Below are positions 1 to 64,000 of a stretch of 64,000 nt of DNA, piece by piece. Below the pieces are notes generated by a model, which did not search any database, was not told where the DNA came from, and saw only the letters and a program-made list of their open reading frames with translations. Both the position numbers and the translations under genes were made by a program. Location: contig OZ024745.1 of assembly GCA_964016885.1 (NCBI GenBank), positions 24,056,001-24,120,000 on the forward strand, written 5' to 3'. The first letter of the stretch is position 1. Each line of letters starts with the position of its first letter. Source of the DNA: Eledone cirrhosa. Lineage: Eukaryota.

Positions 1-149
1 AAGAAACCACTGGTGAATGGAATAATTGCCTTATGTTGCTTATTACTTTATTACTTTACTACTATATATATGTATATGTAAGGTTCATATGAATTATCTA
101 AGACTGAGTTTTACACACACACACATGTATATGTGTATGTATGTGTATG

Positions 150-182
<33 letters not shown>

Positions 183-934
183 GTGTGTGTGTTTGTATTT
201 GGTTGTGCGTGTTTATGATATGTACGTATTTGTATGTGTATAATTGTATAGCTATGTATGTATATGTATGTGTGTATGTATACATATATGTGTGTGTGTT
301 TGTATTTTTATATTTATGTATATATATATATATATGTATGTGTATATAATTACATATACATATGTGTGTGTATATGTGTGTGTATAATTGTATACGTGTG
401 CGTGTGCATGTTTGTGCATGTATTTGTGTATGTGTATGTATGTGTTTATGTATTTGTATATGTACATTTATGTGTGAGAGTGTGTGTATGTATTTACTAT
501 TTCGTACGTATGTATACGTGCATTTGTGTGTATTACTTACCACGCGTGTCTGTCCAGTTACCTGCCTTCTGTATCGCTGTCAAAAAATGTTTTATATATA
601 TATATTTTTTCTTATATTTATTTGCGTGTGTGAATATGTAGAGGAGTGCATTTATGTATGTGTATGTATGTACGTGTGTATATATGTATGATTGTGTGCA
701 TGTATGTATGTATGTATATGTATGTGTGTATGGCTATGTTTGTGTATGTGTATGCTTGTACACATATATATATATGTATATGTGTATATATATATATATG
801 TATGTATATGTGTGTATATATGGATGTGTTGATATTTATGTGCGTATGTATATATGTGTATATGTATGTGTTTGTGTGTATTTATATACACATATATGTG
901 TGTATATATGTGTGTGTGTATGTATGAGTGTATG

Positions 935-1008
<74 letters not shown>

Positions 1009-1015
<7 letters not shown>

Positions 1016-1604
1016 CGTAAAATAAGAAAATTCTTTTTTAAAGTTTTTAAAAAAAATTTTAACTTACTTACTTAAATTTTCACTCCAACTAATTAGTTTC
1101 TGCAATGGGATAAAGACAGTTACCTAATCTAACCGTCGAGAATTCATTGCGTCATCAGGGAGTCTATTCTCAGCTAAGTCTCCAGGCAATGCGCGGACAC
1201 TGGCGGCTCATATAAAAATAATAATAATTCGGTAGATGGAACAGCTAGCGGGGACTAAATTCCATGCACTGAAATCCTCACTGCCTCTAGTCCAATGGCC
1301 GATTCTAAAGAATCAATCACGTGACACAGAGGCCAGTCAGTAGGAATGGGATGGTAAGATGACAGACGCCTACTAACACCCCCAAAAAAATTTTAGAAGT
1401 GGTTTTGGCAGGTTTGCTCGACAAATCAGTGATTTGGAGATAAATATAGATAATTTAATATATCAACTAACATAAGCGCACAGATGTACGCTAATGCCAG
1501 CAAATACACAGGTTATGTCATAGTACCTAGGTGGTTCAATGCAGGAGGATGCAGAACAATAATATAAAAGACGTAAAATAAGAAAAAAATTTTTTAAAGT
1601 TTTT
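1009..1604 (-). mobile_element. Hammerhead-containing non-coding element (retrozyme-like / Penelope pLTR-like) with ~40 bp terminal direct repeat, embedded in (TA)n
   Basis: taaaagacgtaaaataagaaaa...tttttaaagttttt occurs at ~1009-1048 and ~1565-1604 (unit ~556 bp); (TA)n on both flanks; internal HHR at 1082-1163. Confidence 0.75.
1082..1163 (-). ncRNA. Type I hammerhead ribozyme, extended stem II
   Basis: Minus strand reads ACUCC CUGAUGA C GCAAUG..GACGGUUA..UAACUGUC..CAUUGC A GAAA CUAAUUA GUU GGAGU. Stem I ACUCC/GGAGU; palindromic stem III AACUAAUUAGUU; GUU triplet; C.A at the base of stem II. Confidence 0.85.
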
Positions 1605-1627
1605 ATATATATATATATATGTGTGTG

Positions 1628-1666
<39 letters not shown>

Positions 1667-1988
1667 ATGCTTTTGTGTTTTTGTGTGTGTGTTTGCATGT
1701 GTAGTTTTATTTTATTTTTCCTTTCCTTCTTTCTTCTCCAGCCTCACTTTCATATAGATTGCATTTTTGTTTTTAAAATCCAAATTCAATAAACAGACCA
1801 GGATTTTTTCATTCTGAGGATTGAAAGCAAAATCTTTTGCTTTTAAGAAACCACTGGTAAATGGAATAATTGCCTTATGTTGTTTATTACATAACTATAT
1901 ATATATATTTATAAAAAAAACATGAGAAGAAAGAAGAATACTGCGTGGTTTGCACATCGGTTACATATGATAAAAATAGTCCTTCGTC

Positions 1989-2088
<100 letters not shown>

Positions 2089-2160
2089 TGTGAATGTGTG
2101 CGTGTGTGTATGCATCGAAACATTCCTGTATCTTTGGCCTTTTCCAACAAGTGTGAAACT

Positions 2161-2341
2161 GATAATTGTTTCTAATGTTGCCACAAAACCAGCAATTTGA
2201 AGGGAAGAAGAAAGTCACTAACATCGATCCAGTGCATTACTGGTGCTATGTTTTATCGAGCCCGGATTTGAACTCAAAAGGCCGCAACTATATGCCGAAA
2301 ATCATTTTGTCAGATGCTCTACCAATGCTGACAATCTACCG
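2161..2341 (-). mobile_element. Degenerate tRNA-derived SINE (Meta/MESC-type)
   Basis: Diverged match to the SINE copies at 12899 and 31706 (cagtgcattactggt, ttttatcga, ggatttgaactca). Confidence 0.6.
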
Positions 2342-2899
2342 TTTTAAGCGTGAAACTAATATTGCTTTGTGTAATTGTTCTTTTTTAACCAGGGAGCGGT
2401 TTAGTGAATTAGTTAAGCAGGCTTTGACAGAGGCGACCGTCAACAACAAATATTGATTTGTCCTGAAATGGTCATTTAGTAAAGAATCGATCAGGTTTAG
2501 TACAGTAGTGATAGAGACATCTAAACTAGAAAAAGAACTAGTTAGAAAGCTAGAAGAGGCCCTGATGTTGAATTTTTTTGTTCATTTAAATCAGTAATAT
2601 GTTAGGATAGGCATCAACATCACAACTTTCATTTCCGTAGCTAACAGGCTCAAAGAATCATGTAGACCGTAGACGGAAACAGGAAACCATTCTCGTATAT
2701 CCTTTCCATAGAGAGTATGACGTCACATCAGCTGCCACCGGAACCGGATAAGCGACATGAAGGTAATAATTCTAATGAGCGTAGGTATTGATCTGATGGT
2801 AGAATCTGTGTGTCTGTGTGTCTGTGTGTCCATATATAGGCGCGCATGTACATGTACATGTACTGTCATATGTACTGTCTGTAATATAAAACATACATA

Positions 2900-2943
<44 letters not shown>

Positions 2944-3003
2944 TAGATAGAGAGAGAGATATTTCTAAATATATCTATTTGTATACAAACATACACACAT
3001 ACA

Positions 3004-3050
<47 letters not shown>

Positions 3051-3126
3051 GTGTGTGTGTGTGTGTGTATATACAAACGTTTATATATATATAGCTACAC
3101 ATATACACACATACATACATACATAC

Positions 3127-3730
3127 ATGGTGGCTGCCAACTCGTTTTCGAGTACGGCCACTACTTTATATCCATGTAGGAGAACCCCTACCGATGCGCT
3201 GAACGAGTGTGACTTTTTAGTCCAGCCAGCGACTTGAAAACTCTGGTACAAACACTACACTTGTGACAATTATTGACACATAGTGCTGGGTCCTTGGTAC
3301 CATGTGATGACAAGTGCAGAGAGATCTCCAGATATAAAGCAATACCGTGAAGCTTTTATAGTGAGCAAAGGCACTGCACAAAGCCAGTCCCACTCTCTTA
3401 ACCAAGATGATATTTACCAAAAAGAAGAACAAGTCAACATCATAGGATACCATCAGGGTTGCAGGTGTTATATCAGAGTTTTCCTTCTCCTAGAATTCTG
3501 CCTTGACAAAGGCTAAGGGGTCATCTCTCCCGGTGATTTTCGATGGCCATTGACTCTTAAGAGCTCCTTTGCCCTTTGACAGGTTTTGTTTTTAGTCCTG
3601 CAGGATGTCCAAAGTCACCCTCCTCACCAAGAAACCTTGGTGGGGTTGCCAGCTTAGACGCCAACGACCCAACCATGTGACAGGTTGTACTGGGATACAT
3701 GTTACCAGTAGCACCAACTGGTGACCTGAC
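3127..3730 (-). mobile_element. Non-autonomous retroposon, probably RTE-related, flanked by (TACA)n
   Basis: Near-identical partial copy at 51467-51838 shares the left end and is truncated on the right. Contains ctaggagaaggaaaactc, a motif I associate with RTE 5' UTRs; no long ORF. Confidence 0.6.
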
Positions 3731-3771
3731 ATACATACATACATACATACATACATACATACATACATACA

Positions 3772-3802
<31 letters not shown>

Positions 3803-3869
3803 TTACATGCACACATACATAATGAAACCACACATTGATACACACTTTTATAACCTTATATCTCATTCT

Positions 3870-4200
3870 GTTCAGATAAAGCAGCAGTGTGACTTCCGTA
3901 CAGCCAGAACTATTGGAGAGAGTTATTTCTCTATATTATGCACCAGTTATCACCTGCTTTTAAGATCATCGATAAAAATAACGCCATTAGTCTGGACATC
4001 AGTAAAGCTTACGATCGTGTCAATAAAAAAATCCTTGTAGGTAATTTGACTGTCCATGAGTTCCACCTGTCGGTTTAAATAAAAGTTTCTAGTCATATCG
4101 TTCTGCCAATGACTGTCAACAAACAGTCTTTCTTTGAGACGTATTCTGACAATTCAGTTGTGCATTATGACTCATTTATGTTGCCTACATGTTTCTCTCT
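3870..4200 (+). pseudogene. Decayed LINE reverse transcriptase fragment (CR1/Jockey-like)
   Basis: Translates to QQCDFRTARTIG and, frameshifted, AISLDISKAYDRV (RT QxGFR and LDxxKAFDxV motifs). Confidence 0.65.
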
Positions 4201-6009
4201 TAGATTATGATTAAATTTTAACACACAGTCACCTCTTAGATACAGTCTAGTTTCGTACACGGAACACGGACTAATCTTTAAAGGATAACACGGTCTAGTC
4301 TTTAAAGGAGACATAACAGACAACCTTTCCTCAGCACGACTAGAATATAGCTATTACTTTATCTACAAATGAGCGTTTCAACGAAACTTACTCAAGAATA
4401 CCGTACAATCACTACAAATGTTTGGCCCACGAAAACTATGACTATATATATTTTGTGACTATACAATATAGTCAAAATCTTTCATGGTCTCAATTACTAT
4501 AAACAAGGCCGGCAATCTTGCTGATTAGCGAAGTCTCGCTCACTAGTATGCTACTAACCATTATAACTGGAGATTTCATAATAGACTCCATGATTTCAAT
4601 AGTTAATTTTGAAAAACTTGATAATTTCAATATTTTCAATAATTATTTTTTCAAAACATGAAGAATGTAGAATCTGACATTTTGTCGTTCTTCTGACAGT
4701 GAATAAATTATTAATTTTAATAAATAATAATTTCACTATCTTTTAAACAGAGCGAACTTCTATAACCCTTATTTTCTTTTCTATAGATGTTATGTACACA
4801 CCCCTCATCTGTCTGGAAGTTCTGGCAAATGTTATAAGCAATATCACTCTGCCTTAGACTAAAACAATATGGTATATCGTCCTAAACCATACCTATATAT
4901 TTAGACTAATATACTGAAGAAGTAAGAATGAAAAGAGTTAATCTATATGTTCTTCTTAATTGGATGGGGGAAATGGCTTCAGAAAGAAATTGATTTCTTT
5001 AGGGCTCTTGAGTCTCATGTTAGGTACCAGCATAGCATCACGAGGTCAACTAAATTTGTTGGCTATCATGCCTGTGTATTGGCCTCCCTTCAATACTTAT
5101 GGAAGACTTGGATCCTTTAAAGCATCAAATAAATGCTCTTGAGCTCTTTCATCAAAACGTCACATTTTGAATGTTAACTAGTCCTTACAAACTCCGAACT
5201 CAATGAGTTTGAAAGTAGTCGAGGTTTTGAAAATTAAGGCAATGATACACAAGCACAATTTATGCTAAACTGTATATCTTGTACGATATACTGTATGATG
5301 AGCTTTTTATGCGGCAAAATCCCTCAGTACAAACCTATCTCTAAAGTCTGTCTTGCAACCAGAGGCTCACTAGGCTGTTGTTTATACCGGTTTCCATGGA
5401 GGTAAGTACGGGATTGTAATGATCGTAAGTCTAATACATTTACTACTAGGCCACGTGCTTTCACACCACAAACCAAGACTGTGGTTTAAAGATTGTGCAA
5501 AATCTATTTTAAAAGCAATTGAAATAAGTGAGAACGAATGACATTTATCGCCACTAATGGAGAAAACGGGAAAAAGAAAGGGGCGGATGATTTTTGAAAA
5601 AGTGTCCATTTTCCATGAAAATTTTACAGCAAGCTGCACAAAAATGCACAATTTGGTAAATGGATGTGGTAAACCTAGACGATGGTATGTGTGGTCATAT
5701 ATGTTATTTTTCAAATAGCGATGTCATTAGTCACCAACGACGTCATCAGGCGAGACAGGAACATTACAATAGATTACATAACATACCGTACATGTGGGAA
5801 GGTTTGAAGATTTATTGATGGCCTAAAACGACATCGTGCTATACATAAGAATATTCTAGAGAACCCAGTGAACGAATTAGATGAATTATGGATGAATTAG
5901 CCATTGGAGGTGAAACAAGGATTCCCAGTCAACTCATGATGTATATGTCTGTCTGTATGTATGTATGTATATGCAAGCAAATATGTATGTCTGAATGTGT
6001 GTACATATG

Positions 6010-6052
<43 letters not shown>

Positions 6053-6114
6053 ATATTTCCTTTTTTTTTCTTTTTTTTGTGTTATGTGTATATCCTATAT
6101 GTACATGAATATAT

Positions 6115-6234
<120 letters not shown>

Positions 6235-6253
6235 TCATTTAACTATATATGTG

Positions 6254-6309
<56 letters not shown>

Positions 6310-6599
6310 ATATACACATACATATAGGATATATACATAACAGCAAAAAAAAAAGTAAAAAAAAAGGAGATATTTAAGAAGATTGAAAATGACTCTGGCA
6401 CCGAATCAAATGGGATAGGAAATAGTTTAAGTGCTGTAGTATTGTAATGGAGGCTTGTAGAAGCTATGGTGAGGGGGGGGGGTTACTGTTTGCCAATGGT
6501 GTTGGTGAAGTTTCTGTTAGAGGCGAATACTTTACGAAAACACACCTAACAACTATTAATTACTAGTGGTGACATGTAGGTGTTTCCATACTTAAGAGA

Positions 6600-7262
6600 G
6601 CTGCAGGGAGAACGAAATAAAATTATGAATGAAAGACGGAAAGAGAGAATGTAGAAAAAAGAAAAGATGAACAGAAAGAATGAAAAAGTAAAGAAAAAGA
6701 TGAGATAAGGTAAAGAAAAAAGAGAAAGAAAGAATGAAAGAAAGCGAGTATGAAAGAAGGAAAGAGAGTGAGAAGAAAAAGAAGAAAAGGGAGAAGGATA
6801 TAGAAGGAAATAAGGAAAATGGTGAAGAAATATTGTAGGAAAAAGAAAGAAATGAAACGTCATAGATGAGAGATAGGAAAAGAGAAGGAAGAAAATGTGG
6901 GAAGATGGAAAGACTGAAAGAAAGAGAAAGGAAAAAAGAGAAGGAAGAGAAAAAGTGAGAAGATGAGAATAACGAAAAAATAAAGAAAAAGAGAGAAGGA
7001 AGTAAGAAGAGAGAAAAGAAGAGAAGAAAGAGAGAGAGAAAGAAAGACAGAGAGAAGGAAGCAAGAAGAGAGAAAAGAAGAGAAGAGAGAAAAGAAGAGA
7101 AGAAAGAAAAAAGAGAAATGGAAAAGAAAATAGAGAAAGAAGCAAAAAAAAAGGGAAAAGAAGAAAGAAAGAAGGGGGAAAGAAAAGAGCAATGAAGAAA
7201 ATAAAGGAAAAGAAGCAAATAGAGAGAGAAAAATAAGAGAGAAACGAGAGGGAAAGGAAAGA
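6600..7262. repeat. Purine-rich (GA/GAA) low-complexity tract
   Basis: Almost only A and G on the + strand. Confidence 0.9.
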
Positions 7263-7359
7263 TTGGTTGAACAGTGTTATGTGTGTGTGGTGGTCAATAT
7301 GGTTGTTAGGGTGTTTATGGGAGTCTGTGGGGTGGATAGTTGTGAGTGTGTGGGTGTTG

Positions 7360-8357
7360 TGGTGTGGTGGTAGTGGTGGTGGTGGTGGTAGTGGTGGTGG
7401 TGGTGGTAGTGGTGGTAGTGGTGGTAGTGGTGGTAGTGGTGCTGGTGGTGTGGTGATATGGTGGTGTGGTGGTGTGGTGGTGGTGGTAGTGGTGGTAGTG
7501 GTGGTAGTGGTGGTAGTGGTGGTAGTGGTGGTATGGTGGTAGTGGTGCTGGTGGTGTGGTGGTGTGGTGGTGTGGTGGTGTGGTGGTGCTGGTGGTGTGG
7601 TGGTATGGTGGTGCTGTTGGTGTGGTGGTGGTGGTGGTAGTGGTGGTAGCGGGGTGGTGGTGTGGTGGTGGTGGTAGTGGTGGTGGTGGTGGTGGTGGTA
7701 GTGGTGGTAGTGGTGGTAGTGGTGCTGGTGGTGTGGTGGTATGGTGGTGTGGTGGTGTGGTGGTAGCGGTGGTGGTGGTGGTGGTGGTGGTAGTGGTGGT
7801 AGTGGTGGTAGTGATGCTGGTGGTGTGGTGGTATGGTGGTGTAGTGGTGTGGTGGTATTGGTGGTGGTGGTGTGGTGGTGGTGGTAGTGGTGGTGCTGGT
7901 GGTGTGGTGGTGGTGGTAGTGGTGGTGTGGTCGTGTGGTCGTGCTGGTGGTGTGGTGGTGTGGTAGTGCTGGTGGTGTGGTGGTGGTGGTGGTAGTGGTG
8001 GTGTGGTGGTGTGGTCGTGCTGGTGGTGCTGGTGGTAGTGGTGGTGGTGCTGGTGGTGGTGTGGTGGTGCTGGTGGTGGTGTGGTGGTGCTGGTGGTGGT
8101 GTGGTGGTGTGCCAGTGAATGTTTCTAGGGTCACTGAAGCAGAAGGGTTTATTTTTATGGCGGCAATCGCCATTGTTAAGTGTCGTCAGCGGCTCTCTGC
8201 TGCTCTGAACATCCACAATAGTTGAGGTGGCGATGGAGGGATGTTTGTTATTCTGTAAGTGGCAGTGGTGGTGGTGGTTGTGGTTGTGGTGGTGGTGGTG
8301 GTGTTGGTGGTGTTGGTGGTGTTGGTGGTGGTGGTGTTGGTGGTGTTGGTGGTGTTG

Positions 8358-8389
<32 letters not shown>

Positions 8390-8451
8390 GGTTGTGGTTG
8401 TGGTGGTGGTGTTGGTGGTGTTGGTGGTGGTGGTGTTGGTGGTGTTGGTGG

Positions 8452-8482
<31 letters not shown>

Positions 8483-9060
8483 GGTGGTGGTTGTGGTGGT
8501 GGTGGTGGTGGTGGTAGTGTTGGTGGTGGTGGTGTTGGTGTTGGTGGTGGTGGTGGTGGTGGTGGTAGTGTTGGTGGTGTTGGTGTTGTTGGTGGTGGTG
8601 GTGTTGGTGGTGGTTTTGGTGGTGGTGGTGGTGGTGGTGGCTGTAATTGTGGTTGTGATAGTGGTGGTGGTGGTGGTGGTGGTGGTGGTGGTGGTGGTGG
8701 TTTTGGTGGTGCTGGTGCTGGTGGTGGCTGTAATTGTGGTTGTGATAGTGGTGGTGGTGATGGTGGTGGTGGTGGTGGTGGTGGTGTTGGTGGTGGTTTT
8801 GGTGCTGGTTGTGGTTGTGTTGTGTGTGGTTTATGGGGTGGGGTGGTAGGGGGCGATGATGATGGTGAAGGTGATGGTTGCGTGTGTGTGGGGGGGGGGG
8901 GGTGATGATGATGTTGAAGGTGGTGGTTGTGGTGGTGGTGGTGGTCGGGTGGTGGTTATGGTGGTTGTGGTGGTTGTGGTGGTGGTGGTCGGGGGGGGGG
9001 GGGGGTTACCATGGTGATGGTTGTGGTGGTGGTGGTCAGAGTGGTGGTTTTTGTGGCGGT
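7360..9060. repeat. (GGT)n-based compound microsatellite
   Basis: ggt/tgg/gtt repeats interrupted by a ~150 bp unique island at 8111-8262. Confidence 0.95.
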
Positions 9061-9980
9061 GGTGGTTGTGTTAGATGTTGCGGTTGCGGTAGTTGTGGTG
9101 ATTGCATCAGTGAGGCAAGTTATAGTAGTGATGTTGATGTTTATTGTGACACTGCTGGTGATTGAGGTGGAGGGTTGTGATGATGAGGCAGGGATTGTGT
9201 TGGTGGTAGGGTGTGTTGGTGTAGTAGTGGTAGGGGAGGTAGTGGTTGCGGTTGTCGCAGTGGCGGTAGTGATATTGGTATTTATCGTGACATCGCTGAG
9301 TTTTGTGGTGGTGGTAGTGGTGCTGGCTACTGTTGTAGTGAGGGTGGAGTAGTTTGTGTTGGTCATTGTTGCTGTGGCAGGCATGGTGGCAACGAGTATC
9401 CTGGTGGCAATGTGATGGTATTGATGGCGAATACAACAATGGTCGTGCTGGTGATATTTACTTTATATCGATACTACCTAATAATTGTTTGGGTTACCTG
9501 CTAGTTTCATACAGGAATCAGACGTCAGATAGTGTTAACATACGTTCTGGCCGAAGTTGAGTTTCGTCAGAGCTAATATGTTTACAATATGGCTGCTCGA
9601 TAATCTAATGGTGACCTCGAAATATGTACAATATATGTAAGAAAAGAAAGAAAGAAAGAGAAGGAAGAAAAGAGAAAATGCAGAGGTGAGAACTCTCCCT
9701 ATATTGGTAACTTGTTGCCTTTGTAAAACAGAGAAGCTGCTTATTGGGTGAATATGTGGGTAGTGAAGAGGATATGTTAGGCGTGTAACACGTTTGAGTC
9801 CGACAACTAGACTCTCAAATGTCAAACTTTCAAAGGGACCTCATAACTTAAATAGCACAAGGCCTCATTTGTCCTAAATCCGACACTGAGTACTGTCATC
9901 TAATTCTTCTTTTTTGCTTACTGTAATAGTTTCATATTTCAAGTCCCAGAACTATTCAAAGTAAAGAACTATATGGACTT

Positions 9981-10070
9981 AATAATTGTTTCTATTTTAG
10001 GCACAAGGCCAGCAATTACCCAGTACTTTATTTTATCGACCCCGTAAGGATGAAAGGCAAAGTTAACCTC
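9981..10070 (-). mobile_element. Truncated Meta/MESC-type SINE (3' half)
   Basis: aataattgtttcta...ggcacaaggccagcaattacc...ttttatcgaccccgtaaggatgaaaggcaaagttaacctc. Confidence 0.85.
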
Positions 10071-10944
10071 TTAATAATGTGTTGCAGATCAAATTTCATA
10101 AATTCCTTGCTCTATTGACAGACAATAACAAAACACATGACGCATTAATCTTATTTGCCACTATACAATACCTGGAAGTGAAGTTTTCAATGGAATTCAC
10201 CACATATATCCCTAAACAAATATGCACCTGATTATTTGTGATATAATATAGTCCGAATGAAGCTAGGAATTTAGTGGAGGGTTTATTTCTATGTCTACAA
10301 TAACTCAGTTTACAACATAGCGCCATAGATCTACATGCATTCTCTTAAATACTGGTTACAGTTTACTGTTGTAATCAACGAAGCTCTGTAAACCTATTGT
10401 GTTGAATGTAACTCACTTCGTGAATAAAGTCAAAAGTTTCATTGGTTTCCGTATATCAATGTAGTAGACAATTGCATCAAGCTCTTCTCTTCTTGCTTGT
10501 GCTCGATAGGACTGGGGTACTCCAAGGTCAGCGATCCAAGAGGTGTCATCGTGCGTAGAGCCTTATGTACAAGAAGACAATAATTAAAAGATTTCATTTA
10601 TTTGATCTCTTTGTATAACATAGTAGAAGATATATCATTAAAGGAACTTCTAGATTGCCGACATTGGAACGGCTCGTGCCCACCTTGAAAGTTTACAAAG
10701 TAAGACGAAGATGTGGAAGGAATTGAAGACCTGCTTAGAAAGCTTGAAACATCGGGAAATCTGCTAAAGGCATCGAAGTCCCATATGATGCTGATAAACC
10801 GAGAGGCATATTAGGTTTATCATCCAAAGTTAAAACTATCCTTCATTTTCTAATTTCCCTTTTTATTCCTGCTTAAAAGTTGGTGTTGTTACTATATATG
10901 AATTCATTTTCTACATTATATGTATAGATGATAAGTTCCCTCAT

Positions 10945-11161
10945 TTAGAACAGATTTTACGGACGAAACTAACCGTAAGGAGACCCAGATGGTAGAGTCC
11001 GAGCAAGATGGTTGGATAACATCCATTAGCTCGGCTGGTCTCGCTTGGAGATCTAGCCGGATCAATTAGAAACGGTTGTTTCTGGTAGGACACATTGGAA
11101 GGAGTATTTCGGGGACTATGCCCCCTCACGACCCTCTCGGAATAAATGGGCAAAGAAGAAG

Positions 11162-11190
<29 letters not shown>
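10945..11190 (+). mobile_element. RTE-clade LINE 3' end with (GAA)n tail
   Basis: Homologous to 27184-27490; degenerate RPRxRP..WLDNI C-terminal motif followed by (GAA)n. Confidence 0.7.
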
Positions 11191-11192
<2 letters not shown>

Positions 11193-11459
11193 GTCAATGT
11201 TCAATATTTGTTAATACTGTTAGCAATATGTTAATAATATTAATATGTGTCTCTTCCATTAGTTTAATTTGAATATTTTGAATGATTTATGGATATATTT
11301 TAATCAATGATGTTTTTTGTTGAAAATATTGAATGGAATAGAATTACAGATTCTACAAACCTAACTTATTGGAGTTACTGTCTTTTACACAAGTTGAATC
11401 TATTTCACTGAATTTCTATATTCAAAATTTGTACACACGATTTATGTATATACACAATT

Positions 11460-11490
<31 letters not shown>

Positions 11491-11514
11491 AACGCGATTT
11501 CTATCATATAAACA

Positions 11515-11606
<92 letters not shown>

Positions 11607-12075
11607 ACACTATTAATATATATATACACACGATTAATATATATATATATATATATTTATTAGCACCTAGTCCCATGATACATCAAATTCAAATCCTAAA
11701 TCCCAATATAATACTACATGCAGTTATGATTATGGCTGTATTTTTTATGATGCTGTGTGCGTCCATCTTAACTTGCGAACATGGTAGTGAAAAGATAAGA
11801 CATAACACAGACGGGAGTGAGTGAGGCTAATAAAAACCAGCAAGTTCTTGAGGAAATTATTCAGCAAATATTCCTGTACATTCTTCTGACTACTTGGAAA
11901 TGAAATAGACGGCACCATATTCTTATTCCTTCACTTAATTATGTGTATTTGTATTCATATATACGCATCCACGGATTCGTAGTTGCTCTGTGTATGTTTA
12001 TGCAAGCATGTATGTGTGTATGTATGTATGAATGTATGTATGTGTGTATATATATATTTATATGTTTGAATATGT

Positions 12076-12232
<157 letters not shown>

Positions 12233-12275
12233 GGAATACTGTTGGCTTCTTGCTACAATAATTTCTATGCTTTTC

Positions 12276-12315
<40 letters not shown>

Positions 12316-12410
12316 GAATATGTATGTATGAATGTATGTATGTAAATATGTATGTGTATATGTATGTACATAAAGCCATAACACGCATATATTTTATTCA
12401 TGTTATAATG

Positions 12411-12543
<133 letters not shown>

Positions 12544-12898
12544 AAATATCCGGCTGACTTAAAAAGTATTAGAGATTTGAAATGTAGTCATCCCAATGTA
12601 AACGGCTATAATAATAGTCGACCACTATAAATAATTGTTTCTACGTTTGGCACAAGGACAGCAATTACCCAGTGCATTACTGGTACTTTATTTTATAAAC
12701 ATAATAGTTGAGAAGACTGAGTAAAGTATCCTTAGTGACGAACAAACTGGACATAGCACAAATAATTTACAATAACGTAAGGATCATGTAACGATGGTCT
12801 TAGAGACCTATGGTCACCTGCTCCTCAAACAAGTATACAACATTCCTGTTCATAGATTTTCCTTTATTTTCCATTTGGGGGCTCTATTGTTTACCAAG

Positions 12899-13189
12899 GG
12901 CGGTGGATTGGCAGTATCGGTAGAGGGTCGGACGCCATGCTTTGTAGCATAGAGTTATGACCCTTTACGGTTTGAGTTCAAATCCCGCCGAGGTTAACTT
13001 TGCCTTTCATCCTTACGGGGTCGATAAAATAAAGCACCAGTAGCGTACTGGGGTCGATTTAATCGACTTTTCCCCCAAATTACTGGCCTTGTGCCTATAC
13101 TAGAATTCATCCTTACGGGGTCGATAAAATAAAGTACCAGTAATGTACTGTGTAATTGCTGGCCTTGTGTCAAAGTAGAAACAATTATT
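12899..13189 (+). mobile_element. Full-length tRNA-derived SINE (Meta/MESC-type) with duplicated 3' part
   Basis: A-box-like tggcagtatcgg, B-box gagttcaaatcc, body gcctttcatccttacggggtcgataaaataaagtaccag repeated twice. Confidence 0.9.
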
Positions 13190-13367
13190 GCTTACCAAAT
13201 AGTGTAAGGACATTTTAATTATTAGCGGTTTTCTTGATTTGCCAGTGATAAGTATCTGGCAAGGGCAGTTGAGCAACAGAAGGTCTTCAGAGAAGAAAAT
13301 CCTCACACCTACCCCCATGCAAGTGTTTCGGTCCCTTGTCTATTGTTTTAACTCCAGTTTTACACAT

Positions 13368-13567
13368 GCGAGGGTCAGCTGAAAAGTTAATATGTTGACT
13401 ATGAAAGAATGATGTTAGAGCTGTGAAATCTTGCATGCATTATTTTCAGTTCTTCTTACTAATAACTGCATTGTTCCTTTACAGAGACTATGTTGAAATA
13501 TAAACCTTGTTTCGTCATTCCATGAGAGTATCTTGGTCAGCCTATGGATATTTCATCCGACCCCGCA
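13368..13567. mobile_element. ~200 bp Tc1/mariner-type MITE
   Basis: Imperfect TIR cgagggtcagctgaaaagtt...gac / gtcagcctatg..tttcatccgacccc; homologues at 28865 and 61790. Confidence 0.75.
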
Positions 13568-13579
13568 TAAATACTATGA

Positions 13580-13942
13580 GAGAGAGTGTGTGAGAGAAAG
13601 AGAGAGGGGGGGGGGCGTAAGAGAAAGAAAGAGAGAGAGTGGGATAGAGTAAGAGAAAGAAAGAGAGAGAGAGAGAGCGGGAGAGAGAGTAAGAGAAAGA
13701 AAGAGAGAGAGCGCGGGAAAGAGTAAGAGAAAGAAAGAGAGAGAGAGAGATAGAGAGTAAGAGAAAGAAATAGAGAGAGAGAGCGGGAGAGAGAGTAAGA
13801 GAAAGAAAGAGAGAGAGAGAGAGAGTGAGAGAGAGTAAGAGAAAAAAAGAGAGAGAGGGAGAGGATGAGAAAGAGAGAAAGAGATGGGGGAGAGAAGGAG
13901 AGAGAGAGATATATATAGACAGAGAGAAGGAGAGAGAGAGAG

Positions 13943-13995
<53 letters not shown>

Positions 13996-14000
13996 AGGGA
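13580..14000. repeat. (GA)n-derived minisatellite gagtaagagaaagaaagagaga
   Basis: About seven tandem units with variable (GA)n. Confidence 0.9.
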
Positions 14001-14023
14001 GACTGAGGTCAGTTTATCATATA

Positions 14024-14617
14024 CTAGTATTAAAGCCCGGCGTTGCTCGGGGTCAGTAAGTTACCAAAGTTAGGTTGCACCACCCATTTTATGGCAGCAC
14101 TTCTTTGTCTGCCAGGCACTGGGTGAATGAATTGCAGACCTGGACTGCCGAAGCAGGAGCTGCGCCAGCAGTGACAATTGTAGTTTCGCCTATGGATATT
14201 ATCTCTGTGCAAAGAAGTGTTGAAATTTATTGTTTCACAGTACTTGCGCAACACGCGCGTAGACGATGCCAGCCGAACAACAGAGCTGCGATGGAGTTGT
14301 TCTACATGGTTGTCTAATGTGTGTTTTCTAAATTTAAGACAGTAGGGAGGGGTGTGATATGGGGGAGAGTTAGCTGCTGTTTCTAGCCGGTTTAGTGACC
14401 TCATAGAGGATATTATTGTGTATAGTAAATGAACTGATACTTCTTTCTTCCACGTTCGTTGATAGATGTTTTAAAAAAGATTTATCGGTATTTTTTTTGT
14501 TGTTGAATAAATTTATCTGTTGCTTTTGAATAATTGTTGTTTCATATGAAATGTAATAAGTTCTCTTTGTCATTGAAGTAAATAAATGTTTGACCGTTCC
14601 ACACTCAAAAACAAACT

Positions 14618-14700
<83 letters not shown>

Positions 14701-14958
14701 GTTTGTAAGTTTAATCGTATATCAGAGAAAGTTCCAGCATGTATCGAATTTTAAGGGGAGTAGAGAGAGGTAATCAGATTCTATTAGAGGGGGTTAAAGC
14801 GTCATGTATTTAGTTTTATCGATTATTTCTGTAATTGTTGGTGAGTTTGAATGAAATAAATAGTTGTTGACCTAAGTTTACAACATTCTTACAGACTTTG
14901 AGTCGAATCGGTTTGAAATTGTGCAAATGTATAAACATGGAACACGCACACACACACA

Positions 14959-15042
<84 letters not shown>

Positions 15043-15062
15043 CTGCCTTTTATAGATAATGA
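14024..15062 (-). mobile_element. Non-autonomous Helitron
   Basis: Minus strand starts TCattatctataaaaggcag followed by (GTT)n/(GT)n, and ends with hairpin cccgagcaacgccggg then CTAG|T. Confidence 0.75.
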
Positions 15063-15213
15063 TCTATATGGTTACAGGTGTTGCACTCGTCGACCAGCAC
15101 AAATTATTCACAATTACGTGATGATAGATAAGGTCTACAAAGAAGAAAATACCCTCCCCATGCAAGTATTTCAGCCCTTTGCCTATTATTTCCAACTGCC
15201 CTGATAAATATAT

Positions 15214-15400
15214 ATAATTGTTTCTACTTTTGGGACAAGGCCAGCAATTATCCCAGTGTATTACTGGCACTTTATTTTATCGACCCCGTAAGGATGAAAA
15301 GCAAAGTTAACCTCGGTGGGATGTGAACTCAGACCGTAACGGGGCGTAACTCTATGCTGCAAAGCATTGCGTCAGACCCTCTACTGATACTGCCAATCCA
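15214..15400 (-). mobile_element. Meta/MESC-type SINE
   Basis: Near full-length reverse complement of the SINE consensus seen at 31706. Confidence 0.9.
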
Positions 15401-15457
15401 ACTATTGATATATATAAAGTTTGTTTTATGTAGTAGCTGAGTCTGTGTGTATGTGTG

Positions 15458-15593
15458 ACGTCCGAACCAGTATCCTCCACCTCCAAATATCTTACCCTCC
15501 AACTCTTCATCTCGATCGACAGGGTGGAGCATGCATTGCCCCCGAGGACGGCGAGGGAGAAGCGCTGGAACAGCCCCTTCCACAACTCTAGTT
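15458..15593 (-). pseudogene. Possible LINE (Tx1/L1-like) coding fragment
   Basis: GC-rich island; translates to ...VRYLEV / KIFG..YWFG, weakly like the post-RT YLGVWFG region. Confidence 0.3.
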
Positions 15594-15601
15594 TCACTTT
15601 T

Positions 15602-16208
15602 ATAATTGTTTCTACTTTTGGCACAAGGCCAGCAAATTACCCAGTACATTACTGGTACTTTATTATATCGACCCGATAAGGATGAAAGGCAAAGTTAACC
15701 TCGGCGGGATTTGAACTCAGAATGGCAAGAGCCGTAACTCTTTTGCTGCAAAGGACGGCGTCAGACCCTTTACCGATACTGCTTTCACGTATATAATGGT
15801 TTCTCATATAGGCACAAGGCCAGCAATTTTGGGGGAAGGGAAAGTCGATTAAATCGATCTCCAATGTGTGACTTTTTTTTATCGACCTCGTAAGGATGAA
15901 AGGGAAAGTTAACCTCGGCAGGATTTGAAATCAGACCATAAAAGGCCGTAATTCTTTTGCTGCAAAGCATGACGTCAGACCCTCTACCGATACTGCCAAT
16001 CCACCGCCTGGTTTCACGTATATAATTGTTTCTACGGTAGGCACAAGGCCAGCAATTACTCAGTGCATTACTGGTACTTTATTTTATCGACTCCGTAAGG
16101 ATGAAAAGCAAAGTTAACCTTGGCAGGATTTGAACTCAGAATGGCAAGGGCCGTAACTCTATACGTCAAAGCATGGCGTCCGACCCTCTACCAATACTGC
16201 CAATCCAC
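15602..16208 (-). mobile_element. Three head-to-tail Meta/MESC-type SINE copies
   Basis: Units at ~15602-15783, 15793-16008 and 16022-16208, each preceded by tttcac(g/t)t(a/t)tataat. Confidence 0.9.
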
Positions 16209-16536
16209 ATAATAACATCTAAATATATTTTACCAGGACTTTTAGTTTTGATAATTTAGTTATGTTCGCTTGTATGCGAAATTGGCTTATATTTTATCTA
16301 TATTTTAGAATGTTCTTCGTAATTTCCTGATTATTCAGCTTGCTGCTAAGTCCTCATCATATACGACTTTAATTTAATAGCATTAATAAACTTTGATATT
16401 TCCCATTTCTTTATATATCATCCAAATGTTGTTTGTTTATAGCGTGACTACTTTAATAATAAACGATTCTTTCATTGTACACCACCTTATACCCTACATT
16501 CCTGCTTAATTTAAACACAGACAGACATATATATAT

Positions 16537-16571
<35 letters not shown>

Positions 16572-16572
16572 A

Positions 16573-16658
<86 letters not shown>

Positions 16659-16972
16659 ATATATATATATACACACACATACATATATATATATATATGA
16701 TATATATATACATACATATACATATATATATGTGTAAGTATGTATATATATATTTCATTTGGGTTAATTTATTTTAATGTCTAATTACTGATAGATTACA
16801 GTTCATATTATCTTCTTGTACATGCTGCTTAACTCCGTGATATATTTAGATCTTCTCGTTAGTCTATAATTGATTATTTATCATATTTTGTGTAGCCCTG
16901 TCTAATTGCTTAAATATTTTTAGTTATTTGTTGATTCACATGCGCAAGTACATAAAATACCCGCGCACAAAG

Positions 16973-17006
<34 letters not shown>

Positions 17007-17008
<2 letters not shown>

Positions 17009-17551
17009 TAAAACATGTCTATAGAATCACCAGATAAAATATATACCATTTCCTCTCCCAATTAGCATAATCAACTATATAAAAAATCGAATAGACCAGG
17101 CTATAAGAATAAGGCTTCTATGAAGAAATCCCCAACAAATACTCGAAACTAGCCCTTCGCGTCGGCTGCGACGGAATATTTATTGAATATTTCGACAGTG
17201 TAATCGCCCAGATATACAGTTAATTAAACAGAATTAGGTGTAAAATAAACTAGGAGAAAAGAGAATACATTTATTTACCTCTACCATTGTTTCGTCCGCA
17301 TTTTGAGATTTCCAATATATTCGGAAATTCGAGCATCGGACTCTTCAGGAGTTTGCTCTAATCTAGACATTAAATTTTCCAAAGTGATCGCGCCGAGAAT
17401 ACATTCAAAATGGCTAAGAATCATGCCGTAGGAGCGGACAGGTTGGAAGGGGTGTGGTAGTTGCTTACAGCTGGTGGCTATTTGCTAGAAAGCACAGCAC
17501 AATACAGCCAAATTTGTATCTCAACCTAATGGGAGATTATTAGATATAAAG

Positions 17552-17590
<39 letters not shown>

Positions 17591-17700
17591 CGTGTTTTGC
17601 AACGGGTCACATTGTGGCTCAATGAAAAGTTAATAAATTAAATAATCAGAGCTATATATCATAAAACATGTCTATAGAATCACCAGATAAAACATATACC

Positions 17701-17704
<4 letters not shown>
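17007..17704 (-). mobile_element. Hammerhead-containing retrozyme-like element (family A, copy 1) with 45 bp terminal direct repeat, in (TA)n
   Basis: cataaaacatgtctatagaatcaccagataaaa(t/c)atataccattt at 17007-17051 and 17660-17704; colinear diverged homologue at 50586-51254. Confidence 0.85.
17277..17353 (-). ncRNA. Type I hammerhead ribozyme, extended stem II
   Basis: Minus strand reads AACUC CUGAAGA GUCCG..AUUUCCGA..UUGGAAAU..CGGAC GAAA C AAUG GUA GAGGU. Confidence 0.85.
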
Positions 17705-17766
<62 letters not shown>

Positions 17767-17917
17767 ATAGTAATAATAATAAATTTGAAGACTAAAATCC
17801 AGAGAGATAAGGATAAATATATATCAAATATATAAGAACCGTAGAGCAAATATTTATTAAAATAACAGACTAAAGTTTAAGCAAAGAATGGTGCTTTCCT
17901 TCTGTAACTCTCTCCCC

Positions 17918-18026
<109 letters not shown>

Positions 18027-18044
18027 TCTATGGACTTACTTTCT

Positions 18045-18091
<47 letters not shown>

Positions 18092-18142
18092 ATAATGAAA
18101 TGACATGAGGCTGGACTTGTGTAAATCCTTGAAAGGTTTATT

Positions 18143-18200
18143 ATACTATGATCATTTCAATGACCGGGTTCCGTATGAATCCGATGATATCATCAGGTAT
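18143..18200 (-). ncRNA. Type I hammerhead ribozyme in a ~180 bp island between (TA)n tracts
   Basis: Minus strand reads AUAC CUGAUGA UAUCAUCGGAUUC AUACG GAACCCGGUCAUU GAAA U GAUC AUA GUAU; palindromic stem III AUGAUCAU. Confidence 0.75.
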
Positions 18201-18264
18201 TCGAAATATAATAAGTGAATGTAATAAATAAAATCCATGGGGCTGAAAATCACTTTACTTATTA

Positions 18265-18296
<32 letters not shown>

Positions 18297-18299
18297 TAA

Positions 18300-18530
18300 T
18301 AAGTTTTAATATAGATGAGATTCTACAGGACTAGAACTGTTTCATTCTTTAGAAATCATCAGGAATCTGGCTTTCCAAAAATAAATGTAGTGGTATTTAT
18401 ATTTTTTCAGGTGGTAGGAGAGGGTGGGGAGTGGGATGGGTGTAGGTCATTGGTTGAAAGAAAAGGGAATTCATTAAAAGCTAATTCTTTAAGTCTATAG
18501 TTTATATTTAGAGTGACAAAGGCAGAACTC
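18300..18530 (-). mobile_element. Hammerhead-containing repeat (family B)
   Basis: Reverse-complement homologue of ~52495-52703; ends at (TA)n just 3' of the HHR. Confidence 0.75.
18318..18368 (-). ncRNA. Minimal type I hammerhead ribozyme
   Basis: Minus strand reads AGAUUC CUGAUGA UUUC UAAA GAAU GAAA CAG UUCUAGUC CU GUA GAAUCU; 6 bp stem I, 4 bp stem III. Confidence 0.8.
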
Positions 18531-18560
18531 CGATTGAACCCGGAATAACTTACCTATATA

Positions 18561-18621
<61 letters not shown>

Positions 18622-19139
18622 ATTTATATTCACACACGAAGGATGCTGAACGAAATGGGAGAAGGTGATATTGAATATATGATGACGTATAGAATGAGAC
18701 ATATAAATGGAAGCAGTACAGTTAATATTTGATGCTAGTGAGGTGGTTTCGTGTCTCAGCGCTTGTTGCGTGTAACTACTCGTTGAAAAGGGTGTCTGAG
18801 GTGCTATCTCTGTATTGTCGGGAGTTTTCATGATGTTAGAATGTATTTTTGTGGCGTGGGTGCCATGATTGCATAAATAGACCTTGGTATTGAGGCAGTT
18901 GGTGAAGTAAGTATTTTCTTTTTGACTATGCTATTTCTTGGCCGTGTATTATCGACATTTTTTTTTAGCCGGAGGAATAAGTTCGGAATCTTTCAGGTAT
19001 TACTTTCAGTGTTCACATGTAATTGGTGAGCTCGGTATGATTTCTCTTATCTGGGTGTTTGAGAGTAGAATTGTTGCATAGGAAGCTGTGTTTAAACCTG
19101 CCTTCTCACGTTCCCACTTATGTCTTAATTCTGCAGGCT

Positions 19140-19400
19140 TATTTTGCAAAGCTGAGGTGACTTCATTTCCTTATATCACAGACTCCCCATTGCATGCTTG
19201 GTTAAGTGGGTACAATTCGTATTTACAACACAGTGTTAATAGTTGAGGGTCTTTGTCGGAAATATATAATTTTACACTTTCGAGTGTAAACCGATTTTGA
19301 TACATCTATTGAAGACCTTCCTATATTTATGCCCAAAAGTGGAGTGTTTCCCTTGTAGAGATAAACATTTTACCTTTGTTAGATTGGGCATTAAGGAAGA
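19140..19400 (-). pseudogene. Decayed Penelope-like element ORF (RT-to-GIY-YIG linker region)
   Basis: Translates to SNKGKMF..HF..HKYRKVFN and CCKYELYPLNQACNGESVI*GNEVTS, resembling the PLE motifs TNIGK.F..KHF and CxC..CPLxxxC..SVIY.A.VT. Confidence 0.5.
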
Positions 19401-19559
19401 AGGGGGTTTAAGTTATAACACTGGTTTCTGATTTAGGCACAAGCCAGCAATTTGGGGTGAAGTGGAGGTCGATTTTATTGTTCCCAGTACATGACTGGTA
19501 CAGTATTTTATTGAACCCAAAAAGATGATAGGCAATGTTAACCGGAGATAGTTGTAAAG

Positions 19560-19613
<54 letters not shown>

Positions 19614-19614
<1 letters not shown>

Positions 19615-19717
19615 GGTAAACAGAAATAACAGCACAATCAGTACAGTAAATGGAAGGTATATATTAGGTTAACGCTTCCATATACTGTACCGATTGTGTT
19701 GTTATTTCTGTTTACCT
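19614..19717. repeat. ~104 bp fold-back hairpin (MITE-like)
   Basis: aggtaaacagaaataacagcacaatcagtacagtaaatggaag / cttccatatactgtaccgattgtgttgttatttctgtttacct. Confidence 0.85.
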
Positions 19718-19728
19718 TTTACATAAAT

Positions 19729-19761
<33 letters not shown>

Positions 19762-19782
19762 AATACACACACATACACACAG

Positions 19783-19826
<44 letters not shown>

Positions 19827-19870
19827 CTGTGTGTATTTATATATATATACATATATACATACATACACAC

Positions 19871-19905
<35 letters not shown>

Positions 19906-19916
19906 CATACATACAT

Positions 19917-20001
<85 letters not shown>

Positions 20002-20364
20002 TATATATATATACATACATATATACGCAAGCCAATGTATGCTTAGATTTGTCAATGAATGTGAAGTTGTCAACGTATAAGAAAAGATTCCTATGAGGAC
20101 GTTTATGAATGTATAATTAAAAGCCTTTACAGACGCACTGTGTGTGCGCATGTGCATAGGCCTGGGCGTGACGTGGGAAGGAAGTCTCTTTCTGTAGCGT
20201 ATGTCTAACGCACTGAATCCACACTACTGTGAACGGTGGAATATATACATAAACATATACACTCACACACACAAATATATATACATACACACACATAGAT
20301 ATATATACACATATATATATATATGTATATGTATATATATATGTATATATATATATATTATATA

Positions 20365-20575
<211 letters not shown>

Positions 20576-20885
20576 AAATACATTTCTGGTTGTCTTTGGA
20601 AGAGCCTTATGTGTGTATATGTGTTTGTGTATAGTATGTGTTGTATTTGTTTCTAAGTGTGTATGTGTGTATGTGTGTATGCGTATATCTGTGATTGTGT
20701 GTGTCTGTGTGGATGTGTGGATGTGTACCTTATGGCATGTATGTGTATGTGTTTACATATAAATCTAGGTGTGCGGGCGTGGTGACTATGTATATTGTCG
20801 AATGTATTTGTAATGTGTGTATATGTTTTTGCTTGTCTGGATGTGTATGCTCGTGCACCTTGTATGTCTATGTGATGGCATATAA

Positions 20886-20976
<91 letters not shown>

Positions 20977-21710
20977 TGTTTGTGTGTATGTGTGGCTATG
21001 TGTGGCTATGTGCATTGTGGAATGTATGTATACAGTGTATATACGTCTGTGTGTGTGTGTGTGAGTGAGTGTATGTGTGTGAGTGTGTGTGTCTGTGTGT
21101 GAGTGTGAATGTATGTGTGAGACTGAATATGTGTGTGGTGTGTGTGCGTGGGTATGTGTGTGGGTATATATGTGAGAGTGTATGTGTGGCTATGTGCATT
21201 GTGGAATGTATGCATACAGTGTATATATGTGTGTGTGAGTGTATGTGTGTGAGTGAATGTGTGTGTATGTGTGTGGTGTGTGTGCGTGTGTATATGTGTC
21301 TGTATATATGTGAGAGTGTATGTGTGTGAGTGTGTGTGTCTCTGTGTGAGTGTATGTGTGTGTATGTGAGTGGTGTGTGCGCGTGTGTATGTGTGTGTGT
21401 TTGTGTATACGTGTGAGTGTATGCGTGTGAGTGTGTTTGCCTGTGTAGCTTGTGCCTATATGTCTATATGTTTGCATATATGTGTATGCGTGTGAGTGTG
21501 TGTTTCTGGCTATGTAGACAGTGGAATGTATGTGTAGTGTGTACAAGTTGGAAGCATTATTGCAGGTGACTGACTTCCGTCCCTTAACACTTCACGAAGT
21601 TACCCTTCTGCCCTAAAGTGATTAATTTTTCTGCTTAAGAAAACCCACCTCATTAACATGATAGAATATTCTGCCAAACGACGGCGACTAACATCTTACT
21701 ACCAATGGCT

Positions 21711-21780
<70 letters not shown>

Positions 21781-22296
21781 CACACACACACACAGACACA
21801 CACACATACACACACATATACACACACTCACACACATACACACACATACACACACTCAGACACACACATACTCACACATATACACACACTCGCATACACA
21901 CACACACACACACTTATACACACACACACACACATATACACACACATATACACACACTCACACACATACACACACTCACACACATAATCACACACATACA
22001 CACACTCACATACACACACACATACACACACATACACACACACGCACACACATACACACACACGCACACACATACACATACATACACACACTCACACACA
22101 CATACGCACATACACACTCACACACACACATCAACTAACACATACACCTTCACACGCTCGTACACACACACACACACATACAATCATATATGTACATACT
22201 CGGATAGACATATACATATATATTAGTAGAAGACTTCAACACATCCCCGCCACACATGTATGTATGTGTGTGTACGAATACACATACACACACATA

Positions 22297-22339
<43 letters not shown>

Positions 22340-22371
22340 CCAACATAAGAGCAAGAATGAAGTATATATAT

Positions 22372-22423
<52 letters not shown>

Positions 22424-22497
22424 GTATATATACATATATATAAATATATACACATATATGTGTGTGTGTACATGTATATATATGTATATATATATAC

Positions 22498-22557
<60 letters not shown>

Positions 22558-22613
22558 CGTATATATACATATATATAAATATATACACATATATGTGTGT
22601 GTGTACATGTATA

Positions 22614-22747
<134 letters not shown>

Positions 22748-22748
22748 G

Positions 22749-22877
<129 letters not shown>

Positions 22878-23310
22878 GTTTGCGTGTGTCGCTATATTCC
22901 TGTTTATTCATGAAAATGTGTCCATCGGCGTCTATTTGCGCGCCCGTGTGTATGTTAGTATACATATATATTTATATATGTATGTGTGTGTGTTTGTGTA
23001 AACACACAAGCACTCATAACCACACACATTCCTCCCCACCTTTACATATATACATATATGTGTGTATGTCTGTGTGTGTGTGTCTGTATATGCTAGTGTG
23101 TGTGTGTATATGCAAACGTATTTAATAATAGAGATAAAGAGAAAGGGGTGATGTAAAGTGGTGAGTAGAGAAGAAACATATTGGGCGAGCAAAGAACGGG
23201 AAATCACTTGACGGATGTCTATCTGACATAGTAATAACTCCTGATTTACTCCCCTTGGCTTTCCTCTCTAACCCCCCCCCCTTCTCTTTCTCTCTTTGTA
23301 TCTCTGCATG

Positions 23311-23446
<136 letters not shown>

Positions 23447-23463
23447 CTGTATATATATATAAT

Positions 23464-23497
<34 letters not shown>

Positions 23498-23553
23498 GAA
23501 AGGAATAGAAATTGTTTTACCGAGAAGCTAACAGTATTCCATAACAATATATA

Positions 23554-23633
<80 letters not shown>

Positions 23634-23730
23634 CGCATACATATATATATATACACATACATATATATATATGTGTGCGTATCTGTCTCTGTATATATAC
23701 ATACATATATATACACACACACACGTACAA

Positions 23731-23827
<97 letters not shown>

Positions 23828-24597
23828 AATATTTATATATCAATCAATCTATCTATCTTTGTGTGCACAGAGATAGATAGATAGCAAGGTAGATAGAGAA
23901 AGACAGACAGATAGATAGATACATATATATATATATAGATAGATAGATAGATAGAAACTATTATTCTGTCTGTGGTTTCAGTTATTAGATAGCACCCATG
24001 CTGTGAAACAGTTTTCAAAATGTTTCTTTACTCATATCGACCCTAATACATATTTTAGTCTGATATTTATTTTATCGATCTGTATTTGTCAAACTGCTAT
24101 TTTATGGAACACTTAGGCAGCCAGCATAAATAATAGCTTCATATTTTCTTATAACAAAAAACGGGAGTAAAATGATGACGATGGACGTGAGTGTGAGTAT
24201 TCAATACCGAAGTAGAGTTTAAATATTCCTTTGTTATACTGGCTTATCAGCAGGGCTTTGAGAAAACCCCATCAGTAACCCGCCCGTGGCATATCACACA
24301 ATGGAAACTGTACGAGTAATTTTTTTCATTTAATTTTTATTCATGTAATTTTTATTCATGTAATTTTCTGTTCATATAATAGCTTTCTGACAAAGTCATC
24401 ACTGTTACATAACTGTTACCATCGAAATATGTATAACTGTAATTATGTAATCAATAAAATGAGTCTAACTTATTGGCTTCTACTTCATTGGTTATACCAA
24501 TATTCTGGAGTACATAGACCTACATGTATCCTTCGCCGAGTGCTCTATCCTGCGTACACTAGTATTGGTTGATTAACTAACATAAAAATATACCCAG

Positions 24598-24646
<49 letters not shown>

Positions 24647-25217
24647 TAGTCCTGTAGAAGCCTTTCAATATATATATATATTAATTTGAACAATGTCAGT
24701 ATTCCGTCATAATTCTCGATTATCATTGGTTCATAGGTTTCGAACGACTCTGCCCACCTCAACAACGCCAAACTTAAATTAATATGCATAATGCCAATGA
24801 GGGAGTGAGAGGGGAGAGAGAGAGAGAGGCAAAGTGAACATTGTGTTTGGATACACTATGTATATGTGTCAGTGTAGAGACATGTGTGTGTGTGTGGAAA
24901 TAAGAGGGGAAGGAAAGCAATAACTATTAACATGTGTGCGTGTGTATGTACCTGCGCGTATCTTTATGTGTGTGCGCGTGCGTGCAGCGTTCCAGAGAAA
25001 GTAAAAACTATCAGCATGTGTGAGTGTGAGCGTGTGTGTAAGTTTGTGTGCGTGTGCGCGTTTCCATGCGTGTATGTGTGTGTACGTGCAGCATCCCACA
25101 ATCGCCACGCAGTTTATCTGTCTGTGTGCCTGTCTGTTAGTCTAACATACACAGAGTTGTGAAGGGAGTAAATAGGGACCTTTTTTTTACATTGACGGAC
25201 ATCTTTTATATTAATTA

Positions 25218-25732
<515 letters not shown>

Positions 25733-25811
25733 TATATATATATATATAGAGAGAGAGAGGGAGAGAGAGAGATAGAGAGATAGATAGATAGATATATAGA
25801 TAGATAGATAT

Positions 25812-26790
25812 CTTTCTTTCTTTATTTGCTAAAGGGGCGTACAAAATTGGGACATTACAAGACGTGACGGCGGGGTTTTTACATAAAAATAACTTTAACA
25901 TTAATAAATAACAATAAACTATATATATAATAAAATAACAAATGAAATCCCCAATAGGGGGAACGTTACTGCAGGGTTGTTTTACACCCCGAAGGATAGA
26001 CAACCCTCAACACCAGGAACACGTTTTGTAGGTGTTCCTGTCTTCCCTCTGTTTATCTTCCACAACCTACAGGTTTATATACAGAGAAGGCCCATTCACT
26101 CGGGCAACTTTCGCCAAATTCACCCACCTTTCAGTGAATTTACTGTGGTGTAGCACCTCTCTCTCAACTCTCACCTCCCTTCTGAAGTGATACTTAAAGA
26201 AGGGGATAAGTTGTTGTCCGGAGAGAAAGGTGTTTGCCCTCAGTCCCTTATTACCTCTTTCGCCATAGCCACCAGACAGAGGAAACCTGCCTCTCCTTCA
26301 TTCTTAAATGAAGGCGGCGGGGTGATCTTTACGATGGACTCGGCTGACAACTGGATGCATCCCACACGTGACAGTAGCTGTTCGACATAATTCCACAGGT
26401 CGGTCACCCCTGGGCACTGAACATTGCGTGCAGAACGGTTTCGATGTCCAGCTCGCATCTTGGACAGGTCCTTTTGGAAGGATCTCTGCCAGGGCGTCCG
26501 TGCCTGTAGATTTTGTCTCGAACTAGTAGAGCTCCTCGATAGCACTGCCAGGCCAGAGACCTCTGGAAGTTATCCATAGGCTCTGGACGGAAAGTCCTCC
26601 CGAACAGATTGGTCAGTTCGTCCTCCTCGATGCCTAGAGTTTCCCAGAGAACGTCGTCGCACTTATCCTCCACTAATCTCCTATCGAATGTCGAAGTGGA
26701 GTCTCCGCTGATTACCGTTTCCGCTTGGTAGAGGGCTGTGAGCGCCTGTAGGCACAGATTCCGAGTTGATTCGGGGGTAACCACATCAAG
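25812..26790 (-). mobile_element. 5'-truncated Tx1/L1-like LINE 3' end (zf-RVT region, frameshifted)
   Basis: FQRSLAWQCYRGAL..CPRC..ETVLHAMF/QCP..LW CCHC motif split across ORFs 26404-26802 and 26240-26545; aataaag then microsatellite tail. Confidence 0.85.
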
Positions 26791-27182
26791 TAATGTATTC
26801 AATACATGTGCAGAATATTATTTCATGCGCATGAAACAGTTCTAGTCCCGGAGACGCGTTTCTATATAAACCTCTCTCTCTGTATATATACCTATATATG
26901 TGTGTGTGTATATGTGTATGTGTGTGTCTCCCGGGCTTAACCTTAGTAAAGTTCTCTGTCTCATTAAATCGACTCCATCTATCACCCAAAATTGTGGCTC
27001 TATCTTTATTAATATTTATTGTTGTTATAATTGTTATATTTACTGCCGAAAGACCTGTTTGATAAGTTATATTTGTTTTGTTTTTCTGACGTAAGTTAAA
27101 TGCTTTATGTTTAATATGCTGTGGTTATACCAAAATATTAAAGAGAGCTTAATTTTATATCCCCCCGCACACCACCAACAAC

Positions 27183-27183
<1 letters not shown>

Positions 27184-27213
<30 letters not shown>

Positions 27214-27490
27214 CTTCTTCTTCTTCTTCTTCTTCTTCTTCTTCTTCTTCTTCTTCTTCTTCTTCTTCTTCTTCTTCTTCTTCTTCTTCTTCTTCTTCTT
27301 CTTCGTCTTGTGGGTCGTAGGGGCAGAGTCCCCAAACATTCCTTCCAGTGGATCTTGTCAGAAGCAACCATCTCCAACTTATCCTGCTGGATCCTCAAGC
27401 GAGACCAGCCGAACTCATGGCTGTTATCCAACCAACTTGCTCACGGTCTACTCCTGGGTCTCCTGACAACCAATCTAAGAAAATTTTGTT
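27184..27490 (-). mobile_element. RTE/Expander-like LINE 3' end with (GAA)n tail
   Basis: RRPRSRP*ASWLDN..GWSRLRIQQDKLEMVASDKIHWKECLGTLPLRP followed by (GAA)n. Confidence 0.75.
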
Positions 27491-28298
27491 AATTTCAATT
27501 CATTTCTATCGTTACTGCAACATTACAGAAATTCATTTCAAGACATTCACAGAGCTAGTTTTCTACAATAATCATAGCTAACCTCTGTCTGAGGAAGGAA
27601 GAGTTAAGAAGGATCATTTAAATATTGTGATTAGCTGTTAAAATAGCAGTAATATTGTCTACTTTAGCATTAAGACTTACAACATTCAACATTAATTACA
27701 AGAAGAATAATAACAAAATCTAGAAGAGAATCGGTAATAGCAATGCAGAGGATTACAAAAACAAACGGTGATGCTAGTGATGCCAACAAAATCAGCAAAA
27801 TAGCAGCAATGGACTGTGTGGAGAAGTAGAGGCAAATGTAATTACTTTCAGAAGAATATCCCACAAGATATGTTGATTTGAAACCCCGCTGAGAAGAAAT
27901 TTCGAAGATATTATTGAATATCACAGGTAACACATAAACTATATGAGAAGGAGAGTTTTTTTTTAATTAGTGAACTTAATTATTCACTCCAAGTAACACA
28001 CAAATAGATATCACCAGTAAAATACTGTGATCGGAAATTGGCAGAATCTGAAGAATGCCAGCTAAAATGCCTCGGGCTAATTACTTATAGCCCTTCACAT
28101 TCTGAAATCGATACTACTGAAGTACACATCACCAAAATACTTCTGGGTATCGACAAAATAAAGGACCAATCAAATCCCGAATTCGCTTAATCGATTTTAC
28201 CCAAGACATAAAATATATGGTTTGGAGACAAATTTTGAATTATCTTTTCGGTGTCAACAAAATAAGCACCAGTCAAACACAGAAATCGATTTAATCGT

Positions 28299-28450
28299 GA
28301 AGGAACATGGCTTAGTGGTTAGAGCTTGCAATCGTGAGATTGTGAGTTCGATTCCTGGACCTGCTGATGCGCTGTGTCCTTGAGCAAGACACTTTATTTC
28401 ACGTTGCTCCAGTTCACACAGTTGTAGAAATGAGTTGGGACGTTGCTGGT
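28299..28450 (+). mobile_element. Second tRNA-derived SINE family
   Basis: tggcttagtggttagag A box, gagttcgattcc B box, body tccttgagcaagacactttatttcacgttgctccag; homologues at 56551 and 51998 (head only). Confidence 0.8.
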
Positions 28451-28864
28451 GCTAAAATGAATGAGAAAAAGCAAAATGAGAAAAAGCAAAATGAATGCTT
28501 CACCTTCGAAAGAGGGATGACTCAAGAAGAAAGATTTAATTGATTCCTATCTCGCGAAATGTATACCTTTATGCCTGTATATTTTGAGTTCAATTTAAAA
28601 CAAGGCAAAATTTACATCCACCGCGTTCACTAAATTAAGTATCAGTCGAATGGTGAAGTCGATTACAACCTGTGCACCCGTCCCCCACATTTTATGGCAT
28701 TGTGCTAGTGTTAGACATCATTAGAGGCTAGTGGAGGGCAAATTCAGTAGAAAGCCGGACACAATGACTTGTAATATTTAGTTTCGTTTCAGTTTGATTT
28801 ACACAGTGGTCGAGTTAATCTTTCATACATCCTGGGTTCACACACAAGGCACCAGTCATACAAG

Positions 28865-29052
28865 TGGGTTTGAAATGTTCATAGGCTAATTATGAAAGAG
28901 GGATGCTAGAGTTATGAAATTTTGCATGCATTAATTTCACTTCTTATTAATAACTGATTGTTTCTTTTCAGGGACTATGTAGAAAAATAAACCTCATTTG
29001 GTAATTCCATGAGAGTATCTTCGTCAGCCTATGCATTTTTCAAGTGGCCAGC
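28865..29052. mobile_element. Tc1/mariner-type MITE, degenerate copy
   Basis: Homologous to 13368-13567. Confidence 0.7.
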
Positions 29053-29554
29053 CTACAATTGGGTCGATTAGTTTGACTATATCTCTTAACCACAGTTTTT
29101 TTAACTTGCGTTTATTGTAAAAATCATTGTTGTTACGGCTGTTAGTGTTTAGCGTTAGATCAATACTGATCGAAGGCATTGTATTGATAACCATCCCATT
29201 TTTTCAGCTATTGTATACTACGAACAACAATTACTTAATGTGCCTTAAAAAAGAAATACGTTAGGGTATGACTTGAAAGATTTAGCTGCTATTTCTAGTA
29301 GGTCTTGTTGAATGCCTTACTGTGTTTGCTGGCATAGCGAACTTGATTGCTAGGGTGTTTTTCTTCTTATGTGCTATGATATTACTACTTGTAGTCAGTT
29401 TGATATATTCATATTGCTACTAGGTATCGAGATATCAACACTGTTAACATCGCTTGAAATTGTGTAGGTGATAACTAATGTCATTTAAAGATGTTAGAGA
29501 GTTGATGAGTGAGGGCTATCACACATAGTTTTACACACGTACATGCATATATAT

Positions 29555-29591
<37 letters not shown>

Positions 29592-29649
29592 CTATATAAT
29601 ATCTCTCTATCTATATACACATCTATATATCTGTGTATATATATATATG

Positions 29650-29732
<83 letters not shown>

Positions 29733-29740
29733 ATAATAAT

Positions 29741-30003
29741 AATAATTGTTTCTACTTTAGGCACAAGGCCAGCAATTACCCAGTGCATTACTGGTACTTT
29801 ATTTTATCGACCCCGTAAAATAATTGTTTCTACTTTAGGCACAAGGCCAGCAAATTACCCAGTGCATTACTGGTACTTTATTTTATCGACCCCATAAGGA
29901 TGAAAGGCAAAGTCAACCTTGGCGGGATTTGAACTCAGATCGTAAAGGGACGTAACTATGCTGGAAAGCATGGCGTCCGACCCTCTACCGATACTGCCAA
30001 TCC
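29741..30003 (-). mobile_element. Meta/MESC-type SINE with duplicated 3' end
   Basis: Full head plus tandem duplication of the ~78 bp tail. Confidence 0.9.
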
Positions 30004-30015
30004 AATAATAATAAT

Positions 30016-30695
30016 TTTTACAAGGAGGAGGCTAGCCCACTGTGCAGGATCTGTGGAGAGAGAGAGGAGACTGTGGCTCACATTGTATCCGAGTGTAAAC
30101 ACCTAGCCCAGACTCACTATAAGTGCTGGAGACATGATGTGATAGGCAGGGTGATCCACTGGCATTTATGCAAAGTAAACAATTTACCACATTCTGAGAA
30201 GTGGTATGAGCATAAGCCAGAGTCGGTGATAGAAAACGATCAGGTGAAGGTGCTGTGGGATTTTAGGATACAGACGGACAAGAAACTGAAACACAATAGA
30301 CCTGACCTGGTGGTTTTGGATAAAGAAAAAAGATCGTGCCTGATTGTGGATGTGGCCTGCCCATTCGACACGGGAGTGCAAGAAAAGGAGAAGGAGAAAA
30401 TTAACCGATACCAGGACTTAAAGTGGGAGGTAAAAAGGATTTGGAACTGCCATGAATTCAAAGTGGTCCCGATTGTCATAGGCGCACTAGGGACTATCTC
30501 AAAAGGGTTCCAAGGATGGTTAAAGAAAATTGGTCCCGCCCCGCTTTTTGGAACACTTCAAAAGGCATACTTGCTGGGAACAGCAAGAATCCTCCGATAC
30601 GTCCTGAATATCTGAGGCTGCAGGTAGTGGCTTGATATTCTTTCAACAAACTTTCCAGTTAAATAACATCAATGACTGAGACTCAAAGAAAAATA

Positions 30696-30729
<34 letters not shown>
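30016..30729 (+). mobile_element. 5'-truncated Dong/R4-clade LINE (CCHC zinc knuckle plus restriction-like endonuclease)
   Basis: Open frame to the stop at 30615: CRICGEREETVAHIVSEC..RHD..WD..HNRPDLVV..IVDVACPFD..EK..Y..VPIVIGALG; (TAA)n on both sides. Confidence 0.9.
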
Positions 30730-30988
30730 GGACGATTTGTTATGTCTTCATTAAGTTTATTGAGTAGTGACGCGCGTTTCGCTATTGATCAGTTATGCAC
30801 TCCTACAACATTAGCCTCGAAAGACCTCATCCAATCTTCTGTCTATTCTCAGAAACAATCCATATATATATATATATTCTTTTATTCTTTTGTTCTTTTA
30901 TTGATTTACTGAGCATTGCTTTAGTCGAGTGAACGACCCTAGATATTTGTACTTATTTTATCGATCTCTTTGTTGTATAAACGCTAAG

Positions 30989-31043
<55 letters not shown>

Positions 31044-31121
31044 ATATAATATATATATATATATAAATAAGATATATATATATAAATAAATATATATATA
31101 AATATTATATATATATATAAA

Positions 31122-31158
<37 letters not shown>

Positions 31159-31227
31159 AATATTATATATATATTATATATATATATATATATAGTATAT
31201 ATATAATAATATATATATATAAGATAA

Positions 31228-31260
<33 letters not shown>

Positions 31261-31266
31261 AATATA

Positions 31267-31337
<71 letters not shown>

Positions 31338-31705
31338 TATTGAAGTTTCCGTTGAAAATTGAAAAAGTCATAGAAGTGAAGAGTGCTCTATGTAAGTTAC
31401 AGAGCTAAATTTAATGTATAATAAACAATACAATATAATTACCATTGTATTGTTTAATTATATATATATATATATATATATGTTTTTGTGTTAAGTATTT
31501 CCGTAGAAAAAGTAAAGGAAAAAAGAGTGCTCTATGTATTGTACAGAGCTATGTAATTACATAACAAACAATAATACAATTATTTCATTACCTAATGTTT
31601 CAAGAAACCAGATGTTGATTATGTCATTGTATATATATATAATTTTTAAAAATTTAAATAACAGATTAAAGTTTAGTCTTCACATTTATTATTATTACTA
31701 TATAT

Positions 31706-31897
31706 GGGCGGGTGGATTGGCAGTATCGGTGGAGGGTCGGACGCCATGCTTTCCAGCATAGTTACGTCCCTTTACGATCTGAGTTCAAATCCCGCCGAGG
31801 TTGACTTTGCCTTTCATCCTTACGGGGTCGATAAAATAAAGTACCAGTAATGCACTGGATAATTGCTGGCCTTGTGCCAAAAAGTAGAAACAATTAT
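31706..31897 (+). mobile_element. Meta/MESC-type SINE, full length
   Basis: A/B boxes and conserved body. Confidence 0.9.
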
Positions 31898-32606
31898 TAC
31901 TATATATATATATATACAACGGACTCGGGTAGTTTCTGCCTCCCAAATTCCGCACGAATATTGTGCAATCCCAATACTTTCAATCATGTTTGAAAAACTC
32001 GTTAATGTTTTGGTCATCCAACAATCCAAATATTTCATGGTTGCTAAACCAAAGCAATATGTCAATTAATTTATCCACGTTTAAATTAAACGTATTATCT
32101 ATGCAGCAATAGCTGAATATCTCTTGGCATTACATCAGCGAACTCTACAAAGGTTTCCAACACTGCTGATATCGATGCACTTTGTGCTTCACTTGCATCT
32201 CTGTACATTGATGCTTATAGGGTAAATAACTGAACAACCATTTCAGAAGGATACAGACCTGCAATGATTGCTAAAAGTATCCAGTACGTCGTTTAGGGGG
32301 TGTAAAATGAAATAGAAAAGTGATGTGTACCTTGATACTTCTGAGGAAAAGAAGATTTGAAGGATTTGGATCATGCATCTTGTTTCCATGTGAAAAAATG
32401 TCCATATTAATGTCGGGCCGAAACACTTGCTTGAGGTGGGGGTTCCTTCTCTGAAGACATTCTGCTGACCTGCTCTCCTTAGAGTTTCTTACGACCATTC
32501 CTCTATAATTCTTAAATTCTATGAATAAATTAGTTTCAAATTGTCGTCATCAAAACAAATTTATTCTAAGGAACTATATTTTACCAGCACGTATAATGTA
32601 TTCTAG

Positions 32607-32926
32607 CGGCGGCGAATTGGCAGAGTCTTTAGAAAGTAAGTCAGAATTCTTTGAGGTATTCGTTTCAGCTCTCTGAGTTCTAGTCCCCGCGAGGTCCATT
32701 TAACCTTTCATCCATTAGAGGTCGATAGAAAAAGTAAAAGACTGGGGTTGTTTATTCCTCTATATTTCCTTCTCATTTTCATTTTTTCATTCTCTATCTT
32801 TTTCTGGAAGAAACCTGCTGTATTCATATCTGGAGGGGAGTTGGGTTCCGTCGAGTTTTTTAAAATGCCCTAGAAACACCTTATGTCAATACGGCGTCCT
32901 TACAACTCCTCCCTTAGGAGTTACGA
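32607..32926 (+). mobile_element. Old SINE head fused to a distinct ~120 bp 3' segment
   Basis: Same composite at 59897-60185 (ctgctgtattca...aaaatgccctagaaacacc.tatgtcaatacg). Confidence 0.6.
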
Positions 32927-33119
32927 GATTAAGAGAAATTATATATTATTGAATTAAACATACAGTATATTGCCAAATATACTATACATACATTCATGTA
33001 TACAACGCTATTTCAGAGCACCAATCCTAATACCTAATTTATGCTGGACCGGCAATCGCTCTGTATAATCAGTTCCTGATTATTACTGGAATTCTATAAG
33101 AATCCAGCAGGAGGTGCGT

Positions 33120-33161
33120 AGCTCTGAAGTACGCCATCCAGCGCGAAACAGACTGTTAGCT
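33120..33161 (+). ncRNA. Variant minimal hammerhead-like motif
   Basis: AGCU CUGAAGU A CGC CAUCCA GCG C GAAA CAGACU GUU AGCU; deviates at A9; lies between direct repeats aattaaacatac(a/g)gtata at 32952 and 33260. Confidence 0.55.
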
Positions 33162-33777
33162 TCTCTCCCTTCTTTCGCCGAAAAGAAGTAAATGACATAG
33201 TCACTACTGTAAAACCGCTTTAAATGCTTTTATGCTTTTAATTGCTTCTAAATGCTTTTAATTAAACATACGGTATACTATACATATAATATATTATAAT
33301 TTGGTACGTGGAATTATTTGACATTCTGTCATTTTTTTTATTCCTTGTAATTCTGTAAATACCATATGAAGGTACAATCTCCCCTTTCCTAACCTTCAAC
33401 TAGTGACAAAGAATGTCTATTTGCTAAGTACTGTTCAAAATATCTGGCAGAAGAATTGAACATTCGTTAAATTGACTTCTACTTCACATAAAACAAATTG
33501 AAATTCATTAACATGACTTCCCCTTTTCTCATGTAAATACATGAGTAAAAAAATAAAGTAAACTGAAATAGATAGTAGAATTTGGTGGGAGGGGCAGAAT
33601 GGGGGAGAAGTAAAACGTTTGGCGTTGGGAAAGAATGGGAGAAGCAGAAGAAAATGATAAAGGGCAAAAGGAGAAAGAGAACAAAATCAAAGCTGGGAGA
33701 TCAGAAAGAGAACGTGGAGAAAAGAAGAAAGTGAAAGAGATTAACGAAATGGAGGTAAATGCTACCTTTAAAGGTAC

Positions 33778-33844
<67 letters not shown>

Positions 33845-34869
33845 GGTGGATGAGCGCACACGACTTAGTGGAGGTTATGAGTTCGCTTCGCAGACCGAAC
33901 AAGGCACTTTATTTCATGTTGCTCCACTTTACTCACCTGTAGTAATTACGACATACTGGTGACAAGCTGCATCGGCCATTGCTTTAACTTGGTAACGTGG
34001 AGAAAATAGACTGCCGCTTGCAACCCCTTGCAGAAAATAATTATGTAAAGTCTCTTTAATACCAACAATAATTATTCGCTGCCTACCTATATTAATCCCA
34101 GTACCTGTCCCGCTGGCGGAAATTAACTGACTAAATCTATAGTGTACAATTCTTTCGTAACTGTACATTTAAACTTTAAATGCATAAACTTGATTGACAG
34201 TGAATAAATTCCTGAACAAATTTTGTTCCACGAATTTATCAAAGTACAGTTGTTTTTAAAGAAATCCTGCCAAGCGCCTTTTAAAATATATTCCGTTATT
34301 TCGGAATATGTTAGCTCTTACAAACATTTCCACCGCTCAAGTTTCAGTTGGGCTTTCTGTTTAACGGAGAAACCCACTATTTTATTCTAGCAATCACACC
34401 CATTAAATCAAAAATCCAAATTGCTAAATTCTTGCAAACACGCTTCGCTATTATTAATGTGTAACCTTTGACAACCTAATGGTCAAAGTCTTTACTGATC
34501 TATTTCGTTGAAATATGAATCTTAACCGCTATCTGTATTTCACATATCGATTATTTATTAATGAATTTTTTCAGTTTTTCATTATAGTTATCTCACGCAG
34601 TAATAACTATTAGACGCATGCGCTGAATATCTATATATTTTTGTGTGTGTATTTAATTTCAAATATTAACAAAATATTTTCTTATGACTTTCCTCTCGTT
34701 CGTACCATTCTGTTTTCAAGATGTCTTCACTTTTTTATGCATATCTTCTAAATATCGTCTTTTTTCCACAACCTTCTATCTCTCTTCCTTCTGTTACATT
34801 ATTTTGTCATCCTCTTTTTTTTTTAATTCTTGTATCAATTTTTTTCTACTGCCCCCCCCCCCCCTCTCT

Positions 34870-34941
<72 letters not shown>

Positions 34942-34997
34942 CAAAGAATATATTTAGATATTAGACAAAGAAGTGAGACAAAATAGAAAAAGTATAC

Positions 34998-35029
<32 letters not shown>

Positions 35030-35243
35030 CTTTTTCTATTTTGTCTCACTTCTTTTGTCCTCTTTCTCTCATCTCTTTGCTCTGCATCTCTCAATTTTTT
35101 CCGTCCAAACGTTTTATTTAACCTTCTCACTCTTCGTAACGACACACACACACATATATACACATATATATATTTAAAATTTGTGTCAGTAGTATACTTT
35201 ACATTCGGTTAGTCTGCACCTTATTTAAGATATATATATATAT

Positions 35244-35301
35244 AAGTGGTAACACAACAGTTAGTTCTCGGTATGGTGAACTAACTGTTGTGTTACCACT
35301 T
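35244..35301. repeat. Perfect 24 bp stem hairpin
   Basis: aagtggtaacacaacagttagttc tcggtatggt gaactaactgttgtgttaccactt. Confidence 0.9.
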
Positions 35302-35366
35302 CTACCTAGCTGGTCCCATCGACTGAGTGCTTTACCTCTACGGATATTACCTTCCAGTGTTCTACC

Positions 35367-35409
<43 letters not shown>

Positions 35410-35422
35410 ATATATATATACT

Positions 35423-35454
<32 letters not shown>

Positions 35455-35489
35455 CTATATATTAATATATATATATATATATATATATA

Positions 35490-36165
35490 CCAGACCTGTG
35501 CAACGGGCGTATTTCCCACCCACCTCGAGGTGTGTGAGAGATGTCTTCTCTTGTGAAAATGGGTATAGCTTTCATTATGTAAAATCTCCCTATTTTGCTT
35601 CATGTCTCCCCGTTTTGGAGGCACTTCATTTTCATGTTACTCCCCGTTTGGGTGTTAGAGCTTGGAAGGTCTGATATACTAGCGTCTTCCCCGGCCTTCA
35701 TCCCGGTGTGTAGTGTGCTCGAATCTATTCATAAGGCATCTATTGTCATCTGTCATAGTTTCCCAATTTACTTAGAATAAAAGATGTTAAAATGTAATTA
35801 AATATTGCATAACATAATTTCAAAACATTATTAAAACACAGAAAGTAATAAAGAAACATTTTACAGTATATACAATGATTTTTAGCGTCGATAGATTTAT
35901 AGGTCTGGCTACCTCCAGGGATCATTTGCGAGAGATTTTTATTGATGGCATTCATTGAGATGTTTCGGTGGGGCAAGGATTGCTCTTTCACAAAGCCACT
36001 CCTTATTGGAATGTTGAATTTGGAAATGGAGGAACACTTAATCAATTAAGCTTACCGCTCTTTCCACAACAGTACAACAAGATAAAGGATCAAAACACCC
36101 TTCAGAATCAAGGAATTGCTTTTCTATTAATTCAAACGTCTGAGAGGTGCTTATCTGTAACTCCG
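35490..36165 (-). mobile_element. Helitron remnant with frameshifted Pif1-helicase fragment
   Basis: ~35885-36160 translates to VF..EWLCERAILAP / RNISMNAINKNLSQMIPGGSQTYKSID; possible CTGG|T 3' end at 35490. Confidence 0.7.
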
Positions 36166-36321
36166 AATGCCCCCCCCCCTCTCCCCTTCCGACCTCTTTT
36201 ATTTCACACTGAAGAAATCTCCGAGACAGGGAGAATCCGAGGGTCCCCACCCCCATTTCATTTTCGGAAAAGAAGGTGATTGTATCCATGCCGGAGGTTG
36301 GATTAGTTGAAACCACACGAT

Positions 36322-36521
36322 NNNNNNNNNNNNNNNNNNNNNNNNNNNNNNNNNNNNNNNNNNNNNNNNNNNNNNNNNNNNNNNNNNNNNNNNNNNNNNN
36401 NNNNNNNNNNNNNNNNNNNNNNNNNNNNNNNNNNNNNNNNNNNNNNNNNNNNNNNNNNNNNNNNNNNNNNNNNNNNNNNNNNNNNNNNNNNNNNNNNNNN
36501 NNNNNNNNNNNNNNNNNNNNN
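36322..36521. other. Assembly gap (200 N)
   Basis: Run of n. Confidence 1.
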
Positions 36522-36939
36522 GGTCAAACAACTTCGATGTGCGATAAACATAACATGTACATAAATTGTAGCGCATATCCAAATAGATGTGTGTTTTGGT
36601 AGTTTGGGGAGAAAATATAATTATTGGAGATGGGGGGGGGGGAGATCCCCCCCCCCCAGTTCCACCGTTACTTTATGTATATAATTTAAAAGATATTGTG
36701 ACAATCCTGTTTTAACATCTTTACCTAAAGCTTGGATACCCTTAGTGGATTTCATTCAGTTGTAAATATTGGGGCTCTGAAATTATCCCAGATGGTGCCT
36801 CATCCTCATCCTCTTATTAAGCCATTAAAAAAAGAGGAATAATTCGATAACTTAATCTTAAATGAGATAGTAGCGACTGGAACGTCGCCCAGGTGAAACT
36901 ATGGCAGGTGTGGCGGGTCAAACGACAACAATAATAACA

Positions 36940-37119
36940 ATAATTGTTTCTACTTTTGGCACAAGGCCATCAATTACCCAGTACATTACTGGTACTTTAT
37001 TTTATCGACCCTCCGTAAGGATGAAAGGCAAAGTTAACCTCGGCGGGATTTGAACTCAGACCGCAAAGGGACGTAAATATGCTGGAAAGCATGGCGTCCG
37101 ACCCTCTACGATACTGCCA
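36940..37119 (-). mobile_element. Meta/MESC-type SINE
   Basis: Matches the consensus. Confidence 0.9.
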
Positions 37120-38194
37120 ATAACGATAATAATATGTACTAGTAACATACTGGAACAGATTCAATGAAGTATACAACCTACCTTATGAATCTGTAGACCT
37201 TTTGTTATAATTGGAATCCATCAGCCACAACAAGAACAACATATAAAGAATGACTAAGATGTTACTATTCAGAGAGAGAAGAGCATTGCCTACGACACTT
37301 CCCAGTATTTCTAAGAAGAAGAGAGGGAGAATGGAAGATATCCACAAACCGGGGACCTTACCCGGATGCTTGTTAAAGATACCCTAAAATATTGGTACTT
37401 TATTTTATCAACCCCAGAATGATGAAGGGCAATGATTTAAACTCAGACGTAGAACAGTGCAACTAGATACCAATACTGCCAATCAACTGCCCTATATTTA
37501 ATGTTAATAAAGGTTTCTGATTTAGGCACTAGAACAACAATTTTGGGGGAAGGAAATGACGATTAAATAGACCCCAATGCGTAACTGGTTCTTTATTTTA
37601 TCGACCTCATAAAGATGAGGTAGGGGTCGAAACTGCCAAAGTCCAACTCACTGCCGATGACCCTGGAGTTCTGAGTCCTTCGTTTGTATGATTATTTTTA
37701 AAATATAATTTTTTAAGGTTACCCCTAAGAATTTTTATTTCGTTTTGTCTTGAATCCGTTCGTTGTCTTGTCCTCTCTTTATTACCTTTTTAATGTTTAT
37801 AAATCAATAATATCTGATATAGAAGCAAGGACAAACACTCACGGGATGGTATAGTTGATTAGATCGATGCCAGTACTTATTTCTGGGTAGTATTTATTTA
37901 TCGATCAGTATTTTTATCGAACTACTATGTCACATTTTTGAGACGATATGCATTTCTTTTTACACTGCTATACCAACACAGGCACATATACATACGTACG
38001 CCCTAATACGCACACACATGGTTATGTATGTATGCATGTATGTATGTATATGGTTATTTCCAGTGTTATATTCTATATTTGGTGTCTGTAAAGAAGATAT
38101 TCTTGCACTGTTTTGAGGTAACATATGCCTTGCACGCAGCCATAAAACCTATTTTATTGTCTATGTGAAAACCTTAATAATCGAGCTTCTTGTT

Positions 38195-38255
<61 letters not shown>

Positions 38256-39706
38256 ACTGCTATTACTCCAGTGAGTTCACAAGCACCCAGCAACAAACAC
38301 CCTAAACCGAGCACCAATCTGTACTCATTATTCCTGCCAACTTAAACCTCACTTGACCCTCCGAATTCGGCAAACCAAATGCGGACAACCACCTTCTCCA
38401 ACTCGACATACGTAACGGGACCGTAACTACCACCAAATCGGGAAGTGATACGTTATCAAGCTGCAGCTATCATATTACATAGTTTCTATTTAATAATACC
38501 AAAAAGTATAATTATCTGCAGCGACTACCACCCAATTATGTAATAGACCGTGCTCCACCTTTTCCCGTTCTCTCTCGACTTTAAACCCTCAAACTATTCT
38601 TCTAGATAACGTGATGCCGCTCAAAGGGAACTCTAGTTCGTACAACACAACATAAAAGTCATAACAATACCAAAGCCATTGAAGAAATAAGTGAAGTTAA
38701 CCAAAGATGAATATCACACAATACCATTTGAAAATGCGGCGTAAAAAGCAAAATCCTCAATGTCATTATTTAGATACATATAAATATAAACACACACACG
38801 AATAAAAAACGCAATTAAGCTTACATTATACAAACACAAACTCACATGTACAAATAAGATCAACTACGCAAACAGATTTGCAAAATTATTTAACAAAATC
38901 GACCCCGGTGCATAACTGGTATTTTATTTTATCGACCCCATAAGGATGAAAGTCAAAGCTAACTTCGGCGGGATTTGAACCCAGATTAGTGTCCACCATT
39001 TAAGAATGTGTCTATTCTTTATGGCTAACGCAAAGAAAGGACATAACGGCAGAAGGAACCAAGAAAGAAAGAAAACAATGACATTAGCCACCCCTTCACC
39101 TATAGTTCTTATCACTACTTTCATTCTCGGTATTTGGTCAAATCAATAAAGTAGGAATTCCTATAAATTTATTACTTCAAAACAAAATGCTAAATGTCCC
39201 TTATATAGGTCAAATCGGCCATATTTATACGTTTATGTATTTTAGTTGTTTTATGAGCAAGTATCTAGCAATTTCTAGAGTCTCGTACCTATTTGCTGCC
39301 TACATGAAATTGGCGTTGGAATGTGATTCTAGTGTCTTTGAGTATTGGTCATTTTAACATGCTGATAAACACGCCTTTAGTTCTTAATTATTCTTTCATT
39401 TATGTTGTATTATTACTGCTTATGAAGCCGAGTGCATTTACTGCAAATGATTCAGTGCTACTGATCTTGTGTTAGTACGCTGTTCAACTTATTTGCTCAA
39501 TATGCAGAGATACAACTAATGTCTGGTAAAGTTTCGCTTTATGTTTCTTCAGTCTGAGTACAAATCACACCGGGTTCCATTCAACTTTTAATTCCTCTGT
39601 TGTTAATACAATAAATAATAGTGAACTCTGTTTCACTGTCTTGTAGCTTCCTTATATGTTTGGGGACTGTTACACATGTGAAAAGGTACTTATTTTTAAA
39701 AGAGAA

Positions 39707-39886
39707 ATAATTGTTTCTACTTTAGGTACAAGGCCAGCAATTACCCAGTACATTACTGGTACTTTATTTTATCGACCCCATAAGGATGAAAGGCAAAGTC
39801 AACCTTGGCGGGATTTGAACTCAGACCGTAAAGGGACGTAACTATGCTAGAAAGCATGGCGTCAAACCCTCTACAGATACTGCCAA
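39707..39886 (-). mobile_element. Meta/MESC-type SINE
   Basis: Matches the consensus. Confidence 0.9.
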
Positions 39887-39892
39887 TAATAT

Positions 39893-40071
<179 letters not shown>

Positions 40072-40178
40072 ATGTTAGTGTCTTTTTTATTAATATACAC
40101 GGGTAAAAATATAGGAAAAAAGTTGAAAATGTAATTGTTTATATCTTTACCGGATAGAGATGTTGTGTCGATATGCCT

Positions 40179-40227
<49 letters not shown>

Positions 40228-40642
40228 TTGAAAAAGTTTCCCGCCGCGTGGCAATGATCATACAAAAATAATACAAAAGTTGGTTGAAGACCATGGAAAA
40301 ATGGACGGAACAAAGGACAATTCTTTCTCATCAGTTGACCGCTGAAAGTTCTCGTGGTTTCGATGTAAAAAAACATACAACTACATCTAGTGTATATGAG
40401 ACAGTAACGAATGGACATAAGACAGGACGATCGGTCATTCGATTACAATTAAATATAATTTGTTACAAACCAAGGGCTTGCAACTGGAAACAAAGCCCAA
40501 CGTATTAGAAAGAATGTAGAGAAGGCGAAGTGAGAACAATATTGGATGTAAGTCCTATATAGACAAACACAACGAACAAAGGGAGAGAGTGAGTGGGAGA
40601 GAGATGGAGAGAAAGAGAGGGGGTGAGAGAGAAAGAGAGAGG

Positions 40643-40689
<47 letters not shown>

Positions 40690-40873
40690 GGTGCGAAAAA
40701 GAAAAAGGACAGGGAAGGCAGGCGGCTTAAAGTTTAAATGCATATCAATTTAGAAAAGTGTCCCAGGTGGCCCGGATCATACATATATATATGTATACAT
40801 ACATATATATATACACATATATATATATATGTATGTATATATATATGTATATATATATATATATATACATATA

Positions 40874-40918
<45 letters not shown>

Positions 40919-40926
40919 ACATACAT

Positions 40927-40961
<35 letters not shown>

Positions 40962-41110
40962 CACACACACATATATATATACCTATATATATATATACAA
41001 ATATATGTATGTATATATATATGTATGTATGTATACATATATATATATTTATGTATGTTAGCATGTACTACAGCTTATGTTTCTCTCTCCTTGTGTGTGT
41101 GTGTGTGTGT

Positions 41111-41158
<48 letters not shown>

Positions 41159-41484
41159 CTGTGTGTTTGTGTGTCTGTGTGTCTGTGTATATGAGATACC
41201 GAATGAGAGGTGGAGGGAGGTGAGAGTACGTGCTAGCTATCGTAACTACTTGATATAGATGATAATGTGTCTTTAAAAAAATCGATGGATCGATAAATGC
41301 CCCTGTTTGCACTCCCGCCCACCTCCACCCTTTATCCCCCCTCCACCCACCCCCCTATTCCTCCGCCATCGCCACACCACCGCCGTTTCCGCTGACAAGC
41401 ATACAGAAAGAAAGTAAAAAAAGAAACGACAGTAAAAAGAGGAAAAGGGAGAGAACTGAAGAAAGAAACCAACCATCAACCATT

Positions 41485-42500
41485 GTATACACTCATACAC
41501 ATATATACGTACACGTACACACATATACGTACACACACATACACGTATACACTCATACACATATATACGTAGACGTACATACATATACATACACACACAT
41601 ACACGTATACACTCATACACATATATACGTACACGTACACACATATACGTACACACACATACACGTATACACTCATACACATATATACGTACACGTACAC
41701 ACATATACGTACACACACATACACGTATACACTCATACACATATATACGTACACGTACACACATATACGTACACACACATACACGTATACACTCATACAC
41801 ATATATACGTACACGTACACACATATACGTACACACACATACACGTACACACTCATACACATATATACGTACACGTACACACATATACGTACACACACAT
41901 ACACGTATACACTCATACACATATATACGTAGACGTACATACATATACATACACACACATACACGTACACACTCATACACATATATACGTACACGTACAC
42001 ACATATACGTACACACACATACACGTATACACTCATACAAATATATACGTACACGTACACACATATACGTACACACACATACACGTATACACTCATACAC
42101 ACATATACGTACACGTACACACATATACGTACAAACACATACACGTACACACTCATACACATATATACGTACACGTACATGTACACACATATACGTACAC
42201 ACACATACACGTAAACACACATACACATATATACGTACATGTACACACATATACGTACACACACATACACGTACACACTCATACACATATATGCGTACAC
42301 GTACACACATATACGTACACACACATACACGTACACACTCATACACATATATACGTACACGTACATACATATACGTACATACACATACACGTATACACAC
42401 ATACACATATATACGTACACGTACACACGTATACGTACGTACACACACATACACGTACACACTCATACACATATATACGTACACGTACACACATAAACGT
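41485..42500. repeat. 60 bp minisatellite built from CA/TA/ACGT words
   Basis: Consecutive 60-nt lines 41521-42121 are almost identical. Confidence 0.95.
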
Positions 42501-42929
42501 ATACGTACATATACACATATACGTACACGTACACATACAAACATATACGAACACAGACATATACGTACACGTACACATACACTGGTACACGTACACACGC
42601 ATACACAAATGCAGACACATGCGTATATATACACAGATATACACACATAAACACAGATATACGCATATACACAGATAGACACACACACATATATACATAT
42701 ACGTACACATACATATACACAGATACACGTACAGACACATACACATGCGCATATATATAGAGAGATACACTCACATAAACACATATACGCATAGACACAC
42801 ATAGACATACACACACATAAACATACACATATACACACACATACGCATATATACACATACACACACACATACACAGCTACACACACATACGTACACACAC
42901 ACATACACACACATACAGACACATACGCA

Positions 42930-43900
42930 TATATACACAGATACACACACATACACAGATACACACACATACACAGATACACACACATACACAGATACAC
43001 ACACATACAGACACATACGCATACACAGATACACACACATACACAGATACACACACATACACTGATACACACACATACGTACACATACACATACACATAC
43101 ACATACACAGATACACACACATACACAGATACACGCACATACTTACACACACACATACACAGATACACACATATACAGAGATACACACACATACACAGAT
43201 ACACACACATACACAGATACACACACATACACAGATACACACACATACAGACACATACGCATACACAGATACACACACATACACAGATACACACACATAC
43301 ACTGATACACACACATACGTACACATACACATACACATACACATACACAGATACACACACATACACAGATACACGCACATACTTACACACACACATACAC
43401 AGATACACACATATACAGAGATACACACACATACACAGATACACACACATACGTACACACACATACATAGATACACACACATACACAGATACACACACAT
43501 ACGTAGACATACACATACACAGACACACACACATATGTACACATACACATACACAGATACACACACATACGTACACACACACATACACAGATACACACAT
43601 ACATACACATACGCATATATACACAGATACACACATATACACAGATACACACACATACACACACACATACACAGATACACACACATACACAGATGCACAC
43701 ACATACTTACACATAAACATATATACACAGATACACATATATACACAGATACACACACATACTTACACACACATACACAGATACACACACATACGTACAC
43801 ATACACATACACAGATACACACATATACACAGATACACACACATACACAGATGCACACACATACGTACTACGCACACACATACATACACATACACACACA
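42930..43900. repeat. 18 bp repeat (atacacagatacacacac) with a 240 bp higher-order duplication
   Basis: Lines 42961-43200 are repeated at 43201-43440. Confidence 0.9.
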
Positions 43901-44374
43901 TACACAGAAATTAAACCACCCACAAACAAGTATAAATATAATACTGATATAATACATGTACATACACCCTCCCCCACACACTCACACACTCACACACATA
44001 CACACATACTCACACATACTCACACATACATGTATATTACACATATTATGTACATAAACATAAACTTCCAAGCACACAAACACATACACATACACACATA
44101 TATATCCGCAAGGAGAAAAAAATGAACATGAATATGAACACACACATAGACGCATTCAATACGCACACACACACTGCAAAACGGTGACCTTGTTCTCTCA
44201 CACACACACACACACACACGTATGAATCTCGCTATCTACTCTCATATGTGTATGAGAGTATATATATATAAATATATACATATATATGTATGTATATATA
44301 TATATATATACACAGAGGTATCTAATGGCTTGATTTTTTATTTCATTGTTTTAACTTATATATGTGTGTGTTTC

Positions 44375-44415
<41 letters not shown>

Positions 44416-44432
44416 TTTATATATATATATAT

Positions 44433-44515
<83 letters not shown>

Positions 44516-44571
44516 CATACATATACATATATATGTATATATTTATTGTATAAATATATATATATATACAA

Positions 44572-44602
<31 letters not shown>

Positions 44603-45539
44603 CACGTAACAGAAACTAACACTCTAACACACATGCCCAATAACATATACACATACATATACACATACATACCTAAACACACAATCTACACAATAATATA
44701 CATAAGCAACACAGCTAAATATACACATACATACGCATATATACATACACATACATACGCATATATAAGTATCACGTAACAACTCACCATGCATAAACGA
44801 TCAACACATACCTTTATACACACACACACACATTCACACACACATACACACGCACACACCCTCTCTCTCACACACATTCTCTCTCTCCCACACACGCACT
44901 CTCACACATACACACACACACACTCTCTCTCACATTCTCTCTCTCTCCCACACACACACTCTCACACACACACACGCTCTCTCTCACACACACACACTCT
45001 CTCTCTCCCACACACACACTCTCACACACACAGACACACTCACACACACACTCTCTCTCACACACACAAAATATACACACTCACTGAATATGCAGGCAAA
45101 CAACACAGTCGCAAACACATACTCAATCATCATACACACACACACATCATACATTCACACACACAACACAAACAGCGCACACATACACTATATACACATA
45201 TAAAGACACTGATACTCAATACCAGCAACATAGACAAATATATACACATCACACATAACACAACTACATACACATGCAAACATACATACACACTCACCAC
45301 CAACAACAACAACACTCGCTAACACACACACACACATACACACAGAATAGCAGCAACGCACACACCCATTCACACACCCATTCACACACACAACACCAAC
45401 TACACACACACACACATATATACACACACAGAATAAAACATATATTAACATCACTCACACACAGAACAGCAACACATGCATATACACACACACAGCAACA
45501 CATGCATATACACACACACAGCAGCAACAACTCACACAC

Positions 45540-46099
45540 ATTCACACACATTCAACACCAACAACACACCTAGTTTCTCATATACACACACACAGCAGCA
45601 ACAGCTTACACACATTCACACACACACATTCAACACCAACAACACACCTAGTTTCTCATATACACACACACAACAGCAACAGCTTACACACACACATTCA
45701 TCACCAACAACACACCTAGTTTCTCATATACACACACACAACAGCAACAGCTTACACACACACATTCAACACCAACAACACACCTAGTTTCTCATATACA
45801 CACACACAGCAGCAACAGCTTACACACATTCACACACACACATTCAACACCAACAACACACCTAGTTTCTCATATATACACACACAACAGCAACAGCTTA
45901 CACACACACATTCATCACCAACAACACACCTAGTTTCTCATATACACACACACAACAGCAACAGCTTACACACACACATTCAACACCAACAACACACCTA
46001 GTTTCTCATATACACACACACAGCAGCAACAGCTTATACACATTCACACACACACATTTAACACCAACAACACACCTAGTTTCTCATATACACACACAC
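45540..46099. repeat. ~58-68 bp minisatellite (caccaacaacacacctagtttctcatatacac...)
   Basis: Nine copies of cctagtttctcata. Confidence 0.95.
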
Positions 46100-46591
46100 C
46101 GTTACAGAAAAACACATCAGAACGACGCATGGCATCTTTCACTTGAGGCAGTGATGTCTTCTTTCTCTCTTTCTTTCTTTCTCTCTTTCTTTCTTTTCCA
46201 CCTTTCTTTCATTCTTTCCCGCCATTCCTGCTTTCTTCATCCCTCCCCGTACCTCTCCTTCTCCCCCCCCCCTCTTTCATTTCTTCCTTCGTATATTTCC
46301 ATTTTTTTCTCTCATGCATACATATAATGTAGCATTCGTTATATGTTGATATAGATCAAATAGACACACATGCACACACATACATATATATACACACACA
46401 TACACACACAAGACTGACAATTAAAGAGTTGTTTAATAAACTGACTGATGATTACCTGATTAACAAAATTGAACCGAAAACTTATCCGGTGCGTGTGCTT
46501 TAATTGACAACATGACCCTCCCAAAGTATAATAAACACACACACACATATATATATATACCACATATACAAGTACGACTCATTATTTTCGG

Positions 46592-46890
46592 ATTCGCCAC
46601 GCTTTCACTTGCAGCTCTACCAACGTCATCTATGCACCACCGGTGTTCCCTTTCAGGGTCCATATACATTGGACAAACTGGTCGTCGTCTGATGGACCGA
46701 TGTGTTGAACGCCTAAGGGCAAACGAATTGGAAAATACGTCCATGTCACGCGTCACTTCCGTTCCCCCAACCACTCTATTCAACACCGTATTGTCTCAGG
46801 CCTCACGACCGTGCAGAACTGATAATGATTCGCCTTGGAACAACTGTTCCGAATAGACTGAATTGTCCCTGCCCCCAGTTTCTGAAACCT
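46592..46890 (+). pseudogene. Penelope-like element GIY-YIG endonuclease remnant
   Basis: IRHAFTCSSTNVIY / CSLSGSIYIGQTGRRLMDRCVER / VTRHFRSPNHS across frameshifts. Confidence 0.85.
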
Positions 46891-49484
46891 TGCTTTATCC
46901 TTGCTCTCGCACACAAATACACACATATACATACTGACAACTCTAGCTACCACACAATACGTACCAACTTTATCTTAAACTTCGGCTGCTATCGCACATC
47001 CTGCTATATATCTTAACTAATTAACAACATGAGCACTAATTATATGCAAATTAGTCTATCCATTTCAGAATACTTTGGGTGAATGGATGTGTGTGTGTAT
47101 ATGAATATATATATATCAAATACATGTTGCCGTTTGGATGATATACGATTTCTGATAAAGGTTCAATAAATCGACTATATTTATTACAGTTGACTAACTA
47201 AAGACCAAGGATTTACTCAAGCAAAAGGACAAATAACTATAAATTTAGGATAAAAAAAAAAGGGAAACGAGCGAACTTCATAGATAACTATGACTTAATT
47301 AACTCCCTTTGCATCTCACCAACTGGCATCTTTCTTCTTATTCAACCTCTTCCTGCTTCAACGTGTTTCTCAGAGACTTTTTACAAAAAAGAAAATAAAC
47401 CACAAAAACGTTTTGAAAAACTTTCTAAAAAATGTTCTCTTTTAGTAACTTTCGATTTTAATGACCGCATCGAAGATCTCAAGAGGCTGAAATGAGCATC
47501 TGTGAATGGATATCGGATGAATTTTTAATATAGGATAATTGAATTTTTATAATTAAGATATTTTAATATAAAATAATTGAATTTAGTCATTAATAAATTT
47601 CACTAATTTTACTGTTATTGTTGTTGCTGTTGTTATTCTAATCAACTACCACTGCTATAGCTACTAGTTTCAGTGCTGAACAACCAATCAGCATTGTTCA
47701 TTTCTGACACTGCAGAACCATCTAAAAATGAAAAAATAAAAAAATAAAAAGACTACCATTAACTTAAAAAGTCTACAAAAGAAGACATTGTTTATAGGAA
47801 CATCTCCAATTGTCAGTGTCAAGAAACGAGATACAGATAACAACCGTTGGTTTGATGCTCGCCGTAAGAAATACAAATGGAGTTTAGTAGATTTGTTCCA
47901 ATGTAGATTATAAAGGAAAATCTGTTTCTCTGCATGTCTGTCACACATATATGTAGAAGGATTGAAAGGGGGGGGGGAATAGGAAAATCAACCCATTCTT
48001 TTAAGTTTAGAGGGTAAGCGAGATAACTTAGGTCATGCTTATAATTTTGCTAGGGTAAGAGGAAATAAGGTAAAGATCTGTTGGAAGGGGTGGGCGTTAA
48101 GAGCCAGTGGGGCGAGGGGCCCTAGTTTGTATCAGGGAGAGAAAATTGTAAATATGAACCTAAAAAATAGAGAGCAAGGATGTAAACAACCATTTCAATT
48201 TTTTGTAAATTTTATTTGTAACATTTATTTGCGGATTCTTTGCAAAAGTCAGGTAAATATGACCCACATTGAAATACTACAATCTACATACTATTTCGTC
48301 CTAAGCCAACCGGTTCCCTCCTTTTCCATACATTTGTTATCCACCCCTCCCTCATCAACTCCACTGCTGTTGCTCACCTTACAACAAACCTAGCATTAAT
48401 TCATTTTCCTCCGAACTGGTACATTTGGTAATTTCGCTCCACGTCAGAAATTTTCCCACAGACCTTAAAATTGAATATGAACCTGAACGATTTCAGGAAT
48501 CTATAAGGCCTGTAAATAGATTAAACAGAAATATGTTCATACCATAAAATGAAAAGTATAGATGGAATGAGCTGGGGTTGCAAATGAGACAGACAGCTAA
48601 GTGGTAAGGATTAACTTACCAAAACTCTACAAAGTGTTTGGCTTCCTTTTTCTACCTCTTCTACCGGTACTACAATGCTATCTGCTCCTTTAAACTAGAG
48701 AGCTGCATGCCACCATTTCCTTTATAAACATTCTTTTAAAATGTTTAGTTTTTTATCTACTCGAAACCTATTTTTATTTTTGGTGGTACTGATTTTAAAT
48801 ATTTAATTTATATTTCACTTGGAATTTGAATTTAAATTTTACTAAATTATCTTCGTATACTGAAGATAGTTGTTGTCGTGGTTTAGCACCAATTCAGCAC
48901 AGGACAAGCAGGCTTATAATCAAACAGGATTATGGTCAAGAATATTAATTGTAATTAATATATTCGATCATTTTATTCTTTAGATGCCGATTATGTTGAA
49001 TTCAATGAATCACGAGAGCGCAAGATTTGAGTTAAAGTTGTCTGTTCTTTCAAGCAGGTGGTACGACCACATAGATGCCTCTTTGTTGACTCACCGAGAA
49101 TGTTAATATAATAATCAAATATATGAACAAAACATTTGATAAGAATCAAGATTTATACCCTGTCTTGAAAAAACAATGCTTGCGGCGAGCTACGAATGTT
49201 GAACAAGACAACACTACCCTTGTTTTATTACTTCATGTTGGTTGATAACGTGTAGAGAGGGTTGTTAGTGATGTAAGGCATTGCCCATAAACACACATAC
49301 ATACATACACACATACATTCATACATACACACACACTCTGTCTGTCTCCCTTTCTCTCTACACAGATACACACAATGTCTCTCTCTCTCCCCCCTCACTC
49401 TCTTCTAAATATACATACGACAAACAAGTGACTATATTAAAGTGAACTATGTGACACATCTCAAAAATATTGTTCCATTACACG

Positions 49485-49676
49485 AGATCTACACCAGATC
49501 TACACCAGATCTATACCAGATCTACACCAGATCTACACCAGATCTACACCAGATCTACACCAGATCTACACAGATCTATACCAGATCTACACCAGATCTA
49601 CACCAGATCTATACCAGATCTACACCAGATCTACACCAGATCTATACAAGATCACCAGATCTACACCAGATCTATA
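49485..49676. repeat. 11 bp tandem repeat (agatctacacc)n
   Basis: About 17 copies. Confidence 0.95.
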
Positions 49677-49823
49677 TTCACAAATTAAATATACTGCTAG
49701 TCATATTGACCAGCTGTTCAATTTACACATTTCTTACAATCACATTTATATTAGAATATTGATCCAATAACCTCTAATCAGTAAAATCCTATCTGTTTCA
49801 CTGTTTACTTACAGGTATATATG

Positions 49824-49855
<32 letters not shown>

Positions 49856-50024
49856 TATATACACGACACACATACGCGCACACACAAGCATACACATATA
49901 CACATACACATACACACACACATACGCACACACACGCACATACACATACTCACATATACTCATATATACACACCACGCGCGCATTCACACATACACACAT
50001 ATACACATACGAGCTCCCGCATCT

Positions 50025-50074
50025 GAAGAATCTGAAGACGGCTATAGGAATGGCCGAAAGCTTATTACTTCTCC
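50025..50074 (+). ncRNA. Degenerate minimal hammerhead-like motif
   Basis: CUGAAGA C GGCUAU AGGA AUGGCC GAAA GCUUAUUA; stem II good, stems I and III imperfect. Confidence 0.45.
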
Positions 50075-50483
50075 TTATCTTAGTAGAGATAAAACATTAC
50101 GTTGATTTCATATATAGCCGTTAGGAGACAGGAAAGGAGGATTAAGCTTTAACTTGGTCGACAAATACAGTTGATTTCTTCCAGAGAATGATACTGCGTG
50201 ATATAAAAGGTAGGGAGAAAGGTGCATAGAGGAAGAATAGGCCCCAGTATTTAACTGGTATTTTTTTGTATATATTTCGATCTTGAAGTGATAAAAGGCA
50301 AAATTAACCTCTGTGGGATTTGAACTCTGAGTGTAGAGAGCGGGAATAAATAATGCAAAGAATTCTGTCAAAATATTGGGTGCCTATCATATCATTATTG
50401 TCATATTTCTCTTAAGCTATATTCCAGGTGTCAACAGACACATTCACATACACACACACACATACACACATATATATATATAT

Positions 50484-50585
<102 letters not shown>

Positions 50586-51249
50586 ATGATTTATGATATA
50601 TTGCTCTGATTTTTTAATTTATTAATTCTTCATAGAGCTTAAAAGTGACCAGTTGCAACATGTATATATCTATAACTTTATCTATATGTTAACCTTTATA
50701 TTTAATAATCTCCCGATAGGTTGAGATTAAATTTGGCGATATTTGGCTGCGCTTTCTAGCAGCAAGCCTACCCGCCGTAAGCAACCAATCACATTCTTTC
50801 TGGCTTGACCACAGCCACATAGCGATTCTTAGCCATTTTTGAATCTATTTTTAGCGGGATCGGATTGAAAAACTAGATGTCTGATTTTGAGTTTGTCTCC
50901 TGATGAATCCTAACTCAGGACATTCCTATTATTTGGATGTCTAAAAGTAAGGATGAAACCATGGTAGAGATATAATTACAGTATGTACGCATTTATTCTA
51001 AGTTTAATTTTACACCTAATTGTGTATGGTTGATGATATATCTAGTCAGTTTCTACATGCTGTCGAAATGTTGGATAAATACTCGATCGGGGCCACCGCG
51101 AAAAGGCTACGTTCGGTTATTTGTCGGAGATTTCCCCATAAGAGCATTTATTCTTATAGCTTGTTCTGATTGATTTTTTATATGGTTAGTTATGCTAATT
51201 AGAAGAAGAAATAGTATATATTTTATTATCTGATGATTCTAAAGACATG

Positions 51250-51254
<5 letters not shown>
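50586..51254 (+). mobile_element. Hammerhead-containing retrozyme-like element (family A, copy 2) in (TA)n
   Basis: Colinear with the reverse complement of 17007-17670; terminal redundancy atgatttat. Confidence 0.85.
50894..50972 (+). ncRNA. Type I hammerhead ribozyme, extended stem II
   Basis: UGUCUC CUGAUGA AUCCU..GACAUUC..GGAUGUC..AGGAU GAAA C CAUG GUA GAGAUA; predicted cleavage after 50966. Confidence 0.9.
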
Positions 51255-51300
<46 letters not shown>

Positions 51301-51391
51301 TATGGAGCTGCAACCGATAGATAGTATTAACAACTGGAAAGAACGACTAAAACATTGTTTCATCGGTCCGATTTGACGAAAGACGATCGAT

Positions 51392-51466
<75 letters not shown>

Positions 51467-51468
<2 letters not shown>

Positions 51469-51838
51469 GGTGGTGGCTGCCAACTCGTTTTCGAGTACGG
51501 CCACTACTTTATATCCATGTAGGAGAACCCCTACTGATGCGCTGAACGAGTGTGACTTTTTAGTCCAGCCAGCAACTTGAAAACTCTGGTACAAACACTA
51601 CACTTGTGACAATTATTGACACATAGTGCTGGGCCCATGGTACCATGTGAGGACAAGTGCAGAGAGATCTCCAGATATAAAGCAATGCCTGTGCCGTGAA
51701 GCTTTTATAGTGAGCAAAGGCACTGCACAAAACCAGTCCCACTCTCTTAACCAAGATGATATTTACCAAAAAGAAGAACAAGTCAACATCATTGGATACC
51801 ATCAGGGTTGCAGGTGTTATATCAGAGTTTTCCTTCTC
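51467..51838 (-). mobile_element. Truncated copy of the 3127-3730 retroposon
   Basis: Near-identical to 3127-3489; flanked by (TA)n and (TACA)n. Confidence 0.8.
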
Positions 51839-52074
51839 ATACATACATACATACATACATACATACATACATACATACATACATACATACATACATACAT
51901 ACATACATACATACATACATACATACATACATACATACATACATACATACACATATATACATAGATACATACATACATATATGCATATATATATGTGTGA
52001 AGGCGCATGGCTTAGTGGTTAAAGCATTGGGCTTGCAATCGAAAGGTTGTGAGTTATGTGTATATATGTATATG

Positions 52075-52703
<629 letters not shown>

Positions 52704-52729
52704 TATATATATATATATATATATAGTTT

Positions 52730-52829
<100 letters not shown>

Positions 52830-53035
52830 TTGATATTCTTCCTCACTTTTCGTTGCATTACCATCTTTGATTGTCTACAGTCTCGCTCGTTCCCCTTATT
52901 TACGTGTCCCAACGACTTTCTTTAGCCGTTGCTCGCACCAACCGGAGGTGTATGGTCTTTAAAGCGATGAAATACCAATGAAGGTTGGAAGATCACTGAT
53001 GAAGGACTAAATTTATTCATATATATATATATATC

Positions 53036-53398
53036 TTTTATATTTTTTCTTTATTTATTTTACTTGAATGTCTTTCTAATTCTCGATTTTATGCACACAC
53101 CCACAGTTTTCGAAACACAAGATTAGCTAATACCAATTCTTTAGCGGAAACAGTTAATAATTGTAAAAAGAAGAAAATTAATTATAACCTAACTTGGAAG
53201 ATCCTCAAAAGAGCCATTTCTTATCAGGGTAATAGAAAGGAGTGTGGACTATGTTCCTAAGAAATTTTTGAAATTACTAAATCGAAAGACATTCTATTAA
53301 ATAAAAGACAGGAATTAATTATCGCATGTAACCATAGAATTAGAAAGACATTCAAGTATTATAAATACAACTAAATAAATAAAGAAAAAAATATAAAA
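53036..53398. mobile_element. Putative MITE with ~50 bp imperfect terminal inverted repeats
   Basis: tttatattttttctttatttattt..tacttgaatgtctttctaattct / agaattagaaagacattcaagta..aaataaataaagaaaaaaatataaa. Confidence 0.55.
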
Positions 53399-53455
53399 TA
53401 TATGGCAGACTGGAATTGAACCATCAGCACAGTTGAGGTATGTCAGACATCAATT

Positions 53456-53521
53456 TATTTTATCTGATGAGGACGTACTGATGAAATAGCTCAGTACCTC
53501 TGAAATATGTATAATAAAATA
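53456..53521 (+). ncRNA. Type I hammerhead ribozyme
   Basis: UAUUUUAU CUGAUGA GGACGUACUGA UGAAAUAGC UCAGUACCUCU GAAA U AUGU AUA AUAAAAUA; 8 bp stem I. Confidence 0.8.
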
Positions 53522-53661
53522 TATTTGATCACATAAATGTCTATATTTATTAATATTTTGAAGTAATATTAATAACTCCAGAAAACCTTCTTGTTGAGTA
53601 CTTCTAATCTATCGTAAAATTGTATTCATTGATTAATCAATGAACCTTGTTAAACCTTTGG

Positions 53662-53696
<35 letters not shown>

Positions 53697-53821
53697 CTCA
53701 GTGTGTTTGGCCTTTTAACGTAAGTTCATTGCTCTAGTTCACTCGTTTCTATTGAGCGCTTGCCACGCATTTTGGAAGTTGTTTTTCGCTAATTTCAATA
53801 GCCGAAATGCGATTCTCGGTA

Positions 53822-53966
<145 letters not shown>

Positions 53967-54649
53967 CGTGCGTGCGTGTGTGTGTGTATATATTCTTTTT
54001 GCTATTAGAATTAATCTAAAGATTCAATCCTATATCTCATCCCTATAACTGTTTTATATAATTAACTATTAATGAGCACTATATATTACATTATATTCAA
54101 CACACTAACAAAACTTTAACAGACATACATGTAAACCTATTAAGAAAACCAGATAATTAATGAGATTTCTTATTCGAAAATAAAATTCCCTACAAGTAAA
54201 ACTCATTCTGACCACTCTAACACAATACAATTCTTACACAAATATTATTATTTTCTTACCTATATATTTTTTTATCTAAATTTTACTTTTCTTTGGTTCC
54301 ATCTATATTCCTCACTTGTTCTATTTTTAGAACAAATTATTCCTCTTGAACAAAGAAATAACAAATATTTAGGATTGTTCTATACTATTCTACTAGATAT
54401 AACACTGATATCTACACCCCTTTTTCTCCAACTTTAATCATCCTTGACCGTCCACACTTTTCTATACAATCTGTCTAAATTCCTTTACACTCACAACTTT
54501 CTTTTCTTTTGTTAAAGGTCATTCGATACCTCATACTCTGACTGCTAATTTACTCATCTACTACAACCAGCTTAATGATTTATATTGCCCCTTCCTACTT
54601 TTACTATTGGTCAATCTCAACCTTGTTCTTAAAAGGTTACTTATTCATA

Positions 54650-55029
54650 CATGTCTTTATATTCGTCAATAAACGAAACTCATTATTTCTTGCCTTTTAC
54701 GGGGTCGATAAAATAAAGTACCAGTAATGCACTGGTGTATTGCTGGCCTTGTGCCAAAAGTAGAAACAATTATTTCTTGCCTTTCATCCTTACGGGGTTG
54801 ATAAAATAAAGTACCAGTAATGTGCCAAAAGTAGAAACAATTATTTCTGAAGATGGTGAGTAGGGAAGAAGTATGTATATTTTCTTACTTTGATAATTTG
54901 TAATATATTTTACATCGATCACTAATAGAATGAACATACGGAGAACTACCCCCCAGAAACGATCGTAAAATAATAAGTTTTACTATGAATTATCCGTATT
55001 TTGTTTAATTTCATTGTTTTGACTGTTTG

Positions 55030-55112
<83 letters not shown>

Positions 55113-55156
55113 TATATGCAAATATATATATATATATATATATATATTTGCATATA

Positions 55157-55239
<83 letters not shown>

Positions 55240-55532
55240 CAAACAGTGAAAACAATGAAATTAAACAAAATACGGATAATTCATAGTAAAACTTATTATT
55301 TTACGATCGTTTCTGGGGGGTAGTTCTCCGTATGTTCATTCTATTAGTGATCGATGTAAAATATATTACAAATTATCAAAGTAAGAAAATATACATACTT
55401 CTTCCCTACTCGCCGTCTTCAGAAATAATTGTTTCTTCTTTTGGCACATTACTGGTACTTTATTTTATCAACCCCGTAAGGATGAAAGGCAAGAAATAAT
55501 GAGTTTCGTTTATTGACGAATATAAAGACATG
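54650..55532. repeat. Long spacerless palindrome centred at 55134/55135
   Basis: Arms are reverse complements with few mismatches; ORFs 54946..55242(-) and 55027..55323(+) translate identically. Confidence 0.95.
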
Positions 55533-55539
55533 AGTCTTT

Positions 55540-56541
55540 ATATCACTGCTCTACACCAACACCAAAGCCCAAGTCATTACACCTGATGGGATGACAGAGT
55601 TCTTTGAGATACTGGCTGGAGTGCTCCAGAGACATACATTGGCTCCCTACCTTTTTGTCATCGTAGTGGACTATTGTATGCGCCTTGCACTGGAGAAACA
55701 CCAGGACTCTGGCTTTACTGTAGCACCGGCTCAGAGCAGGAGAGTTGGGGCGAAAAAGGTATCGGATGCTGAATTTGCCGACGACATAGTTTTGGTGACA
55801 AATACAGTGAAGGAGGCAGAGGACTTGATGCGGGAGGTTGAGACTGTGTCGATGAGTGTGGGGCTGAGAATGAATGAGACTAAAACAAAATATCTGGTAG
55901 AGAATGTTGAGAAGCCAGAGGGGATCACTAATGTAGGCGGGAAGCCGCTGGAATTGGTTGAGGACTTCCTGTATTTGGGAGCAAAGATTGGGAATACGGA
56001 AGATGATGTGGTTGAGAGGAAGAGCAAGGCCTGGGCGGCGTGTCACAGCTTGAGATCGGTGTGGAAGTCGGACCTTCGTAGAGACCTGAAAATCCGCCTC
56101 TTCATTGCTGTAGTGGAGTCTGTGCTGCTGTATGGGTCTGAGACTTGGACACTAACCAAGAGACTCACTCAGATGGTGGATGGGTGCTACACGAGAATGC
56201 TGAGGATGGCTCTGAACATTAATCAGTATACACTGAGGATGAAAAACTCAGAGCTGTATGGGAGCATCCCAAAAGTCAGCTCAAAAGTGACACAGAGGAG
56301 ACTGATGTTGGCTGGACATGCTCACCGACATCCAGAGTTGACATTGCACTCAGTGCTCCTTTGGGAGCCCCTACATGGACACACTAGAAGAGGAAGACCA
56401 AGGTTAACATATGTTGATGCCCTAAGGACAGACACTGGTCTGTTGGAGATGCAGGATATGGCAGCGATAATGAGGGACAGAGACCGCTGGAGAGAACTCG
56501 TCCATGGATCTCGGGAATTTTACCCGCCTTAGATAGATAGA
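55540..56541 (+). mobile_element. 5'-truncated RTE-clade LINE; uninterrupted C-terminal ORF (RT FADD motif) ending at 56532
   Basis: GVLQ..TLAPYLF, EFADDIV, GLRMN..KTK, FLYLG, LLYGSETW, RGRPRLTY..RDRWR; short (TAGA)n tail. Confidence 0.92.
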
Positions 56542-56550
56542 GATATATAT

Positions 56551-56671
56551 GTGAAGGCGTGTGGCTGAGTGGTTAGAGAATTGGATTCGCAATCGTAAGG
56601 TTGTGAATTCGATTCCTGGACCAGGCGATGAGTTATGTCCTTGAGCAAGACACTTTATTTCACGTTGCTCC
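56551..56671 (+). mobile_element. Second-family tRNA-derived SINE
   Basis: Homologous to 28299-28450. Confidence 0.8.
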
Positions 56672-56848
56672 TTCTACCTGGAGTTGCGACCGATAGATAG
56701 TATTAGCAATTGGAAAGACCAACGGAAACATTGTTCCCTCGGTCCGATTTGACGAAAGTCGATCGTTTCGTTAATATATATATATATATATATGTATGTA
56801 TATGTATATATATATATATATGTATATGTATATATATGTATGTATATG

Positions 56849-56883
<35 letters not shown>

Positions 56884-57639
56884 ATATCTATATATATATA
56901 TACTTACACACACACACATACACACCACACACACACATACACACAAACACACACATATATATAGATATATATATATAGATGCATATATATATATGTGAGA
57001 AAAACAGAGATTGATAAACATAAAGAATTTATAAATGTAAATGTGAAATATGGAGTGAGAAAGAGAGAGAGTGAGAGGGGAGAGAGAGAGGGGAGAGAGG
57101 GGGAGAAAGAGAGAGAGTGGAGACAAAGGGAGAGATTAATAAATATGGCCAATCTAAAGGCAGATTACAGCGTGTATATGTGTCTATGTGATAATGTGTG
57201 TTTGCGAGTATCTGTATGTATGTGAGATTAAATGTGAATATGTGTATATGTATTTGTGTGATGATGTGTTTGCGTGTGTCTGTGTATATACATTTATATG
57301 AGAATGTGCGTTTCCGTGTATTTGTGTGTATATGGCATTATATGTAAATGTGTATAAATGTGTCTATGTGATTGTGTGTTTGTACGTGTCTGTGTATATA
57401 CGATATTTTATGTGTATGTGTATATATGATATTTTATGTGTCTGTGTATATATGATATTTTGTGTCTGTGTGTATATGATATTATATGTGTCTGAGTATA
57501 TATGAGATTATATGGAAATGTGTATATATATATACACCCATACGTACATATATATATATGTGCATGTATGTATGTATATACATACTACTGTACGTCTGTA
57601 TACATATATGTATGTACGTATACATACTTATATGTATAT

Positions 57640-57917
57640 ATATATTGATGTGATAATGTGTGTTTGCGAGTATTTGTTTGTGTATGTCATTATATGGAAA
57701 TGTGTATATATATATATTGATGTGATAATGTGTGTTTGCGAGTATCTGTTTGTGTATGTCATTATATGGAAATGTGTATATATATATTGATGTGATAATG
57801 TGTGTTTGCGAGTATCTGTGTGTGTATGTCATTATATGGAAATGTGTATATATATATTGATGTGATAATGTGTGTTTGCGAGTGCCTGCGTGTGTATGTC
57901 ATTATATGGAAATGTGT
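57640..57917. repeat. ~70 bp minisatellite, four copies
   Basis: ttgatgtgataatgtgtgtttgcgagt...gtcattatatggaaatgtgt. Confidence 0.9.
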
Positions 57918-58361
57918 GAATGTATTTATGTATTAATGTGTGTATGTGTATATTGGAGAAGTTCGAGAGAAGTAAAGAAATAATGATAAATTGTTAAATA
58001 TTTCGCTCGTTGTCTGCAATAAAACAAAAAGAAATTTTTAAAAATTCAATAAAATACGGTAAAATAATACCAAAATCTCCAGAAACTAAATCAAGGTAAA
58101 AAAACAAAAAAAAAACAAACATAAAAAAACAAAACATTTTTTCTCTAAACAGGCCATTAGACGTAGACAGTGTTGAATTAATTCTAAGAATTCTCCTCTC
58201 TCACACTTCTACACCATTATCATAGATATACAGTGTCACAAGCACGAATGTCTTGCTTCCTCGTTGCAGTGAACTTTGCCGCATGTCTCAAGCATCACCA
58301 ACAATATTATTTTATTTCAAGCTTACTCAGCAATTTCACATGAATTCGTGTGTATGTGTGG

Positions 58362-58540
<179 letters not shown>

Positions 58541-58615
58541 CAACTTACCAAACTATGAGTTAATTATTCTACTCTCTTTCTATCGATCTTTCTATCTATC
58601 CACCTCTGTCTCTCA

Positions 58616-58680
<65 letters not shown>

Positions 58681-59138
58681 TATATATACATATATATATA
58701 TATATACATGTGTGTGTGTGTGTGTAGTAAATATTCAATCCGTTAGAAAATTACGGAGCTGTGTACAGATCACGATATATAGGGAAAATAATAGAGATTT
58801 TGAGGATGCATCTAAAGATTTTTTAATATGTATATATGCAATTAACAATACACAACGAAAATAAATTAGTTAATACAAACTAAATTAAAGATTCTTTTTA
58901 AACCATAGGTGGGCTTTTAGTTATCAGTCAGGATCATCTAATTAGTTTTTGTACTATCCAGTTTCACTATAAATAGATTGTCAAAGTTTCATTTTAATCT
59001 TGGTTGATATATTTCACATGTCATCTTGTATTTTCTGCAACTTTTCTTCAGTTGCGAGATGCTATACACACACGCGCACACACAAACACGAACGCACAAA
59101 CACAAACACACACATACCCCCCCAACCACCACCACCAC

Positions 59139-59203
<65 letters not shown>

Positions 59204-59639
59204 GCTGAGTAATATAGGAACTAGCAATTACGATTTCTACTGTCTGATGACATCCGTCATTGCATACCAATAATTATATCAGATTGGCTGAGAGGGCTAA
59301 TGTATGGTTTTGACTAATGTATCCGAAGGAACTCTAGCTCATGAATTTACCAAGAACTAGCCAACTTAGCTTTGTCTGAATATCTGTATAGCTCACTGGA
59401 AATCAATTTTGAAACATATCGATAAGTTGAACTGTCCAACCATTCCCTATATAACATTGACATAAAAGTAATTTATGTCAACACTACAAGCTATAGGAAT
59501 TAATTCTAACAGGGAGAATACCAATATTTGCAAAAATATCATTTCCAAAGAAAGTAACATTTTCTTGGGCTGAACAAGAAAGGTTCTATGTTGGTTAAAT
59601 AGATAAACCATTAGCAGAGAAGAAGAAAAGTTTATAATA

Positions 59640-60530
59640 GCTTTCATAGGCATTGTGAATAAAATTAAATATTCCTACGAAAACTTGCCTCGTGCAGCTG
59701 CTGTAGAATTATGACTGGATATTATAACATCTAGGTTCACCCAGACTAATATAAATTTGGATTTTACGAAAGCTACCGACATATTTAAACATTAGATAAT
59801 ATTCTAGAAACTACGATAACTGGAAAACTCAGTATGAGTGTGTGAAGTTTTAAGGGACAGATGCCAATTATTTATAAACAACCATACTGTTTCAAAAGGC
59901 GGCAAACTGACAGAGTCAATAGAACGTCAGATAGAATGTTTTTCAGTATTTGGTCCAGCTCTCTGCTCTCTGAGATCAAATCCCACCGAGGTCAACTTTG
60001 CCTTTCATCCATTTAAGGTCGATAAAATGTGCCAGTCTATTATTGGAATCGATTTTTCTCAATCCTCTCTGGGAGAAATCTGCTGTATTCAGACATGGAG
60101 AAGAGATGGGCTCTGTCAGGTTTTAAAATGCCCTAGAAACACCGTATGTCAATACGACACCTCTACGACTACCCCAGCAGTTACGGTTCCATGCATACAT
60201 ACATTTTCAAAATAATCAACAGCTTCAGAGCAGAGTGGCTCAGAGTACTGTCGTGGGTAAATAAATTTTGAATCCTCTACCTCCACCTCCATTTATACCA
60301 TCGATTATCATAAATTTCATTCTTATTAGTTACGCTGATTATTTGAACATATGAAAGGTGATCCAAAATCCTGATGGGGCTAGACATTTCTAGAAACTCC
60401 ATAATGAAATATACAAGTGGGCTGATGAAATCAACTTGTAGTTCGATGCTGGAAGATTTCAGTCGCTTTACTATCATCTCACCAACACATTGCAGTCTGG
60501 ATACATAAGACCAGGAGTGATTGCGATCTC
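59640..60530 (+). pseudogene. Decayed CR1/L2-type LINE RT interrupted by a SINE composite (59897-~60230)
   Basis: CLVQLL*NYDWI, INLDFTKATD, then SYADY..IYKWADEINL*FDAGRFQSLYY. Confidence 0.65.
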
Positions 60531-60804
60531 TTAGGTAGAATCTCTTCTCGGGAACATTTTGAACAAGTAACGTGGTCGTGATTCTTCTGTGGAAGACATT
60601 TATTTTCTACCTTCTAGATTATCGATCTGTGATATATAAATATCATATTATTCAGCTCAGCAGAATCAACCAATTCCTCCTTCTGAGTTTAAACGAGAAA
60701 CACAAGGAAATTGGGGTCTAAAACATTACAGCTCATCAATATTTCTCGCAAAACATATTTGAAAGGAGCCAATATTGAGACCCTCAAACAACAGTTAGAC
60801 ATCT

Positions 60805-60841
<37 letters not shown>

Positions 60842-60935
60842 ACACACACACACATACACGCATACACACACACGCTCACACACATACACACATACACGCA
60901 TACACACATACACGCGCGAGCGCGCACGCGCACAC

Positions 60936-60975
<40 letters not shown>

Positions 60976-61789
60976 ACACATTTAAATGAATAGGCTAAGA
61001 TGTTGTATATTGAATAACTTATGCAGACAAACTTTCAGTTAATTTTGATTTTAGTTGGAAAAGAAAAGGAAAGCCTAGCAGTGATTGTTGACTCTAAAAG
61101 AAAAGAGGTGGTAATTTTAAGAAATTTAGAATTGAAGCTATTATCTTTGTTTACATGCAAGGGAACCACTTCGGACAAGTTTCTGTCGAATTGAAAATCA
61201 AATGCAGTGTCGTCTGCTCAAGCTTTCTTTCACCAACTGACATGTTTTTACATCTAGAAAACAGACTAACAAAGTAGTATGCATAATTTAAAAAAATAGA
61301 ATGAGCTAAGGGAAATAACTAAAGTGGCGGCAATTTAGATACTTATGTTAAGGTGTGATGTAGGAAATAGCTTACGCCGAAATTCTGAATAAATTGAAAT
61401 TTGCTTTTTATTTGGAGAAAGAAAACTCGTTAATGGTAATTATTAATGACACCCAAAGAAAAACAGAAATAGCAATAGACCTCATAAGTATAACATAGTC
61501 TACTCAAACCTTCTTTGGCCAATCGACAAAAGTTTGGGGAGTTTTATCTGGTATTGATTTGTATAATTACAAAAATGAATGTGACACCAAAAGCTGTCAT
61601 ATAATTTATTTACGAAGCCCTTAACTCCCAAGGGAACCGTGGGGGTGCTCTTCTTACTTACAATGTTTCTTGCATGAGACATTTCTGTATTTAGGCTTCA
61701 CCACAACCAATTTCTTCCACTGTTAGAGGAAAGAGCAAAAGCGAAAGAGGGGAGAGATTGACCCCAATACATCACTGGTACTTTATTTC

Positions 61790-62004
61790 CGAGGGTTGGC
61801 TGAACATTTCATAGACTGAGTATAAAAGATTGATGCTAGAGCAGTGAAATCTTACATGCATTAATTTCAACTCTTCTTATTAATAACTACATTGTTTCTT
61901 GCGAGGGATAATATTGAAAAATAAGCCTCATTTAGTCATTCCATGAGAGTATCTTGGTCAGCCTATGAATCTTTCAGACTATGAAGATTTCAGCCGATCT
62001 TTGT
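61790..62004. mobile_element. Tc1/mariner-type MITE
   Basis: Homologous to 13368-13567. Confidence 0.75.
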
Positions 62005-62647
62005 ATGAATAACAAAGGAGTGAAAAACCAAAGCTCATCTCTGTTGAAACACAGAGAATGAGAACGGATAAAGTCAACCATTTGAAGTAACACCATAACG
62101 TCTCTGCTGATTTGGCCGCCAATAGAAATCATAGAAATCAAGTAAATATAGAAATAGTTATATACACAAGATAGAGATAGTCATATACACAAGTGTGGAA
62201 GCATGTAGCCTCGTGGTAAACGTGTTGGACTTACGATTATAATGTTATGGGTTTAATATATAAACCGGTAGGTTGAAGAAGAGAGCAAAAGGAAGAAAGG
62301 AGCACTTGCACAACACGCTCCTGAAGTTGAGGGTTGTTCTATCGACGGGGTATTAAACAATCCATTTGTAACGCCCCCCCCCCCCCCCCTGAGGATTTCG
62401 ATTGTTATATTTTCATGTTAAAACCTTTTTTACACGATTGTATGTATTAATAAAATCCCCGCCATATCTCTTTGTATTGTCCCCTTTTCTTGTGTGCCCT
62501 TGTGACAAATAAATCTATATATAATGTGTGTGTGCGTGCGTACGTGTGTGTATATGGGTGTATGTGTTTGCATTTATATATGTGTACATGTGTGTATGAG
62601 AGTTGATGTACTCCTATCTACCTATCTACCTATGTATATATATATAC

Positions 62648-62713
<66 letters not shown>

Positions 62714-63271
62714 TATATATATTATATATGTGTGTTTGCGTTTATGTATGTGTACATATGTGTATGAGAGTTAATATACTCGTACATTCCTATATTTAAA
62801 TCCCACCCCACCACGTTTTAACAATCCACATTCCTTTTCAATAACCCCACTCCACACTACAAAATTTAATTTATAGTTCTGTGTAGAATACAGCTAATCT
62901 TTATTAAAGAAATATTGTCTTATCTAAGTACTATTGTCTCCAATCGTTCTTCCATAATCTTAATCATCTCACAAATTCTCCAGTCCATTTCTCTGTCACA
63001 ATTCTCCATCATATTTATGATTCTACTATATATTTATCTTACTTACGTCTCAGTTCTTACTCCTAAACTATCAACTCGTCCTAACTCCACAACCTCTAAT
63101 ACCACCATTAGTTATTCATTACATGATTCTTTTTAATATTAATTTTTAATATATATTTTTACTATTATCTTGATTATCACCACAATTGTATCTACTGGCA
63201 TTCCGTCGGTTACGACAAGGAATGTTTCAGTTGGAATCAATGGAACAACCAACTTAACGTGCAAGTCATTG

Positions 63272-63395
<124 letters not shown>

Positions 63396-63639
63396 TAACA
63401 GATTAAAGTTTAAGCAAAGAGTCGTTGCTTTCACCCTTATTATTATTACTATATATATATAAGCAACATGCGTTTGGTCACCTTATTCTTGGTGTCACAA
63501 TTCTTTAACGTTTTGCGTTCGATCTGGGTGGAAATGTATCAATTACTCACTCATTGAGGGCTTCATAGCTGCCTCTCATAATTCGATAAACATCTACTAT
63601 CGTGCATCAGCAACTTCGGTTATACTCATTATTATTAAT

Positions 63640-63868
63640 ATAAATAAAGTACCAGCCGTGCACTGGGGTAGATTTAATCGACTTTCCTCTCCCCCAGAAT
63701 TGCTGGCCTTGTGCCTATATAAGAAATCATTATTAATATATATATACAGTCTGAGTTCAAATCCCGCCGAGGTTAACTTTGCCTTTAATCCTTACAGGGT
63801 CGATAAAATAAAGTACCAGTAATGTACTGGGTAATTGCTGGCCTTGTGCCTAAAGTAGAAACAATTAT
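63640..63868 (+). mobile_element. Two truncated Meta/MESC-type SINE pieces
   Basis: 3' half at 63640-63730 and B-box-to-tail at 63750-63868. Confidence 0.85.
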
Positions 63869-64000
63869 TAATATATATATATATTAATAATTGTTTCTCT
63901 CTATATATATAAACGACCTGCTACACATAAAAATCAAACGGTAGCTATCATCAGTCACGTGATAAATTGAAAAATATTAACTTGAAGAAACGATTACTAA

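What the first reader, a model, noticed from the sequence alone, without database searches (positions are those of the whole stretch)
17007..17704. (TA)n-embedded, terminally redundant ~650 bp hammerhead element: candidate new retrozyme family (A), with a second copy at 50586-51254
Seen: a non-coding unit of ~653 bp plus a 45 bp direct repeat sits inside (TA)n with one type I HHR in its middle. A diverged colinear copy lies 33 kb away in the opposite orientation. On the HHR-sense strand both copies end at the same place (..GACAUG.UUUAU running into TA) but start at different points (45 vs ~9 nt of redundancy). Known: metazoan non-LTR retrozymes and Penelope pLTRs carry type I HHRs and can yield circular RNAs; described metazoan retrozyme units are usually shorter and tandem. 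Inference: the insert is circularly permuted relative to the cleavage site and slightly over unit length. That fits reverse transcription of a circular or multimeric RNA, primed by a nicked (TA)n annealing to the element's own AUAUAU and running just past one full turn.
Basis: partly seen in the sequence, partly recalled or inferred. Interest (0 to 1): 0.92.

Follow-up and report, generated by a model that had tools for sequence, protein, structure and literature searches.

The report
Hammerhead retrozyme with Penelope insertion footprints
A roughly 655-base protein-free repeat carrying a predicted self-cutting RNA motif has spread to more than a thousand places in this animal genome, and its copies show the two fixed ends and mirror-image arms typical of Penelope-type jumping genes, so it is likely copied by a borrowed Penelope enzyme, probably from a circular RNA.

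Summary
Observation confirmed. Both window copies belong to a high-copy, non-coding family of 653-661-nt units with a covarying type I hammerhead (1,667 intact cores genome-wide, control 0). Copies end at one fixed site running into (TA)n, are 5'-truncated at scattered points, form head-to-tail partial tandems and one 44-unit array, and often have an inverted second arm. In 35 of 35 two-armed insertions exactly one arm stops at the fixed end and the other runs on into a ~100-nt 'tail', the Penelope-like element (PLE) footprint. No coding parent was found; three copies are fused directly to an abundant Hydra-clade PLE, a likely but unproven partner. Arms cross the ribozyme cut site without piling up there, and repeats within one insertion are closer to each other than to other copies, which fits a circular template but does not exclude uncut multimers. 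No RNA data. This is a new family of a known class (metazoan non-LTR retrozymes; PLE mobilisation already proposed in print). 'Slightly over unit length' is not typical: 108 of 135 arms are one unit or less. The scan noted the same architecture before in other repeat families (310, 422, 467 nt) of this genome.

The parts
17007..17659 (-). Copy A: one full 653-nt unit (subfamily A), non-coding; its 3' end (fixed 'end 1') is at 17007
   Evidence: longest ATG frame 47 aa
17660..17704 (-). Copy A: 45-nt head-to-tail repeat of the unit's last 45 nt (start of a second unit, 5'-truncated)
   Evidence: 44 of 45 identical
17277..17358 (-). Copy A: type I hammerhead with extended stem II and a predicted pseudoknot between the 5' flank (17354-17358) and the stem II bulge; core starts 17348, predicted cut after 17282; stem III palindrome mutated in this copy
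17541..17659 (-). Copy A: 'tail' segment between fixed end 1 and fixed end 2 (here internal to the unit), containing an expandable (TA)n at 17558-17590
   Evidence: family-wide end mapping
17030..17281 (-). Copy A: predicted long imperfect hairpin between the cut site and end 1 (weak support)
   Evidence: z -1.73; 5 of 44 consensus pairs with a change on both sides
16975..17006 (.). (TA)n target tract at the 3' end of copy A
17704..17763 (.). (TA)n tract at the 5' end of copy A
17766..17900 (-). 3' end plus tail of the Hydra-clade PLE 'H1', upstream of copy A across (TA)30; candidate mobilising family, here only a neighbour in the same TA tract
   Evidence: 91% identity to H1
50595..51255 (+). 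Copy B: one full 661-nt unit (subfamily B); end 1 at 51255
50586..50594 (+). Copy B: 9-nt head-to-tail repeat of the unit end
50889..50972 (+). Copy B: type I hammerhead, core starts 50900, predicted cut after 50966, 6-bp stem I, intact CCATGG palindrome, predicted pseudoknot
50595..50704 (+). Copy B: tail segment between end 1 and end 2 (internal here)
50470..50580 (.). (TA)n tract at the 5' end of copy B
51253..51303 (.). (TA)n target tract at the 3' end of copy B

Best explanation
This is a high-copy, protein-free hammerhead repeat (a non-LTR retrozyme-type family) whose insertions carry the Penelope footprint, and it is likely copied into (TA)n breaks by a borrowed Penelope-like reverse transcriptase, probably a Hydra-clade one, probably reading a circular monomer RNA. 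Steps: (1) inferred: tandem or partial-tandem copies are transcribed; the hammerheads, predicted to act as dimers through the CCAUGG palindrome and to be braced by a pseudoknot, cut out ~655-nt monomers that are ligated to circles; (2) shown in the DNA: copying starts at two fixed internal sites about 100 nt apart, each next to a 4-7-nt AU-rich match to the (TA)n target; (3) shown: in two-armed insertions one arm starts at each site; inferred: the two ends of one break each prime one start site; (4) shown: copying runs through the cut site and past the unit junction and stops at scattered points, giving 0.05 to about 3 units; (5) shown for one locus: a long array grew afterwards by duplication.
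For: Fixed ends into (TA)n: 45 of 51 A and 27 of 30 B end-1 arms have a TA-rich flank. One-tail rule: of 35 two-armed insertions, 29 end1+full tail, 5 end1+shortened tail, 1 end1+read-through, 0 with two plain ends or two tails. Same architecture in coding PLEs of this genome: H1 has end 1 and an 88-nt tail, P1 a 40-nt tail; described for PLEs in PMC8557442 and tied to two RT start sites in PMC11167929. Non-coding. Ribozyme conserved and covarying: 91.6% of 987 cells paired, 70 cells with a change on both sides (0 of 500 shuffles; slid controls 26-47% paired). 5' ends do not pile up at the cut site: 4 stops in 83 passes, 2.7 expected, P=0.29; 0 deletions in about 1,000 aligned positions around the cut site. 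Direct repeats within an insertion are closer than to other copies in 29 of 29 A and 26 of 27 B pairs (median 2.6% vs 6.2%; 1.5% vs 4.3%), the same as between inverted arms (2.8%, 1.5%), and closer than neighbours in the 44-unit array (mean 30 substitutions, about 5%). Three independent direct fusions to H1 without a TA spacer, one of them (L042/L100) obeying the one-tail rule across the two elements. Tail length (B median 101, A min 87 median 113) is nearer H1's 88 than P1's 40.
Against: No RNA evidence for transcription, cleavage or circles. PMC11167929 found that hammerhead cleavage was not needed and uncut RNA was the main template for a Poseidon PLE in vitro, and that its RT start site was not homologous to the target. 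Young trimers and partial tandems exist and could supply near-identical uncut multimers; gene conversion could also make neighbouring repeats alike. No nucleotide homology to H1 or any other coding PLE sampled; H1's own hammerhead-like core is non-canonical; one divergent copy is fused to the Poseidon-like P1 instead; fusions could be later insertions with deletion. Two arms (L216, L158) begin at or within a base of the cut site, so some templates may be cut linear RNA. 8 of 9 predicted Xenopus retrozymes did not cleave in vitro in the 2026 preprint.
Confidence: 0.55

Rival explanations
1. Same non-autonomous PLE-mobilised family, but the template is uncut linear multimer RNA read through young tandem copies; the hammerhead is conserved for another step or is a passenger, and no circle is needed.
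For: PMC11167929: uncut RNA was the dominant template for PAc in vitro and ribozyme mutants still inserted. Trimers with 0.3-2.3% unit divergence exist and could seed over-unit inserts. No pile-up at the cut site is expected here too.
Against: A linear template can never yield a daughter longer than its source, while 108 of 135 arms are at most one unit; units of the one long array examined differ by about 5%, more than repeats within dispersed B insertions (1.5%); direct-repeat divergence shows no excess over inverted-arm divergence.
Confidence: 0.28
2. The unit is the solo pLTR or an internal-deletion derivative of a coding PLE not yet seen, mobilised mostly as part of that element.
For: All insertion features are PLE features; the 2026 preprint found 21 of 57 Xenopus retrozyme families homologous to PLE termini. 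Genome searches score only the top 32-150 candidates, so a rare coding parent could be missed.
Against: Unit-to-unit junctions carry no ORF in any multimer seen; among 223 (overlapping) loci holding the unit, same-strand PLE ORFs without a TA spacer join at different unit positions and belong to different families; arms that read through end 2, where H1's ORF starts, continue into the unit; no homology to the 3' regions of the Hydra-, Neptune- and Poseidon-like families sampled.
Confidence: 0.08
3. Cut linear monomers are the template and the RT jumps from the 5' end of one monomer to the 3' end of another.
Against: 79 of 83 passes cross the cut site, with no deletions near it and no excess mismatches; stops there are not above chance (P=0.29).
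Confidence: 0.06
4. A DNA-level satellite or MITE-like repeat spread by recombination, with the ribozyme a chance or relic motif.
For: The long array shows higher-order duplications and a hierarchical allele spectrum (106 singleton, 120 shared variants); Rfam does not call the ribozyme.
Against: Polarised ends, random 5' truncation, the one-tail rule, ribozyme covariation across subfamilies.
Confidence: 0.03

Closest known systems
Metazoan non-LTR retrozymes (Cervera and de la Pena 2020, PMC7229834, passages and Discussion read; Li, Clavereau and Pollet 2026, 10.64898/2026.07.22.740005, parts 1-3 of 5 read, supplements not seen)
   Same: Non-coding, low-GC units with one type I hammerhead each, head-to-tail copies and dispersed monomers; PLE mobilisation via circular RNA proposed; lengths up to 972 bp reported.
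   Different: Larger than the typical ~300-nt invertebrate units; mostly dispersed, 5'-truncated, two-armed insertions whose ends are mapped here to two fixed start sites in (TA)n, which the parts of these papers that I read do not report; no homology to a coding PLE pLTR found; expression and cleavage untested here.
Penelope-like element insertions and pLTRs; Hydra clade (Craig et al. 2021, PMC8557442: passages, sections 10 and 11, supplement searched for Octopus entries)
   Same: Partial tandems, inverted 5'-truncated arm, tail at one end only, (TA)n targeting, hammerhead with a short palindromic stem III (Hydra-1_oBim row in File S2); non-autonomous PLEs with multicopy head-to-tail insertions are known (Chlamys/MRC1).
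   Different: No ORF; tail about 100 nt rather than 30-40 nt; ribozyme sits about 280 nt upstream of the main end; known non-autonomous Chlamys share 3' sequence with their partners, which was not found here.
PAc Poseidon in vitro mechanism (Frangieh et al. 2024, PMC11167929, parts 1-2 of 4 read)
   Same: Two internal RT start sites bracket the tail; both target strands are nicked and extended; AT-rich target.
   Different: Here the template is non-coding, the sites are ~100 nt apart, each has short microhomology to the target (PAc's did not), and each two-armed insertion uses one site per arm.
Minimal and canonical type I hammerheads of animals (Cervera and de la Pena 2014, PMC4209133, passages; Eckert et al. 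2023, PMC10085705, passages)
   Same: Short stem III with palindromic loop, predicted to work as a dimer; stem I-II contacts that take the form of a helix are known.
   Different: Stem II is extended by a bulge and a second helix; the bulge is predicted to pair with the sequence 5' of stem I (5-bp pseudoknot with compensatory changes).

Membership tests
Metazoan non-LTR retrozyme | Type I hammerhead in each unit | tested here: met
   Core intact in 72 of 87 A-like and 63 of 72 B-like distinct sequences; stems covary; 1,667 genomic cores vs 0 control. Computational only.
Metazoan non-LTR retrozyme | Head-to-tail tandem copies (two or more units with ribozymes) | tested here: met
   Dimers, trimers and a 44-unit array; only 12 of 44 array units pass a strict core-plus-stem pattern.
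Metazoan non-LTR retrozyme | Non-coding, GC below 45% | tested here: met
   Longest ATG frame 47 aa; GC 0.35 and 0.34.
Metazoan non-LTR retrozyme | Self-cleavage of transcripts | not testable with these tools
   Needs in vitro transcription of monomer and dimer.
Metazoan non-LTR retrozyme | Expressed as circular and linear monomer RNA | not testable with these tools
   No RNA holder listed; not evidence either way.
Non-autonomous Penelope-like element | PLE insertion footprint: partial tandem, inverted arm, tail on one end only | tested here: met
   35 of 35 two-armed insertions have exactly one plain end-1 arm; tail ~100 nt, longer than the 30-40 nt described.
Non-autonomous Penelope-like element | Terminal sequence shared with an autonomous family | tested here: inconclusive
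   None with the Hydra-, Neptune- and Poseidon-like families sampled; many other PLE families in this genome were not sampled.
Autonomous PLE / solo pLTR of one | RT plus GIY-YIG ORF between the repeats | tested here: not met
   No ORF at any unit-unit junction; no fixed breakpoint to an ORF among 223 overlapping loci.
Rfam Hammerhead_1 (RF00163) | Score above the gathering threshold of 34 bits | tested here: not met
   15.2 bits on A, no hit on B; the long stem II insert is the likely reason (inference).
Hydra-clade PLE (for the candidate partner H1) | DKT motif, CxCx5C linker, CxxC and CxH at the C-terminus, (TA)n insertion | tested here: met
   Motifs read by eye in the 713-codon frame against PMC8557442 section 11 and the Hydra-1_Obim sequence shown in its supplement; no tree built; canonical hammerhead not met.

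The most novel reading that the evidence does not exclude
A Hydra-clade Penelope enzyme, acting as a dimer at a (TA)n double-strand break, primes two fixed sites on one ~655-nt circular ribozyme RNA and copies round it from both break ends; the insertions are then a genomic record of rolling-circle reverse transcription of an animal circRNA, the chimeras name the enzyme, and the pseudoknot-braced, dimer-dependent hammerhead is what keeps the monomer circle closed.
Probability: 0.35. Interest if true: 0.75.

Novelty: new member of a known kind. Interest (0 to 1): 0.5.

Why it matters
That animal retrozymes are mobilised by PLE enzymes through circular RNA has been proposed since 2014-2020 but, in the papers read here, not shown. 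This family gives a concrete test system: two mapped start sites, a strict one-tail-per-insertion rule, a defined (TA)n target, a candidate partner with many intact reading frames in the same genome, and a ribozyme with a predicted pseudoknot. If the circle model holds, it explains how partial tandems and mirror-image arms of PLEs arise and how longer-than-unit copies are regenerated. The class itself is known, so without RNA or in vitro data this is a well-mapped new family rather than a new kind of system.

Tried and rejected
Rfam scan of the whole window returned only microsatellite-driven miRNA matches among the 150 rows shown of 340. RNA evidence: no RNA holder listed; contigs of run X1 (2,648 laid) only show the family is present and diverse; X4 (another organism code) gave 2 contigs, one 151-nt piece at depth 3, treated as no evidence; a second read-laying did not complete, so subfamily A was not examined in those runs. 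The 44-unit array as a single rolling-circle product: rejected, because it has 5-6-unit higher-order repeats and 120 shared against 106 singleton variants; the first split of the array was faulty and was redone. Poseidon-like P1 as partner, suggested by a shared last 7 nt: that match was a variant of one copy; P1's tail is 40 nt; not excluded. Neptune-like ORFs (L081, L083, L084): no shared sequence. A common fold at the start sites of H1, A and B: MFE folds did not agree; a shared GCTC...GAGC pair just after end 1 was seen by eye only. Whole-unit structure: circular MFE z -1.8 (A) and -3.5 (B) on 40 shuffles, weak. Literature: searches for retrozyme+octopus/cephalopod, octopus+Penelope+hammerhead, and Penelope-like+circular RNA+rolling circle+inverted+microsatellite found no description of this family; Repbase and Dfam could not be searched and may hold it as an unnamed repeat; the preprint's supplements were not seen.

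Full report
1. Observation. The window is G000:C5:24056001-24120000 of a 3.0-Gb assembly, an animal-like genome rich in (TA)n; its PLEs resemble Hydra-1_Obim of Octopus, so a cephalopod is likely (inference). Copy A (17007-17704, minus) is a 653-nt unit plus 45 nt of a second unit, 44 of 45 identical. Copy B (50586-51255, plus) is a 661-nt unit plus 9 nt, colinear and about 73-75% identical to A. Both lie in (TA)n and end at the same site.

2. The ribozyme. Rfam gives Hammerhead_1 only 15.2 bits (E=2) on A and nothing on B. Across 159 distinct ribozyme sequences from the loci fetched, the core is intact in 72 of 87 A-like and 63 of 72 B-like, and stem III reads CCATGG in 75 and 59; window copy A has a mutated palindrome. 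I aligned 41 sequences chosen across subfamilies (39 of the 48 picked plus the two window copies) and counted a hand-drawn structure: stem I, stem II extended by a bulge and a second helix, minimal stem III, and a 5-bp pseudoknot between the 5' flank and the bulge. 91.6% of 987 cells pair; 10 of 25 pairs have a change on both sides (5 of 500 shuffles), 70 cells do (0 of 500); slid controls pair 26-47%. The pseudoknot helix is 92.7% paired with 3 of 5 pairs changed on both sides. The structure was drawn from these related sequences, so the controls overstate significance. A core pattern occurs 1,667 times in the genome, control 0. A short palindromic stem III implies dimeric cleavage (PMC4209133, passages). 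Cleavage itself is untested.

3. The family. Searches with A and B gave 3,628 and 4,028 first-look candidates, of which 40 and 32 were scored; exact 26-mers at the 3' end occur 1,281 (A) and 545 (B) times, controls 0. There are at least three large subfamilies and several small ones. The unit is non-coding (longest ATG frame 47 aa) and 34-35% GC. To avoid score bias I took pattern hits in order of position on contig C1: 60 A loci and 31 B loci after removing overlaps, the array, and four B loci already fetched as top hits. They hold 135 arms. 81 stop at end 1, and 45 of 51 (A) and 27 of 30 (B) of these run into a TA-rich flank. 41 arms continue about 100 nt to a second fixed end, 8 stop short of it, 5 read through. 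5' ends are scattered; 108 arms are one unit or less and 27 longer. In 35 two-armed (inverted) insertions, 29 pair end 1 with the full tail, 5 with a shortened tail and 1 with a read-through; none has two plain ends or two tails. Just beyond end 1 the unit continues with 6-7 nt matching (TA)n, and about 5 nt at end 2, consistent with short annealing, but the longer internal (TA)n is mostly passed, so the enzyme, not pairing alone, likely sets the sites.

4. This is the PLE footprint. Craig et al. describe partial tandems, an inverted 5'-truncated arm and a 30-40-bp tail at one end only (PMC8557442, passages); Frangieh et al. show that the tail lies between two internal RT start sites and that both target strands are extended (PMC11167929, parts 1-2 of 4). 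Coding PLEs of this genome show it too: H1, a Hydra-clade family (motifs by eye; 32,814 first-look candidates; 14 of 16 fetched copies with a 712-713-codon open frame), has end 1 and an 88-nt tail; P1, Poseidon-like, has a 40-nt tail. The unit's tail is 98-109 nt in B and from 87 nt in A.

5. Partner. No nucleotide homology links the unit to any coding PLE sampled. Among 223 overlapping loci holding the unit, none shows a fixed breakpoint to an ORF. Three independent loci join H1 directly without a TA spacer (L010/L097/L101, L028/L147, L042/L100). In L042/L100 the left arm is H1 with its tail, the right arm starts at B's end 1, and the inversion junction lies in H1, as if one event used both RNAs; later insertion with deletion is not excluded. 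One divergent copy is joined to P1. H1 is thus the likelier partner, not a shown one. A fragment of H1 lies next to copy A in the window (17766-17900), but both target (TA)n, so adjacency means little. H1's protein has 500 unnamed relatives at E<=1e-30.

6. Template. Arms pass the cut site 83 times and stop within 6 nt of it 4 times (2.7 expected, P=0.29); two of these start at or within a base of the cut. No deletions lie near the cut site. So the template is mostly not a cut linear monomer. Using top-hit and position-selected loci together, direct repeats inside an insertion are closer than to other copies in 29 of 29 A and 26 of 27 B pairs (medians 2.6% vs 6.2%, 1.5% vs 4.3%), equal to the divergence between inverted arms (2.8%, 1.5%; 23 and 17 pairs; some loci give several pairs); 11 locus-unique variants are shared by direct repeats and 24 across inverted arms. 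The array at C1:92.986-93.016 Mb has the same two-armed, one-tail build with 44 full units on the long arm, but neighbours differ by about 5% and it shows higher-order duplications, so it grew after insertion and is not the source of most dispersed B copies. These results fit repeated copying of one circle, yet young uncut multimers or gene conversion could give the same picture, and PAc used uncut RNA in vitro. No RNA data could be brought to bear.

7. Comparison. It works like a non-autonomous PLE and meets the sequence features of metazoan non-LTR retrozymes (PMC7229834, passages and Discussion; preprint 10.64898/2026.07.22.740005, parts 1-3 of 5, which reports lengths of 51-972 bp and PLE-derived families); cleavage and circRNA, also defining, were not testable. 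Circle-templated, more-than-unit copying by PLE enzymes was proposed in 2014 and 2020. My searches found no paper describing this family or these end rules for a retrozyme; Repbase, Dfam and the preprint's supplements were not seen. Earlier notes of this scan describe the same two-armed architecture in 310-, 422- and 467-nt families of this genome; none matched this sequence. I had recorded the two-end rule before reading them.

8. Verdict. A real, new retrozyme-type family with an unusually clean PLE footprint. Identity as a non-coding PLE-mobilised hammerhead element is about 0.9; the full circle-plus-Hydra mechanism about 0.35; best explanation as worded 0.55. New member of a known kind; interest 0.5.

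Noticed in passing
G000:C1:92985617-93016027 (L211-L214): 30-kb array of subfamily B: short inverted arm with tail plus 44 full units, 5-6-unit higher-order repeats, about 28 unit types.
   Followed up: yes
G000:C1:375413005-375417741: A second array of a related subfamily, pattern hits spaced about 672 bp; not fetched.
   Followed up: no
L131-L146 (e.g. L132:3722-5863): H1, a very abundant young Hydra-clade PLE with many intact 713-codon frames, a 980-nt 3' region, an 88-nt tail and a non-canonical hammerhead-like core.
   Followed up: partly
L091:4144-6140, L301-L330: P1, a Poseidon-like PLE inserting in (TA)n with a 40-nt tail and the same one-tail pattern in two-armed copies.
   Followed up: partly
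window 53084-53700: 3' part of another Hydra-like PLE (46% to H1) followed by a hammerhead-like motif with a long stem II and a (TA)n end.
   Followed up: no
window 51230-51250 and 17017-17035: A CUGAUGA-like half core sits about 20 nt before end 1 in B (degenerate in A) and resembles the start of the hammerhead of another repeat family seen in L098, L100 and L133; possibly a relic second ribozyme.
   Followed up: no
window 18324-18362 (minus), 50032-50075 (plus), 1814-1859 (plus): Further hammerhead-like motifs found by a loose script; not checked for family membership.
   Followed up: no
window 63357-63439: A second short H1 3'-end fragment.
   Followed up: no
window 41485-43905 and 7359-9070: A 60-bp minisatellite of 40 copies and a long (GTG)n tract.
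   Followed up: no
L081:4309-7122, L083:2275-5562: Long open frames of Neptune-like PLEs (938 and 1096 codons stop to stop).
   Followed up: no
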